64,000 nt of DNA from NCBI GenBank assembly GCA_035354195.1, contig DAOQAT010000001.1:79674-143673 (forward strand). Reading direction: 5' to 3'. The notes under the pieces were generated by a model. It saw only the letters and a program-made list of their open reading frames with translations, did not search any database and was not told the origin of the DNA. Positions 1 through 64,000 of this stretch are shown one piece after another. This stretch comes from Bacteroidales bacterium. Its GTDB lineage: Bacteria; Bacteroidota; Bacteroidia; Bacteroidales; CAIWKO01. The position numbers and the translations under genes were made by a program. Position 1 is the stretch's first letter. Each line of letters begins with the position of its first letter.

Positions 1-1
1 T

Positions 2-94
2 ATCATTGATATCTCGGACCTTGCAACAGGATTGTATTTTATTAAGGTGAAAACTGAAAAAGGCGTTGTGGTAAAGAAGATGATAAAGGAATAA
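2..94 (+). CDS. 3' end of a T9SS type A sorting-domain protein (partial, starts before window)
   Basis: Frame 2 reads IIDISDLATGLYFIKVKTEKGVVVKKMIKE-stop, the typical GxYxxK...KKxIxE end of a T9SS CTD. Confidence 0.85.
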   Translation: MIDISDLATGLYFIKVKTEKGVVVKKMIKE

Positions 95-152
95 GATACC
101 GGCAAATAAAAAAGAGGTAGCAGGAGATTTGTCTTTTTTTTGCAAAAATGTA

Positions 153-160
153 TACCTTTG
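153..160 (+). promoter_or_regulatory. Bacteroidota sigma-70 -7 box
   Basis: TACCTTTG matches TAnnTTTG, ~40 nt upstream of ATG 198. Confidence 0.6.
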
Positions 161-197
161 TTCCAAAATTTAGTATTAATTAACAAAAAACTTACTT

Positions 198-863
198 ATG
201 AAAACATCAAAAATTTTCTTTTTAATGATCGCTTTTGTTTGCGTTTCCGCTACGAGTTATGCACAACCTGGATTTGCAACCAATGGGAAAACGCAACTTA
301 TTGACGGAAGTCTGAAAGTACTTAATGGCCAAACAGCACTAAGTGTTGTGTTCACTTATGACAATATGCTCGTGGATGGTATGTCAGAAGACAACTATAT
401 TACCAAGAAAACCCAGGAACAAAACAAGATGAAATCCGGCTCAGGTGATTCATGGGCTACAAAATGGAAAGAAGACAAGACCGCACGCTTCGAACCGGAA
501 TTCATGAAATGGTTGAATAATTCAATGAAAAAACTCGGAATCGTAGCAACTGCAGTAACCGGCGAAGCTTCCACCACCTATACGCTTAAGATTCAAACCG
601 TACAAATCCGCCCCGGCGTTTATACCGGAGTGTCGGTTGGAGGAAAAAGCATTGGGGAAGATACCTTTATCGATGTTCAGGCTACCCTGATAGAAACAGC
701 GAACCCTTCAAACGTGCTTGCTACCATTATGGCAACCAAAGTCATCGGCGAGTCTGTTTCCTTTGCAAATTATGATGGCGGCCTCAGAATAATGGCAGCT
801 TATCAGGTGGCAGGAAAAAACATTGGCAGTTTCATTGTAAAAAACTGTAAAAGTAAAAAGTAA
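198..863 (+). CDS. secreted hypothetical protein
   Basis: 221 aa ORF, N-terminal signal peptide ending SYA-Q. Confidence 0.75.
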   Translation: MKTSKIFFLMIAFVCVSATSYAQPGFATNGKTQLIDGSLKVLNGQTALSVVFTYDNMLVDGMSEDNYITKKTQEQNKMKSGSGDSWATKWKEDKTARFEPEFMKWLNNSMKKLGIVATAVTGEASTTYTLKIQTVQIRPGVYTGVSVGGKSIGEDTFIDVQATLIETANPSNVLATIMATKVIGESVSFANYDGGLRIMAAYQVAGKNIGSFIVKNCKSKK

Positions 864-929
864 TTTTATTTCATTTAGACGTTTTCAAACGGCTTGGCGA
901 AAGTTGAATCGCTGACTGATAATTTACAG

Positions 930-967
930 AACTCCCGAAGTTTCAAACACTCCGGGAGTTTTTTTTT
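930..967 (+). terminator. intrinsic terminator / palindromic repeat
   Basis: AACTCCCG...CGGGAGTT stem followed by a T run, downstream of 198..863. Confidence 0.7.
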
Positions 968-1028
968 GACAGCCATAAATATTTTTTACTTTTACATCCG
1001 TAAAATTCGTGCAAAAATAAGCTGAAGA

Positions 1029-2186
1029 ATGATTGACAAGGTAAAGCCGAAAAAAACGGAACGTTTATTTTTATATCGTTTGCTTGTTATACATACCTTG
1101 ATTCTGGCACTGAATGTTCCTGCCAATTCCCAGAATGACAGTGTTCGTAAAGATAGCATTTCTGAAAAACCTTATTATTTCTATCATGGATACACCTATG
1201 GTTCTCAGGGCGTGTTCAATCCGCTGACACTGGTGTTAAACTCCGGCTATGACATTTGCCAGCTAACCGGCCACGACAGGCAGATCCTTAATTTTCCGTA
1301 TGAAACATCTGCAAAAAATGTTTTCTGGAATCTGGGGCATCCCTTCAAAGTGATTGGTGAAGTAGGATGGTGGAAATTTACGAAGACCGAGTTGCTGCCA
1401 TTGACCTTTAGCAGGGAAGGAGGGCAGTGGATGCCCAATTATATATTACATGTTGTTGGAGGAGGAATGTCGTATGTTACGATATCTGAGTGGTATCGTT
1501 ACAATGGTGTAAAATGCCCGAAGCTATTCGGTTTTATCACGCTGATGGCTGCCGATATTCTGAATGAGACTATAGAAAACAATGGCTATATTGGCTCCAA
1601 TAGCGATCCCATACCCGATGTGTACATTTTTAATTTTGCAGGGGTGGCCTTATTCAGTTCTGAAAAAGTTTGCCGTTTTTTCAGCCAAAAGCTTCACATG
1701 GCCGATTGGAGCCTGCAGCCTTCCCTGACACTGGCCGATGTTTCTCTGTATAATTGCGGGCAGTATTATTCGTTCAAATGGGAATTGCCTTTTGAGTGCC
1801 GGCTTTCATTGTTTACACGCATGGGGATGGGAACGCTCATAGGTCTTTCATGGAAATTTCCGAATGGCGCCGCTATCTCTGCCGGTGCAGGTGTGCGTTC
1901 GGGTGAGCGCTACCTGCTGTCTGAAAAAGCCCGGCAGGTAACCATTACCACGCCTTTCAGTTTCGGGGTGTTTTATGATAAAAATAATTCTTTGCTGGCC
2001 TCACTGCAGATAAGCAATGTGAGCGATTATTTTATCAATGCAAATGTTTACCCGGGTTTGTTCCGGATAGGAAAATTCTCGCCGGGATTATGGGCCGTGA
2101 TCGACAAAAAAGGGATTCCCGCTTTTGGGTTCACGACGCGGTATACATTAGGCGTTGGCCTTGGATACAACTTCCGGAATCGTTGA
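1029..2186 (+). CDS. hypothetical membrane / outer-membrane protein
   Basis: 385 aa; signal-like N-terminus, hydrophobic middle, aromatic/glycine-rich beta-strand-like C-terminus. Confidence 0.65.
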   Translation: MIDKVKPKKTERLFLYRLLVIHTLILALNVPANSQNDSVRKDSISEKPYYFYHGYTYGSQGVFNPLTLVLNSGYDICQLTGHDRQILNFPYETSAKNVFWNLGHPFKVIGEVGWWKFTKTELLPLTFSREGGQWMPNYILHVVGGGMSYVTISEWYRYNGVKCPKLFGFITLMAADILNETIENNGYIGSNSDPIPDVYIFNFAGVALFSSEKVCRFFSQKLHMADWSLQPSLTLADVSLYNCGQYYSFKWELPFECRLSLFTRMGMGTLIGLSWKFPNGAAISAGAGVRSGERYLLSEKARQVTITTPFSFGVFYDKNNSLLASLQISNVSDYFINANVYPGLFRIGKFSPGLWAVIDKKGIPAFGFTTRYTLGVGLGYNFRNR

Positions 2187-2328
2187 TCGGTAATGAATTA
2201 AATTGTCCCTTGTTTTTTTGTGTAAAAATCGTTACTTTTGAATAAAATAAATAGCTCCGATATTTAGAATTAATATACTGCGTGATGATTATCTCATAGT
2301 TTGTTTTTTAGTTATAAAAAAATCAGCC

Positions 2329-3114
2329 ATGGCCGGGTTCAGGATTCATAAATTTTCAAAAACACGAATTGCCACCATCGATGTGTGTGCGATCGGGCTT
2401 AAAAAGCATCACGTTGCCTCCATGATCGAAATAGATGTGACAGACAGCAGAAAAAGAATTAAAAAGTATAAGAACGAGACCGGCAAAATATCATTTAATG
2501 CCTGGCTGATCAAAGCGATCAGCCTTACGATCAAAGATCATGAACAGGTGGCCGCTTATCTTAAAGGAAAACAAAAGCTGGTAATATTCAATGATATTAA
2601 TATTTCGATGGCGGTTGAGAAAGAATTGAACGGGCAAAAAGTCCCGGTCCCGCTGGTCATTGAAAAGGCGAATGAACGAAGCCTGGAGTCCATAACGGCC
2701 CAGATCAGTGAAGCCAAAAGTGAAAACATGGCGGCTGGGGATATGGTGCTCCAGCGCCGATCGGAAAGGATGGAACGGATGTATTCCCGGTTGCCCGGAT
2801 GTATCAGAAGATCTTTCTGGAAGTACCTGTTAAAACATTCACATTTTGCTTATCGTAAAATGGGCAATGTGGCGGTTACCTCTATTGGGATGGTGGGAAA
2901 TGTAAATGGCTGGTTCATTCCGGTATCGGTGCATCCGGTATGTTTTGGGATAAACGGAATAACCAAAAAACCGCTTGAGGTTGATGGTAATGTAGTGGTC
3001 AGGGAGATGCTGAACCTGACGGTACTGCTTGATCATGATGTGGTAGACGGGGCTTATATGGCGCGGTTCCTGAACGAACTGTCGGATAATATCAGAAATG
3101 GAATAGGATTGTAA
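2329..3114 (+). CDS. stand-alone 2-oxoacid dehydrogenase E2-like acyltransferase catalytic domain
   Basis: C-terminal LDHDVVDGAYMARF (HxxxDG) motif; no lipoyl domain; TACTTTTG box at 2233-2240. Confidence 0.8.
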   Translation: MAGFRIHKFSKTRIATIDVCAIGLKKHHVASMIEIDVTDSRKRIKKYKNETGKISFNAWLIKAISLTIKDHEQVAAYLKGKQKLVIFNDINISMAVEKELNGQKVPVPLVIEKANERSLESITAQISEAKSENMAAGDMVLQRRSERMERMYSRLPGCIRRSFWKYLLKHSHFAYRKMGNVAVTSIGMVGNVNGWFIPVSVHPVCFGINGITKKPLEVDGNVVVREMLNLTVLLDHDVVDGAYMARFLNELSDNIRNGIGL

Positions 3115-3176
3115 ATATGGGGCAATGCATGAAAACAATAAATAATCTATTTTTATAAAAAATTAATCAGAAAAAA

Positions 3177-3611
3177 ATGACTGATAAATCGAAAGAATTG
3201 TGTGCATCTGTCACACTTATTAATGGCAGGTTGGGTTTTACCGGGACGGTTGGAGAAAATGCCCCGGTCTCTATCGACTATATTCCGCCATTGGGTGACG
3301 GCATGGGCTATACTTCATTGGAATTGCTGCTTCTCAGCTTAACTTCCTGCATTGGAAGCTCCGTGCTGACGTTCTTGCGCAAGATGAACAAAACAATCAT
3401 CGCGTGTGAAATCCATGCAAAAGGTTCAAGAAAGGAAGAACACCCGACGGGCTTTAAAACCATTTTAGTTGAAATTTACCTTAAATCTCCCGATGTCACA
3501 GAAGATGATATGAACAAAGTGATAAGCCTTTCGGAAGATAAGTACTGCCCGGTTTGGTCCATGCTGAAAGGGAATACCGATGTTGAAGTTAGATTTTCTA
3601 TAAATCATTAA
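3177..3611 (+). CDS. OsmC/Ohr family protein
   Basis: ELLLLSLTSC and DKYCPV conserved cysteine motifs. Confidence 0.85.
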   Translation: MTDKSKELCASVTLINGRLGFTGTVGENAPVSIDYIPPLGDGMGYTSLELLLLSLTSCIGSSVLTFLRKMNKTIIACEIHAKGSRKEEHPTGFKTILVEIYLKSPDVTEDDMNKVISLSEDKYCPVWSMLKGNTDVEVRFSINH

Positions 3612-3655
3612 TATGCACTTTTCAGCTTTTTTCCTTCACTAAATAAATAATTTGA

Positions 3656-3682
3656 AATCCAATGAAAGTAATAGCAATAAAC
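3656..3682 (+). repeat. 27-bp copy of the start of the flavoprotein gene (second copy 4718-4744)
   Basis: AATCCAATGAAAGTAATAGCAATAAAC occurs at both positions; this copy is followed by TGA. Confidence 0.85.
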
Positions 3683-3767
3683 TGAAGCGCTAATAAGTGA
3701 GCGATAAGATAAAATTTATTTTATCAGACAAGAAAACAATTTGGCTTTAATTTAAGAAAAGAAAAAC

Positions 3768-4643
3768 ATGAAAAAGTTTACATATTTCCTTCTTGGTTTT
3801 ACGTTAGCAGCTAATCTGCAGGCACAATCAATTCCTGAAAAAATTGCTTTAAGAGCATGTGACTGTCTTTATTCATACGATACGTATGATCAGCTTAAGG
3901 ATAGTTTAAAACATTGTGTTTCTTCAGCGACAGCTTATTATATGACTAATGGCCCTACGGAGGATCAGGAATATCTTCAATCATTTCAGGGAGCACTTAA
4001 AACACTCACAGAAGTGTTTGACATACTTCCTTCTAATTGTTATCATTTGCGCCATTTGATGATTGAAGAAAAGAAAAAACAATATTATAAATTATCAGCG
4101 ATTTCGTCTGCAAATGAGCATTATGAAAAAGGCAATGATTATATTAATAAAGGAGATTTTTCAAATTCAATTATGGAATTCAATGAAGCAATCAAAATTG
4201 ACAATAATTTTGTTAATGCATTAGATAACCTTGGCCTTTCATACCGTTGCCAGGGTAATTATAAAGATGCTTTAAAATCATACAGGAAATCCCTGGAAAT
4301 ATTTCCGGAAGGTGAAATTGCACTGTTAAATATTGCAGTAACATATTCATTGTTGAAAGATAATAAAAACTCACTAAAATATTATAAAGAACTTGTTTTT
4401 TATTACCGAGATAACCCTGAAGGGTACTTTGGTTGCGGCAAAATCTTTTTTCTTAAATCGGATTATGAAAATGCGCTTGAAAATATTTTCATAGCTCATA
4501 AAATTTATACACAGACAAATTCAGAATATCTAAAGGACAGTGAGACCATGATTAGGTTGGTATATTCAGAAATGAAGGGAAAGAAGAAACTTGATATTTT
4601 TACCGAAAAAGCAAAAAAGTATAATATAATAATTACCGAATAA
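3768..4643 (+). CDS. secreted tetratricopeptide-repeat protein
   Basis: Signal peptide; TPR helices (ALDNLGLSY...ALKSYRKSLEIFP). Confidence 0.8.
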   Translation: MKKFTYFLLGFTLAANLQAQSIPEKIALRACDCLYSYDTYDQLKDSLKHCVSSATAYYMTNGPTEDQEYLQSFQGALKTLTEVFDILPSNCYHLRHLMIEEKKKQYYKLSAISSANEHYEKGNDYINKGDFSNSIMEFNEAIKIDNNFVNALDNLGLSYRCQGNYKDALKSYRKSLEIFPEGEIALLNIAVTYSLLKDNKNSLKYYKELVFYYRDNPEGYFGCGKIFFLKSDYENALENIFIAHKIYTQTNSEYLKDSETMIRLVYSEMKGKKKLDIFTEKAKKYNIIITE

Positions 4644-4723
4644 AAAAACTGTTGTCATCCCATAAAGCCATTTACAAAAATTTTTAATAAGCAGATAATC
4701 TATGAATGTAAAAAATCAATCCA

Positions 4724-5359
4724 ATGAAAGTAATAGCAATAAACGGAAGCCCCAACAAAGAAGGTAATACATTTCATGCATTAAACATGGTGGGCAATGA
4801 GCTCCGGGCTCAGGGTATTGAGTTTGAGATCCTGCACATCGGGCATAAAATGATACATGGCTGCAACGCCTGCGGCACATGTGCCATGAACCGGGATGAG
4901 AAGTGTACGATTAAGACCGATGACCTGAACCAGTGGATACAGCAGATAAAAACTGCTGACGGCATTATCCTGGGCTCTCCGGTTTATTATTCCGGCGTGG
5001 CGGGTACGATGAAAAGCTTCCTCGACCGGCTGTTTTTTGTTTCGGGCACGAACGGGAATTTTTTCCGGCACAAAGTGGCAGCAGCTGTTACCGCAGTGAG
5101 GAGAACAGGCGGTTCGGCCACTCTTGACTGCCTGTACCATTATCTTTCATATTCCGAGATGATCCTGGCCACATCAAATTATTGGAACGTGATACACGGC
5201 GCGGCTCCCGGTGAAGTGGGGCAGGACCTGGAAGGCAAACAGATCATGCGTGTGCTGGGAAAAAACATGGCATGGCTGTTAAAAATGAAAGAAGCTGCTG
5301 CCGGTACGATTGAGCCGCCAAAGAGAGAACGGAAGGAATATATGAATTTTATCAGGTAG
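4724..5359 (+). CDS. iron-sulfur flavoprotein / flavodoxin-family NADPH-dependent FMN reductase
   Basis: INGSP..GNT, CNACGTC-x6-C cluster motif, GSPVYY. Confidence 0.9.
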   Translation: MKVIAINGSPNKEGNTFHALNMVGNELRAQGIEFEILHIGHKMIHGCNACGTCAMNRDEKCTIKTDDLNQWIQQIKTADGIILGSPVYYSGVAGTMKSFLDRLFFVSGTNGNFFRHKVAAAVTAVRRTGGSATLDCLYHYLSYSEMILATSNYWNVIHGAAPGEVGQDLEGKQIMRVLGKNMAWLLKMKEAAAGTIEPPKRERKEYMNFIR

Positions 5360-5523
5360 CTATTTGTAAGAAATACCCGAAAATTTTTGTTTTGTTGTAA
5401 TTAATAATATTTATATTTGATGGGTGATAAAATCAAACCTGTTTAAAAAAGTTGCAGGTTACAGTTTTCTCATATTTTAAAGGAGTTATTGCATGATATA
5501 AAGTTTGAACCTACATAAAAATC

Positions 5524-6714
5524 ATGAAAAAATTTTTTGCTTTAATTATTGTTTTGTTGGCATTTCAAACAGCGAATGCACAGTGGGTACTTCAGAATTC
5601 AGATAATACGAATTGGTTATTCTCTACTTATTTTGTGAATTCTAATATTGGATATGTTGCTGGTGGTTACGGCATGATCTTAAAAACAATAAATGGCGGG
5701 CAAGACTGGTCAGCACTTAATTCCGGTACGAGTACGGATCATTTTTATTCCATATTTTTTGTAAATGCAGATACAGGATATGCGGTTGGCGAGCCAAGTG
5801 CATTTTATAAAACCACCGATGGAGGCGTCACCTGGGAAAAAAAACCAATTGGGACAAATAGTACATTGTACTCAGTTTTTTTTACAAGTTCTGATACAGG
5901 ATATATTGCAGGCACAAATCAAACGCTGGGTAAAACTACGGACGGAGGAACAAACTGGACTTACCAACCTTTCTATGCATGGACGTACCGATCTGTTTTC
6001 TTTACAAATCCAAATACAGGCTACGCAGTAGGGGAAAGCGTTTTTAAAAAAACCATTGATGGCGGGGCAAATTGGATTCAGCAAAGCGGAATGTGGGGCA
6101 ATTATTTACAAGTATATTTCCCAACCACAGACACTGGTTATATTGCCGCGGATAGTGGAAAAATTTTTAAAACGACAGATGCGGGAAATACCTGGACACC
6201 ATACTTTACCGGAGGGGTACAAACATTATTAACAATGTATTTTACAGATGCCATGACAGGATATGTTGGTGGCGGGACTACCGGCCCTGACGCAAATTTC
6301 ATCCTAAAAACAAATAATGGGGGACTTACCTGGTCAAATCAGGTTCCTGCAAACTCAAAAGTAATTCGCTCCATTTATTTCCCCGCTAAGGACACTGGCT
6401 TTGCCATTGGTAATAATGGAACGATTATGAAAACCATCAACGGTGGTATCGCCAATGTAGATTCCTATGATATGTCGGCTACTGTGAATATATTCCCAAA
6501 TCCAACCTCGGGTTATTTAAATATTGAAACTTCGTCAGACAATGAGCTCTCTCAAATTTCAATTTGTAATTTACTTGGACAGGAATTATTGAGACAATCC
6601 CTGGCGGGTAAAAACAATCATGTTGATATTAGTAATTTGAATAATGGTATTTATATAATAAAGCTGACTGATGAAAATTCTGCAATGCTAAGTCGGATTA
6701 TAGTTAAAGAATAA
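5524..6714 (+). CDS. YCF48-like beta-propeller protein with T9SS type A CTD
   Basis: Repeated KTxDGGxxW and F.....GY motifs; IFPNP...GIYIIK C-terminus; TATATTTG box at 5412-5419. Confidence 0.85.
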   Translation: MKKFFALIIVLLAFQTANAQWVLQNSDNTNWLFSTYFVNSNIGYVAGGYGMILKTINGGQDWSALNSGTSTDHFYSIFFVNADTGYAVGEPSAFYKTTDGGVTWEKKPIGTNSTLYSVFFTSSDTGYIAGTNQTLGKTTDGGTNWTYQPFYAWTYRSVFFTNPNTGYAVGESVFKKTIDGGANWIQQSGMWGNYLQVYFPTTDTGYIAADSGKIFKTTDAGNTWTPYFTGGVQTLLTMYFTDAMTGYVGGGTTGPDANFILKTNNGGLTWSNQVPANSKVIRSIYFPAKDTGFAIGNNGTIMKTINGGIANVDSYDMSATVNIFPNPTSGYLNIETSSDNELSQISICNLLGQELLRQSLAGKNNHVDISNLNNGIYIIKLTDENSAMLSRIIVKE

Positions 6715-6802
6715 TAGCCTGGCTGCAATTCGGCCACAAAACATTATGTCATCAGGTAACCATTGACCCATAAATTAAATTAATAAATTAAAACATACAA
6801 TC

Positions 6803-7819
6803 ATGAAACAATTAATCATATTCGCTTTAGGATTGCTCTTGACGGCTGACCTTTCCGCTCAGAACGATAAGATCGATGAACTGATTTCGCAGGGAACAGC
6901 GCTTCATGACCAGGGAAGGTATGATGAGGCCATTTCAAAATATAAAGCCGCTTTAGAGATTGATAACAATTCCCTGGCGGCTAATTATGAATTATCGTAC
7001 ACCTATATGGCTACACAACAATACGAAAAAGCGATAAAACACAGCCAAATTGTTATTGAACAAAATATAGCCTATCTGGAAGAAGCCTACATTGTGTTGG
7101 GGAGTTCACAGGATATGCTTGGCCAGCCCGACAAAGCAATCAAGTCTTATGAAGAAGGATTGACAAAATATCCGAACAGCAATTTATTAAATTATAACCT
7201 CGCATTGACATTATTTAATCAAAAAGATTACGAAGGAGCCGAAGAAGCTGCCATTAAGGCTGTCTTAGCAAAACCCAGCCATGGAAGCAGCCATATTCTT
7301 TTAGCGGCCATCATGCAAATAAAAGGTCAGCGCGTGAAATGCCTGATGTCCTTATACTATTTCCTGATGGTAGAACCGGATTCAAAACGTTCGGAATTTT
7401 ATTATAAAAGTTTGATGGACGAATTGGGGACGGGAGTAGCCAAAGAAGGCAAGAAAAAAATTAATGTGAGTATTTCGTCCACTTCTGTTAAAGACGAAGA
7501 ATTCGGTGCGGCAGATATGATGGTCAGCATGCTTGCCGCATCCAGGTTTATAGATGAAAACAAGAAGAAAAGTGAAATGGAAATGTTTGTAGAGAATAAT
7601 AGATCTTTCTTCAGTGTTTTAGGCGAGTTAAAAAAAGACCATAAAGGTTTCTGGTGGGATTTTTATGTAACAAGGTTTAATAGCCTGCTGGAGTCTGAAA
7701 ATTGTGAAGCCTTCAGTTACTATATTTCGCAATCTGCAAATTCGCAAGAAGTGACAAAATGGATATCCAAAAATCCCAAAAAAATGGAGAAATTTAATGT
7801 GTGGTTGGAAAACTTATAA
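6803..7819 (+). CDS. secreted tetratricopeptide-repeat protein
   Basis: Signal peptide and several TPR motifs in the N-terminal half. Confidence 0.8.
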   Translation: MKQLIIFALGLLLTADLSAQNDKIDELISQGTALHDQGRYDEAISKYKAALEIDNNSLAANYELSYTYMATQQYEKAIKHSQIVIEQNIAYLEEAYIVLGSSQDMLGQPDKAIKSYEEGLTKYPNSNLLNYNLALTLFNQKDYEGAEEAAIKAVLAKPSHGSSHILLAAIMQIKGQRVKCLMSLYYFLMVEPDSKRSEFYYKSLMDELGTGVAKEGKKKINVSISSTSVKDEEFGAADMMVSMLAASRFIDENKKKSEMEMFVENNRSFFSVLGELKKDHKGFWWDFYVTRFNSLLESENCEAFSYYISQSANSQEVTKWISKNPKKMEKFNVWLENL

Positions 7820-7836
7820 ACTCGAACCCTTTTGAA

Positions 7837-7918
7837 AACTCATACGATGACTCAAAGCCAGTTGTTCGAAGTCTGTGACCCCGAACTCATACGATGACTC
7901 AAAGTCATCGTATGAGTT
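7837..7918. repeat. REP-like palindrome cluster / bidirectional terminator
   Basis: AACTCATACGATGACTCAAAG twice; second copy forms a perfect 16-bp stem (7884-7899 / 7903-7918); lies between convergent genes. Confidence 0.8.
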
Positions 7919-7926
7919 AATATGAA

Positions 7927-10485
7927 TCATTTCCTGTTAATCGGCAAACTATACCTTCTCACCTTATCATACTGGTAATAGGCATTGGTAACTGCTGCAG
8001 CCGTTGGTACCAGCCCGATTTCGCCAAGGCCTTTGGCGCCGTATGGCCCGAAACTGTCTTCCACTTCCACGCCGATAACCACTATTTCAGGGATGTCTTT
8101 AGCTTTTAACAAACGGCAGTCTTTCAATTTTGTGCTCTGCAGGTAGCCGTATTCCATGGGAAGGTCTTCGGTAAGCGCATAGCCCAGGCCCATCACCACC
8201 GCGCCTTCGATCTGGCCTTCAAACATGGCTTTGTTCATGATCTTTCCGGCATCATGTGCCGCTACAACCTTTTTAATTTTACCCTGTTCATCCAGCACGA
8301 CAAGTTGTGTGGCATATCCATAAGAAAAGTGGGTGACAATTTTTTCCACATCAGCGCCCGGCTTGGTGGTCCAGTTGCATTCGGAATATCCTGCGTATTT
8401 TCTGCCGGTAAGTTCAGCAAGAGGCCTTTCCAATAGGTCGGTGTTGAGTTTTCGTGCCGCATCAATCACAGCATTTCCGAGCAGGACCGTGGCACGTGAC
8501 GAGGTGGTCATCCCTGTTTCCAGGCCGGCTTCAGTATCCATTTCAACTTGTATGATCTTAGGATCCAGGCCTGTTTCAGCAGACAGGATTTGTATCACCA
8601 CATTGCTGATGCCTTGTCCCATGTCGGTCCAGCCGTGTTTTACCACCACCTCGCTTTTTGATTTAACTTCTATTTGGGCATGGCTAAAATCAAGCATGCC
8701 GTTGCCTATGCCGCAATTTTTTATTCCGCTGGCGAGGCCTGCATATGTTGCTTTGTAAAATTCGTCTTTGACAGCCAGTAGTGTCGCTCTTACTCCGACA
8801 CCTTGTTCAAGGATCTGGCCCGTAGCGGTCATCCTGCCTTCGGCAAGGGCATTGTCGTACCTGAACTGCCAGCGGTCGAACTTGCCTTTTTCGCAAAGGT
8901 CGTCGATGCAGTTTTCAAGGGCGAAGGCTACCTGGTTGGCTCCGAACCCGCGCATGGCGCCGCTGGGAATATTGTTTGTGTAAACGGTTTTTGACTCAAT
9001 GTCCACCACCGGAACGTGATAGGCGCCGCTGGCATGGCCCGCCACGCGTTCCATCACTTTTGTCCCGACAGAGGCATAAGCGCCGCTGTCGCCGACAGCC
9101 CTGAGTTTCAGCGCTGTTATCATTCCTTTGCTGTCGCAGGCCAGGGTGAAGTCCATAAATACCGGATGGCGCTTGGGATGCATGCGGATGGATTCTTCCC
9201 TGCTGAGGGTAACTTTAACAGGTGAACCCGTTAATTGTGCATACAAAGCAGCATGCCCCTGCACGGTCAGGTCTTCTTTACCGCCAAAGCCGCCGCCACA
9301 GGGAACCATGGTGATACGAAGTTTGTCAGGAGCAATATTTAACAGTTTCGCAATTTGTTTACGGTCCACGTAAATACCCTGTCCGCCATCATAAAGATGA
9401 ATACCGCCATTTTCTGGCAGTGCCACAGCCGATTCGGGCTCCAGAAAGGCATGTTCGATGCGCTGCGTTGTATAAAAACCTGTAGAGACAAAAGCTGAAT
9501 TTTTAATTGCAGTATCAATATCGCCTCCACGGCGTACAATGCAGTTATCCAGCAGGTTTGGGCGGCCGGAGTGCACAAGTTCAGAATCTGCCTTAATGGC
9601 TTCATACGGGTCGGTGACCGGATGCAATATTTCGTAATCTATATGAACCAGTTCAACAGCTTTGCGGGCAGTTTCCTCATCCTTAGCTATGACCCCGCAT
9701 AAAACATCGCCTATAAATCTTGTCGTTTCTCCTTCGGCGATCATCAGGGGCCAGTCGCTGATGATGGAACCCGTTATGCGTTCGCCGGGGATGTCTTTAA
9801 CCGTAATTATTTTAATGACACCTTCCAGTTTTTCTGCTGCTTCAGTTTGTATCTTTAAAATTTTGGCGCGCGGGTGATCGCTGAATTTCAAAGCTCCATG
9901 AAGCATGCCCGGGAATTTCAGGTCGTTCACAAACTTCCGGGTTCCGATGGCAGTGTCATACGCCTGATATTTGGGAAATGATGCTCCGATAGCAGCATTT
10001 TTTTCATGGTATTCTGTCGTTTTATTTTCAGACAGATTCTTTGCTGCCAGCTCAATAGCATCAATGATCTTTTTATATCCGGTGCAACGGCATAAATTAA
10101 CATTTAATGCGGATACTATTTCCTCACGAGATGGCTGAGGGTTTTTCTGAAATAAAACCTTGGTGCGCATGATAAATCCGGGTGTGCAAAATCCGCATTG
10201 AACGGCGCCTTTATCAACATAAGCCTTTGCGATCACCTCCCTGACATTATCGGGGATACCTTCCAGCGTGATTATTTCTGCATCTTTTACCCGTTCCATG
10301 GGAGTAATGCACGAAAGCTTTGCTTCACCGTTTACCTCTACCATGCAAGCGCCGCAATAGGCCTGGCCCGAGCAACCGTCCTTGCAGGAAGTGATGTCCT
10401 TCTCGTTTCGAAGAAACTTCAGCAACGGCTTTTTTAAATCGCCTTCGTAACTTATTTGCTCGCCGTTTAGTTTGAATGAAATCAT
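7927..10485 (-). CDS. xdh: xanthine dehydrogenase-family molybdenum hydroxylase, selenium-dependent type (fused 2Fe-2S and Mo-cofactor domains)
   Basis: KDGCSGQAYCGAC, QCGFCTPG and NLCRCTGY Fe-S motifs; GGGFGGK, AMRGFG, GAKGLGE Moco motifs; 852 aa. Confidence 0.85.
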   Translation of the reverse strand: MISFKLNGEQISYEGDLKKPLLKFLRNEKDITSCKDGCSGQAYCGACMVEVNGEAKLSCITPMERVKDAEIITLEGIPDNVREVIAKAYVDKGAVQCGFCTPGFIMRTKVLFQKNPQPSREEIVSALNVNLCRCTGYKKIIDAIELAAKNLSENKTTEYHEKNAAIGASFPKYQAYDTAIGTRKFVNDLKFPGMLHGALKFSDHPRAKILKIQTEAAEKLEGVIKIITVKDIPGERITGSIISDWPLMIAEGETTRFIGDVLCGVIAKDEETARKAVELVHIDYEILHPVTDPYEAIKADSELVHSGRPNLLDNCIVRRGGDIDTAIKNSAFVSTGFYTTQRIEHAFLEPESAVALPENGGIHLYDGGQGIYVDRKQIAKLLNIAPDKLRITMVPCGGGFGGKEDLTVQGHAALYAQLTGSPVKVTLSREESIRMHPKRHPVFMDFTLACDSKGMITALKLRAVGDSGAYASVGTKVMERVAGHASGAYHVPVVDIESKTVYTNNIPSGAMRGFGANQVAFALENCIDDLCEKGKFDRWQFRYDNALAEGRMTATGQILEQGVGVRATLLAVKDEFYKATYAGLASGIKNCGIGNGMLDFSHAQIEVKSKSEVVVKHGWTDMGQGISNVVIQILSAETGLDPKIIQVEMDTEAGLETGMTTSSRATVLLGNAVIDAARKLNTDLLERPLAELTGRKYAGYSECNWTTKPGADVEKIVTHFSYGYATQLVVLDEQGKIKKVVAAHDAGKIMNKAMFEGQIEGAVVMGLGYALTEDLPMEYGYLQSTKLKDCRLLKAKDIPEIVVIGVEVEDSFGPYGAKGLGEIGLVPTAAAVTNAYYQYDKVRRYSLPINRK

Positions 10486-10614
10486 GGAAAATATTGATAT
10501 GAATTTAACAAAACTTTCTGTTTTTTTTATTTATTATTTCGTATTTGCAACACTTATTTTTTCAGCCACGGTATCAGCCCCTTTTGGGCCTGGTTTATTA
10601 TTTTTGTCTTGAAG

Positions 10615-11277
10615 TTAATTGTTTATAAAGTAGTCAAATATCTGTTTGGTGTTTATGGTCGAATCCGTGATATTATATATGTCTTCTCTGATTAGCCCTA
10701 TGTTTTTTGTATAGTACCTTTTCGCAATCCGTATGTTATTTGGTGGTCCATCAGAGTAATACTCCTCAACAACTATGGTCGGGTAATATGAATCGACTGA
10801 AATTGTAATTGTCGTGTCTTTCGCAATAATTTTCCTGCTAATTTGTGTCCCAGACCAAGCGTAAATAACCCAATTACTGCCCACTGGTAATGAGTCAGAC
10901 AAGATTCTTGTCAGAGGATATGAACCAGAATTTGAAATTGGGCCTGTATGTGCTTCATATCTCCAAATGGGTATCTGATTGTATATTGGAACAAAAAAAG
11001 TGTCAGATACATACGCAAGTGAGCCTATAGTATAATAGTCTTTTTGATAAACAGAATCTGTCTTGATTTCGGTCGTGTCATTATTGGAGTCCACATACTT
11101 CCAATATGAACCAGGAAATGCAGGAAAATAATCTAACGGAAAAATTGTGTCATATGATGTCGCTTTTGGATTAGTGGGATTGTTGTCAGGTATGTTTTCA
11201 TTTTTCTTACAAGCACACATACAAGATAGTATCACGATCATTGTGAATATTAGGATATTTGTCTTCTGCTTGTTCAT
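10615..11277 (-). CDS. hypothetical lipoprotein
   Basis: Hydrophobic signal ending ACKK; AT-rich gene. Confidence 0.7.
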   Translation of the reverse strand: MNKQKTNILIFTMIVILSCMCACKKNENIPDNNPTNPKATSYDTIFPLDYFPAFPGSYWKYVDSNNDTTEIKTDSVYQKDYYTIGSLAYVSDTFFVPIYNQIPIWRYEAHTGPISNSGSYPLTRILSDSLPVGSNWVIYAWSGTQISRKIIAKDTTITISVDSYYPTIVVEEYYSDGPPNNIRIAKRYYTKNIGLIREDIYNITDSTINTKQIFDYFINN

Positions 11278-11373
11278 ATTTCCTGTTTTTAAATTATGCC
11301 AAACGTTTCGATTTAAAGAACTTTGATGTTTTATTGTTTCATAAAGTTACGCATTATATGCCATATTGAGGGT

Positions 11374-12549
11374 TTATAAAACGACTTTTTTAAAATTCTC
11401 AGGGTCGGTGTCTCCTTCAGAATTAATAACTAAAACTGAAGTTTTGGAGTTTACGCCAAGGTCCTCACGCAATCCCGAAAATTTGTCGTCTTCAAAAAGG
11501 GCCAGTAGGCCAGCCATTCCAGAGGCGCCTGATTCTCCCGAAATTATCCGCGTGTCGTTGCCTAGTGGATGATAATATTGCTTCATGGCTTTTTCGGCAT
11601 AAGCATCGCTGACCGTCATCATATAATTTGCGCCCTCCGAAATATAATCCCAAGCCAGTAACGAAACACCGCAGTTTAGCCCGGCCATTATGGAATTGTA
11701 ATCACGTTTTGAATGCGTAGGTTGGCCGTTTTTTACAGACTCCATGAAAGCGTCAGCGCGTGTGGGTTCAAGGCAAATGATCTTAGGACGGTTTGTTCCA
11801 TATTTTTTTGTGTAGTACCATGTTCCTGCGGCAGCAAGACCGCCAACACCTGCCTGCAAAAAAACGATGTCGGCCCTGCAGTGTTGAGGCATATTTACGA
11901 TGTTGTCCATTTCACGGAAGATGGTTGAATATCCGGCCATGATAAACTGCGGATAATACATATAGCCCGGATAGGCCGTGTCGGAGATGATGATCCAATC
12001 GTTAGCCTTTGCATCTGCATCAACACGGCTTACACATTCATCAAAGGTTCCGTCAATCAGTACCACTTCTGCGCCTTCGCTTTCTATGTTTTTGATCCGT
12101 GAAGCAACGGTATTGGCGGGCATATAGATCACGGCTTTCTGTTTCAGGATCCGGGCCGTCCAGGCCACAGCGCGGCCATGGTTACCGTCGGTGGCGGCAC
12201 AAAAAGTGAAGGTGCCCAGCGCCTGCATTTTCTCGGGATCTTGAAAATCAGAAACTGAAAATTCAGTATTGAAGTTGGATTCCCATTTTGATTTCAGAAA
12301 ACGGTAGATCGTGTATGACGCCCCGAGTGGTTTAAAAGCTTTTACGCCAAAACGAAACGATTCGTCTTTTACAAAAACGGACTGAATTCCCAGATGGTGG
12401 GCTAAGGTATTCAACGTATGCACAGGGGTGGGCTGGTAGCCATCCAGCGAACGGTGAAATTTTAAAATATCATCGTTCATAAAAGCGTTCTTCTGGTTGA
12501 TCCAGCCAGGAACTTCCTGAAAATGCGGGTTTTTTAAAAATTCACACAT
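11374..12549 (-). CDS. dpaL: diaminopropionate ammonia-lyase (YgeX/DpaL)
   Basis: VKDES.RFGVKAFK.LG PLP-lysine motif, ATDGNHGRAVAW, QAGVGG, SIMAGLNC, SGESGA, SEGDTDP. Confidence 0.9.
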   Translation of the reverse strand: MCEFLKNPHFQEVPGWINQKNAFMNDDILKFHRSLDGYQPTPVHTLNTLAHHLGIQSVFVKDESFRFGVKAFKPLGASYTIYRFLKSKWESNFNTEFSVSDFQDPEKMQALGTFTFCAATDGNHGRAVAWTARILKQKAVIYMPANTVASRIKNIESEGAEVVLIDGTFDECVSRVDADAKANDWIIISDTAYPGYMYYPQFIMAGYSTIFREMDNIVNMPQHCRADIVFLQAGVGGLAAAGTWYYTKKYGTNRPKIICLEPTRADAFMESVKNGQPTHSKRDYNSIMAGLNCGVSLLAWDYISEGANYMMTVSDAYAEKAMKQYYHPLGNDTRIISGESGASGMAGLLALFEDDKFSGLREDLGVNSKTSVLVINSEGDTDPENFKKVVL

Positions 12550-12553
12550 CAGT

Positions 12554-14014
12554 TTACAGGTTTTTCAATACGCCGCTGCGTTCGTTGAATTCGTTGATCA
12601 GTTCATCCCAGCCGTAGACCTGTGAGAACGTATCCTGCCAGAAATTCTTTTCATACCAGAGTTGATTGATCTCTTCAACGGTTTTGCCTTGTTGTTCCAC
12701 CCAGGTGAAATACTTCAGGTTATGCACGGCTTTTTTATCGTAGTAGTTGTATTCTTTCATATTATCGGTGGCAGTTCCCAGCAGGCATTTTTCAAAATCT
12801 TTTGTGGCCTGCACTGTAGAGTATGCTCCCTTTTGTTCGGCAAGTTCTGTCACGCGGGATTGGTACATTTCTGCGGAATCTGTGGCCAACGACACCACAA
12901 CATCGTCGGAGGTCATTTCATAATATTTGGCGGCTTTTATGGCAGACAATAAGTTCCCAATGCCTGAAATGCCGATCATTTGCAGTTGGTTGATAAATTC
13001 GGCCGGCACACCCGAATCTTTCAAATATTTCTTTCCCTCTGCTTCGTTGAACAGGCGGAGTATCCTCATGCAATCTTCATCATCGATGGCGGTGACCATG
13101 TCTGTATTTTTTACATTGTGAACCCAGGGCACATGTTTGTCGCCGATGCCTTCGATGCGGTGTGCTCCAAATCCGTTCCGGAGCAGGGTAGGGCATTGCA
13201 GGGCTTCTGAGGCAACTACTTTCATATGCGGATATTGGGTGCGCAGGTAGTCGCCGGCAGCAATAGTTCCGGCAGATCCTGTGGCGCTCACATAAGCTGC
13301 AAGATTATGTCCGGTGCTTTTTACAACTTCTTCGACCGCTTTCCCGGTTACGTGGTAGTGCCAGCAGGGATTTCCAAATTCTTCAAACTGGTTGAACACC
13401 ACACAGTCTTTTCTGTTTCTCTTTATATCCCAGCAGGCATCATAAATTTCTTTTACATTCGATTCGCAGCCTTTGGTGGCAATAATTTCAGCGCCTATCT
13501 CTTTCAGCCAGTCAAAGCGTTCCTTGCTCATTTCTTCCGGAAGAATGGCTACTGCAGTCACACCAAGGAGGTAAGAATCAAAGGCTCCTCCGCGGCAATA
13601 ATTGCCGGTTGAAGGCCATACTGCTTTATGATAACTTGGGTCGAACTGCCCGGTGACAATACGCGGGACAAGACAACCGTAAGCAGCGCCAACTTTGTGA
13701 GCGCCGGTTGGGAACCATTTGCCCAGTAATAATACGATATGTGCATCAACACCTGTGATTTCTCTGGGAATTTCCAGGTAGTTCACGTTACCGAACAATC
13801 CGCCGGAAGTTTTGGGTTCGTTTTTCCATGAGATACGGAAAAGGTTCAGGGGATGAAGGTCCCACAATCCAATGTTTTTAAGCTTATCTTTGATTTTTTC
13901 CGGGATCATCTCCGGATTTTGCATTTGTTCAAAGGTAGGGAGGATGATACCTTTTTCTTTGGCCCTTTTTAAAGCGCTTTCAAGGTATTTTTCGTTAACA
14001 ATTCTGGCTTTCAT
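12554..14014 (-). CDS. PLP-dependent fold-type II enzyme (cysteine synthase/threonine dehydratase-like) of purine-catabolism clusters
   Basis: FPTGAHKVGAA, WPSTGNYCRGG, TGSAGT, HRIEGIGDK; probable start ATG 14014 (MKARIV), ORF open to 14056; -7 box on minus strand at 14061-14068. Confidence 0.8.
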   Translation of the reverse strand: MKARIVNEKYLESALKRAKEKGIILPTFEQMQNPEMIPEKIKDKLKNIGLWDLHPLNLFRISWKNEPKTSGGLFGNVNYLEIPREITGVDAHIVLLLGKWFPTGAHKVGAAYGCLVPRIVTGQFDPSYHKAVWPSTGNYCRGGAFDSYLLGVTAVAILPEEMSKERFDWLKEIGAEIIATKGCESNVKEIYDACWDIKRNRKDCVVFNQFEEFGNPCWHYHVTGKAVEEVVKSTGHNLAAYVSATGSAGTIAAGDYLRTQYPHMKVVASEALQCPTLLRNGFGAHRIEGIGDKHVPWVHNVKNTDMVTAIDDEDCMRILRLFNEAEGKKYLKDSGVPAEFINQLQMIGISGIGNLLSAIKAAKYYEMTSDDVVVSLATDSAEMYQSRVTELAEQKGAYSTVQATKDFEKCLLGTATDNMKEYNYYDKKAVHNLKYFTWVEQQGKTVEEINQLWYEKNFWQDTFSQVYGWDELINEFNERSGVLKNL

Positions 14015-14153
14015 AAATATAAGTTTTGTTTCAGTTTTTATTATTTGCTTAATCAAAGTTCAAAATTATGAAAATATGCTAAAATAACCCGGGAAAAATC
14101 TTAATGCATATAATAAAATTATTATATTTGTTTTAAAATTAAAAAAAACAACT

Positions 14154-14345
14154 ATGAAAAAAGTATTTATCATTTTTGCATGCGCATGCATGTTTGCGGC
14201 TTGTGGTGGTGGCAGTAAAACGGAAGCTACCAACGACACTATCGTAACACCGGAATTGAAGGAACTTTCAAGCACTGTTGATACTGTTAGTGATAAAGCA
14301 GTAGAATTAAATCAAAAAGCAGATAGTTTGTTGAACAATATTTAA
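14154..14345 (+). CDS. small lipoprotein
   Basis: MKK, hydrophobic stretch, FAAC lipobox; TATATTTG box at 14123-14130. Confidence 0.75.
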   Translation: MKKVFIIFACACMFAACGGGSKTEATNDTIVTPELKELSSTVDTVSDKAVELNQKADSLLNNI

Positions 14346-14356
14346 ATCTTAAGACC

Positions 14357-14959
14357 ATGAAAAAATTCTTAATTGCATTGCTTGTTACCGGATTGGTTTC
14401 CGGAACACAACTTTATGCCCAGCAAGGAAAAGACAAAACCCCACCCAAGCCCAAGCCTGTACCCGGGCAGACACATAAACCACCCACACCTCCCAAGCCC
14501 AATTTGCAAACCCCTCCCAAACCCGATCCGTCAAAAGCTCCTAAACCTGTTCCACCACCTACACCTCAGAACGATCAGGGAAAAGGACAGGTAAAAGACA
14601 AAGAAAACCAGGGCAAAGGTAATGCCTACGGGAAAAACAAAGAAGGCCTCGAGGGCAAGGATTTCGGCCAGCACAGGGCTGCAGAAGCAAAATCCAAACA
14701 CGAAGCCATAACCATCTCCCAGTCCAAGATTGATCAAACCACAAAGACCAACGAAGATACTCACGCAAAAATCAAAGAAGCAAAAGCTAAATTAGAACAG
14801 AAGAAAAAAGAAAAGAAAATCAGTGATGCTGATTACAACAAAAAGAAGAAAGAGCTTGACGATCTGGAACTTCAGGTAAATGACCTGGAAAAAAAGAATA
14901 ACGAAACAAAAGACAAGGTAACCAAGCAAGCTGAAGTTAAAGAAGTGAAGAAAAATTAA
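14357..14959 (+). CDS. secreted Pro-rich / Lys-rich coiled-coil protein
   Basis: Signal peptide, PPKP repeats, GKGNAYGK, charged helical tail. Confidence 0.75.
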   Translation: MKKFLIALLVTGLVSGTQLYAQQGKDKTPPKPKPVPGQTHKPPTPPKPNLQTPPKPDPSKAPKPVPPPTPQNDQGKGQVKDKENQGKGNAYGKNKEGLEGKDFGQHRAAEAKSKHEAITISQSKIDQTTKTNEDTHAKIKEAKAKLEQKKKEKKISDADYNKKKKELDDLELQVNDLEKKNNETKDKVTKQAEVKEVKKN

Positions 14960-14979
14960 TACCTGATAAAAAATACTGT

Positions 14980-15009
14980 AAAGGCTTTCCGCTAAGGAAG
15001 GCCTTTTTT
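14980..15009. terminator. bidirectional intrinsic terminator
   Basis: AAAGGCTTTCC-GCTAA-GGAAGGCCTTTTTT between convergent genes. Confidence 0.75.
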
Positions 15010-15865
15010 ATTTTATGCCGGCAATCAGGATGATAGCAATAATAGCAAGGATGATTCCGATGATGTTTGTTTTAGTGAGTTTCTCGCGGAAGAAAAAATA
15101 ACCTGTCAATGCTGCTATACACACAATGCTGGCATTAAAAACAGGGACAAAAACACTGACATCGAAACAGCTGAGCCCGACAAGGAAAAAATATGTTGAA
15201 AACCAGTTGAAAATACCCAGCAAGATTCCTGCAACTAGGTTTTTATAGTGAAGTTTTTCCTTTTTGCTGATCAATAACACCAGCATGGTCACCATACCAA
15301 TGGCCATAGAAACAAAAAATGCTGTAATGAGAAATGTGGTATAATCATCACAGATATAAAGTTCCTGGGCTATTTTAAAGAAGCAATCATTGAGGCCATT
15401 GCCAATAAACAGTAATACGGGTAATATTAAATATTTAATTGCTGTTTTTTGTTTCGAAGAACGCTGAAGGGTAAATACAAAAGCTGTCAGTGCCAGGATA
15501 ATTCCTGTTATGCGTATCCAGGTGATCTTTTCCTGAAACATAATAAATCCCAGCAACACCGGAATGATCACGGACATTTTTCCCAATACGCTGGTGATGG
15601 CAATACCCGCTTTTTGTACTGAAATGGCATAAATTATAAAGGTCAGCATCAGCATGATCCCCGAAACGGCCGCCAGGCTTAACCAGGGCTTGTCAATAAC
15701 TATATGGTATGAGATGTTTTCCTGTGTGGAAAAATATCCTAAAAGCACCGCGCTGAGATAGTTGACCGTAATCGCCTGTATATTGCTGATGTTATACTTT
15801 TCGAAGAATTTGAACAGGACAAAAATGATGCTGGAGCAGGTAATGGAGAGAAGTAAGTAAAACAT
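15008..15865 (-). CDS. EamA/DMT family transporter
   Basis: 285 aa, ~10 TM segments, two repeats ending FQEKI and FREKL. Confidence 0.85.
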   Translation of the reverse strand: MFYLLLSITCSSIIFVLFKFFEKYNISNIQAITVNYLSAVLLGYFSTQENISYHIVIDKPWLSLAAVSGIMLMLTFIIYAISVQKAGIAITSVLGKMSVIIPVLLGFIMFQEKITWIRITGIILALTAFVFTLQRSSKQKTAIKYLILPVLLFIGNGLNDCFFKIAQELYICDDYTTFLITAFFVSMAIGMVTMLVLLISKKEKLHYKNLVAGILLGIFNWFSTYFFLVGLSCFDVSVFVPVFNASIVCIAALTGYFFFREKLTKTNIIGIILAIIAIILIAGIK

Positions 15866-15965
15866 AGGATTTGGTTGCTGAGGGCAAAAGTAGCATAATT
15901 TGAATAAAACTACTTTTTATGTCCTATAAAATTAGCGCTTATTTATGAGTAAAAGCAAAATTTTG

Positions 15966-15973
15966 TATCTTTG
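15966..15973 (+). promoter_or_regulatory. -7 box of the tRNA-Leu / tig operon promoter
   Basis: TATCTTTG just upstream of the tRNA 5' end. Confidence 0.75.
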
Positions 15974-15984
15974 CACTTCGTTTT

Positions 15985-16066
15985 GCGGATGTGGCGTAAT
16001 TGGTAGCCGCGCCAGACTTAGGATCTGGTGTCGAGAGACGTGGGGGTTCGAGTCCCTTCATCCGCA
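15985..16066 (+). tRNA. tRNA-Leu (TAG)
   Basis: GCGGATG/CATCCGC acceptor stem, CCAGA-CTTAGGA-TCTGG anticodon arm, long variable arm, GGTTCGAGTCC T arm; CCA not encoded. Confidence 0.97.
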
Positions 16067-16299
16067 CGAAGTAAGGATGAATTGGATTAATTTCAAGTTT
16101 TGATAGCGATTGGGACGAGAAGTTTATCCGCCGTGGCGGAAGTCCCTTCATCCGCACGAAGTAAGGATGAATTGGATAATTTCAAGTTTTGATAGCGATT
16201 GGGACGAGAAGTTTATCCGCTCCGCCAGTTGGCGGAGGCGGAAGTCCCTTCATCCCTGCCTGCAGCAGGCAGGCGCACGAAGTAAGGATGAATTGGATT
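16051..16299 (+). repeat. tRNA-linked tandem repeat, ~90-bp unit (two full copies plus one partial)
   Basis: Units start 16051, 16141 and 16243, each with the tRNA 3' end AGTCCCTTCATCCGCA (interrupted in the third). Confidence 0.92.
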
Positions 16300-16455
16300 T
16301 ATTTCTGGTTCATTGCTGAAAGAAGAGACTGGAAAATTTCCCGCTCTGGCGGGTTGAGTAATGGTAAAAGTTCCATCATCCTTACGATTGATGATTAGTA
16401 ACTGCACGAACAAAAAACAAAAGATATACTTAACACATTTTAACCGTAATTTCAA

Positions 16456-17838
16456 ATGAACATAGAACAGGAAAAAACAGGGGATTTAACAGCGACCATT
16501 AAAATTGAACTCGAACCTGCAGATTATCAGGAAAAAGTTGACAAACAATTAAAGGATTACCAGCGTAAAGCTAACATGCCGGGATTCAGGCCGGGGAAAG
16601 TCCCTTTTGGACTCGTGAAAAAAATGTATGGGAAATCGCTTTTATACGACGTGGTGAATAAAACATACAGCGAAGCGCTGTATCAATACATCGCCGAAAA
16701 TAAAATTCAGGTGCTGGGCGCCCCGCTGGCTAACGAAGAAAAAAACCAGCCTATCGACCTCGATAATGAAACAAATTTGTCTTTCTGGTTTGATATCGCA
16801 TTAGCTCCCGAATTTACCCTCGACATTTCCGATAAAGTGAAGGTGGAACATTACAGGATCAGCGTTACCGAAGAAACTGTCGACAAATACTTAAATGAAA
16901 TGCGTAAACGCCACGGTACTTTTGAAACTGTGGATACCGTTGAAGACAACGACATGGTCTCGGGCGAATTTGCTGAACTGGATGAGGCCGGAAACCTGAA
17001 AGAAGGGGGCATAAAAAACGATTCGTTCATTTATATGGAACATATCGCAGACGAGGATAACAAAAAGAAATTCCTGGGGCTGAAAGCTGGCGATTTTGTG
17101 GATGTTGACCCTAAAAAAATCGCACGCAACGAATTCGAATCTGCCTATTTTATCGGAAAGAAAAAGGAAGAACTGGAAAGCATCAATTCGATGTTCCGTT
17201 TCACCATAAAACAGATCAGCCGTAACAAAACTGCCGAACTGAATGAAGAATTCTATAAAAAAGTTTACCCGAATGACCCTATAGAAAATATCGACCAGAT
17301 GCGCGAACGCATCCGTAGAGATGCCTCTGAAGGCTACGCAAAAGAGTGTGAACGCAAATTTGTAAATGATGCTTCGGATGTTTTAAGAGCCAACACTCAA
17401 TTTGAATTGCCCGACGCGTTCCTGAAAAGATATATGCTGGAAACGACAGACGATAAAAGCCTGACTAAGGAAAAGATTGAGGAAGATTTTGAACAACACC
17501 GAAACCTGATCAAATGGCAGCTCATCGAAAATAAAATTATCAAGGAACATAATTTGAATGTAACCGAAGAAGAGATCAAGGAGTTTATTAAAAGTTATTT
17601 CCGTCAGGCGCACAAGCACGAACATGAAGAAGGGCACGAACACGATCATGAAGCCGACGAAAAACAGCTCGACCAGATCGCTGAAAATATTTTAAGGAAT
17701 GAAGAAGAAGCCAAACGCATCAGCGACAAGATTTTTGATGATAAGCTGCTTGACTTTCTGAAAAATAATCTCAGCGTAAATTACGTTGATGTAACTTATG
17801 ATGAATTTGTAAAATTAATATCCACAAAAAAACAATAA
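16456..17838 (+). CDS. tig: trigger factor
   Basis: MPGFRPGKVP ribosome-binding motif; upstream of clpP-clpX. Confidence 0.95.
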   Translation: MNIEQEKTGDLTATIKIELEPADYQEKVDKQLKDYQRKANMPGFRPGKVPFGLVKKMYGKSLLYDVVNKTYSEALYQYIAENKIQVLGAPLANEEKNQPIDLDNETNLSFWFDIALAPEFTLDISDKVKVEHYRISVTEETVDKYLNEMRKRHGTFETVDTVEDNDMVSGEFAELDEAGNLKEGGIKNDSFIYMEHIADEDNKKKFLGLKAGDFVDVDPKKIARNEFESAYFIGKKKEELESINSMFRFTIKQISRNKTAELNEEFYKKVYPNDPIENIDQMRERIRRDASEGYAKECERKFVNDASDVLRANTQFELPDAFLKRYMLETTDDKSLTKEKIEEDFEQHRNLIKWQLIENKIIKEHNLNVTEEEIKEFIKSYFRQAHKHEHEEGHEHDHEADEKQLDQIAENILRNEEEAKRISDKIFDDKLLDFLKNNLSVNYVDVTYDEFVKLISTKKQ

Positions 17839-17840
17839 TC

Positions 17841-18521
17841 ATGGATTCCTCCAAAGAATTTCGCAACTATGCCTTAAAGCATTTGGGCATTTCGAGCTCG
17901 CAACTTGACAAATACAGCACAACGCAGGATATGACACGGACGATCATCGAAGAACGCCAGGTCAATTTCCGCGAAGTAGATGTGTTTTCGAGGCTTATGA
18001 TGGACCGTATTATTTTTCTAGGCACACCGATCGATGATTATGTTGCCAACATCATCCAGGCACAGCTCCTGTTTCTGGAATCAGCAGATGCCAAAAAAGA
18101 CATCCAGATATACATCAATTCACCCGGAGGTTCCGTGTATGCCGGGCTTGGCATTTATGACACCATGCAGTATATTTCGTCGGATATAGCCACCATATGC
18201 ACGGGAATGGCTGCCTCCATGGCTGCTGTCCTGTTATGTGCAGGCGCCAACGGAAAACGCACCGCTTTGAAACATTCGCGCATCCTTATTCACCAGCCTA
18301 TGGGCGGCGCCGAAGGCCAGGCTTCAGACATTGAAATTACGGCACGTGAAATCCAAAAACTGAAAAAGGAACTGTACGAAATCATTGCCTCGCATTCAGG
18401 ACAGACGTATCAGAAAATCTGGAAAGATGCCGACCGCGACTACTGGATGACTGCCGATGAAGCGCAGAAATACGGCATGATCGACGAGGTGCTTTACAAC
18501 AAAAGTAAAAACGGAAAATGA
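17841..18521 (+). CDS. clpP: ATP-dependent Clp protease proteolytic subunit
   Basis: [32 protein letters not shown]. Confidence 0.97.
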
Positions 18522-19762
18522 TGCCTAAGGACTTTGAAAAATGCTCTTTTTGCGGAAAGAAACGCGCTGAGGTGAACCTCCTCATCGCAGGCCTTGACGC
18601 GCATATCTGCGACAGCTGTGTGGAACAGGCACAACTGATCCTGAATGAAGAGTTTGATATCCGCAAAAAAAGCAATGCTCCTAAAAAGTTTGAACTCCCT
18701 AAACCTGCTGAAATAAAACATCACCTCGACCAATACGTCATCGGACAGGATGATGCCAAAAAAGTATTGTCTGTTGCGGTATACAACCATTACAAAAGGA
18801 TCAGCCAGGCAGGCAATAAAAAATCTGCCGACGAAGTAGAAATCGAAAAATCCAATATCATCCTTGTGGGGGAAACCGGTACGGGAAAAACCCTTCTGGC
18901 CCGGACCATTGCAAAAATGCTGCACGTACCGTTCTGTATTGCCGATGCTACTGTGCTCACCGAAGCCGGTTATGTGGGCGAGGATGTGGAGAGTGTGCTG
19001 ACACGCCTGCTACAGGTTTCCGATTATAATGTGGAAGAAGCCGAAAAAGGTATCGTCTTTATTGATGAAATAGATAAGATTGCCCGCAAGAGTGATAACC
19101 CCTCCATCACCCGCGATGTTTCCGGCGAAGGCGTTCAGCAGGCCATGCTTAAACTGCTCGAAGGCTCTGTGGTGAATGTGGCCCCGCAGGGCGGGCGAAA
19201 ACATCCCGAACAGCGCATGATACAGGTCAACACCGAAAATATCCTTTTTATCTGCGGTGGCGCTTTCGACGGCATCGAAAATAAAATCGGTTCCAGGCTG
19301 ATGACCAGTATGATCGGTTACAACACGGGTTCGAAACGTCAGAAAATCGATAAAGAAAACCTGATGCAGTACGTTGCGCCACAGGACCTGAAAAGCTATG
19401 GGCTCATTCCCGAACTGGTCGGCAGGCTGCCCATCATCAGCCACCTGAACCCGCTCAATAAAGAAACACTGAAACGCATACTTACCGAACCGAAAAATGC
19501 CCTTACCAAACAATATGTAAAACTGTTTGAAATGGATGGCATCAAGCTTACCTATGATGATTCGGTCCTCGACCTGATCGTGGAAAAATCCATCGAGTTC
19601 AAGCTCGGCGCCCGCGGCCTCCGGTCGATCTTTGAACTTATCATGACCGACGCCATGTTCGAAATGCCTTCCAGGAACGATACCAGCGACCTCCATATCA
19701 CCAGGAAATTTGCCGAAGAGAAGATCAACAAAATAGACCGTTCGATGTTGCTGGTGGCCTGA
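18518..19762 (+). CDS. clpX: ATP-dependent Clp protease ATP-binding subunit
   Basis: CSFCG zinc finger, GETGTGKT Walker [21 protein letters not shown]. Confidence 0.97.
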
Positions 19763-19781
19763 TGCATTATTAATCAGCCTT

Positions 19782-20432
19782 ATGAAAACTTTTGTTCAAA
19801 CTCCAAAAACAGTATTCCTGATTTTACTGATCCCGGTGTTACTCTTTTCGTGCAACAAAACCCGTAAGGAGTATTATCCCGACGGTGTGCTAAAATCGGA
19901 ACTTACCTATCGCAACGATAACCTGAACGGCCTGCAAACATGGTACTATTCGAATTCAAACAAACAAATGGAATGCACTTACGTGGACGGCCTGATCGAA
20001 GGTAAAATGACGCGCTGGACCTTTGAAGGCGCGCTTGAGCGGGAAGAATATTATACTCACAACCTTCGCAATGGCAAAAGCATAGCTTATTTCGCTAACG
20101 GCGCCGTCTTTACCGAAGAAAATTATACCAATGATACCCTGAACGGGCCGTATTACGAATACCATCCGAATGGAATTAAAAAAGTTTCCGGAACTTTCAC
20201 AAAGGGACTCTATCAGGGGAAGTGGGAATATTTCGATGATAAAGGTATTAAGGTGGGAGCAGGGAATTTTGATAAGGGGGCCGGCGTGTTATACGGATAT
20301 TACTGGAACGGGAAGTTGAAACGTGAAGTACCTTACACACTGAACCAGAAAAATGGCACCGAGGTGTGGTACCGCGAAGATGGCACTGTTGAGCGGAAGG
20401 TTTTGTTTGAAAATGGGAGGGTTGTTGGATAG
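19782..20432 (+). CDS. MORN-variant repeat lipoprotein (YwqK-like)
   Basis: FSC lipobox and repeated G....YY.NG units. Confidence 0.8.
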   Translation: MKTFVQTPKTVFLILLIPVLLFSCNKTRKEYYPDGVLKSELTYRNDNLNGLQTWYYSNSNKQMECTYVDGLIEGKMTRWTFEGALEREEYYTHNLRNGKSIAYFANGAVFTEENYTNDTLNGPYYEYHPNGIKKVSGTFTKGLYQGKWEYFDDKGIKVGAGNFDKGAGVLYGYYWNGKLKREVPYTLNQKNGTEVWYREDGTVERKVLFENGRVVG

Positions 20433-20501
20433 CCAATAGCCAATAGCCATTAGCTAATAGCCATGGGACTAAATAATGGCTCGTGGCTCATGGCCGGTGG
20501 C
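20430..20501. repeat. inverted heptamer array (TAGCCAA-like then TGGCTCA-like)
   Basis: Five TAGCYAW units followed by four complementary TGGC units. Confidence 0.75.
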
Positions 20502-20532
20502 AAAAAGGAATTGTAATTAACACCAAAAAGTT

Positions 20533-21063
20533 ATGATTACAGAAAACGAAATTAAGAATGAGGAGATCCGCGACGCCGCACAGAAGATGCTGGTGGCCGC
20601 GCGCACGGCGCCCAAGGGAAGGGGAGTTGACAACCTGATGGTGGCCATTGCCGAAAAAGATGATATACAGCTTATTTCCGATAAAATGAAAGAGATCGGT
20701 GTCAGGTCCGGTGCTGCTTTTTTTCTGCGTGATGCAGACAATATCCTGCTGGCGCCTTATATGCTGCTGCTTGCTGCCCGGATTAGCCCGATGAACCTGC
20801 CCGACTGCGGTTTATGCGGTTTTGAAAATTGTATTGAAAAAAATAATTTTCCCCAAACCCCTTGTGTAATCAATATCACCGACCTTGGCATTGCCATCGG
20901 TTCGGCTGTCAGTGTGGCTGCCGACCACCGGGTGGATAACCGCGTGATGTTTACAGTAGGCATCGCCGTGAAGGAACTCGGCCTGCTGGGCCCTGAATCC
21001 GCTGTGATTTATGGAATCCCGCTTTCTGCTTCTTCCAAAAACCCTTTTTTTGACAGGAAATAG
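20533..21063 (+). CDS. DUF2148-type ferredoxin-domain protein
   Basis: AARTAPKGRG, CGLCGFENC, DLGIAIGSA, DNRVMFTVG, KNPFFDR. Confidence 0.8.
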   Translation: MITENEIKNEEIRDAAQKMLVAARTAPKGRGVDNLMVAIAEKDDIQLISDKMKEIGVRSGAAFFLRDADNILLAPYMLLLAARISPMNLPDCGLCGFENCIEKNNFPQTPCVINITDLGIAIGSAVSVAADHRVDNRVMFTVGIAVKELGLLGPESAVIYGIPLSASSKNPFFDRK

Positions 21064-21090
21064 CTGAAAAAAATCGAGCTATTATCAAAG

Positions 21091-21109
21091 CATGCTGAAA
21101 AACAGCATG
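21091..21109. terminator. hairpin between convergent genes
   Basis: CATGCTG-AAAAA-CAGCATG. Confidence 0.45.
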
Positions 21110-21147
21110 ACAAAACCAATAAGCCCGGTTGCTTGAATACTATCAGC

Positions 21148-23232
21148 TTACTGTTTGATTATTTTTTCGATATATGATTTGTTCCCGGAGAAAATTCTGG
21201 CAATATAAACGCCGGAGGGTTGTTCCGAAAGATCAATGGTAGATTTTTCGCTGGTAAGTTTCGCCTGATACACTTTTTTGCCAAGTATATTAAAGATTTC
21301 CAGTCTGTTGTCCGAACTCAACAGCGATTCCATTTCAATAAAGAACTTACCCCCGCAAGGATTAGGATAAATAACCAGCTTGTGATCATTGCCCTGTTCG
21401 TTAACCGAATAGACACCGCCACTGAATAAAATTCCCCAGCTGTTCAGCACCCCGGTGTTACCATTGGCCAGGTCGGTAATTTTGATTTTCCAGACTCCCT
21501 GGCTGTTCTTGCCGTTGAAAACACTAAAGTTATCATAACTGCCTGTTATGGGCGCGTTATCAACATATGCATTACTCATCGGTTCATAAGCCTGGCCGGT
21601 GAATATGCAGGTTATTTCTTTCGATGGAATGGAAACCTGATCGACCAAAACTACAGAATCGTTTTCGGGTCCAATAAGTTCAATCTTCAGGTCGTGAGTG
21701 TATTCGTGATTAAGAGAAACAAAAACTTCCATTTTATCCGATTCGATCGCAATGCTTTGGTTGACCATCATGGTATCGTATGTATATCCGGCTGTGCCTG
21801 CAGACGGTATAGCTGAAAACGGGTGTTTCATGCTTAGGCTGTCGAGCAGTGATTCGTGTTGGTACCCCAGATGAAACATCGGGGAATAGGTCTCATAAGC
21901 ATAAGAAAAGCGACAACCATAATTTCTTAACAGGCTGCCATCCCTGGTGCCTGAGTACATAGTTCCGTCAAAATTATAGGCTACCGTAATGTTAGGAGGG
22001 TCCGGTTTGTTGAGATTCAGGATGGGAGTGTGCAGGTATCGTTGTATTTCAGCCTGTGTCTTAGAATAGTTTGAGATGCGGACTTCATCAATATAACCGC
22101 TAAAGAAATTAGTGGCGGAACTATTGGTTCCTATTCTTAGCTTTCCCGTATTAACAACCAGTTGATTATAATTATAGCCAGCATCCTCTGTCCCGTTAAT
22201 GTAAATATATGCTGCCTGAGAACCGGCACTGGGAGTGCCGCAGATCACGGCAACATGATACCATTTATTTGCAGTAAGTACCACGTTTGAGGTGCCAATA
22301 TTGCCTCCCATTGACCACGAAATTTCACCCGTGTTCTCCAGTGTCATTTTATAGCCTCCGCCGCCCTGGGTCAGATCCACTATGGGTTGTACTGTTCCTA
22401 TTGATAAAGGATAAATCCATGCCTCCACGGTCATGGGGCCAATCAATGAAATATCCGGGTCGTTTGAAGTGCTGGCTTCCAGGTAGGAAGATCCCGTGAA
22501 ATAAACGCTGTTGTTATGTAATACGGTTTTTGAAGGTTTATTGCCCAATACATCGCCAACAATACTTCCGGTTGCACCCCCATAAGGTAGATAAAATCCG
22601 GGGCTGTATACATCAAATTCATACGTTTGGCAATAGATCAGGTCGCTGTCATAGTAGGAATATGTATACCAGCTCACGTGTGTTCTGTAATTGTTCTGGA
22701 TTTCCGTTGCCGTACGCACAGTTTTCCATATCCTGACTTCATCCAGTTCGCCTTGCAGCGTATCCACATAAGCATTGGCACCGGTAATCAGGGTGTCTGT
22801 GGTGGCAGCGAAAGCTCCGGAAAACGTTGATAATGTATTGTCCAAACTACCGTTGAGATATATTTTAATGGCGTTGCCGGCATCGCTGAATGTAACAGCC
22901 ACATGGGTCCATTGACCTGAATCAATCGTGGCAGTTGAATATAAAAGAGTAGCTCCGTTAACTTGAACACGTATTTGCCCCCCATCCGTCATTAACCTGA
23001 ATTGGTCTTTTCCAATGATCGCATATTTTGAGTTGTTTTGTGCCGGGTTGATCCAAAATTCCACGGTCATCTCGCCTGATGCGCTGTTAAGAGAGCCGGC
23101 CATTTCTTTAATACAAGACTTGCCATCAAAAACAGCCGCGGTATTCCAGCTATGTTGTGCCATGGCCCGATAAGTTCCGGATACAAACGTAATGCCGGTC
23201 AGCAATAAAAATGTAAGTAATAATTTTTTCAT
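21148..23232 (-). CDS. T9SS substrate with two LamG/ConA domains and a proprotein-convertase P domain
   Basis: TVEFWI..W.HVA..Y.NG..G.LDEVRIW pattern twice; DLKIEL.GP...G.W.I.I.D...G.LNSW; IYPNP...GVY CTD. Confidence 0.8.
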   Translation of the reverse strand: MKKLLLTFLLLTGITFVSGTYRAMAQHSWNTAAVFDGKSCIKEMAGSLNSASGEMTVEFWINPAQNNSKYAIIGKDQFRLMTDGGQIRVQVNGATLLYSTATIDSGQWTHVAVTFSDAGNAIKIYLNGSLDNTLSTFSGAFAATTDTLITGANAYVDTLQGELDEVRIWKTVRTATEIQNNYRTHVSWYTYSYYDSDLIYCQTYEFDVYSPGFYLPYGGATGSIVGDVLGNKPSKTVLHNNSVYFTGSSYLEASTSNDPDISLIGPMTVEAWIYPLSIGTVQPIVDLTQGGGGYKMTLENTGEISWSMGGNIGTSNVVLTANKWYHVAVICGTPSAGSQAAYIYINGTEDAGYNYNQLVVNTGKLRIGTNSSATNFFSGYIDEVRISNYSKTQAEIQRYLHTPILNLNKPDPPNITVAYNFDGTMYSGTRDGSLLRNYGCRFSYAYETYSPMFHLGYQHESLLDSLSMKHPFSAIPSAGTAGYTYDTMMVNQSIAIESDKMEVFVSLNHEYTHDLKIELIGPENDSVVLVDQVSIPSKEITCIFTGQAYEPMSNAYVDNAPITGSYDNFSVFNGKNSQGVWKIKITDLANGNTGVLNSWGILFSGGVYSVNEQGNDHKLVIYPNPCGGKFFIEMESLLSSDNRLEIFNILGKKVYQAKLTSEKSTIDLSEQPSGVYIARIFSGNKSYIEKIIKQ

Positions 23233-23501
23233 GATATAATTTCTTTGATTAGTTTGTTAATGCAAAATTACATAATTCAGGAGCTGGAATCAATAAAATG
23301 TTAAAAAATATGAATTATGAAATTGTATAACACAAAGAATTTTTTTTTAAGAACATCGTTTCATTAAATATATTTAAACCTTTACACTGAAGATAAACCC
23401 CATTTTTTAGGGTTTTTAATACATAAAAGGGTAATGGCAACAGGCGTAGCGGGATAATTAAAGAAATGTCCATTATTGTATGGCGCCTTCGCAAACAATC
23501 C

Positions 23502-24980
23502 TTATTTAACAATCATTATTTTTTTTGAAAAAGATTGTTTATCCGCCTTTAGAGTGTAATAATATATACCACCAGGGATATCATCAATTGGAAATGTTAC
23601 ATGATATTGTCCTGCTTCAAGGTGCTGGTCCAAAAGCAATTTAACCCGCTTACCTAAATTATCATATACTTCAAGCCTGACTTTACTTTTTTTTACGATC
23701 ACAAAAAAGATGTTAGTAACATCCTTAACCGGATTGGGAAAGGCATCAAATAGCTCATTATGATCCTGATTTAACGGATTATATTCTATGACAGAAGCAT
23801 ATACCCCATGCGGACCCGGGCCAACAGGGTTCACACCATGACATACCACACATTTATTTAAAGTACCCGCATAACCCTGCAAAGTAACATTCTGCAAATT
23901 GTCGTTAGCATTATTGGTCGGCAATATTGCATGAGGAGAACCATGACAGGCACTGCAATATAAATCGGAATGCCCTTTAGAATTTCTGAATAATTTCCCT
24001 GGTTCAGCGCCATGTTGAGGCCCGTGACATGCTACGGCCCCACAATCAGGTTCCTGTAGCCAGTCCTGCCTGCCGTTTTCGATAGTTTGCCCGACTGTGG
24101 TCACATTCCCGTGGCAATCCTGGCAAATCATACCACGCGTAAACATGATATCTCTGAAACATTGTGTGTTTGGCCCCGGGTGGCATTTATAACAATCATT
24201 CGTCAGTTCTCCGTGTTTTAGATGCATTGCCTGCGAAAATGGCGGTGTTCCAATTGTGCCCGGTTTGCCGAGGGCATTGTCTCGATGGCAGTTTGCACAA
24301 AGTATGGGCCTCACATTAGGGTCAAAACCGGGGAGTTGTTCATGTGAGTTAAGAATGTTTTGTTCGCTGCTGTGGCAACCACTACTGATACAATTCAATT
24401 CATTGGACACAGGAATTACCGATTGTGTTTGAGCCAGAAAAGTACTGCTTGAATTGTATACTTTTATTATTGTAAGCTGGTATGGATGTTCATTTATTAA
24501 ATCATTATCCGGATATGGCGTAATTGGAATCCCTTCAATGTGAAAATAATTTCCTGTCGTGTCAAGGTTTCCGGCCAGGCCCACTCCGGTAAGTCCTATA
24601 TTGTCAGCCAGCGAAACACCAAAAAGTGCATTGGCATAAGTCCAGAAATCTGTTTTTCCGACGGAGTATGTGTTACCGGGTATTTCATAAGTAACATTGT
24701 AATCACCAGTTACGATCATTGGTAAATTAGTACCATTGCCCACTTTGATTACCTGTGCATGTTGATTGTTGTATGGTGGTAAAACGCAAAAATTATTAAA
24801 ATTTTTATTAGCACAATGCATTCCCAGGTCATTCCAGGCAATAACAATGAATGTGTCACTTTTTGGTGTTGGGTTTTTCATAAACTCGTTAAAGGTTTTT
24901 ACTTTTCCCGGGCCGTAAAAAGAAGAAAAAATTATTACAATAATCAAGGTTGAAAAAGTAAGAAGTAAAATCTTTTTCAT
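23502..24980 (-). CDS. multiheme c-type cytochrome with T9SS type A CTD
   Basis: Five CxxCH and two Cx4CH motifs, N-terminal export signal, FPNP...GIYYY...KKIMIVK C-terminus. Confidence 0.8.
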   Translation of the reverse strand: MKKILLLTFSTLIIVIIFSSFYGPGKVKTFNEFMKNPTPKSDTFIVIAWNDLGMHCANKNFNNFCVLPPYNNQHAQVIKVGNGTNLPMIVTGDYNVTYEIPGNTYSVGKTDFWTYANALFGVSLADNIGLTGVGLAGNLDTTGNYFHIEGIPITPYPDNDLINEHPYQLTIIKVYNSSSTFLAQTQSVIPVSNELNCISSGCHSSEQNILNSHEQLPGFDPNVRPILCANCHRDNALGKPGTIGTPPFSQAMHLKHGELTNDCYKCHPGPNTQCFRDIMFTRGMICQDCHGNVTTVGQTIENGRQDWLQEPDCGAVACHGPQHGAEPGKLFRNSKGHSDLYCSACHGSPHAILPTNNANDNLQNVTLQGYAGTLNKCVVCHGVNPVGPGPHGVYASVIEYNPLNQDHNELFDAFPNPVKDVTNIFFVIVKKSKVRLEVYDNLGKRVKLLLDQHLEAGQYHVTFPIDDIPGGIYYYTLKADKQSFSKKIMIVK

Positions 24981-25277
24981 AATTTTAGGTTTAATTATCA
25001 GAAAATCTGTAAATTATTATGTAAATATACGATAAAAAACCTTCCATTGCAAATTTATTAATCCTGGCGAACGCGGAATTGAATTCCATGTCATTTCTGT
25101 TTTAAATAATCGATTTTCGCTCTTAATGCATCCAGGTCAAAATGCCGAGCATTATACCTATTTGTATTCCCTTCGGGCAGGCTTCTGATTTGTAAAACTT
25201 TAGTATAAAAAAATGAGTGGAATACGCTCTTTCTTTTTACCCGGGAAAGACACTAACCTGTATCCTTAGTGCTGCAA

Positions 25278-28200
25278 TTAGATTACTGCTTCGCTCATAA
25301 CGGGTGCTTCTGTTATAACTTGTTTTTTTCCGGCTTCAGGGAATTCCTGAATCTTGCCGGATGAACCCCGTCCGTTCTTTTCAAACTCTTTAACCTGATG
25401 TGCAAACGCCTGCAGGCGGGTTTCCTGGGTCACCGTGTCTTGGCCGTCGTACGCCATATTGATGAGCGGGATGTTGTTGTTGTCGCGGCGGTACATTTCC
25501 GAAACCGCGGTGACCAGGGTGCCTGGCATACAGGTGAAGGGGAGGATGTTCGCAACACCCGAAATACCTTTCTTCGCCAGGGTTGCAATGGTGCCGAGGG
25601 CCATCGGTGGGTCACCGTCGTAATCCTTATGCACGTATGGATTGCAGTTGGTCAGGATGGCCTTCAGCTCGAGGTCTTTGTCGTGATCCACATACCGGTT
25701 CAGGCCCCGGAGAACGATGCTTCGGAGCACGTGTTGGAAAAAGCCCTGCCGTTTGGATTTCCGCACGCGCTTTTTATCACCTTTCCAACGGCTGTCGCGT
25801 GTGTAGCGATAGGTAGAGTATTCGATCCACTCCGAGAACGGAGAGATCAAGGTTTCCAACCCAAGGGCTTCCAGTTTTTGGACCAGGAAATTACTGCAGA
25901 ACGCATTATCGCGCATATAGATCTCTCCGACGACCGCTACGACCGGCCTTCGCTTTGTGCGGTCCTTAGGCATTTTTTCAAAGTCCAGCGCCGTCAATTT
26001 CAGTGCTTTGTTCAGGCTGAGCTTGCCAAACTCAATGCTGTCCTCAACCCGTTTTACGCCTTCGCGATAAATGCGTTCCGACTCGCCCTTGTTGATCTCG
26101 TAGGGCCTGTTTTCCTGAAGTAACTTGCGCAGGTAATCGATGGCGACAAACCCGCGCCAGGCATTATAACGGAACTTGACGCCGTGTCCGCCGGAAAGCC
26201 CTTCATACGAAGAGTCATTGGAAGGTGTGATGAACTCCACATCTTCGTATCCGAGACGGTCAAAGATGACCCGTTGGAATTGATTGTACTGCCCGAACCG
26301 GCATGGGCCGTTATGGTCGGGCATAAAGAAACTGACCTTCTTTGGGTCAATCCCGGGCTCCATCAGTTTGCGCAGGAAGTTTCCGGTGGTGCAGATCATC
26401 GGGAAACACTCACGTGAGGAAGTATACTTGCGGCCGATCTCCAGATCGCGTTCATCCTGCATCGGCAGCATATAGGACTCCACGCCGCAGCGACGTGCGG
26501 CGGCAGAGATGGCGTATCCCGCATCGTTGGTATACGGGAAATATAAAATGCGGTCTTTCGATGGTGACTCCGGGCTCTTCCGGGGGCGCAGCACCTTTAC
26601 CTCTTTTTTGCTGCGCTGACCGGCCCCGCGCAGACTGTCGATGAAGGCTTCAATGCGTGTGATCATGCCGGCGTCGGCCGAATGTTCGTCTACTTCCAAA
26701 TGCAGGTACGGTTTCCCTTTGAGTTCTTCGTTCACGTAATGCACCAGGAAGGAATCGGGCCCGCAACGGAAGTTGCTCAGGTATACGGCGTGCAAACGGG
26801 GATCTTCTGCCACCATACGGGCAGCAGCCACGATCTTTTGTCCGTTGGGCCAGCACATATTGCGATAGGTTTCAAACACCTTGCGGACCGGCAGGTCCAA
26901 AACATCCAGGGGGATCGGCATCAGGTTCTGGTTGATCAACTTCTCGATCAATCCCAGATTCAGAAAAGGATCTCCGCAGTTGTATGGCTTTCCGAGAATG
27001 ACAACGGGGTGTACACCTTCCGGGACATTGGCCAGGACATCGCGTCCATAGTCCTTAAGCGCTTTCTCAACCTTCTTTTGTACGAGTTCTGCCTTGCGCA
27101 GCGCAGATTTGACAAAGTCAGGCGAAAACCTGAATTGTTCACCGAAGTAGGCCGCCGCCTCTTCCAGTAGTACCCGGTCGAAGTAACGGAAGTGGAAGGT
27201 GGGGATCAGCAGGCGCCTGGTGTCGAACTTCCCGCTGAGGGCAGCACGCACCATAAAAGGAGTGCTTTGTACCCAGGGGCAATGGTAGTTCACTGTGGGC
27301 ATATCTTGGTCCGTCCAGGCATTCACAATAAACGGAATGAAAATGTAATCGACATTCTGACTGATGAGGCCTTCCACGTGGCCGTGCATCAATTCTACCG
27401 GAAGACAGGTTTCGGTGATGATGCTTTCCAGTGAATGCGTCACCAGTTTCTTATCCGATTCACGCGAGACCACGACATCAAATCCCATTTCCTCAAAAGC
27501 TGTGCGCCAGAATGGGAACTGTTCGTAGAACACCATCAAGGCGCGTGGAATGCCGATGGTCTTTTTCCCGGTGCGTTTGGCAGAATCGTACCCGTTGAGC
27601 ATGATCTCCGACACTTTCCTGAAATGGCCGGGGATGTTTTTATTGTGAACCTTGCGTGTGTCCTTCTCGTACTTCTCGCAGCGCCCGCCGTAAAACAAAG
27701 GCTTGGGATCGCCTTCGATCTTCACCTGGCGGATCTCGCATTGATTGGCACAGGCCTGGCAGGTGAACAGCCCGATCTTGTAACTGGCCTCGCTGATGCT
27801 CCAACCCTTGAATTCGGTTTTCTGTCCGGGCTTCATCGCACGCTTTGCTGCAATGGCAGCGCCAATGGCGCCAGTGACATCAAAGTGCGGCGGTACGGTG
27901 ATGGGTTTGCCCGTCACCTGGCTGAATGCAGCCACCACGGCCTTATTATTCGTAACACCACCCTGGAAAAAGATCTTGTTCCCGATACGGCGGTTGCCAA
28001 CCAACTTCTGCAAGTAGTTATACACAATGGCGTAGGCCAAACCGCCTACCAGGTCTTCATTCTTGACGCCTTTCTGCATATGTGAATTCAGGTCCGACTC
28101 CATGAATACCGTGCAGCGGTCACCCATCTTTACCGGGTTTTCGGACTTGAGTGCCAGTTCCCCAAATTCGTTAATGATGTTGATACCCAGTTTTTCGGCT

Positions 28201-29603
28201 TGCTCTTCCAGGAAAGAGCCGGTTCCTGCGGCACACACCTTATTCATCTCAAAATCTATGACCACGCCGTTTTCGATGCTGATGAACTTCGAATCCTGGC
28301 CCCCGATCTCGAAGATGGTATCCACCGTCGGATCATAGTCAATGGCGGCGGTAGCCTGCGCTGTGATCTCGTTGAGGATGGTGTCGGCGCCTAAAAAGTC
28401 ACCGGTCAGGTAACGTCCCGATCCGGTGGTTCCTACGCCAATGACCTCTACAAATTCGCCGGCTTCTATGGCAATCTCATGCATGCCGCGTTTGATGGCT
28501 TCCAGCGGCTTACTGGCCGTGGGCAGATAACGGCGGGCCACCACCCGGTGCTGTTCGTCGATAAGGACGATGTTGGTGCTCAACGAACCCACGTCCACCC
28601 CAAGGTAAACCCGGGTCTTGTTTTCTCTGGATGTTGCCGGGTATATCGTTTTGTCGTATGTGACCCTGGCCTCCACCAGCCTGGGGAGGCTGTCGGTCCG
28701 GTTACGATTGCTTCCTAAATATTCTTCCAGCTTTTTTATGCCCTTGAAGGCGGCATTCCCGTGAAAGTTCTCCCAGGTGTTCAGCAGGCCGCCGATCGCC
28801 CCCATCGAAGCGTGATGTTTCGGGATGATCAACTCGCCTTCTTTCAATCCCAATATTTCCGTGAACGCCCTCACCAATCCGGCATTGGCTGCCACTCCGC
28901 CGCTGAAAACAACGGGCAGGTTGATCTCCCGGCTGCGGGCTACGGTACAAACAAAATTACGGGCCAAAGCAAAACAGAGTCCCGCCACGATATCGTGTAC
29001 CGGGGTGGCGATCTGCTGTAGATGGATCATGTCGCTTTTTGCAAATACGCTGCAACGCCCTGCAATGCGCGGAGGTGTTTGGGAGCGTAAGGCCATTTCG
29101 CCGAATTCATTCTCGATCGAAATACCCATACGCTTGGCTTGCTGATCAAGAAAAGAACCGGTACCAGCGGCGCAAATGCTGTTCATTTCGAAATCAACCA
29201 GGCGGGAAGGGCCCCCGTCGGGATGGGGTTGCATCAGGATGAGCTTGGAATCTTCGCCTCCAATCTCAATGACGGTATGTGCCTGCGGATACATGGATCC
29301 AACAGCTGTTGCCTGGGCAATGATCTCATTTACGAACACCCCGCCCGTTAGTTCCGCTCCCAGCTTTCCGCCCGTTCCTGTGTAAGCAATACCGGAAAAC
29401 GTTTCCAACCCGTGGCGCGATATGATGTCCCCCAGTCTGCGGTGAAGGGCTTCAAACGGCTTGCCGTGCACGTAATCGTAATGCTCTTCGATCACATGCT
29501 TGTGCTCATCAAGGATCACGGTGTTAAGGGAGATGGACCCAATGTCAAAACCTAAACGGTAATCGTTTTTGGTGTTCGGATGGTTCTGAAGGTTCTGGCT
29601 CAT
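25278..29603 (-). CDS. acyl-CoA dehydratase activase-related protein (two BadF/BcrAD ATPase domains plus DUF2229-type domains)
   Basis: D(I/V)GS, EIGG.DSK, CAAGTGSFL and RC.VF..SD each twice; CxxCxNxC...GGRC; 1441 aa. Confidence 0.88.
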   Translation of the reverse strand: MSQNLQNHPNTKNDYRLGFDIGSISLNTVILDEHKHVIEEHYDYVHGKPFEALHRRLGDIISRHGLETFSGIAYTGTGGKLGAELTGGVFVNEIIAQATAVGSMYPQAHTVIEIGGEDSKLILMQPHPDGGPSRLVDFEMNSICAAGTGSFLDQQAKRMGISIENEFGEMALRSQTPPRIAGRCSVFAKSDMIHLQQIATPVHDIVAGLCFALARNFVCTVARSREINLPVVFSGGVAANAGLVRAFTEILGLKEGELIIPKHHASMGAIGGLLNTWENFHGNAAFKGIKKLEEYLGSNRNRTDSLPRLVEARVTYDKTIYPATSRENKTRVYLGVDVGSLSTNIVLIDEQHRVVARRYLPTASKPLEAIKRGMHEIAIEAGEFVEVIGVGTTGSGRYLTGDFLGADTILNEITAQATAAIDYDPTVDTIFEIGGQDSKFISIENGVVIDFEMNKVCAAGTGSFLEEQAEKLGINIINEFGELALKSENPVKMGDRCTVFMESDLNSHMQKGVKNEDLVGGLAYAIVYNYLQKLVGNRRIGNKIFFQGGVTNNKAVVAAFSQVTGKPITVPPHFDVTGAIGAAIAAKRAMKPGQKTEFKGWSISEASYKIGLFTCQACANQCEIRQVKIEGDPKPLFYGGRCEKYEKDTRKVHNKNIPGHFRKVSEIMLNGYDSAKRTGKKTIGIPRALMVFYEQFPFWRTAFEEMGFDVVVSRESDKKLVTHSLESIITETCLPVELMHGHVEGLISQNVDYIFIPFIVNAWTDQDMPTVNYHCPWVQSTPFMVRAALSGKFDTRRLLIPTFHFRYFDRVLLEEAAAYFGEQFRFSPDFVKSALRKAELVQKKVEKALKDYGRDVLANVPEGVHPVVILGKPYNCGDPFLNLGLIEKLINQNLMPIPLDVLDLPVRKVFETYRNMCWPNGQKIVAAARMVAEDPRLHAVYLSNFRCGPDSFLVHYVNEELKGKPYLHLEVDEHSADAGMITRIEAFIDSLRGAGQRSKKEVKVLRPRKSPESPSKDRILYFPYTNDAGYAISAAARRCGVESYMLPMQDERDLEIGRKYTSSRECFPMICTTGNFLRKLMEPGIDPKKVSFFMPDHNGPCRFGQYNQFQRVIFDRLGYEDVEFITPSNDSSYEGLSGGHGVKFRYNAWRGFVAIDYLRKLLQENRPYEINKGESERIYREGVKRVEDSIEFGKLSLNKALKLTALDFEKMPKDRTKRRPVVAVVGEIYMRDNAFCSNFLVQKLEALGLETLISPFSEWIEYSTYRYTRDSRWKGDKKRVRKSKRQGFFQHVLRSIVLRGLNRYVDHDKDLELKAILTNCNPYVHKDYDGDPPMALGTIATLAKKGISGVANILPFTCMPGTLVTAVSEMYRRDNNNIPLINMAYDGQDTVTQETRLQAFAHQVKEFEKNGRGSSGKIQEFPEAGKKQVITEAPVMSEAVI

Positions 29604-30065
29604 AATGGTTTTAGCAAATGGTAGTTATTAAACAAATCAGAAATAATAAAAGAACGCTGATTCATCTATCAAACGTAACGTAATTTCGGAAGCTAATTTA
29701 GCGAAAATATGAACAAGAATTTTATAGGTTAATTTTTTTTCTCGGTCTTTTTTTGTTATATGTTGAATTTCTGTAATTACCATGTTTTCTAACAAATAAA
29801 ACTTTTTATTTTTAAAATAATTTAACATTGCGAAGTTTGTGCAAAAGGCATTCCTGCGGGGCAACTTCGCTATGCATATAAAATGATAATAGTTTGGTTA
29901 GACAGTTGGCACATAATGCTCTTTGCACCCACATATTTTGCCAGGCTGCCATTCGCTGTTTGGCTGATTTTGGATTTTGTAACTTAATTAGGATAAAATT
30001 TCTTTTGTGTGTACCAAATAAAAAACCACTTACTTTTATTATCTGTAAGTGGCTGATTTTCTGTG

Positions 30066-30139
30066 TGACCCCGACAGGATTCAAACCTGTAACCTTCTGA
30101 TCCGTAGTCAGATACTCTATTCAGTTGAGCTACGGGGCC
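30066..30139 (-). tRNA. tRNA-Arg (ACG)
   Basis: Minus strand GGCCCCG...CGGGGTC acceptor, TCTGA-CTACGGA-TCAGA anticodon arm, T loop TTTGAAT; -7 box at 30151-30158. Confidence 0.95.
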
Positions 30140-30192
30140 TTTTGAGTGTGCAAAATTAATACTTTTTAATAAAGAAATTAAAAAATCGGACT

Positions 30193-30705
30193 TTATTTTT
30201 TCGAAAAGCGCGGAAACCAACGCGGAACTTCATTACAGTATACATCCCAGCTGTCGCCGAAACGCCGTTCCAACTGAGGTTCTTCGTAATTCACCACATA
30301 CAACTGTTGTATCCGCAGCCAGGCAATAAAATATAAAAGCAACAGCGGCATACCGTTATAAATAACTTCGCCCGCCAGGGCAATGGTGAGCGCCCACATC
30401 ATCGGGTGCCTGACGTATGCATAAATATTCCTCTTCATAATTTTCTGAGGTGAGGAAGTCACTGCCGGTGTGCCTTTGCCGGTGAAAAGCATCAGCATCG
30501 TACAATATATGGCGAGGGCGGCACCCGACCACATCACGATCTCACTTAAGATCTGGCTTCCCGGGAAGCTGAAAATGGGTAATCCGTACTTTTTTGACAG
30601 GAAAATGATAAACTGCGGTATGATGAACAAAATGGTGAACGGCCCTATAAAAGCGTAAAGGGATCCGTCTATAACTTTTCTTATAAATTTCAAAACACTG
30701 AGCAT
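30193..30705 (-). CDS. isoprenylcysteine carboxylmethyltransferase / PEMT-family membrane methyltransferase
   Basis: GKGTP, YAYVRHPM, EEPQLERRFG..W..Y...VPRW. Confidence 0.85.
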   Translation of the reverse strand: MLSVLKFIRKVIDGSLYAFIGPFTILFIIPQFIIFLSKKYGLPIFSFPGSQILSEIVMWSGAALAIYCTMLMLFTGKGTPAVTSSPQKIMKRNIYAYVRHPMMWALTIALAGEVIYNGMPLLLLYFIAWLRIQQLYVVNYEEPQLERRFGDSWDVYCNEVPRWFPRFSKK

Positions 30706-30834
30706 ACAAAGGATTTAAAGGAAATACGTGATTTAAAGCGGCAAAATTACAATAATTTATTCTTATATTACTATTAACTCTAAAGAGCATCCGGAACAAA
30801 GTTTTTTTTTACTTTTACAGCCCGGTTATAAAAA

Positions 30835-31596
30835 ATGATAAAACCTACATTGAAAAATATTTTGGTACCTCTAAAAGCCTTGGTATCGCTGTTGATTTTC
30901 ATCATCACCACGCAATTTTTTACACTGCTGATCCTGGTGCCTTTTTCAAATAAAAAAAGATCGGCCGCAACTTTTTATACGAAACTCCTTACTTTTTACG
31001 CCCGTTTTATCATCAAAACCCACTTCAACATTAAAGTGAAACACCTGAACAAGCCCGAACAACTTTTTCAACATCCTGCTTTGGTGGTATGCAATCATCA
31101 GTCGATCATTGATGTCCCGGTTTCATTATCCCTGACTCCCAAAATGCGGGTGCTCAACAACAACTGGCACGACAATGCAGGTGCAAAGTTTTTTATTACC
31201 AAGTATATCGGTTTTTTCTCCATTTATCAGGACCTTGACATTCTCGTAAAGAAACTGGAACCTTCTGTAAAAATGGGATGCCCCCTGCTGGTTTTCCCGG
31301 AAGGTATCATGAATTACGGCCAGCAAATTAAACGTTTTCACAAAGGTGGTTTTTATATTGCGCGAAACCTCGACCTTGACGTACAGCCTGTAGTTATTTA
31401 TTATTCAGAAAATGTTTTAAGAAGACGCTGGTTTTATATGAAAAACGGTGATGTTGTGGTGAAATTTCTAGATCCAATAAAAGTAAACAGCCCTTTGTAT
31501 GGTGAGACTTACCAGGAACTTACTCATAATGTGATGTGCGAAATGCGTAACGAATATGCTGCCATAAAAGCAGCTTACGAGTCGGGCAGCTTATAA
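30835..31596 (+). CDS. lysophospholipid (PlsC-like) acyltransferase
   Basis: NHQSIID and FPEG motifs. Confidence 0.88.
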   Translation: MIKPTLKNILVPLKALVSLLIFIITTQFFTLLILVPFSNKKRSAATFYTKLLTFYARFIIKTHFNIKVKHLNKPEQLFQHPALVVCNHQSIIDVPVSLSLTPKMRVLNNNWHDNAGAKFFITKYIGFFSIYQDLDILVKKLEPSVKMGCPLLVFPEGIMNYGQQIKRFHKGGFYIARNLDLDVQPVVIYYSENVLRRRWFYMKNGDVVVKFLDPIKVNSPLYGETYQELTHNVMCEMRNEYAAIKAAYESGSL

Positions 31597-31682
31597 GAAT
31601 TTCATTTATTAAAAATTTCATCAATCTTAATAAGTTTCAGAATTTCAATTATTTGACACATAATCCAACCTATATTGTTTCT

Positions 31683-31915
31683 TAGTCTGTTACATCGGAT
31701 CGCTAGGGTGGATGAGCGTTGGCCTGCCCAGACAGCGGGCCAGCACTGGCGTGAATCAGAAAATATTTGAAAATCTTCAAAGGCGCCAACGGCGTCTCCC
31801 GTATCCGCCAATCCGGCGGATCGGGACAACTTTGAATAGATTTTCAATATTTTTGAGAGCCTGCCTGAACGACTGTTCAGTCGGGCAGGCGGGTTGAAGC
31901 ATTGTCTGGGCTGTC
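31683..31915 (+). repeat. structured ~250-bp repeat, copy A, 5' part (continues 33480-33530)
   Basis: Colinear with 56367-56586; interrupted by a micro-palindrome and IS110. Confidence 0.85.
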
Positions 31916-32136
31916 TCCGCCGTATTCTAAGGTCTAAAAAAGAGAAATCTGCTAAAGTTATTAACAATTTAGGCGGCAAATTTAAATGTTTCAACATAAG
32001 GTGTCCCTCTTTTTACAACAGCAAAGATTCGTGCTATAAGTTTGTTTCTAATAATGTTTATTGTACTCATTCCATTTGCTCCTTTTGCTTTTCTATTTTG
32101 ATAATAAATTTTCATTTCCGGGTTATAAAGAATAGC
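31916..32136 (-). repeat. exact 221-bp duplicate of the IS110 right end plus transposase 3' end
   Basis: Identical to 32160-32380. Confidence 0.92.
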
Positions 32137-32212
32137 CCGTTTTGAATTTTGAAAATTTTTCCGCCGTATTCTAAGGTCTAAAAAAGAGAAATCTGCTAAA
32201 GTTATTAACAAT

Positions 32213-33208
32213 TTAGGCGGCAAATTTAAATGTTTCAACATAAGGTGTCCCTCTTTTTACAACAGCAAAGATTCGTGCTATAAGTTTGTTTCTAATAATG
32301 TTTATTGTACTCATTCCATTTGCTCCTTTTGCTTTTCTATTTTGATAATAAATTTTCATTTCCGGGTTATAAAGAATAGCTGAAATAGCGCATAAATTAA
32401 GCAAGGCTTTTATTTTTTTATTCGCCAAATGGCTTACTTTATTACGACCCTTTACACTGGTTCCTGAGGTATACGGAAACGGAGCTGTTCCGGCATAACT
32501 TGCAAACTTCCTCCATGTATCAAAATTGGTAAAACAGTTGGTATAAGCTATCATTACCAATGCTGTCTGTTTACCTACACCTTTTATACTGATAATTAAG
32601 TAATATTGCTTTTTAATAAGCTCATCGCTTTTAATAATACTATCAAGTTCTTTTTCGATTTTTATTATCAGCTTATTTTGGTCCTTTATTGATTTTTCAA
32701 TTACTTCAAGCAATACTTTATTATCTTTTGGTTTTAAAAACAAAAGATTCTCTTTGCTGTCTTTTAAGAAACTGCCTCTTTGCCTGACAAGACGGTCTCT
32801 TAAAGCAAGCAGCCGGCGCATCTTTAAAATATTTTCAAAAGGTAATCGCGATGGAATGATTTTGTCTCTTTTTTGATACGCATATTCGGCTATTCTTTTT
32901 GCATCAATTTTATCATTCTTTCCCCTTTGAATACCAAGAGATCTCTTAATCTCAAGACCAGGCAGCAGGACGAAATTATAACCTTTTTCCGACAGAAAAA
33001 CAGAAATCGGTAATGAATAGATTCCCGTATGTTCCATAGCAATAAGTATTTCTTCTTTATTGCAAGAAACATTTTTTAGCAACCAAGAGATAAGCTTCTT
33101 AAAACCATTGGTGTTGTTTTCAAGTAACGATGATTTTTGCGTTGAAAGGACCCTAACATCAAATTTCAATTTTGAAATGTCAATGCCAACAAATTCTTTA
33201 AATTTCAT
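32213..33208 (-). CDS. IS110 family transposase (bridge recombinase)
   Basis: VGIDISK, MEHTG, KNDKIDA (DEDD); SIKGVG; SG serine motif in YTSGTSV. Confidence 0.95.
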   Translation of the reverse strand: MKFKEFVGIDISKLKFDVRVLSTQKSSLLENNTNGFKKLISWLLKNVSCNKEEILIAMEHTGIYSLPISVFLSEKGYNFVLLPGLEIKRSLGIQRGKNDKIDAKRIAEYAYQKRDKIIPSRLPFENILKMRRLLALRDRLVRQRGSFLKDSKENLLFLKPKDNKVLLEVIEKSIKDQNKLIIKIEKELDSIIKSDELIKKQYYLIISIKGVGKQTALVMIAYTNCFTNFDTWRKFASYAGTAPFPYTSGTSVKGRNKVSHLANKKIKALLNLCAISAILYNPEMKIYYQNRKAKGANGMSTINIIRNKLIARIFAVVKRGTPYVETFKFAA

Positions 33209-33234
33209 ATCTTTGTTTTTAAATTAATAAATAA

Positions 33235-33455
33235 AGTTGCAAGACAAAAACCTTTAATAGACCGCACGTCTAAAATTCTAAATTGTTCTGCGCAACTATG
33301 TAAAAGAATGGGGACTAATACGGCGGAAAGGTCTTACCTGTCGGCGGACAAAGTTCACCCCATTCTTTTTTTTCAACAAATAAACACATATTAACAAAAG
33401 AAAAAGAAGCAAAAAGAAAATAATACTAATAATAATTATTATTCTTATAATTCCC
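33235..33455 (-). ncRNA. predicted IS110 bridge RNA (target loop 33302-33369, donor loop 33235-33297)
   Basis: Two stem-closed internal loops whose guide segments match the flanks and the element ends; -7 box TAGATTTG at 33461-33468; 5' end estimated. Confidence 0.8.
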
Positions 33456-33479
33456 TTTTGCAAATCTAAAGGCGGCGGA

Positions 33480-33530
33480 TTCTTTGGTTCGTTTCTTTTG
33501 GACAGGCAAAAGAAATGAACGCTTATATCA
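33480..33530 (+). repeat. structured repeat copy A, 3' part
   Basis: TTCTTTGGTTCGTTTCTTTTGGACAGGCAAAAGAAATGAAC matches 56570-56610. Confidence 0.85.
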
Positions 33531-33618
33531 AAAAAATATTCCAATAAAAGTTAGATGTTTTAATCTACTTTTTTAAAGTATTGGAAATTGGGTTAAATTT
33601 GCAGGAAAAATAACAGCG

Positions 33619-35289
33619 TTGGTAGTTTTGTATTTATTGTCCGGCCTCGCCCTGCTTATTATTCTGTTTATTGCTTTCTATGCAATTGTGGTGATCAAGG
33701 TACCGCCAAATGTACCGGGACTTGATTTGTCGGATTATTCGATAAAAAAAAACGGTGATATATCCCGTATTGGAAAAAACTGGCTGACAAAAAACAAATG
33801 GGGCTTATACGAAATGTATATCGAAGGGCCTCCCTTTGAACGCGGAGTGGCCAACGGCAGGCTGGCCGAGAAACTGATTTACACGCAGGAAAAGATTTTT
33901 GTTGCCGAAATAAAAAAGATCATTACCAATAATTTTTACCTTGGCTTTCTTAAATATATTGTCGCCTGGATCAACAGGAAACTGAAATTTCATATTGGCG
34001 AGGAATACAACATGGAAATTTACGGGGTGTCGCTGTCCGCATCTAAAGATTTCAGGCTGATCGGCCCGAATTATATGCGAATGCTGAATTATCATGCTGC
34101 GCACGATATCGGACACATGTTGCAGGATATGAACCTGGTCGGTTGCAGCTCTTTTGCAGCTCTGGGAAACAGGACTGCTGACGGTAAAATAATACATGCC
34201 CGGAACTTTGATTTTTATGTCGGAGACGAGTTTTGTAAAGAGAAAATAGTGACTTTTTATGCTCCCGAAAAGGGATATAAATTCGTGATGATCACCTGGG
34301 GCGCCTTGATCGGAACGGTTTCCGGAATGAATATGAACGGGCTGGCCATAACCGTCAATGCCGCCAAATCAAAACTTCCTGTAAAAACCACCACACCGGT
34401 TACCATACTCATCAGGGAAATGCTCCAGTATGCAGCTACCATTGATGAAGTAATTGATATTGCCCGCAAACGTAAAATCTCCGTTTCCGAATCTTTTATG
34501 GTCAGCTCAGGGCCGGAGCAACGTGTGGTGATTATTGAAAAAACGCCATACCGCACAGAAATTTTTGATCCCGGAACAGATCAGATTATCTGTACCAACC
34601 ATTTTCAATCCGAAGCATTAAAAGATGATGCGTTAAACCTGCAACAAATAGCTGAAAGCGCTTCGATGTACCGCTATCAAAGGCTGGAGGAACTTCTTGA
34701 AAGATTTCCTAAAATCACCGTTCAGTCCGCTGTTGAAATATTACGCGACCGGCTGGGCATGCACGATGAACCGATCGGGGACGGGAACGAAAAAACGTTG
34801 AACCAGTTGCTGGCACATCATTCAATAGTTTTTAACCCGAACGACCTGAAAATGTGGATTTCTGCAGGGCCTTTTGGCCTGGGAGCATTTATCTGTTATG
34901 ATCTCCGTACGGTGTTTGAAAAAGATGGCGCTGTCGACGAAAATACGGTCATCATTAATGAACACGAAACAATTGCCGCGGATGACTTTCTGAATAACGG
35001 AGGCTTTAAACGATTTGAAAAGTTCAAGGAAATAAAAGATACGCTGGCAAATGTAGCATCAGATGGCGCTGTTCCCTTGTCCATGATTGATGATTTGGTA
35101 GCGCTGAATCCTTCGTATTTTCTGACCTACAGCATAGGCGGAGATTTTCTTAAGAGAAAACATCATTATGAGAAAGCTGTTGAATTATATCAGACAGCGC
35201 TGCAAAAAGAAATACCAACCCTGAAGGAACGGGAGGTGATCAGGAAAAACCTGGATCATTGCATGAAAAAACTGGCACAACACAATTAA
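33619..35289 (+). CDS. peptidase C45 family autoproteolytic acyltransferase/hydrolase
   Basis: G-CSSFA nucleophile site, ARNFDF, SGMN..GL, CTNHFQS; TTG start; TAAATTTG box at 33594-33601. Confidence 0.85.
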   Translation: MVVLYLLSGLALLIILFIAFYAIVVIKVPPNVPGLDLSDYSIKKNGDISRIGKNWLTKNKWGLYEMYIEGPPFERGVANGRLAEKLIYTQEKIFVAEIKKIITNNFYLGFLKYIVAWINRKLKFHIGEEYNMEIYGVSLSASKDFRLIGPNYMRMLNYHAAHDIGHMLQDMNLVGCSSFAALGNRTADGKIIHARNFDFYVGDEFCKEKIVTFYAPEKGYKFVMITWGALIGTVSGMNMNGLAITVNAAKSKLPVKTTTPVTILIREMLQYAATIDEVIDIARKRKISVSESFMVSSGPEQRVVIIEKTPYRTEIFDPGTDQIICTNHFQSEALKDDALNLQQIAESASMYRYQRLEELLERFPKITVQSAVEILRDRLGMHDEPIGDGNEKTLNQLLAHHSIVFNPNDLKMWISAGPFGLGAFICYDLRTVFEKDGAVDENTVIINEHETIAADDFLNNGGFKRFEKFKEIKDTLANVASDGAVPLSMIDDLVALNPSYFLTYSIGGDFLKRKHHYEKAVELYQTALQKEIPTLKEREVIRKNLDHCMKKLAQHN

Positions 35290-36506
35290 TGGCTGATAAA
35301 AGTAACATAAGAAAGCAGTTTGACGACCTGAAGTGTTGTGTGATCATTCCCACATACAACAATGCACAGACATTACGGGCCGTGATCGCTGGAGTGTTGG
35401 AATATACCAGCCATGTTGTGGTGGTTAACGACGGTTCCACCGATGCGACCAAAGAAATCATCGAAAGCTTTGAGGGCTTGCTTTCCATACATTTTCCGAA
35501 AAACAAAGGGAAAGGTTACGCCTTGCGCAAAGCCATAAAGTTTGCCTTTGAACAAGGCTATAATTACGGCATCACCATCGATTCCGACGGGCAACACCTG
35601 CCATCGGACCTTCCATTATTTATCGAAAAGATCAAAGAAAATCCAGAAGCGATCATCATTGGGTCCAGAAATATGGAGCAGGAAGGCGTTCCGGGGAAAA
35701 GTAGTTTTGGCAACAGGTTTTCCAATTTCTGGTTTTATATCGAAACCGGCAATAAACTTCCCGACACCCAGTCAGGGTATCGTTCATACCCCTTGTTTTT
35801 ATTACATAAGCGGAGGTTTTTCGGACGAAAATATGAATTTGAAGTAGAGGTGCTGGTCCGTTCTTCGTGGAAACGAATTGAAATTATTCCTTTGCCTGTG
35901 AGCGTTTATTATGCCCCGAAACCTGAAAGAATAAGCCATTTCAGGCCGTTCACCGATTTTTTCAGGATCAGCCTGCTGAATTTTGTGCTTTTTTTCTATG
36001 CAATTTTAATCGTCAACCCTTTCAGGTTTGTAAAAGCATTGAATAAAAAAAACATAAAGGAATTTTTTCAGAAAGAGTTTATTCAAAGTGGAGACAAGGA
36101 TTCAAAGATCATTTTTTCGGTGATGCTGGGCGTTTTTATTGGTGTGGCGCCGGTCTGGGGATGGCAGATGGCTTTGGCGCTGATACTGGCCATGCTGTTA
36201 AAACTGAACCGGATGATCACTATAGTCGCCTGCAATGTGAGCATCCCGCCGATGATCCCGCTGATTATCTACCTTAGTTATTTGTTCGGAGGTATCGTGT
36301 ACCATCATGATGTGGTTTATATGCAATATTCCCATGATATCACCCTCGAAAAAATAAAGCTAAACGTGATCCAATACCTGATCGGCAGTTTGTTTTTTGG
36401 AGCCGTACTTTCATTAATTTCGGGGCTGGGCACATGGATTTTGTTGAAAATTTTCAGAAAAAAACGGGTCGTCACAGAAGAGGTCAAAATAAATACAGAG
36501 AAGTAA
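35289..36506 (+). CDS. GT2 glycosyltransferase fused to DUF2062 membrane domain
   Basis: IIPTYNN, VNDGSTD, DSDGQH, DTQSGYR; hydrophobic C-terminus; ATG overlaps upstream stop (TAATG). Confidence 0.88.
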   Translation: MADKSNIRKQFDDLKCCVIIPTYNNAQTLRAVIAGVLEYTSHVVVVNDGSTDATKEIIESFEGLLSIHFPKNKGKGYALRKAIKFAFEQGYNYGITIDSDGQHLPSDLPLFIEKIKENPEAIIIGSRNMEQEGVPGKSSFGNRFSNFWFYIETGNKLPDTQSGYRSYPLFLLHKRRFFGRKYEFEVEVLVRSSWKRIEIIPLPVSVYYAPKPERISHFRPFTDFFRISLLNFVLFFYAILIVNPFRFVKALNKKNIKEFFQKEFIQSGDKDSKIIFSVMLGVFIGVAPVWGWQMALALILAMLLKLNRMITIVACNVSIPPMIPLIIYLSYLFGGIVYHHDVVYMQYSHDITLEKIKLNVIQYLIGSLFFGAVLSLISGLGTWILLKIFRKKRVVTEEVKINTEK

Positions 36507-36510
36507 ACGG

Positions 36511-39500
36511 ATGAGTTTTTTGTTTTTAAAAATATACGATTTTTTCAGCAGGAGGAAGTACCTGCTTTTTACCATATTGTTTTTACTGGTGGCGGTGTGC
36601 TGGTTTTTGTCCGTGCGGGTAAAGTTCAGTGAAGACATCACCGATTTTTTGCCGAAAACCAAAGATGTTGAAAATATCAATGATGTATTTAAGCTTATAA
36701 AATCCAATGATAAGCTTGTCATTATTATTAGCAGCCAGGGTTCGGGCAGTGAAAATACCGGACGGCTGATCTCATACGCCGATATGCTGTCGGAAGATAT
36801 CCGCAAACAGCTGATGCCTGCACTGATTAAGGATATGACATACCGGATCAGTGAAGAGCAAATGTCGGGAACGTATGACGTGTTGTGGAAAAACCTACCA
36901 TTGTTTCTGGATGAAGACGATTATCAGCGCTTGAGCACGATGATCGATGAAAAAAAGATCGATTCCGTGCTGAACAGTAATTACAAAATGCTGGTTTCGC
37001 CTGCCGGTATCTTCATGCGGAAATACATCGTCCGCGATCCATTAAACATCAGCAGTTATGCGTTGCGGAAAATGAGCATGTCGAGCGTTGGCAACGGTTA
37101 TCAGGTTAGTGATGGATATATCTTTTCGAAAGACAAAAAAAACCTGCTGATGTTTTTAAGCTCGGCCAATCCGACGAGCGAAAGCTTTAATAATACCAAA
37201 CTTGTTGATAAACTGGATGACATAATTGATAATAATCTGAAGAATATCAATGACAAGTCAGTCAATATCCAGTATTATGGGGCCGCCGCAGCTTCCGTTT
37301 GTAACGCCCGGCAGATGAAGACCGATTTTGCGGTAACCATGGGGATCGCCGTATTGATATTGCTGGTCTTTTTTGGGTTGTTTTTCAAAAACAAAACCAC
37401 CATCATCATGCTGATGCTTCCTGTGGTTTTCGGCGGGTTATTTTCTTTTGCCATCATTTCACTGATTCATCCGGATATTTCGCTTATAGCCATTGGCGCG
37501 GGTTCTGTGATTCTGGGCATCGCCATTAATTATTCCATACATTTTTATGCCCATTACCGCCATGTGTCGTCCATACGGCAGGTGATCAAAGACCTGGCAG
37601 CCCCGCTGACTATCGGCAGTACCACAACCATCGGCGCTTTTTTAGGGCTGCTGCTGGTGAAGTCGGATGTGCTCAGGGATTTCGGCCTGTTCTCGGCTTT
37701 ATGCCTTGTCGGCGCTGTCTTGTTTACCCTTATTTTTCTTCCCTTTTTTATAAAGGCCAGGCAAGAACAGGCGGCAGAACCGGACAAGCCCAATTTAATA
37801 GACAGGTTTTCATCGTATCATTTCGAAAGAAATCCATACATTATTGCCGGGGTGATTGTTCTGACCATTTTCTTTTTTGTGATGGCCCGGAAAATCAGTT
37901 TTGAAAATGATATGAACAAGCTGGGGTATACTTCGGAAAAATTAAAACAAGCCGAACAAACCCTTACTAATATTTCTGACAGTTCGCTGCGCCAGGTGTT
38001 TGTCGTTTCCAAAGGTAATGACCTGAATGAGGCTTTGAAAAATAATGAACAGATAAGCCGTAAAATCATCAAGCTGCAACAGGAGAAGGTCATTGACCAG
38101 GTCTCTGGCGTGTCGCCGGTGTTGTTGTCCGATTCGGTGCAACGGCAGAAAATTGAAAAGTGGGAATCGTTCTGGACAAAGGGGCGCAAAGAAAATATCA
38201 AAAAATGGATGTTGTCAGGCGGCCGGAAACTAAAGTTCCGCGATGATTCCTTCAACGAATTTTTTGCAGCGCTTGACCGTAAGTATTCACAGATGAGCAG
38301 CACGGATTTTGACCAACTGAAAAGTCAATATGCAGGGCAATTTGTGCATCAGGGAGAGAAAAATAATTTTGTGATCACCATCTTAAAAATAAATCCAAAG
38401 CAGCGTGATGCGGTGATAGCAGCCATTCCGGAAGATAAACATACGGTGGTTGTTGAAACACAAAACCTGCTGTCGCATTTTATCGATATCATCAATAATG
38501 ACTTTAACACCATCCTGCTGATCTCGTCGCTGCTGGTATTTTGCTTTTTATTGTTTTCATACGGCCGTATCGAACTGGCGCTTATTGCTTTTGTCCCGAT
38601 GCTAATCAGCTGGGTGTGGATACTCGGCATTATGAGCCTGTTTGACATAAAGTTCAATATTTTCAGCATCATCATCTCAGCCTTTATTTTCGGCTTAGGG
38701 GACGACTACAGCATTTTCATCATGGATGGTTTGCTGCAGGAATATAAGTCGGGTGTGAAGCTGCTCAACTCATACAAGACAGCGGTGTTTTTATCGGCTT
38801 TCACCGTGTTTGTGGGTGTGGGCGTACTGATCTTTGCAAAACACCCGGCTTTGCGGTCTATTGCCACACTCACCATCATTGGCATGCTTTCCGTGGTATT
38901 CCTGTCGTACACCATTGCACCGGCCTTGTTCAAAATGCTGGTTTACAAAAAAAACAAACTACGTAAATTTCCCGTGACATTTTTTGGATTGCTGTACGCG
39001 TTGTATGGCTATACCTATTTTGTAGGAGGTTGTATCATCACCGGTGTTTTAGGATTAACGCTCATCAAAATATTGCCCGTTGGAAAGAAAAAACAGCGTT
39101 ATATTTTTCATTACCTGATGATGCTCGTATGCCGCAGCACCATGTTTGTCATGTTTTTTACCAAAAAACGCTTTATCAACCTTTCGGCCGAAACATTTAA
39201 AAAACCGGCTGTGATTATTTGCAACCACCAGTCTATTATTGATATTCCGCTGCTGATGATGTTCTATCCAAAAATCATCATGATCACCAACGACAAATGG
39301 TTTAGGTCGAAAATTCGTGGAATTATCATCAGGATGTCCGGCTACCTGCCGTCTTCACTGGGTTATGATGTGATAAGTGAAAAGTATGCCGAATACGTCG
39401 CCAGCGGGTATTCCATCGTGATATTCCCCGAAGGATCGCGCTCTGAAGACCATGAAATACACCGTTTTCATAAAGGTGCGTTTTATCTGGCCGAAAAAAT

Positions 39501-40362
39501 GAAACTGGATATTTTGCCTGTCGTGATGAATGGAACCGGAAATTATGTGGCAAAAGGCGAGTTGATGGGTCGGAGAAGCCTGATCACGCTTAAATTTTTA
39601 GACCGGATAACTCCTGAAAATACTTCCTTTGGAACAACGTACCTGGAGCGTTCCAAGGGCCTTACAAACCTTTACAGAAAAGAGTTTGATGAGATGCTTG
39701 ACGGATACAGGAAACCTGTTTTTTATAAAGACACCCTGATCAAAAATTTTATTTATAAAGGACCTATCCTGGAATGGTACACACGTATCAAACTCAAGCT
39801 TGAAAATAATTATGAGTTGTATAACAACCTGATCCCGATGAAGGCGAAAATCCTGGATATCGGATGCGGCTATGGTTACATGTCTTTGATCCTCGGCATG
39901 ATCTCAAAAAACAGGATCATCAAAGGAATCGATTACGATCAGGAGAAAATCGAAGTCGCCGCGCACTGTATGTCAAAACCTGAAAATGTTAGTTTTGGCT
40001 TCGAAGACATTTTGAACTACGGGATAGAAAACCAGGATGTATTTTTATTGAGTGATGTACTTCATTACGTTAACCCGGAACAGCAGCATGCGATACTTTC
40101 AAAGTGCGCCTCGCAATTGAATGATGGCGGGATGATACTGGTTCGCGACGGCAACAAGGACCTAAGCGGCAGGCATGGATTGACAAAACTTACCGAACTC
40201 TTCTCCACCAATTTCGGGTTTAATAAAACAGGCGGAGACAAGCTGCATTTTTTATCCTCGAAACTTCTTGAAGAAATTGCTGCAAATTATAACCTGCAAA
40301 TGAGCGTAATTGATGACAACAGGATGTCGTCGAATGTGTTGTTTGTATTGAAAAAGCAATAA
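36511..40362 (+). CDS. MMPL/RND transporter - lysophospholipid acyltransferase - class I SAM methyltransferase fusion
   Basis: Two TM bundles (GIAINYSIH, GLGDDYSIF), NHQSIID/FPEGSRS, ILDIGCGYG. Confidence 0.88.
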   Translation: MSFLFLKIYDFFSRRKYLLFTILFLLVAVCWFLSVRVKFSEDITDFLPKTKDVENINDVFKLIKSNDKLVIIISSQGSGSENTGRLISYADMLSEDIRKQLMPALIKDMTYRISEEQMSGTYDVLWKNLPLFLDEDDYQRLSTMIDEKKIDSVLNSNYKMLVSPAGIFMRKYIVRDPLNISSYALRKMSMSSVGNGYQVSDGYIFSKDKKNLLMFLSSANPTSESFNNTKLVDKLDDIIDNNLKNINDKSVNIQYYGAAAASVCNARQMKTDFAVTMGIAVLILLVFFGLFFKNKTTIIMLMLPVVFGGLFSFAIISLIHPDISLIAIGAGSVILGIAINYSIHFYAHYRHVSSIRQVIKDLAAPLTIGSTTTIGAFLGLLLVKSDVLRDFGLFSALCLVGAVLFTLIFLPFFIKARQEQAAEPDKPNLIDRFSSYHFERNPYIIAGVIVLTIFFFVMARKISFENDMNKLGYTSEKLKQAEQTLTNISDSSLRQVFVVSKGNDLNEALKNNEQISRKIIKLQQEKVIDQVSGVSPVLLSDSVQRQKIEKWESFWTKGRKENIKKWMLSGGRKLKFRDDSFNEFFAALDRKYSQMSSTDFDQLKSQYAGQFVHQGEKNNFVITILKINPKQRDAVIAAIPEDKHTVVVETQNLLSHFIDIINNDFNTILLISSLLVFCFLLFSYGRIELALIAFVPMLISWVWILGIMSLFDIKFNIFSIIISAFIFGLGDDYSIFIMDGLLQEYKSGVKLLNSYKTAVFLSAFTVFVGVGVLIFAKHPALRSIATLTIIGMLSVVFLSYTIAPALFKMLVYKKNKLRKFPVTFFGLLYALYGYTYFVGGCIITGVLGLTLIKILPVGKKKQRYIFHYLMMLVCRSTMFVMFFTKKRFINLSAETFKKPAVIICNHQSIIDIPLLMMFYPKIIMITNDKWFRSKIRGIIIRMSGYLPSSLGYDVISEKYAEYVASGYSIVIFPEGSRSEDHEIHRFHKGAFYLAEKMKLDILPVVMNGTGNYVAKGELMGRRSLITLKFLDRITPENTSFGTTYLERSKGLTNLYRKEFDEMLDGYRKPVFYKDTLIKNFIYKGPILEWYTRIKLKLENNYELYNNLIPMKAKILDIGCGYGYMSLILGMISKNRIIKGIDYDQEKIEVAAHCMSKPENVSFGFEDILNYGIENQDVFLLSDVLHYVNPEQQHAILSKCASQLNDGGMILVRDGNKDLSGRHGLTKLTELFSTNFGFNKTGGDKLHFLSSKLLEEIAANYNLQMSVIDDNRMSSNVLFVLKKQ

Positions 40363-40392
40363 GGGTTAAAGATTATTTGCCTATCTTAGTAC

Positions 40393-41421
40393 ATGAATTT
40401 GAAAGTTTTAATACGGATTATTGCTTTTGCTTTCGCAATTCCCCTAAATGGAACTTGTCAGTGTTTTACCATCAATTTTATTAATAATCCAGGCCTTGAA
40501 GATTTCACCTGCTGCCCGACAGATTATTCAATGATTTCATGTGCTGATTATTGGACACAGCCCTTGCCTTCCAGTAGTTCCGATTATTTTAATACCTGTG
40601 GAATTAACGCTGTTGTTAACCCGACAGCCGGGCTGTTTTTTCAATATGCACACTTTGGAAATGGATATGCCGGTATTTGCTGTGATTATTACCCGGGCGA
40701 TGTAACGCCGACGTTCCAATACCGGGAGTATCTGCAGGCAGTATTATCAGAATCATTAATTGCCGGCCAGTGTTATTATTGTGAATTTTGGGTAAGGCCT
40801 TTTAATAATTTTGGCATGGCAGAAACATTTTCGGCGATAGATGATATCGGGATATTTTTTTCGGATACACTCATAAAAACAGGCCATCCGACAGAGCCAC
40901 TTTTTTTGACTGCCCAAATTAAAAATCCTTCTGGCCGCATAATTTCTGACACAACAGCCTGGACCCAAATTAATGGTAACTTCATGGCTGAAGGCGGTGA
41001 AAAGTTTCTTACCATTGGCACATTTGGCGCCGATAGTACTATTAACAGGTTTTATTATCATTATATTCAAGGTTATTCTAATGCTGTTTATTATTTTTTC
41101 GACAACTTTTCTCTTTGTCCCTGCGATGATACCATCCCGCCCAAACCGGAAATAGTGTATGTTCCCGATATTTTTTCGCCTAACGGCGATGGAAACAATG
41201 ATGTGCTTTATGTGCGAAGCCTTCATATAAAAGAATTAGGTTTCAGTGTTTATAACCGCTGGGGCGAAAAAGTTTTCGAAAGCCAAAGCAAAAATGAGGG
41301 CTGGGATGGCAACTACAAAGGCCGGCCCTGCAGCCCGGATGTGTATGTGTATCATGTCGCCATCGTGTTTGAAGACGGCACGGAGGAGAGTAGGAAAGGA
41401 AATGTGACACTGGTGAGGTGA
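40393..41421 (+). CDS. T9SS type B (gliding-motility-associated CTD) protein
   Basis: FSPNGDGNND...YNRWGEKVF...WDG...VYVY...KGNVTLVR. Confidence 0.88.
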   Translation: MNLKVLIRIIAFAFAIPLNGTCQCFTINFINNPGLEDFTCCPTDYSMISCADYWTQPLPSSSSDYFNTCGINAVVNPTAGLFFQYAHFGNGYAGICCDYYPGDVTPTFQYREYLQAVLSESLIAGQCYYCEFWVRPFNNFGMAETFSAIDDIGIFFSDTLIKTGHPTEPLFLTAQIKNPSGRIISDTTAWTQINGNFMAEGGEKFLTIGTFGADSTINRFYYHYIQGYSNAVYYFFDNFSLCPCDDTIPPKPEIVYVPDIFSPNGDGNNDVLYVRSLHIKELGFSVYNRWGEKVFESQSKNEGWDGNYKGRPCSPDVYVYHVAIVFEDGTEESRKGNVTLVR

Positions 41422-41427
41422 GAGGAG

Positions 41428-41575
41428 CAAATAATCAAATTCCAAATCCAAATAACAAACAAATTCCAATATCCAAATTTTCAAAATTCAAAACGGCGGT
41501 TTGAAAAATTGGATATTATATTTTGAATATTGTTTGTCCGCCGCGGCGAATTTGAAATTTGATTTTTGGAATTTA
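41428..41575. repeat. inverted heptamer array (CAAATTC-like then GAAATTT-like) containing a TCCGCCGCGGCGA palindrome
   Basis: Degenerate 7-nt periodicity on both arms, between convergent genes. Confidence 0.75.
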
Positions 41576-41581
41576 ATCCTG

Positions 41582-42310
41582 TTACTTCTGCAATTTCAGC
41601 ACTATGGCAATGCCGTCATGGTCGGCGGTGGTATTCAGCGAATCGTTCAGGATAAAGTTGTGCATATTGACGTAATCAATGATTTTGTAATGGCTTTTCT
41701 GTTCCAGGCTTTCTGCAAATTCATCCCGTGCCCTGTTAAATGAAGCAAAGCTGTGTTTCACTTTGTCAAAAGGTGCAATATTTTCCCTGCTGAGTGCGGC
41801 GATAAAGATGTATGAATTACCAAAAAAATGAGGCCCGAACACACGCCCATGGTTGTTGTCCATCTCGGCAACATGGTTTGAGAAGGCGTGGTTTTTTTCA
41901 CGGGGCAGTTGTGCATAAAAACCGGTGTCAATAAAACCCAGGTATCCTCCGGTATGCAGCGCCCTGACAGGATATCCGGCTTGTAAAAGTTCTGCGGTGA
42001 GCTTCTGCACGGCTTCTTCGGCGCTTTTCGAAACACTGTCAATCAGTATAATATTGATAGGCTCGATCAGGTTTTTGTTCCGGTATTTCACCCCAAGCCA
42101 GTGCGCCCTTAGCGAGTCGGCCTGGTACATCCATTTGCCCAAAGCCGGAAGCCCTTTTATACAGACGGTATCAACAGCTATGGCCACTGTGCTGTCCACC
42201 TGAAGCGCAGATGATTCCTCCTGTTTGGGCGCTGACCGATGGCAGGCACAAAATAAACACAGGCTGGAAAGTATTAACAGATTTAGAAATGATTTCATAT
42301 GGATAAACAA
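41582..42310 (-). CDS. hypothetical lipoprotein
   Basis: Lipobox-like CAC; EPINIIL, NHGRVFG, SFNRARD motifs. Confidence 0.65.
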   Translation of the reverse strand: MFIHMKSFLNLLILSSLCLFCACHRSAPKQEESSALQVDSTVAIAVDTVCIKGLPALGKWMYQADSLRAHWLGVKYRNKNLIEPINIILIDSVSKSAEEAVQKLTAELLQAGYPVRALHTGGYLGFIDTGFYAQLPREKNHAFSNHVAEMDNNHGRVFGPHFFGNSYIFIAALSRENIAPFDKVKHSFASFNRARDEFAESLEQKSHYKIIDYVNMHNFILNDSLNTTADHDGIAIVLKLQK

Positions 42311-42394
42311 TTTAGTTAAAATTATTCACTTTGTATGCAGCTCCTAAAATATTTTCCTGAGGTTGCATGCCTCGTCAAACCACATGCTTCAGAA

Positions 42395-43651
42395 TTATTT
42401 TATGATAGATTTATACACGGTTGTTTTAAATTCATTAAAAACCGGATAATAATAATTTGGAACAAACTGAGTCATCAAAATCAATATTAAATCCTCTTTC
42501 GGGTCGATTAAAAAATACGTATTGGCAGAACCAGACCACCAGTACGAACCAATATTTTCGTTGCTGCCGGAGGCGTTTTGCCTGTTACGAACCGCCACGC
42601 CAAAGCCAAATCCCATTCCTGATAACAGGTCCCCGAAAAAATCATCATCAGGCATTACTTCATTGGTTATGTGATCTGATGTCAATGAATCAACGGTGGC
42701 GCTTTTTAAAATGCTAACTCCGTTGTATGTACCTTTATTCAAAAGCATTTGGCAAAATATCATGTAATCGTTAGCTGTTGACAGCAGCCCTCCGTTGCCC
42801 GATAAAAATGTTGGTTTTGCCGAGACGTTGTTGACCACAGAATCCAGTATCACCTGAATATTCCCGGAATCAGCAGGGGCATATACCGAAGAAACCCTGT
42901 CCAGCTTATCCGCAGGGACATAAAAGCCAGTATCATCCATTTTCAACGGCTTAAAGATCCTCTTGCTGATAAATTCGTCAAAGGGCATTCCCGAAACCAC
43001 CTCGACGATATAAGCCAGCACATCAAATGATCTTCCATAGTTCCATGTGGTTCCCGGCTGGTATAGCAAAGGTATTTTTGACAACTTAGCCGCCATATCT
43101 TTTAATGTTCCTGCCGACAGGCCGGCAGCCCGGTACATCGAGTCGATGGGCGTATCATCCATCCCGCTCGCCAAACCTGAAGTATGCATCAGCAGTTGGC
43201 TGATGGTCATGGGCCTTTTGACAGCTTCCAGGTGTAAACCGCCCTGATTCATTGATGACAGGACCTGTAGATTCTTAAATTCCGGAATATATTTTTCTAC
43301 CGGATCATTGATATCTAATTTCCCATCATCATACAATATCATGATGGCCACGCTTGTAATGGGTTTTGTCATCGAGGCAATACGAAAAATTGCATTTAGT
43401 TGCATGGGCTTGGAGGCGCTCATATGACCAAATTTCTCAAGGTATGCCAGCTTATTGTGGCGGCCAATCATCGCGATCATTCCCGGAAGTTTTTTCTCTG
43501 CTACATATTTTTGCATGAATAAATTCATTTTATTCAGGCTGTCTGACGACAAACCAACTTCTTCCGGCTTTGATCCAAAAGGCTTGTCAGCAAACTGTGC
43601 GAAACAGTTTATGTGGATAAAGATCAAGAGCAGTAAAAGGGGTTTTTTCAT
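42395..43651 (-). CDS. serine hydrolase, beta-lactamase/esterase (AmpC-like) family
   Basis: FRIASMTK (SxxK), LLMHTSGL, PG..WNY, GGLLST. Confidence 0.9.
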   Translation of the reverse strand: MKKPLLLLLIFIHINCFAQFADKPFGSKPEEVGLSSDSLNKMNLFMQKYVAEKKLPGMIAMIGRHNKLAYLEKFGHMSASKPMQLNAIFRIASMTKPITSVAIMILYDDGKLDINDPVEKYIPEFKNLQVLSSMNQGGLHLEAVKRPMTISQLLMHTSGLASGMDDTPIDSMYRAAGLSAGTLKDMAAKLSKIPLLYQPGTTWNYGRSFDVLAYIVEVVSGMPFDEFISKRIFKPLKMDDTGFYVPADKLDRVSSVYAPADSGNIQVILDSVVNNVSAKPTFLSGNGGLLSTANDYMIFCQMLLNKGTYNGVSILKSATVDSLTSDHITNEVMPDDDFFGDLLSGMGFGFGVAVRNRQNASGSNENIGSYWWSGSANTYFLIDPKEDLILILMTQFVPNYYYPVFNEFKTTVYKSIIK

Positions 43652-43766
43652 TGAGAACCATTTTAATTTTTATATGTGTTACAGCTCTGTGGGAGGCACT
43701 CCGGTGGTGGTAACAAATCAAAGGTTGTTTATGAAATTATGCCAGAGAGCAATTTTTAAATGTCCA

Positions 43767-44744
43767 TCAGTCAGTGATTACTAATTTTTCTGTAGCAATT
43801 ATTTTATTTTCTTGCGTAAGTTGCAGAAAGTACATTCCCTTTTGCAAATAGTCTCGGTATATGGTTACTGATTGTTCACAGATATTTTTGATGGTTTTTA
43901 CTGCTTGTCCATAAACATTGTAAACTGTTAATATTGCACTTTTTAATGGATTCTCAGAATGCAATGTAGTTTGTGCTGAAAATGGATTTGGATATACGTT
44001 GATCGTATTTTCTTTGATTTTGGTTTCAGATATTCCGTCCCCCAAATAATATGAACATAAACTTATATCATCAATCATCCAGCCTTCTTTCGAATTATTA
44101 ATGCTATCTGAAATAAAATTAAAGCGGATAATCATAGTGTCTGGTGGAAAGGTTTTTTTACAAGGTGTTATATACCATTGCAGGATCGTATGTATCCAGC
44201 TATTTGAGTGCCCGGAAAAACCATATTCCCCGTTAAAAAGGATATCGCTGGTTGAATAAATATTTGATGGACAAACAAAACCATTGCCAGGAGTTCCATC
44301 ACCTTGATAAATTGAATCATTAATAACATTAATCCAGGTTAACCCTTTGTCCCATGAAACGGTTATATAGCAACCATCTTTAAGAGTGTCTGTGTCGAAT
44401 TTATGCCAAAAACCGATGAACATATTTCCGTAGTATGCACAATCAAAATTAAAATCACCAATATAAAGGTCAAAATAAGAATGGTTATTTACAGGGTAAT
44501 TGTTTAAAGTATCCGTCACAATTGCATAAGGATTTGAGTAAGCTGAATCAAAAAATATTTTTTGCGGATGGCCAATTTCCCATAAATTTTGCGATGATGT
44601 GTCTATGTGAATGTAATTGCACACGCTGTCAAATGATACAGCAGGACATGGCGTGGTGTCACAGAAGCTTAATTTACTTTGCGTTTGTGAATAAGTGAAA
44701 AAGAAATTTCCAGACAAGATCAGGATTAACATTACTTTTTTCAT
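43767..44744 (-). CDS. T9SS type A CTD protein
   Basis: Signal peptide, GWMIDDI jelly-roll end, VYPNP...GMYF...EKLVI; -7 box at 44890-44897. Confidence 0.82.
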   Translation of the reverse strand: MKKVMLILILSGNFFFTYSQTQSKLSFCDTTPCPAVSFDSVCNYIHIDTSSQNLWEIGHPQKIFFDSAYSNPYAIVTDTLNNYPVNNHSYFDLYIGDFNFDCAYYGNMFIGFWHKFDTDTLKDGCYITVSWDKGLTWINVINDSIYQGDGTPGNGFVCPSNIYSTSDILFNGEYGFSGHSNSWIHTILQWYITPCKKTFPPDTMIIRFNFISDSINNSKEGWMIDDISLCSYYLGDGISETKIKENTINVYPNPFSAQTTLHSENPLKSAILTVYNVYGQAVKTIKNICEQSVTIYRDYLQKGMYFLQLTQENKIIATEKLVITD

Positions 44745-44965
44745 AGTCTTTTTTTAGAATTATTGATAACCATTTGAGAAAAATTACAAAATCCCCCAAA
44801 ATCCACCGCCCACTCTCCAACCATATTCACTAACAAATACTTTTTTCATCCCCGTTTCCGGCCGTTTTAGCTTATTTATTAATATCTAACAAATGTAGAA
44901 ATATTTTATACTGAACAATAAAATTTTAACAATTTTTTTGGCTTATTGTTTTTTGTCGGAATTTA

Positions 44966-46444
44966 TCAGTTGGATTGCAATTGCAAAATAATTTCGAATT
45001 GATCCTGAACCCCGGCTTCGTTGATGGCGGCCCATCTGTCAGCATGTATCAGTTTTATTTGTCTGTCATGAAAAACAATAATATCTGTGCTGTCCATCAA
45101 ATCAATAAATTTTTCGAGTTTGGCTTTGCTGGATAATGAAAGTTGTTCGATCCTCTCGCCCGGGATAAGCGACAACCTTCGGTCATGAATCTCGCGCTTT
45201 TCTTTTTCCATGCGTGTCTCAATTTCAACCTCCTTTTGCTTTTCGAGCATGATCTGTTCCTTTTTATTTTGGAATTCCTCCTCTGTAAGCATACCGTTGT
45301 TTTTTCGTTTCACCAATGTGTCTATCATCGGTTGGGTGCGCATATTTACCTTTATTTCAACGGCTTTTTGTTCAAATTCCGTTTCATTAATTTCTCCTTT
45401 CGCTTTGGCATCGGCAAGTATTTTCAATTCCTGCATTTCCATTTCCATGGGACTTAAGGGCATGTCTGTATCCTGCGGGCCATCGTCAACTTCTACTTCA
45501 AAAAATTTGTGGTAATTAACCAGCAGAAGAATTATAATCGCAATGTAATAGCCAATAAAAACCAGTATTGCCGGTAACGGCATGAAAGCACAGAGAATAA
45601 TCAGCATAATTATACTGGATATGTTTGCCAGAACAGCCTGCAGCCGATACTTTTTTTTGTGCCATAAAACGGTAACGCCCATTAAAAGAGTATAAACAGA
45701 TGCAATAAGAAACAGAAAGGCAAATAAAGAGCTGTAACCATCTAAATTCAGGGTAATTATCAATGAAACAAGTATCCAATATGCGGGGAATGCGATCATC
45801 ATAATTCCGGCAACTATCAGTGCCGCGGTTTTCCGTTTTTTTGGCAGAGGCCTGTCTGTGGCAACTGCCACAATTTGTTTGGCCAATTCATAGCGGGGAT
45901 TTTCCATCATTGGAGTTTTGACATCAGGAGCTGTCTCCGTTTTATCTGTCTTAGCCTTGTTATAATCGCTGATACCTTCGCGTATGCTGCGGCGCATGAG
46001 AAAATATAGGCCAAAGATGAAAACCACATCACAGAAAATGTAAGAAACGGCCATCCCAAGCCTGAAAATAAATGGTACTTCATAGATAGTAAAAGAGAAA
46101 ATAGCCATAATGATCAGCAAAATCATTATTACAAACATCATGATAATGCATGCCACCCTTCCCCATTCTTTGAACTTGAATAAGGCGCGCGCTGAAAAGA
46201 ACAGGGGAATACAGATCAATGAATTTGAAAATACCAGAACTGTGTAATGTCTAAACATCCAGTTGAGATATATGGAGAACAAAGGACTGCCCGATTGCAT
46301 GTCATTAAATTGTGGAAAAATAAACAACGACATTAATCCGGCGATAACATTGGCGCAAAATGTCAGGATTGATGTTATGAATAAAATAATACCAATTATT
46401 TTGGCAGCATATAATCGTTTATCCAATTTTTGTGATGGGCTCAT
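44966..46444 (-). CDS. multi-pass membrane protein with SHOCT-like C-terminal helices
   Basis: ~8 TM segments; GEINETEFEQK and GMLTEEEFQNKK motifs. Confidence 0.7.
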   Translation of the reverse strand: MSPSQKLDKRLYAAKIIGIILFITSILTFCANVIAGLMSLFIFPQFNDMQSGSPLFSIYLNWMFRHYTVLVFSNSLICIPLFFSARALFKFKEWGRVACIIMMFVIMILLIIMAIFSFTIYEVPFIFRLGMAVSYIFCDVVFIFGLYFLMRRSIREGISDYNKAKTDKTETAPDVKTPMMENPRYELAKQIVAVATDRPLPKKRKTAALIVAGIMMIAFPAYWILVSLIITLNLDGYSSLFAFLFLIASVYTLLMGVTVLWHKKKYRLQAVLANISSIIMLIILCAFMPLPAILVFIGYYIAIIILLLVNYHKFFEVEVDDGPQDTDMPLSPMEMEMQELKILADAKAKGEINETEFEQKAVEIKVNMRTQPMIDTLVKRKNNGMLTEEEFQNKKEQIMLEKQKEVEIETRMEKEKREIHDRRLSLIPGERIEQLSLSSKAKLEKFIDLMDSTDIIVFHDRQIKLIHADRWAAINEAGVQDQFEIILQLQSN

Positions 46445-46600
46445 GATGTTTTATTTTATGTGTTTAGTCACACTTTTTGTTTAATATGAACTGTGATATT
46501 TATTTCTAATTGATTTAACAAATATATAATTTATTGATCTTACAGATTTAAATCTTAAAAATTATTTTTCATTATTTGTGTTTGACTCTGCATCCTCTCG

Positions 46601-46652
46601 TTCGGCGAAGGTTCCACCTTCGCCGAAATTATTATAACAGGCTGAAGCCTGT
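46601..46652. repeat. two GC-rich hairpins (REP-like)
   Basis: TTCGGCGAAGG-TTCCA-CCTTCGCCGAA and ACAGGC-TGAA-GCCTGT. Confidence 0.65.
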
Positions 46653-46754
46653 AAGAATAATAACAGGTCGTGTTCAGAAATGAGCCCCTTTTCCATTTCC
46701 GCAGAAAAAATTATCTTTGCAACACTATACCATAACTTTTGATCAATTTTTTGT

Positions 46755-48257
46755 ATGAAACGATATGATGCGGTGATAATCGGTAGCGGGCTGGGCGGGT
46801 TGGAATGTGCCTATATATTAAGCAAAGAAGGTTATAATGTCTGTGTGCTGGAACAGCATTCACAGATCGGTGGCTGCCTGCAGAATTTTACCCGCGACAA
46901 CTGCGTGTTCGATACGGGAATTCATTACATGGGCGGGCTCGACGAAGGCCAGGTGCTGAACAAGTACTTCAGGTATTTCGGGTTAATGGATAAACTCAAA
47001 TTAAAAAGACTGGACCAGGATGCTTTTGATGTCATCGGATTTGCCGATGATCCCACCGAATACGGCCTTGCCATGGGCCACGACAACTTTATAAAAAAAA
47101 TGTGCGGATATTTTCCTGATGAAAAAGATGCGTTGGAAAAATATATTAGTAAGATAAAAGAAATTTGCGAACATTTTCCTTTATACAACCTTAGCCATAA
47201 AAGCCTTGTCATGGATGAGCTGAGTTTATTCGGAGATAACGCCAATAACTTTTTCAGGGAGATCACCAAAAATGAACGGCTGCAGCGCGTGCTGGCCGGC
47301 ACAAACCCGCTTTATGCCGGTGTGCCTGAAAAAACACCGCTTTATGTTCATGCGCTGGTGAACAATTCTTTTATTGAAAGTTCCTGGAAACTGGTGGACG
47401 GAAGTTCCCAGATGGCCGACATTTTTGCCGGGCACATCCTAGCCAACGGAGGTACCATCCTTACTAATGCAAAAGCGGAGAAATTCATTTTTCACAACCA
47501 TGCGCTTACCGCCATTGAGTTGGAAAACAAAGAGCTTATCGAGGCCCGCAATTTTATCTCTGCCATCCATCCGGTGAAGACCATCAGCATGATCGATGAG
47601 CAGTATTTGAGAAGCGTGTACCGGAAACGGCTGAAAACCCTTGAAAATACGACTTCTAATTTTACGTTGTACGTGGTCTTTCATCCCGAATCTTTTGAGT
47701 ATCTCAATTATAACGTCTATTTTTATAAAGATCAGAATGTCTGGTTGTCTAAGAGTATGGCGGATGCTGACTGGCCGGGGAATTTTTTCATGACTACGCC
47801 CGCCACCTCACATCATGGAAAATATGCCTGTAACGCCACCATCATGTCGTACATGAATATTGAAGATGTCAGGCAATGGGAACATACGCGGGTTGGCAGG
47901 CGCGGAAATGAATACCAGGAGTTCAAGAAGCAGAAATCAGAACAAGTACTCGACCTCGTTGAGCGCCGTTACCCGGGCTTCAGAAAGTCGGTAAAAAAAT
48001 ATTATTCTTCCACACCGCTGACCTACCGCGATTATACCGGAACTATCGACGGCTCGATGTACGGCATCCTGAAAGACAGTTCCGATCCGGTGAAAACCCT
48101 GATCTCGCCGAGAACCAAAATCCCCAACCTGTTTCTGACGGGACAAAGCATCATTCTTCATGGCGTGCTGGGCGTGACCATTGGCGCAGTAACCACATGT
48201 TCAGAACTGCTGGGTAAGGAGTACCTCGTGGATCAGATAAATAACGCCGCGGTCTGA
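46755..48257 (+). CDS. phytoene desaturase / all-trans-retinol 13,14-reductase-like FAD oxidoreductase
   Basis: IIGSGLGGL Rossmann motif, FDTGIHY, STPLT..DY....GSMYG, NLFLTGQ; TATCTTTG box at 46712-46719. Confidence 0.88.
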   Translation: MKRYDAVIIGSGLGGLECAYILSKEGYNVCVLEQHSQIGGCLQNFTRDNCVFDTGIHYMGGLDEGQVLNKYFRYFGLMDKLKLKRLDQDAFDVIGFADDPTEYGLAMGHDNFIKKMCGYFPDEKDALEKYISKIKEICEHFPLYNLSHKSLVMDELSLFGDNANNFFREITKNERLQRVLAGTNPLYAGVPEKTPLYVHALVNNSFIESSWKLVDGSSQMADIFAGHILANGGTILTNAKAEKFIFHNHALTAIELENKELIEARNFISAIHPVKTISMIDEQYLRSVYRKRLKTLENTTSNFTLYVVFHPESFEYLNYNVYFYKDQNVWLSKSMADADWPGNFFMTTPATSHHGKYACNATIMSYMNIEDVRQWEHTRVGRRGNEYQEFKKQKSEQVLDLVERRYPGFRKSVKKYYSSTPLTYRDYTGTIDGSMYGILKDSSDPVKTLISPRTKIPNLFLTGQSIILHGVLGVTIGAVTTCSELLGKEYLVDQINNAAV

Positions 48258-48258
48258 A

Positions 48259-49944
48259 ATGAAGAAAGCCCTTGTCATTGTTTTTAGCCTTACCGGCCTG
48301 CTTTCTGTTGCTTTGATCATGTTCATTCAGCATTTTTTGACTTTAGTGCCGCCTGAAGTAGGGAACGTGGATACATCGGCTTTTATCATGAAAAATGAAG
48401 GCGATTCATTGACTTACTGTGATAGTGCGTGGCTGCATAAAAGCAAAACCGGCTTGTTCGAGCTTTATACCGAGGGCGATGCCTATTACCGGGGGCTGGT
48501 TACCGGAAAGCTGATCCGGAAATTGCTGTACAAGCAGGAAAAAACCTTCGTAGATCAGATAAACCGCTTTGTCCCGTCAAAAACGTATTTGCGCTTTTTA
48601 AAATTCCTGGTAGCCGTTTTCGACCGCGACATTGATAAACGCATAAAACCGGAGTATGTCCGGGAGATCTACGGGCTTTCGCAATACGCCTCGGATGAAT
48701 TTGATGATATCGGAAGCAAGTACCAGCGCATCCTGAATTATCAGGCCGCACATGATATCGGGCATATGATGCAGAATTACCACCTGGTGGGCTGTACCTC
48801 TTTTGCCGTCTGGGACAAAAGGGCAGAAGACTCATCATTGCTGGTCGGACGTAATTTCGATTTTTATGTGAGCGATGAGTTTGCCGAAGATAAGATCATT
48901 TCGTTTGTAAAACCGGATTCAGGTTACAATTACATGATGATCACCTGGGGCGGCATGATGGGCGTGGTGTCGGGCATGAACGACCACGGGCTGACCGTTA
49001 CCGTCAACGCGGCAAAATCGCCGGTGCCCTTGCATGCGGCCTGCCCGGTGTCCATGGTGGCCAAACATATCCTGCAATATGCCGGAACTATTAAAGAAGC
49101 CATGAATATTGCGAAGCGTTACGAAGTATTTGTTTCCGAATCGTTCCTGATCGGCTCTGCCGAAGACCATAAAGCCTGTATCATAGAAAAAAGCCCGGAT
49201 AAAACCGTTTTGTTTCAAAATGACTCTGATTACATTATCTGCACCAACCATTTTCAAAGCAAGGACTTTGACGCTGACAGGCTGAATAAGAAACAGAAAG
49301 AAGAAACCCCGACAATGGGGCGCTTCAGAAGGACAGAGCAGCTAATAAATCGCTACAGCCCCCTGGATGAAAAAAATGTGGCTGCTGTGTTACGAGATCC
49401 GTATGGCATAGATGATAAAAAAATCGGTTACACCAATGAATTGGCTGTAAATCAGTACATAGCTCACCATTCTGTGATTTTTAAACCGGAAAAGCTGCTG
49501 GTCTGGGTGTCGACAAAACCATATCAGCTTGGGGGCTATGTTTGTTACGATTTGAATAAGATATTCCATAAAAAAGAATATTTCAGGCAAAATAAAGAAT
49601 TATATGAAATTGAATTATCTTTGCACCCCGATTCAGTATTGATAACTGAATATGTCAGCAAGGTAGCGGCATATAAAAAAATGAGGGATGCGTTTATTGA
49701 TAATCTGAACAACCATCTGTCGTTGATAAACGAACGTTCTGTTGAAAAAATAATACAGCTCAACCCTGATTTTTTTCAGCCCTATTATCTTGCAGGAGAA
49801 TATTATTATAAAAATAAAAACTATGATCAAGCGTTGATAAGCTATCAAAAGGCACTAAGTAAACCGATACCGTATCAGGCTGATAAAAACCTTTTGATGG
49901 AGCGGATCAGCGCTTGTGAAACTAAAATGAAAAAGTACGAATAA
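48259..49944 (+). CDS. second peptidase C45 family acyltransferase/hydrolase
   Basis: G-CTSFA, GRNFDF, CTNHFQS; paralog of 33619..35289. Confidence 0.85.
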   Translation: MKKALVIVFSLTGLLSVALIMFIQHFLTLVPPEVGNVDTSAFIMKNEGDSLTYCDSAWLHKSKTGLFELYTEGDAYYRGLVTGKLIRKLLYKQEKTFVDQINRFVPSKTYLRFLKFLVAVFDRDIDKRIKPEYVREIYGLSQYASDEFDDIGSKYQRILNYQAAHDIGHMMQNYHLVGCTSFAVWDKRAEDSSLLVGRNFDFYVSDEFAEDKIISFVKPDSGYNYMMITWGGMMGVVSGMNDHGLTVTVNAAKSPVPLHAACPVSMVAKHILQYAGTIKEAMNIAKRYEVFVSESFLIGSAEDHKACIIEKSPDKTVLFQNDSDYIICTNHFQSKDFDADRLNKKQKEETPTMGRFRRTEQLINRYSPLDEKNVAAVLRDPYGIDDKKIGYTNELAVNQYIAHHSVIFKPEKLLVWVSTKPYQLGGYVCYDLNKIFHKKEYFRQNKELYEIELSLHPDSVLITEYVSKVAAYKKMRDAFIDNLNNHLSLINERSVEKIIQLNPDFFQPYYLAGEYYYKNKNYDQALISYQKALSKPIPYQADKNLLMERISACETKMKKYE

Positions 49945-49952
49945 ACTGATGT

Positions 49953-51218
49953 ATGAAATTTAAACTTATTTATCCCAAATGGGAAAAACTCGAAGGACAG
50001 ACTATTTTTAACCTTCCGCCTCACGGCCCTGTGGTGATGGCTGCAGCTCTGCCAGCTTATGTGGACATTGAGTTTGTGGATGAAAATGTGGACACCCTGA
50101 CTTACGACGATGATGCCGATTTTATTGGCATTTCGATGATGCTGACGGGCCAGATCAAGCGTGGCTGGCAGATCGCGACGGAATACCGTAAACGCGGGAA
50201 AAAAGTAATTTTCGGTGGTATTTCAACGATGCTGCATGCCGAAGAAACCCTGGAATATGCGGATTCTATATTTTTGGGTGAAGCCGAAGGCCGTCTCGAA
50301 CAGGTGTTTGAAGATTTTAAAAATAATAAGCTTCAGAAAGTTTACAATTACCTGGCGGTACATCCCGATATCAATACGATTGGCCCTGCCCGCCGCAGCA
50401 TTCTCAATAAAGAAAAATATTACCACAAAGGTGTACGCATGGTAGACCTTTTCCATGCTTCCCGCGGCTGTAAATACAACTGTTACCCTTGTGCGGTGGC
50501 ATATCTTGGTGGCAAATGTTTCCGTCCGCGCCCCATCGACCGCGTGGTTGAAGAACTGGCAACCATTGATAACAACAGGCTTTTTATTGTGGACAATTCG
50601 TTGGCCCAGGACAAACAATGGGAGCTGGATCTTTTCCGTGAAATGATCCCGTTCAAGAAAAACTGGTGCTCACATCCGATAGAGGATGATGATGAAGTAC
50701 TTGACCTGGCCGCTCAGGCGGGCGCATGGTTTGTGTACCAGGCGGTATTTGATACTTCCGACTATATCCGCGACAGGGTAAAACGTTACCACGATCATGG
50801 CATTGCGGTTGAAGGAACCATACTCCTGGGAACCGATGATCACACCGAAGATGACATCAAACGGCTGATTGATTTTCTGCTGGAAATAAACCTTGACCTG
50901 GCAGAATTCACGGTACTTACGCCTTTCCCGCATACCAAAGCGTATGATGACCTGCTCAGGCAAAACAGGATCATCGATAAAGACTGGAACCATTTTAATG
51001 CAGGCAAAGTGGTTATACAGCCCAAACACATGACACCCGAACGTTTGCAGGAACTTTACCATTATGCATGGGATACTTTTTACAAGGATGAAACCCAATC
51101 TGAAAAAATGTTCAAACTCTTCCGTTCGGTCATCATGAAAGAAATTGCTAACGGCACCTACAAGCCGATACGCGAAGAAATGGCTAATAACAGCTTTGGG
51201 CAGAAAGTAAAAAGATAA
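49953..51218 (+). CDS. B12-binding-domain radical SAM enzyme
   Basis: N-terminal cobalamin-binding-like domain (VIFGG, GEAE); SRGCKYNCYPC. Confidence 0.88.
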   Translation: MKFKLIYPKWEKLEGQTIFNLPPHGPVVMAAALPAYVDIEFVDENVDTLTYDDDADFIGISMMLTGQIKRGWQIATEYRKRGKKVIFGGISTMLHAEETLEYADSIFLGEAEGRLEQVFEDFKNNKLQKVYNYLAVHPDINTIGPARRSILNKEKYYHKGVRMVDLFHASRGCKYNCYPCAVAYLGGKCFRPRPIDRVVEELATIDNNRLFIVDNSLAQDKQWELDLFREMIPFKKNWCSHPIEDDDEVLDLAAQAGAWFVYQAVFDTSDYIRDRVKRYHDHGIAVEGTILLGTDDHTEDDIKRLIDFLLEINLDLAEFTVLTPFPHTKAYDDLLRQNRIIDKDWNHFNAGKVVIQPKHMTPERLQELYHYAWDTFYKDETQSEKMFKLFRSVIMKEIANGTYKPIREEMANNSFGQKVKR

Positions 51219-51238
51219 ACATAAATTTTCGAAGCATT

Positions 51239-51643
51239 ATGATTAAGCATTTTAATAAGGATCTTAATTCGGATTATTTTAATGAAGTGTATGATTTTAA
51301 GGGGCAATGGGATGTCCCTTCACGTTGCGGCCTGAAGGTAGTAAAAAATGAAAACCAAACAGTGGTGGTGGCTACAGAGCTTTATGCTGAAAATCCGGGC
51401 ACTTCGGTGACGAATTTTTGTGCGCCCCTGGCAACCGTGATATGTGATGATTTTAACATCGACCACCAAACCATGGTCTTTATTGTCCATACACCCGATG
51501 CCAAATCAAAGCTGTCATTTATGAATGAAAATTTTTTCCGTGTTGATTTTACAAGGGATGGTAAAAAATTCACCGATCCCAAATGGTCACAGATTGAGAA
51601 ATCAAAAGTTGATGAACTGATCGGGATAACACAAAAACAATAA
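51239..51643 (+). CDS. hypothetical protein
   Basis: 134 aa, in operon; TELYAENPGTSVTN motif. Confidence 0.7.
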   Translation: MIKHFNKDLNSDYFNEVYDFKGQWDVPSRCGLKVVKNENQTVVVATELYAENPGTSVTNFCAPLATVICDDFNIDHQTMVFIVHTPDAKSKLSFMNENFFRVDFTRDGKKFTDPKWSQIEKSKVDELIGITQKQ

Positions 51644-51668
51644 TGCTGATCCGCTACTGCGAAACCAT

Positions 51669-51737
51669 AATTCGGAATTCAGAGTTCAGAATTATGAATT
51701 CAGAATTCTGAAATCTGAAATTAAAAATCTGAAATTT
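51669..51737. repeat. heptamer array (AATTCAG / AAATCTG)
   Basis: About ten degenerate 7-nt units, partly self-complementary. Confidence 0.7.
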
Positions 51738-51741
51738 AAAT

Positions 51742-52140
51742 ATGTTTGAATATCGCTTATCTGTACGGGGTTATGAACTGGATTCATATAATCATGTGAA
51801 CAATGCCGTTTACCTGAACTACTACGAGCAGGCGCGATGGGAAGTTATGCGTCAAACCGGCTTACTTGAAAAATTACAATCCCAAAATATTTTATTGGTA
51901 GTTACGGAAATAAATATCCGTTACTCTAGGGAAGCACGGCTGTTTGACCCTATTCTGATTAAAAGTGAAGTTGAGTTTTCCGGGCCTTATGTTGTTTTTA
52001 AACAACGAATGATAAATGAGGATGATGGGAAAAAGCTTTCGCATGCCACCGTGAAATTGATCCCATTGAATGGTGAGCGGGTTCCTTGCGGCATATCACC
52101 CGAGTACGAAATATTACTTACTAAAAACAAGAAAAATTGA
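51742..52140 (+). CDS. acyl-CoA thioesterase (4HBT/YbgC hot-dog family)
   Basis: ELDSYNHVNNAVYLNYYEQAR. Confidence 0.9.
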   Translation: MFEYRLSVRGYELDSYNHVNNAVYLNYYEQARWEVMRQTGLLEKLQSQNILLVVTEINIRYSREARLFDPILIKSEVEFSGPYVVFKQRMINEDDGKKLSHATVKLIPLNGERVPCGISPEYEILLTKNKKN

Positions 52141-52883
52141 TACAATCTGATCATGTAGTTGTTGAGAAAAAAGGTTGTATTGCCCTTATCAAAATAAACA
52201 ACCCGCCGCAGAATTATCTGAAATCACCCGCCTTTATCAGCAGGGAAAATTTGCTGCTGATTGCTAATGATCCTGAGGTTAAAGGTATTGTCATTTCAGG
52301 CGCAGGAAGGCACTTTTCTGCAGGCGCTGATCTGAAAAGCCTTTTTACGATGGCGAAAAACAGTGAGGCATTAAATAGTGAAATGACAGAAGGTGCCGGA
52401 TTGCTTGAATATGTTTCTGAATTGAATATACCCGTTGCCGCTGCCATCCATGGCGTATGCCTGGGTGGGGGACTTGAAATTGCCATGTCCTGCCACATCC
52501 GCTTTGCTTCGCCCGGTTCGCTGTTTGCTTTTCCGGAAATAAACACTAACCTGCTCCCGGGATTAGGCGGAGTCGTCCGTATGGTAAACCAATCAGGAAA
52601 TTATGCTGCAATCAGCCTGTTACTATCCGGGGATATTATCGACGCCGAAAAAGCGCAGAAGTTTAATATTGTCCATCAGTTGTGCGAAGAAAATGTTCAG
52701 GAACAAACGATAAAATATGTAAGGAATCTGGTGGAGTCAAAACCCAAAAAGGTTATTGCTTATGTTATGCAGGCCATTCACAATGCACGTAAACTTCCGT
52801 TGAACGAAGCGCTGCATGAAGAAACCAGAATGTTCTGTGAACTTGCCATAGAAGAAGCTGTAAGAAGAAAATCCGGATCGTGA
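52137..52883 (+). CDS. enoyl-CoA hydratase/isomerase family protein
   Basis: FSAGADL, CLGGGLEIAMSCH, FPE. Confidence 0.88.
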   Translation: MIQSDHVVVEKKGCIALIKINNPPQNYLKSPAFISRENLLLIANDPEVKGIVISGAGRHFSAGADLKSLFTMAKNSEALNSEMTEGAGLLEYVSELNIPVAAAIHGVCLGGGLEIAMSCHIRFASPGSLFAFPEINTNLLPGLGGVVRMVNQSGNYAAISLLLSGDIIDAEKAQKFNIVHQLCEENVQEQTIKYVRNLVESKPKKVIAYVMQAIHNARKLPLNEALHEETRMFCELAIEEAVRRKSGS

Positions 52884-53539
52884 GCATGTACAAAACTATT
52901 AACTGGCGTTTCGAGGATAACATCGGGATTGTTGAGCTGAACAGCCCGCCGGCTAATAGTATGAACAAACTGTTCTTCTATGAAATTCATGAACTCAGCG
53001 ACAGGATACTGACGGATGAGCGTGTAAAAGCTCTGATAATAACCGGTATTGGAAGGCATTTTTCCTCCGGTGCCGATATCAACGATTTATTGGCTTTTGA
53101 TCCGGGCAATTCCCATGCGGCCAATGATTTTTATATTGCCAACAGCCAAACATTTAAAAGGTTTTACACGGCAAAAATTCCGGTAATTGCTGCGGTAAAA
53201 GGCGTTTGCATTGGTTCAGCCATGGAACTGGCTATGTCGTGCCATTTTCGGATTGCCGCTGATAACGGCATCATGGGTTTTCCCGAAGCAAGCTATAACC
53301 TGATGACCGGTTGCGGAGGCTCCGTCTACCTTTCCGGGATCACGGATAAAAAAACTTCCATCGAACTGATGCTGGGAGGGTATAACATGAACGTGTCAGA
53401 AGCTGAGCAACTGGGTCTTATTGATAAGATTGTAAAGAAAAATGAACTTATCGTAAAAGCAGTTAACTTTGCAAAAAATTTAATTCAAAACTACAACCCG
53501 GAACTTAGGAATTATTATATCAGGAAATTTTTAAACTAA
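52880..53539 (+). CDS. enoyl-CoA hydratase/isomerase family protein (short)
   Basis: FSSGADI, GSAMELAMSCH, FPE. Confidence 0.85.
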   Translation: MSMYKTINWRFEDNIGIVELNSPPANSMNKLFFYEIHELSDRILTDERVKALIITGIGRHFSSGADINDLLAFDPGNSHAANDFYIANSQTFKRFYTAKIPVIAAVKGVCIGSAMELAMSCHFRIAADNGIMGFPEASYNLMTGCGGSVYLSGITDKKTSIELMLGGYNMNVSEAEQLGLIDKIVKKNELIVKAVNFAKNLIQNYNPELRNYYIRKFLN

Positions 53540-53541
53540 TA

Positions 53542-54654
53542 GTGATGCCAGGAAGCAGGGTTAAAATAACAGGTACAGGAAGGTTTTTACCGGGTATGGC
53601 GGTCCCTTTTGAAGAAACCGACCGCTATCTGGGCGAAATCACCGGCGCACCGGCCTCTGTGATGAAATGGTTTTCACGCATCAGGCCGTTGATGAAGGAA
53701 ATGCTAGAGATCGACTATTGCCATTATGCCATTGATCCTGAAACCAGGAAATTTACAGAAGATAATGTCACCATGGCCACCAAAGCCGCATTAGCCGCGC
53801 TGGAGATGGCTCAGCTGAAGCCGGATGACATCCGGTTTATTGCTTATGGCAGCGCTCACCAGCACCAGATGCCCACAGCAAGTGTCAGGATACAGGAAGC
53901 GCTGGGCATAGAGGCTTGTTCGGAAATTTCGATTCATGCCAATTGCACCTCTGCCTATAAAGCATTGCTGGTTGCGTATGAATTTATTCAATCTGGCAGG
54001 TACGACAACGCGCTGGTGCTGTCATCGGGTATTTCGTCGTCGGAACTTATTGCCGAATATTACAACCAGCCGTTATTGAAAAAAGAAGACCTGTTTTTAA
54101 GATATTTCTTATGCGACGGCGCCGGAGCCTTGGTATTGCAAAAATCGGATGATGAAAAAGGGTTGTTTGTTGAAAATGTCTACATAGAATCTATCGGTGG
54201 AAAAAAACCGGCAGCGATGTTGAACAAGCGCCCTGCATACTGGCAAAACCCGAAGCTGGAGTTCGAACTGGGCGATCACCATATGGCACAAATGTTCAAC
54301 GAACAATTGCGTACCCATTTTCACGATGAAGATGGCTCGGTGTTTTACAAAGGCCTGAAACGTATGATTGAGAAATACGGGATCGATGTTTCCACATTGA
54401 AATACTTTCAGGTCAATTTTCCGTCTAAACACATTGCTGAAATGATTATTGAGGAATGCGGCCAGTTAGGTATTAAAAAAGAAACACTTTACACTAAAAT
54501 GAATGATATGGGGTACGTCGGCCCACCAATGGTTTTCATCTGCCTGGATAAAATTTTCAGGGAAGAGAAACTAGTTGAAAACGACCTGATCCTGAGCTTT
54601 GTTACCGAGGTCAGTAAATTCATGCAGGCAGGATTTACACTGCGATACTTATAA
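53542..54654 (+). CDS. 3-oxoacyl-ACP synthase III-like (thiolase fold) enzyme
   Basis: ITGTGRFLPG, ANCTS active Cys, DGAGALVL. Confidence 0.82.
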   Translation: MMPGSRVKITGTGRFLPGMAVPFEETDRYLGEITGAPASVMKWFSRIRPLMKEMLEIDYCHYAIDPETRKFTEDNVTMATKAALAALEMAQLKPDDIRFIAYGSAHQHQMPTASVRIQEALGIEACSEISIHANCTSAYKALLVAYEFIQSGRYDNALVLSSGISSSELIAEYYNQPLLKKEDLFLRYFLCDGAGALVLQKSDDEKGLFVENVYIESIGGKKPAAMLNKRPAYWQNPKLEFELGDHHMAQMFNEQLRTHFHDEDGSVFYKGLKRMIEKYGIDVSTLKYFQVNFPSKHIAEMIIEECGQLGIKKETLYTKMNDMGYVGPPMVFICLDKIFREEKLVENDLILSFVTEVSKFMQAGFTLRYL

Positions 54655-54660
54655 TTGTTT

Positions 54661-56235
54661 ATGCCGTCAGATTCAGAAAAATTCAGAAGAAAAAAAATAT
54701 TTCTGGTTCTGCCAGGCCAGAAGTACGTTAATTATTACGGGCAGACCGAACTATGCAAAATGATGGGCAAGAAAAAGTTCATGCTGTCACTTTCCATGCC
54801 TATGATTGCCGCTATCACGCCACCGGAATATGATATCCGCATCATTGACGAAGAACTGGAGCCCTTGCCCAAAGAGATCCCCGATATTGTCGGGATGTCA
54901 ACGCTGGCAACCACAGCAAAAAGAGCCTACGAAATAGGGGACTGGTACCGCTCGCAAGGCGCAAAAGTCATCATCGGGGGCCCGTATGTGTCGTTCATGT
55001 ATGATGAAGCGATCAATCATGCGGATGCCGTTGTTATTGGTGAAGCAGAAGGCGTTTGGCAGCAGTGCCTGAAAGATTTTGAACAGGGGAACCTTCAAAA
55101 AATATACAATACACACGAGTTTTGTGACTTTAAAGAAATACCGCCACCACGCTGGGATCTGGTAAATATGAAAAAAGTCTTCCAGGTTGGGATTCAGGTT
55201 TCGCGCGGTTGCCCTTACAGATGTGAGTTTTGCCTGGTTACCAGTTTGTTTGGGAATAAAATGCGTTACCGCGAAATTTCCAATGTAGTGCAGGAAATAA
55301 AATCACTACCGGTTAGAAAAATGTTGTTTGTGGATGATAACCTTACGGCAAACAAACGTTATGCCCACGAACTGATGAAGGAGCTTACACCCCTGAAAAT
55401 TTCATGGGGCTGCATGTCGAGCATCGAAATTGCGAGGGAAGACGAATTGCTCACCGAAATGAACAATGCCGGGTGTTTCAATATTCTTATCGGTTTTGAA
55501 TCTTTAAATGCAGGCAGCCTTTTCGAAACCAAAAAAAAACACAACCGTGATGCCCTGATCTATGAAGACGCCATAAAAAAAATCCATTCGCACGGCATTC
55601 ATATCACGGCATCGTTCGTTATTGGATTTGATAATGACACCCCTGAAGAATTCGACCGTTTGTATGAATTTACGCAACGGACAGGCTTGTCGTACATTAA
55701 TTTTAATATACTCGGAGCCCCTTATGGTTCCGAACTGCAAAAACGCCTGACCTCTGAAGGCCGCATGTATGATATTGATACGGATATGATGGGCGGGTTG
55801 TTCCCGTGCATTCATTATTACAAGATGTCGCAGATTGAATTGTTCGACAAGTATCTCGAAACGCTTTCAAAGATGTATTCGTACGAGTCTGTTTATGAAA
55901 AAGCAAAGATATTGTTTCCCGAAGGGCATTTTATCCGGCCATACAATGATGGCAACCCTTCATTTGGCTTTAAAGCCAAACTGGTTTTCAAACTGCTGAA
56001 AGAATTTCTTTTTACCAACGAACCTTATAAACGAAAATTCTATTTATATATCATTTCACTCATCAGGCAAAAGAAACTTGCCATTGATATGGGACTGGCT
56101 CATATCATATCCATGACCAGTTATCATAAGCATATCAAAAAGCTGAATAAGGATGCTGAGTTCTATCGGCAGATGATCCGGAAATACGATATCGGCCCAT
56201 GGGAAAAAGTGATGGAAAGCCGGTCAGGAGAATAA
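54661..56235 (+). CDS. B12-binding-domain radical SAM enzyme
   Basis: VIIGGP, GEAE, SRGCPYRCEFC, FVDDNL, IGFES; ATG 54661 (ORF open from 54655). Confidence 0.88.
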   Translation: MPSDSEKFRRKKIFLVLPGQKYVNYYGQTELCKMMGKKKFMLSLSMPMIAAITPPEYDIRIIDEELEPLPKEIPDIVGMSTLATTAKRAYEIGDWYRSQGAKVIIGGPYVSFMYDEAINHADAVVIGEAEGVWQQCLKDFEQGNLQKIYNTHEFCDFKEIPPPRWDLVNMKKVFQVGIQVSRGCPYRCEFCLVTSLFGNKMRYREISNVVQEIKSLPVRKMLFVDDNLTANKRYAHELMKELTPLKISWGCMSSIEIAREDELLTEMNNAGCFNILIGFESLNAGSLFETKKKHNRDALIYEDAIKKIHSHGIHITASFVIGFDNDTPEEFDRLYEFTQRTGLSYINFNILGAPYGSELQKRLTSEGRMYDIDTDMMGGLFPCIHYYKMSQIELFDKYLETLSKMYSYESVYEKAKILFPEGHFIRPYNDGNPSFGFKAKLVFKLLKEFLFTNEPYKRKFYLYIISLIRQKKLAIDMGLAHIISMTSYHKHIKKLNKDAEFYRQMIRKYDIGPWEKVMESRSGE

Positions 56236-56366
56236 ACCCGAATTCAGAAATAGTACACTGCAATTCTATTGCGGAATTCCATCTAACTAAATAAAAATAG
56301 CTGAATTCAATGAATTCAAAATAATATTGAATTTTTAGTTACTTAAATAAACCTTTTATTGTTTCA

Positions 56367-56620
56367 TAGTCCGTCATGGCAGACCGCCAGGGTGGTGGAG
56401 CGCAGGCATGCCCAGACGGCGGGCCGGTGCTGGGGTGAATCAGAAAATATTAGAAAATCTTAAAAGTCACCGAAGGTGTTTCCCGACCCGCATAGCGGCG
56501 TCGGGACCGCTTTGATTAGATTTTCAATATTTTCTGAGAGCGGGCTGAAGCATCGTCTGGGTTGTCATTTTCTTTGGTTCGTTTCTTTTGGACAAACAAA
56601 AGAAATGAACGACGCTATCA
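56367..56620 (+). repeat. structured ~250-bp repeat, copy B (uninterrupted)
   Basis: Homologous to 31683-31915 joined to 33480-33530; nested stems. Confidence 0.85.
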
Positions 56621-56642
56621 AAGAAATGATATTATCGTACAT

Positions 56643-56674
56643 AAAAAAAGCGGGGTGAAGCCCCGCTTTTTTTT
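56643..56674. terminator. bidirectional intrinsic terminator
   Basis: A7-GCGGGG-TGAAG-CCCCGC-T8. Confidence 0.88.
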
Positions 56675-56690
56675 AATAAACCATTGAAGA

Positions 56691-59537
56691 TTATTCAATG
56701 ATGATCTTTTCGGTATGCGTCATGTTGTTATTTATCAAACGCAGGAAGTACATACCCTTAGGATAAGATTTCAGGTCGATGGGTTTATTTACCAAACCTG
56801 TATTATCAACTTGTTCAGAGTAGATGACCTTTCCATTGATTGAATAAATATTCAGTGTAACTGGTTCATTAATACCTTCAACGTTCAGATAGAACATGCC
56901 GTTTGAAGGATTTGGAACAACGCTGACCATGATGTTTCCGTCGTTAGCTTTAATTCCTGTGCAGGGATCAAAAGTAACATTAATGGTATCTGATGAAAAA
57001 CAATCGTTTACCGTAACAATAACGATATATTCCACGGTGCTGATTCCATGACCCAGAGTATCTGCCGTTATGGCCTGAGTTATAGCGCCACCGGGTGTCC
57101 ACAAATACGATCCGCCAACATTACCTGCATCCAGAATAATGGATTGGTCAGCGCATAAAGTAATGTCATTACCAAGTACTACTAGCGGGAGAGGTTTCAC
57201 ATTTACAGTAACACTGTTTGATGTTCCTGCACTTGGCCCATTCTGGCAGGTAACAATACATTGATAATGAGCAGTTGCCTCAGGAGTAACTGAGCAGAAT
57301 GGATTTGTTTCTCCCGGAATATCGGTATAGCTAATACCATCAGCAGAAACCTGCCATTGATAACTGACACCTGATCCAGCTATAGGGTTTTGCAAAGAAA
57401 GTATCGTGGCTTCTCCAGGGCAAAAATTATTAGCTGAAGAAATGGTGTTCCCGGGTGATGGTGTATTGCACGAATAACCGTTAATACCGTTGAATTCATC
57501 GGCACCGATATCAATACCTGTTCCCGACCCTGTATAACCTGATTCGCCCCAGCGAATATCTCCATCAAAATCTTCGAAAATAGAAGGAATAAATATTTGA
57601 TCTCCACCGCTTTCACATGCAGTTGCAATGGTCGTCTGCAGGTGCAGATCGTAGGGTGAAGTTGCCATATTCATAAAAGGAGGCATACCGGTAAATGATC
57701 CGTTATCGGCAGGGGTAACTCTTGTTTTAAATGCGGTTATATCCTGATCAGAATTTGTTAAATCATAGAAGATTACATTTTTGGGTCCTGGTGTACCAGC
57801 ATAAAATAAGTTATGATCAGAATTAACAGAGTATGATGTCAAAGTGGTTGATCTTCTTCTATATGCTACTGTAATACCTGTTCCAACCGCTGTTGAATTG
57901 TTTACAATAATATTATTCTTTAATTCTAAAGGTGAGGTTGTAGTTGTATAAATGCCAGATGACCCAAATTTTACTCCTGTACCTGAAGCGTTTAAAAATA
58001 CTGTGTTGTTGTATGCCTTAATTGTTGTGCCTGCATCGGATTCAATATTTATTCCGTTAACAGCACTTGTTGTATTGGAAACTGGCGCTCTCAAATCGGA
58101 AATGAGATTATTATATAAGTATACTAAACTTCCGGATAGTACATTAAGTCCATATGCACCGCCGGAACCAACTGTACTCAAGCTGTAAATATTATTTTTA
58201 AATATACTGATAGAATCACCATAGTTTGTGCTTATCCCAAAGATATCACCCGTGCCGCCAATGGAGTTATCATAAATTGCATTGTTAAAAATTATTTTAT
58301 TGGTTGTGGATGAGGGGGCACTTGTTATTCCGTAAAAATCCGTATTGCATGAATTACAAGTGTTATTTACAATTTGATTATTGAATAGGGAATCAGTTAC
58401 CTTAACATAACCATTTGACAAAATCCCTCTAAAACCATTGGATTTTATCATATTATTTCTGATAATATTGCCATAAATGCTTGAATTGTTTGCAGATGCT
58501 TCTTGATAAATACCATAAAAATATCCGGTTGTGCTGGTAGAGTATGTGCAATTTTCAATTATGTTATTGTAAATATTAATTTTGTTATTGGTACCGCTTC
58601 CGCCTGTGGCATTCCTGATGCCATATATTGAAAACCCTGATTGTGTGATGGTATTGCTATAAATATCGCAGTTTGAATTATTTCCAATACCGGTATATAT
58701 TCCATTGGCTGTACATCCGTTATTATATGATCCGGAAATTGAATTGTTCGCAATTTTTATATTGTTTGCATTATATACATAAATGCCATATCCTTCGTAT
58801 GATGATGACAATGCCCCGGAGGATGAAATGGTGTTAGCACCGTTTACTCCAATTTCTAAAGTACTAATATAATATGCAACTGTACTGTTTCCATAAGCGT
58901 AAATCCCATTAAAAACATTACTAATTGAGTTTGATGAAATATTAATGTTTGTAAAAACACCAGTAGCAGATGTCGGAGTTATAGAGGATGAAAGTGAGGC
59001 CGTTTGGTATTTGATATAAATACCATTGGATCTGGGAAGGGTGGTGTTTAAATCTGATAAGGAAATATTGCAGTTTTTAATAGTTATATATTTTGAAGCA
59101 TCAGTAGCACTGTTGCAAAAGATGCCGTAGCCCCATTCCATAAAAGTGGTAGCGGTTGTGTTTAAAGCATTTTCCTGAACATCAATTCCATCAAATGTAA
59201 CATAATCTGTTCCCTGGATTTCAATAACACCATCAACATTTCCGACGCCGGCATCTGCCGTGATTAATGGATTTGGTCCGGTACCGCTTTTTTGAAATAC
59301 TATGGGAGACCCGGCAATTGAGGTAGGAGTCATAATTACAATATTCGCAGCAGTTTCAGTGTATCCTGCAGCAACATTAAATGTTACTCCTCCTGTACCC
59401 ACACCTTGAGCATTCAGGTTAGCAACAGCAAGAGCAACTGTGGGATAATCTCCTGGAATATTTTTTACTCCGGACAATTGCCCATAACCCCCGTTTATTG
59501 ACGAAATGAGTAAAACTAAAAAGAATACTTTTTTCAT
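56691..59537 (-). CDS. large T9SS substrate with right-handed beta-helix repeats
   Basis: Asn-rich I.NN.I / YGI repeats, DIGADEF, Ig-like modules, type A CTD. Confidence 0.85.
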   Translation of the reverse strand: MKKVFFLVLLISSINGGYGQLSGVKNIPGDYPTVALAVANLNAQGVGTGGVTFNVAAGYTETAANIVIMTPTSIAGSPIVFQKSGTGPNPLITADAGVGNVDGVIEIQGTDYVTFDGIDVQENALNTTATTFMEWGYGIFCNSATDASKYITIKNCNISLSDLNTTLPRSNGIYIKYQTASLSSSITPTSATGVFTNINISSNSISNVFNGIYAYGNSTVAYYISTLEIGVNGANTISSSGALSSSYEGYGIYVYNANNIKIANNSISGSYNNGCTANGIYTGIGNNSNCDIYSNTITQSGFSIYGIRNATGGSGTNNKINIYNNIIENCTYSTSTTGYFYGIYQEASANNSSIYGNIIRNNMIKSNGFRGILSNGYVKVTDSLFNNQIVNNTCNSCNTDFYGITSAPSSTTNKIIFNNAIYDNSIGGTGDIFGISTNYGDSISIFKNNIYSLSTVGSGGAYGLNVLSGSLVYLYNNLISDLRAPVSNTTSAVNGINIESDAGTTIKAYNNTVFLNASGTGVKFGSSGIYTTTTSPLELKNNIIVNNSTAVGTGITVAYRRRSTTLTSYSVNSDHNLFYAGTPGPKNVIFYDLTNSDQDITAFKTRVTPADNGSFTGMPPFMNMATSPYDLHLQTTIATACESGGDQIFIPSIFEDFDGDIRWGESGYTGSGTGIDIGADEFNGINGYSCNTPSPGNTISSANNFCPGEATILSLQNPIAGSGVSYQWQVSADGISYTDIPGETNPFCSVTPEATAHYQCIVTCQNGPSAGTSNSVTVNVKPLPLVVLGNDITLCADQSIILDAGNVGGSYLWTPGGAITQAITADTLGHGISTVEYIVIVTVNDCFSSDTINVTFDPCTGIKANDGNIMVSVVPNPSNGMFYLNVEGINEPVTLNIYSINGKVIYSEQVDNTGLVNKPIDLKSYPKGMYFLRLINNNMTHTEKIIIE

Positions 59538-59670
59538 GACTTTTTTTTGCTATAAAAATATTAAAAATAGTTCATTGAAATAATGTTCCTTAAATTTTTT
59601 TTCAACAATATCGGATAAAGAAAAATAGGTGATCCAGTAAAACAAAATTTTGTGTGATAAAAAATACTAT

Positions 59671-59703
59671 AAAAAAAAGCGGGGTACCGCCCCGCTTTTT
59701 TTT
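59671..59703. terminator. bidirectional intrinsic terminator
   Basis: A8-GCGGGG-TACCG-CCCCGC-T8. Confidence 0.88.
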
Positions 59704-59718
59704 GTTGTTCATTGAAAC

Positions 59719-62700
59719 TTATTCAATGATGATCTTTTCGGTATGCGTCATGTTGTTATTTATCAAACGCAGGAAGTACATACCCTTAGGATAAGATTTC
59801 AGGTCGATGGGTTTATTTACCAAACCTGTATTATCAACTTGTTCAGAGTAGATGACCTTTCCATTGATTGAATAAATATTCAGTGTAACTGGTTCATTAA
59901 TACCTTCAACGTTCAGATAGAACATGCCGTTTGAAGGATTAGGAACAACGCTGACAGTGATACCGTCATTGTTTTCGTTAATACCTGTGCAAGGATCAAC
60001 AACTACGGTTGTGCTTGCAGTAGCAGAGCATCCATGACTGTTACTTGCTGTAACGATATAATCAATTGATCCGGCAGTTGGAGGTGTTACACCGACAGGG
60101 TTCTGATCTGTGGAAGTAAAGCCTGCAGGCAGTGATGTCCATGAATATGATGCAGGAACATCTGCTGTAGTTGTTACAGAAATATCATCAATGTCAAGAA
60201 AATATTGATCGGCTGCTGAATAACAATTCCAGCCAAGGTAGTAAGTTCCGGTAGTAGTGCAGGTATAAGTTATAGTATGCTCAACATAATCAGCATGCTG
60301 GAGGCCCAGTAAATCTTGCAGTACTGTTTGTGATGCAATTGTTTGGTCCGTTCCGATAGTTACTTTTAGATTTTCAGGAAATGATGCCGAAGTTTTTTCC
60401 CAATATTTAATGGTATATACCGATCCAGTGGTAAAGTTTAATCCCGGGGTAATCAGCCAGGCATCTGCTGCATTAGAAGAATTATATTTGCACTCTGCAG
60501 CAGAGGATCCGCCATGTGCTGTCCCATAGGAGCTGGTTGTCCATACATTTCCTAAGCCTCCATTAAGATTGGCCCAGCCTGTTGGAGGAACGCTGGTTTC
60601 AAAATCTTCTGTTAATACATTAACTATTGCCACATCTCCTGAATTTGCAGAAGAGAATAAATCAATGGATGCGCCTTCACATATAGCGTTGCTTGATGCT
60701 GTTGCAGTAACCGCTGTAGGTGATGGGTTTACCGTAACAGTAGCATTGCCTGACATTATGTTAGAACAAGTAGTTGCAGGATTAACAGCTGTAACCGTAT
60801 ACATTCCTGTTTCAAATGCTGATGGACCGAAATTCAGAGCTTCACCTGTTCCAGCTAATGTTGTAACCGGAGTGGTGGAAAGTTCATAATTCACGCCAAT
60901 TGTAGAACCGTCAAGCGTAATGGTAACACCCGTACCACCCGCGCAATAAGTACCACCGCCACTTACTGTAAATACTGATGGTAACGGATTAACGGTGAAT
61001 GTTTCTGTACTTGTTGCAGTTCCTCCTAATGTTGTAACTGCCACAGTTCCAGTGGTTCCTGTTCCAACGGTTACTGTTATAGCTGTACCTGTATTTAAAG
61101 TGATAACTGCAGCAGTTCCTCCAATGGTTACGGAAGTAGCGTTTTCCAGATTAGTTCCATTGATTACAAGATCCGATCCCGCACAACCACTGGTAGAGCC
61201 CAGACTCGTAATGGAAGGTACAAGAGCCTCATTAACTATAATATTGTCTATGGCTCCCTGTGCCCCGTCATTTCCTAAATATTGCCATGCAATTCTAACA
61301 TTGCTCTGACCGGCATAGGTTGGAAGACTTATTGTTTTTGTGGCCCACGTAAAATTCGAAAAGGTACCTTCTGCCGCTTCCGACCATATAGAGTCCCAGG
61401 TGGCGCCACCATTGGTGCTTACTTTGCAGATTAAATCATAATTATTATAAGGATCAACACCCCAGTAATAACTCATCATCCAGTCAAAGCTTACATAGGG
61501 GTTTGTTAATGTGCTGAAATCTAAAACCGGAGTAATAAGCCATTCGTTTTGAGAATAATCATAATTTACATTAGCAAAGCCACTAATATATCCCCAGTTT
61601 TCAGTGGTATTGGTAATTATTTCAGACCAGCATGCTGGCGGTACAATACCGGCTGTGAAATCTTCCGTAAAGGGGAAGGTTGTTACAGCATCGCATAGTG
61701 TGGTAAAAGAGTAGGGGCCTGCCCATGCACTTAATGATCCGCCACAATCTGCCTGAACATAAAATTCATAAGTTGTATTGCTTGTTCCTCCAATTGCAGT
61801 CCATGGATTACTTGTGGTTCCAGTCACTCCGGTCAGGTTTGTACCTGTTCCGGGAGTGAAGCCCGGTAAACCAAGTTCTATATTCCATAACGTTGCTGAT
61901 CCGTTTTCTGTCCATCCCAGATTGGCAGAAGTCGCAGTAATATTGGTGGCAGTTAGTGCAGATGGCGCAGCACATGAAGGAATTACTTCCATGGTTACAT
62001 CGTCTACCAAAACACCATAATCAAATCCACCGGCACCTGTAAGCCCGGTAAAACGTATAGTAACAGTCTGCCCGGTGTATGCTGAAAGATCAATAACAGC
62101 TTCGGTATAGGAAGAATTTGCAATTCCAACATAATTAGCTAATGTTGTAGTGAAATTAATTCCGTCGGTACTTAATAATACATTCATGTCCTGAGGATAT
62201 GATGCACTTTCAACTTTATACCAATAACGCAGCCGGGAATTATTGGTTAATACAAATGAAGGTGAGGTGAGAATTGAACCTGAAAGGTTTGAATAGGCCC
62301 ATTCAGTTCCTGTATTTGGTGCACCATATAATGACTGTACCCAGCCTGTATTAGTCCAGCAATCAGGTGGAAATGAAGCGCCTTCAAAACTTTCGGTATA
62401 AGGCAGGGTTGTTATCGCACTACACAGCGTAGTGAATAAATAAGGCCCTGACCATGCACTCAGTGTTCCACCACAGTCGGATTGTACATAAAATTCATAA
62501 GAAGTATTGCCTGTTCCTCCTGCTACATGCCAAGGATTAGATGTTGTACCTGTAACCCCCGTCAGGTTTGTACCTGTTCCCGGAACAAAACCCGGAAAAC
62601 CAAGCTCGACATTCCAGGTGGTTGCTGTTCCGTTTTCTGTCCACCCAAGGTCAGCAGAGTTCGTGGTGATGTTGGTTGCAGTTAATGCAGAAGGTTGCAT

Positions 62701-64000
62701 ACATGCAGGTGCTGCATCGATCATAATGTCATCGATATGGAAATCATAATCAGGATCATCATTATTTGGACCATCAGAAGCATAAAATGCAATGATCACA
62801 TTTTGGCCTGCATATGCTCCAAGATTGATATACTGGTCAACCAGGGTGTTTGTAATTGCCACCGTTGTGGTAGCGTCAAATGTATATAAATCAGTATAAG
62901 AAACGCCGCAATCAGTTGAAATTTTCACAACAACTTTGTCATCGGTACCTTGCATTCCTGCAGCATCGGCATTGGTAGAATTGTAATCAGTGATTGCTAC
63001 TTTAAATGTCAATAAGGTATTTGCGGCAGCAGTAAACTTTGGACCTACGATCCATTCATTTCTTGTATTAGTATAAAGGTTGATTTTGGCGCTTGTTCCG
63101 CCCATTGCTCCGGTTGCCCATGCACTGGAAGTACCGGCAGGTACAACGGTACCTGTTGCTTCGTGCCAGTTAGGGAAAAATGTTGTTAAATCAGCACTAG
63201 TAAAACCTGTAAAATCAACAGATTGTGGCAAACTTACCGGGGCAATGACCGTCCTGGTTGCAGTAGCCATAGCATCATTTGATGCATTACCATCGCCAAC
63301 AACTGTAGTGTAAGCATCAAAAGTATATGTACCAAAAGTTGTCATGTCAAGCGTAGTGGCCATATTGACATCTTGCGTAGCGCCCGGGGCTAATGTTCCG
63401 GTATTTACTGTTGCATTTAGTGTCTGAGTAACAGCACCGGTTACATTAACAGTAACTGTTGTAGGATTAACACTAAAATCAATAGCTGTTACACCAATAT
63501 TTTTAATTTGTATTGTAACGGTTTCTGCCGCTGTGTAACACCCTGTTGTTTGTGGGGCAACGAGGGCCTGGGCTGACATGTCTAAGGTAATAGGCGTAAA
63601 TTCATCAGCGCCCATATCGGGAGTGGTAGCGTTGCGGGTATCTCCGTCAATATCTGTAGTTATTCCTGGAACAGGTGTTCCTAAATTGTTGAGCGATGTA
63701 TTATTTAAATGCAAATCCGTAGCGCTTGGGAAGGCCGGGTCTATAGATACTGAGTTTGCATCCTGTAAACTGGCAACCTGCCAGGCTGGAAGATCTAACT
63801 GATCAGCGGTGTAATATCCGATAAAACTATTGGTTCCGGCTGCTACGTATAGATCATTATAATTGGAAGTAATGGTTGCAGCTGTTGCTCTGTAAATAGC
63901 ATAGCGTTTTGAAGTGGCACCACCGGTCGAATTATTGAACAAAATGTTGTTTTTAACATTTACCGTTCCTGCATTGATATATAGAGCTGCACTTGATGGG
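59719..64000 (-). CDS. very large T9SS adhesin-like protein (cleaved-adhesin/MAM-like, FN3, IPT modules); partial, start lies beyond the window
   Basis: Frame stays open from 63942 to the window edge; DMGADEF, duplicated FN3, WLITP...IDDI domains, type A CTD. Confidence 0.88.
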   Translation of the reverse strand, partial: PSSAALYINAGTVNVKNNILFNNSTGGATSKRYAIYRATAATITSNYNDLYVAAGTNSFIGYYTADQLDLPAWQVASLQDANSVSIDPAFPSATDLHLNNTSLNNLGTPVPGITTDIDGDTRNATTPDMGADEFTPITLDMSAQALVAPQTTGCYTAAETVTIQIKNIGVTAIDFSVNPTTVTVNVTGAVTQTLNATVNTGTLAPGATQDVNMATTLDMTTFGTYTFDAYTTVVGDGNASNDAMATATRTVIAPVSLPQSVDFTGFTSADLTTFFPNWHEATGTVVPAGTSSAWATGAMGGTSAKINLYTNTRNEWIVGPKFTAAANTLLTFKVAITDYNSTNADAAGMQGTDDKVVVKISTDCGVSYTDLYTFDATTTVAITNTLVDQYINLGAYAGQNVIIAFYASDGPNNDDPDYDFHIDDIMIDAAPACMQPSALTATNITTNSADLGWTENGTATTWNVELGFPGFVPGTGTNLTGVTGTTSNPWHVAGGTGNTSYEFYVQSDCGGTLSAWSGPYLFTTLCSAITTLPYTESFEGASFPPDCWTNTGWVQSLYGAPNTGTEWAYSNLSGSILTSPSFVLTNNSRLRYWYKVESASYPQDMNVLLSTDGINFTTTLANYVGIANSSYTEAVIDLSAYTGQTVTIRFTGLTGAGGFDYGVLVDDVTMEVIPSCAAPSALTATNITATSANLGWTENGSATLWNIELGLPGFTPGTGTNLTGVTGTTSNPWTAIGGTSNTTYEFYVQADCGGSLSAWAGPYSFTTLCDAVTTFPFTEDFTAGIVPPACWSEIITNTTENWGYISGFANVNYDYSQNEWLITPVLDFSTLTNPYVSFDWMMSYYWGVDPYNNYDLICKVSTNGGATWDSIWSEAAEGTFSNFTWATKTISLPTYAGQSNVRIAWQYLGNDGAQGAIDNIIVNEALVPSITSLGSTSGCAGSDLVINGTNLENATSVTIGGTAAVITLNTGTAITVTVGTGTTGTVAVTTLGGTATSTETFTVNPLPSVFTVSGGGTYCAGGTGVTITLDGSTIGVNYELSTTPVTTLAGTGEALNFGPSAFETGMYTVTAVNPATTCSNIMSGNATVTVNPSPTAVTATASSNAICEGASIDLFSSANSGDVAIVNVLTEDFETSVPPTGWANLNGGLGNVWTTSSYGTAHGGSSAAECKYNSSNAADAWLITPGLNFTTGSVYTIKYWEKTSASFPENLKVTIGTDQTIASQTVLQDLLGLQHADYVEHTITYTCTTTGTYYLGWNCYSAADQYFLDIDDISVTTTADVPASYSWTSLPAGFTSTDQNPVGVTPPTAGSIDYIVTASNSHGCSATASTTVVVDPCTGINENNDGITVSVVPNPSNGMFYLNVEGINEPVTLNIYSINGKVIYSEQVDNTGLVNKPIDLKSYPKGMYFLRLINNNMTHTEKIIIE

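Follow-up and report, generated by a model that had tools for sequence, protein, structure and literature searches.

The window analysed here, a 64,000-nucleotide stretch of contig DAOQAT010000001.1 from a Bacteroidales bacterium, carries an intact element of 1306 bp which is a recently mobile member of the IS110 group. Its intact open reading frame (32213–33208, minus strand) encodes a recombinase of 331 amino acids with domains PF01548 and PF02371, which scores 170.6 bits against NF033542 (cut-off 140) and in which residues D10, E59, D99, D102 and S248 align with the catalytic residues D11, E60, D102, D105 and S241 of IS621. With both domains present, the NF033542 score above its cut-off and the DEDD and serine residues in place, the protein belongs to the IS110 family. 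The left end of 263 nt (33209–33471, minus strand), which shares its end motif with relatives, carries donor positions 10–15 (CTTTAG) at 33471–33466, and the right end of 46 nt (32167–32212, minus strand), defined from the sequence and from relatives, carries donor positions 1–8 at 32174–32167. A C common to target and donor, which occupies position 9 in a register taken from the relatives, lies at 32166 (minus strand). The long left end containing a predicted RNA, and the short right end, place the element in the IS110 rather than the IS1111 group, and no inverted repeat pairing both termini occurred among the best 25 of 111 inverted repeats, those being the longest. The insertion lies in the spacer that separates an acyltransferase gene (30835–31596) from a same-strand run (33619–40362) headed by an AAT-family acyltransferase gene; judged by eye, the next two open reading frames resemble a glycosyltransferase and a large membrane transporter fusion.

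The element lies in the centre of its target, the 14-bp palindrome TCCGCCGCGGCGGA. On the transposase strand, target positions 1–9 read ATCCGCCGC and positions 10–15 read GGCGGA; the left half (positions 9–1) is located at 33472–33480 and the right half (positions 15–10) at 32160–32165, both on the minus strand, as defined by comparison with empty sites. Two such sites, C18:28161 and C82:3720, show the same flanks in the same host repeat with the 14-mer uninterrupted, and they thereby settle the 14-bp form of the palindromic target that the original prediction had deduced, while its alternative, a 12-bp target with a CG core, was not borne out. The genome contains 38 exact copies of the palindrome in unrelated contexts, compared with 0.011 expected under a fifth-order Markov model. 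The surrounding host sequence is a REP-like repeat with many genome copies, recognised by sequence matching, one part of which extends over 31700–31915 and another over 33480–33537.

Several features of the palindrome and its host repeat were observed in passing. The repeat has at least two slots with exchangeable palindromic inserts which differ between copies, for example of the CCTGCC...GGCAGG type. The 14-mer itself resembles a micro-insertion, in that a paralogous repeat copy lacking it was found for 15 of the 38 sites, and in 11 of those 15 copies exactly three letters take its place; example sites are C7:56814, C18:28161, C29:6164, C56:10052, C75:4858 and C88:5401. It is present in 11 of 17 genomes of the same genus (3–44 copies), in one of five other family members and in none of 18 others. 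Eight of the 38 sites fall within long open frames, which make up 89% of the genome, and the genome yielded 10 matches to Y1 transposases.

Beside the element lies a duplication that the original prediction had missed. Positions 31916–32136 are a 100% copy of 32160–32380, so that the flank adjoining 32160 is not the host site, and the host repeat resumes at 31915. The duplicate (minus strand) comprises the terminal 214 bp of the IS together with half of the palindrome, joined to the true host flank, and the 23 bp at 32137–32159, which complete a 244-bp unit (31916–32159), match the flank of a second, near-cognate site (C17:4483, with core AC; the match covers C17:4489–4519). Along the transposase strand, the full IS gives way to 29 bp of the C17 site; the terminal 214 bp of the IS then appear again, and the true flank in the host comes last. 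The C17 site carries one mismatch and the same AC core as the donor, and it was used in the sole orientation that keeps a C at position 9. Doubled depth of the duplicated segment was observed in public sequencing runs X1 and X2, which may be source samples; for X1 the depth at the right end was 32.7 as compared with 12–16, and a 60-nt piece with a depth of 14 spanned the odd joint with 30 letters a side, one under the bridging threshold. A plain assembly error is not favoured in view of the doubled depth and the 60-nt piece in X1, and the duplicate is likely to be real in the source population. The 23 bp are likely to be a relic of a copy once present at the C17 site, and it may be guessed that stepwise top-strand transfer of the kind described elsewhere (10.1101/2025.10.25.684509) could yield such a duplicate.

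Further copies of the IS were sought in seven (X1–X7) of 24 public sequencing runs. Run X4 carries the IS with no differences and with both flanks matching site C7:56814 exactly, and in run X5 the flank at the right end is identical to site C72:9534; genome G000 has both sites unoccupied. In run X3 the IS reaches a depth of 41, as against about 8–13 on neighbouring DNA, which suggests about four copies, with pieces that end at the palindrome edges and with at least two different flanks at each IS end. Run X7 contains an IS variant with another flank, and run X6 yielded internal parts only, with no junction. Among the junctions listed (seven right-end and five left-end, window included) all retain the 7-bp half palindrome and the flanks shown differ just beyond it. 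Copies at unrelated sequences would have counted against the proposed targeting; those recovered from the public runs lie instead at further copies of the same palindrome. No further copy with the same protein was found in the 17 genomes of the same genus, and a search for the junction pattern in 400 genomes of the phylum produced two matches, both in genome G484 and both lacking the transposase.

The left end is predicted to encode a bridge RNA with two loops (33235–33369, minus strand), as judged from its fold and from an alignment of relatives. Folding of 33225–33385 gave a form with two long stems, each with an open loop capped by a short hairpin, with a z-score of -3.05, and one of 200 shuffled sequences was as stable. 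The stems, guides and end matches described in the original prediction were all recovered: for the target loop, a 12-bp stem (33302–33313/33358–33369) enclosing TCCGCCG twice on the transposase strand (33342–33348 and 33321–33327) and, for the donor loop, a stem at 33235–33240/33292–33297, with TTAGAAT matching the right end at 32168–32174 and TAAAGG matching 33467–33472. The proposed IS621-type layout, with the target loop followed by the donor loop, is supported by the fold and by the consensus structure, in which 13 of 19 pairs show two-sided changes. The donor outer stem was not recovered by RNAalifold on the alignment; in a per-sequence check it averaged 6.8 bp with its own partner as compared with 5.5 bp when partners were swapped (0 of 1,000). 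No Rfam family matched the element, and the one match outside it was at chance level.

All the predicted guides lie on the minus strand. The left target guide is the 9-nt GUCCGCCGA (33341–33349), placed by the register of the aligned relatives' RNAs, and it matches the target at positions 2–8, with a G.T wobble at position 1 and a mismatch at position 9. The right target guide UCCGCCG (33321–33327), recognised from the guides of relatives, faces target positions 15–9; positions 14–10 are programmable while its first U and last G are constant in the clade. It is preceded by an extended handshake sequence UAUU (33317–33320), identified from inverted repeat I21 and from relatives, which can form Watson-Crick pairs with donor positions 8–5 and only wobble pairs, at positions 8 and 5, with the target. 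In the donor loop, the left guide (33273–33281) matches donor positions 1–7 and not 8–9, and the right guide (33250–33257) pairs with donor positions 14–8, with a wobble at 15; both were assigned from the sequence and the aligned RNAs. The two target guides had been described as identical, and seven of seven letters are indeed equal, a property confined to the window's element among 37 aligned RNAs, where the next best shows five of seven. However, the U and the G recur in 32 and 39, respectively, of 39 relatives as part of the scaffold, so that only five letters are programmable and the programmed identity amounts to the 5-mer CCGCC. The twin guides are a modest consequence of aiming at a palindrome. 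Palindromic targets recur in the clade, and a relative with 51% identity on a separate, well-supported branch (L133:619–784) occupies the middle of another perfect palindrome, of 16 bp, in an identical register, with guides that agree at five of seven letters.

Guides and flanks were then compared across relatives. From 200 relative loci, 68 were dropped because they scored low, 14 because the DNA upstream was short and 29 because they lacked scaffold anchors, leaving 89, for which the ends were called from donor motifs only. Left guides matched their own left flanks at a mean of 5.7 of 7 letters (53 distinct guides; shuffled mean 2.92, maximum 3.6) and right guides their own right flanks at 4.39 of 5 (49 guides; shuffled mean 2.23, maximum 2.78); neither value was reached in 10,000 shuffles, the best of three offsets being allowed for observed and shuffled pairs alike, although such shuffles overstate significance because the relatives are not independent. 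A retest in a fixed register on the 37 aligned RNAs agreed, giving 5.27 of 8 versus 2.64 on the left (30 guides) and 3.75 of 5 versus 1.48 on the right (24 guides), with five mis-called right ends kept in. The covariation on which the bridge RNA proposal had been made to depend is therefore present, with the left guide reading the bottom strand and the right guide the top strand, as in IS621-type systems. The sister locus L114, with a protein 83% identical, carries different guides which match its own different flanks.

Relatives with a 9-nt left guide indicate that the IS621 numbering applies, and for IS621 the top strands are cut after position 9 (PMC11208158), which fits both junctions of the present element. 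A first register, with guides of 7 + 7 letters and a crossover between positions 7 and 8, agreed neither with left guides of 9 nt nor with the position of the IS621 cut, and was dropped. In the IS621 numbering donor positions 1–9 read TTAGAATAC, followed by CTTTAG at 10–15, and target and donor have GC and AC, respectively, as their cores, with the C alone in common; the expectation of a core other than CT was thus correct.

We consider it probable that an IS621-type bridge RNA pairs with the palindrome and with the element's own joined ends, and that exchange takes place beside the single shared C. This scheme builds on the ends, the empty target, the copies at several palindrome sites and the guides that change with the flanks across relatives. 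By analogy with IS621, the right and left ends would join and complete a promoter, from which the left end would give rise to the bridge RNA; its target loop would read positions 1–8 on one strand and 9–15 on the other, and the top strands would be cut after position 9. Position 8, which is G in the target and A in the donor and lies outside the shared core, would serve as a third handshake base, since the target-loop U facing it forms a Watson-Crick pair with the donor base, and does so only after exchange. Insertion would be possible in either orientation, though guide position 1, where a purine is preferred, might introduce a bias.

The promoter would be formed at the junction of the joined ends. 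A -7 box, TAGATTTG, lies inside the left end (33461–33468, minus strand) and fits the Bacteroidetes -7 consensus (PMC7366714). The box is conserved, and in 32 of 50 relatives TTG occurs at a fixed spacing of 20 nt upstream across the rebuilt end junction, the -33 TTG being TTT in this element. A natural junction of right end and left end, in a tandem or a circle, is present in the same register in relative L125, and this was the one case of joined ends encountered; neither a circle junction nor a transcript of the window's element was seen.

A possible though rather unlikely explanation, which is compatible with the bridge RNA mechanism, adds target shape to guide pairing: the palindrome would extrude as a hairpin that aids the recombinase, as has been reported for ISPpu10, and the matching guides would be a by-product of aiming at hairpins which are cut where the 3' arm starts. 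A perfect stem of at least 6 bp occurs near the cut for 10 of 44 distinct guide sets, in seven of which the 3' arm starts exactly at the cut, as compared with a mean of 0.57 and a maximum of 4 for swapped flanks, in a post hoc comparison for which the pattern was noticed before the test and L083 was added by hand. In G276, seven copies (L083, L102, L109 and L190–L193) of a 52%-identical relative are all inserted at one base of one hairpin repeat, which has a 4-nt loop and for which the two guides share a 5-letter word. A stem-loop has also been reported to promote integration of ISPpu10 (10.64898/2026.03.19.712850). On the other hand, 34 of the 44 guide sets lack a perfect stem of at least 6 bp near the cut, a target repeated as a hairpin will yield the hairpin pattern by sequence alone, and the hairpin loop at the palindrome of this element would be only 2 nt.

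Under the guide-pairing mechanism the symmetry of the target bears directly on orientation. Positions 2–15 are identical on the two strands, so that the element would meet the same site in either orientation except at position 1, and two-way insertion is deduced here from that symmetry. An earlier supposition that the palindrome axis must cross the core for two-way insertion was abandoned, as any window self-complementary throughout would do. None of the sites compared was found filled in both orientations. Guide position 1 lies outside the palindrome, and its G accepts G or, by wobble, A. We regard it as unlikely, although worth weighing, that insertion is in practice directional or biased, with the orientation chosen by guide position 1 or by protein contacts beyond positions 2–15. 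It would account for the purine at position 1 in five of five left-end flanks among the junctions listed (the window, X4, X3 twice, of which one may be the window's site, and X5), for the use of the purine orientation at an asymmetric host site and for the match of guide position 1 to the flank in 36 of 53 relatives, and IS110 members have been described in one orientation only (PMC11187229). Nevertheless, a purine is found at 57 of 76 oriented sites, such that five of five would arise by chance about one time in four. Purines flank both sides at 25 of the 38 palindrome sites, one side at seven and neither at six, and position 16 varies among the flanks seen.

The unequal core bases invite a simpler reading which we hold to be quite improbable, namely that the clade uses an ordinary two-base core and that the difference at position 8 is tolerated drift and not a tuned feature. 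It is consistent with the matched TC core of two clade members in the data of Durrant, with the equality of target and donor at position 8 in 13 of 53 relatives and with the ability of a guide U to wobble with a target G. However, position 8 differs in the other 40 of 53, and the guide base follows the changed donor base (U with A, A with T) in 36 of 39. A two-base core common to target and donor and covered by all four guides, as in IS621-type systems, was not found for the element. Position 9 is C in all 59 left junctions, found with an end motif that contains that C with mismatches allowed, and in 39 of 54 right ends, where C was not forced and where some of the other 15 are probably false first matches.

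Position 9 is faced by a G in every one of 39 distinct right target guides, and the bases facing positions 8, 7 and 6 form Watson-Crick pairs with the donor in 36, 39 and 38 cases, respectively, as against 12, 7 and 5 with the target. Position 8 therefore behaves like the handshake positions, of which 7 and 6 pair with the partner DNA after exchange in 39 of 39 and 38 of 39 guides, in the IS621 manner; for IS621, the handshake positions have been reported to favour insertion through pairing after exchange (PMC13626964). Donor position 8 shows little variety and the relatives are not independent, which limits the weight of its count. For the element itself, the sequence allows two Watson-Crick pairs at positions 6–8 before exchange and three after, plus one at position 5. 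The donor loop behaves differently from the IS621 type: covariation of its handshake with the target did not exceed chance (10 of 27 versus 7.1; 1,184 of 10,000 shuffles), the fixed register gave 0.33 versus 0.26, and neither of the two letters matches in this element. In 21 of 27 relatives the right donor guide is already paired with donor position 8 before exchange, which works against it. As regards the shared C, the left target guide has a mismatched A in the present element; 18 of 27 relatives carry a C there. The left donor guide matches position 9 in two of 27.

That the guide matches are due to chance, the target being read by protein alone, can be set aside as exceedingly improbable: the guides involve only 5–8 letters each and lack an Rfam family match, but covariation over about 50 distinct guides already contradicts it, and the scaffold is conserved with compensatory changes.

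More tentatively, we propose as a serious possibility that the clade as a whole requires a single shared base, the C, with position 8 acting as a third handshake base that drives insertion, and that its members have time and again been redirected to micro-palindromes of the host, which are cut at the start of the 3' arm. The element in the window would then be the limit case: its palindrome is perfect, its guides are twins, and it would truly insert both ways into a mobile micro-insertion of 14 bp that replaces 3 bp of host repeats.

The IS621-type architecture and the targeting of REPs are already known. The closest systems are IS621 and ISCro4/IS622 (PMC11208160, PMC11208158, PMC13626964, 10.1101/2025.05.14.653916; PDB 8wt6, 9t56), with which the element shares a DEDD and serine recombinase aligning over its full length (E = 6e-27 and 5e-27), a long left end, the order of target loop then donor loop, 9-nt left guides, a REP-like target and a target-loop AU handshake that faces donor A6-T7. 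Of the IS621-type features, it lacks a two-base core common to target and donor as well as the handshake of the donor loop. Unlike those systems, it has no shared CT, its target GC and donor AC having the second base alone in common; position 8 acts as a handshake base and the left guides do not include position 9; the entire read window (2–15) is a perfect palindrome; and the -7 box is of the Bacteroidota type.

ISPpu10 and ISPpu9 of Pseudomonas putida (10.64898/2026.03.19.712850; 10.1101/2025.01.17.633520) are likewise IS110 members that insert into REP palindromes at one fixed base. They differ in that the core of ISPpu10 is CT and its stem-loop lies 5' of the cut, and in that ISPpu9 has a terminal AG, and in the available portions of these reports neither target is described as a perfect palindrome across the cut. 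For CazIS110-1, copy-out and direct-transfer pathways have been presented (10.1101/2025.10.25.684509); if only the top strand were transferred, the two junctions would each retain their own base at position 8, as is found here, and the second-site relic might be explained as well. Identical junctions could also arise through repair of a Holliday-junction product.

The original prediction of a new Bacteroidota bridge system holds as regards the clade, which is centred on the Bacteroidota according to the titles of matching records, but overstated its newness, since two clade donors were already included in the supplement of Durrant 2024 (PMC11208160). Among the 5,485 sequences of Supplementary Data 2, seq4586 and seq4631 carry the ends of the clade, with the same donor end motifs, the same register and a core ending in C; they differ from the element in having matching target and donor cores (TC at positions 8–9). 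Their cores at the same two positions confirm the register, and show that the clade had already been mined. The targets of seq4586 and seq4631 differ from the palindrome of the element, which had no match in the searchable supplementary files, and no discussion or test of the two sequences was found in the accessible text of that paper. In the literature searched, chiefly freely accessible papers and the main texts of preprints, no description turned up of a core that is naturally mismatched, of twin guides or of insertion both ways at a perfect palindrome.

Bridge editing is limited by the need for matching cores, with CT preferred (PMC11208160), a constraint also named in PMC13396178. A clade that shares only a C, with about 50 readable natural reprogrammings, could supply orthologs with a looser, orthogonal core, and would allow one to test directly to what extent a core can be dispensed with in favour of handshake pairing. 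With the palindromic target, in turn, one can readily test whether bridge insertion is directional only through target asymmetry. The class of mechanism is already known. The one-base core across the clade is a more useful result than the twin guides.

Among the relatives, two minor irregularities were also seen. L112 and L121 show donor-like sequence after the right end, as insertion at a half-match would give, and for L111 a duplication of 4 nt may be present in the rebuilt target, which would suit two junctions made in separate steps.
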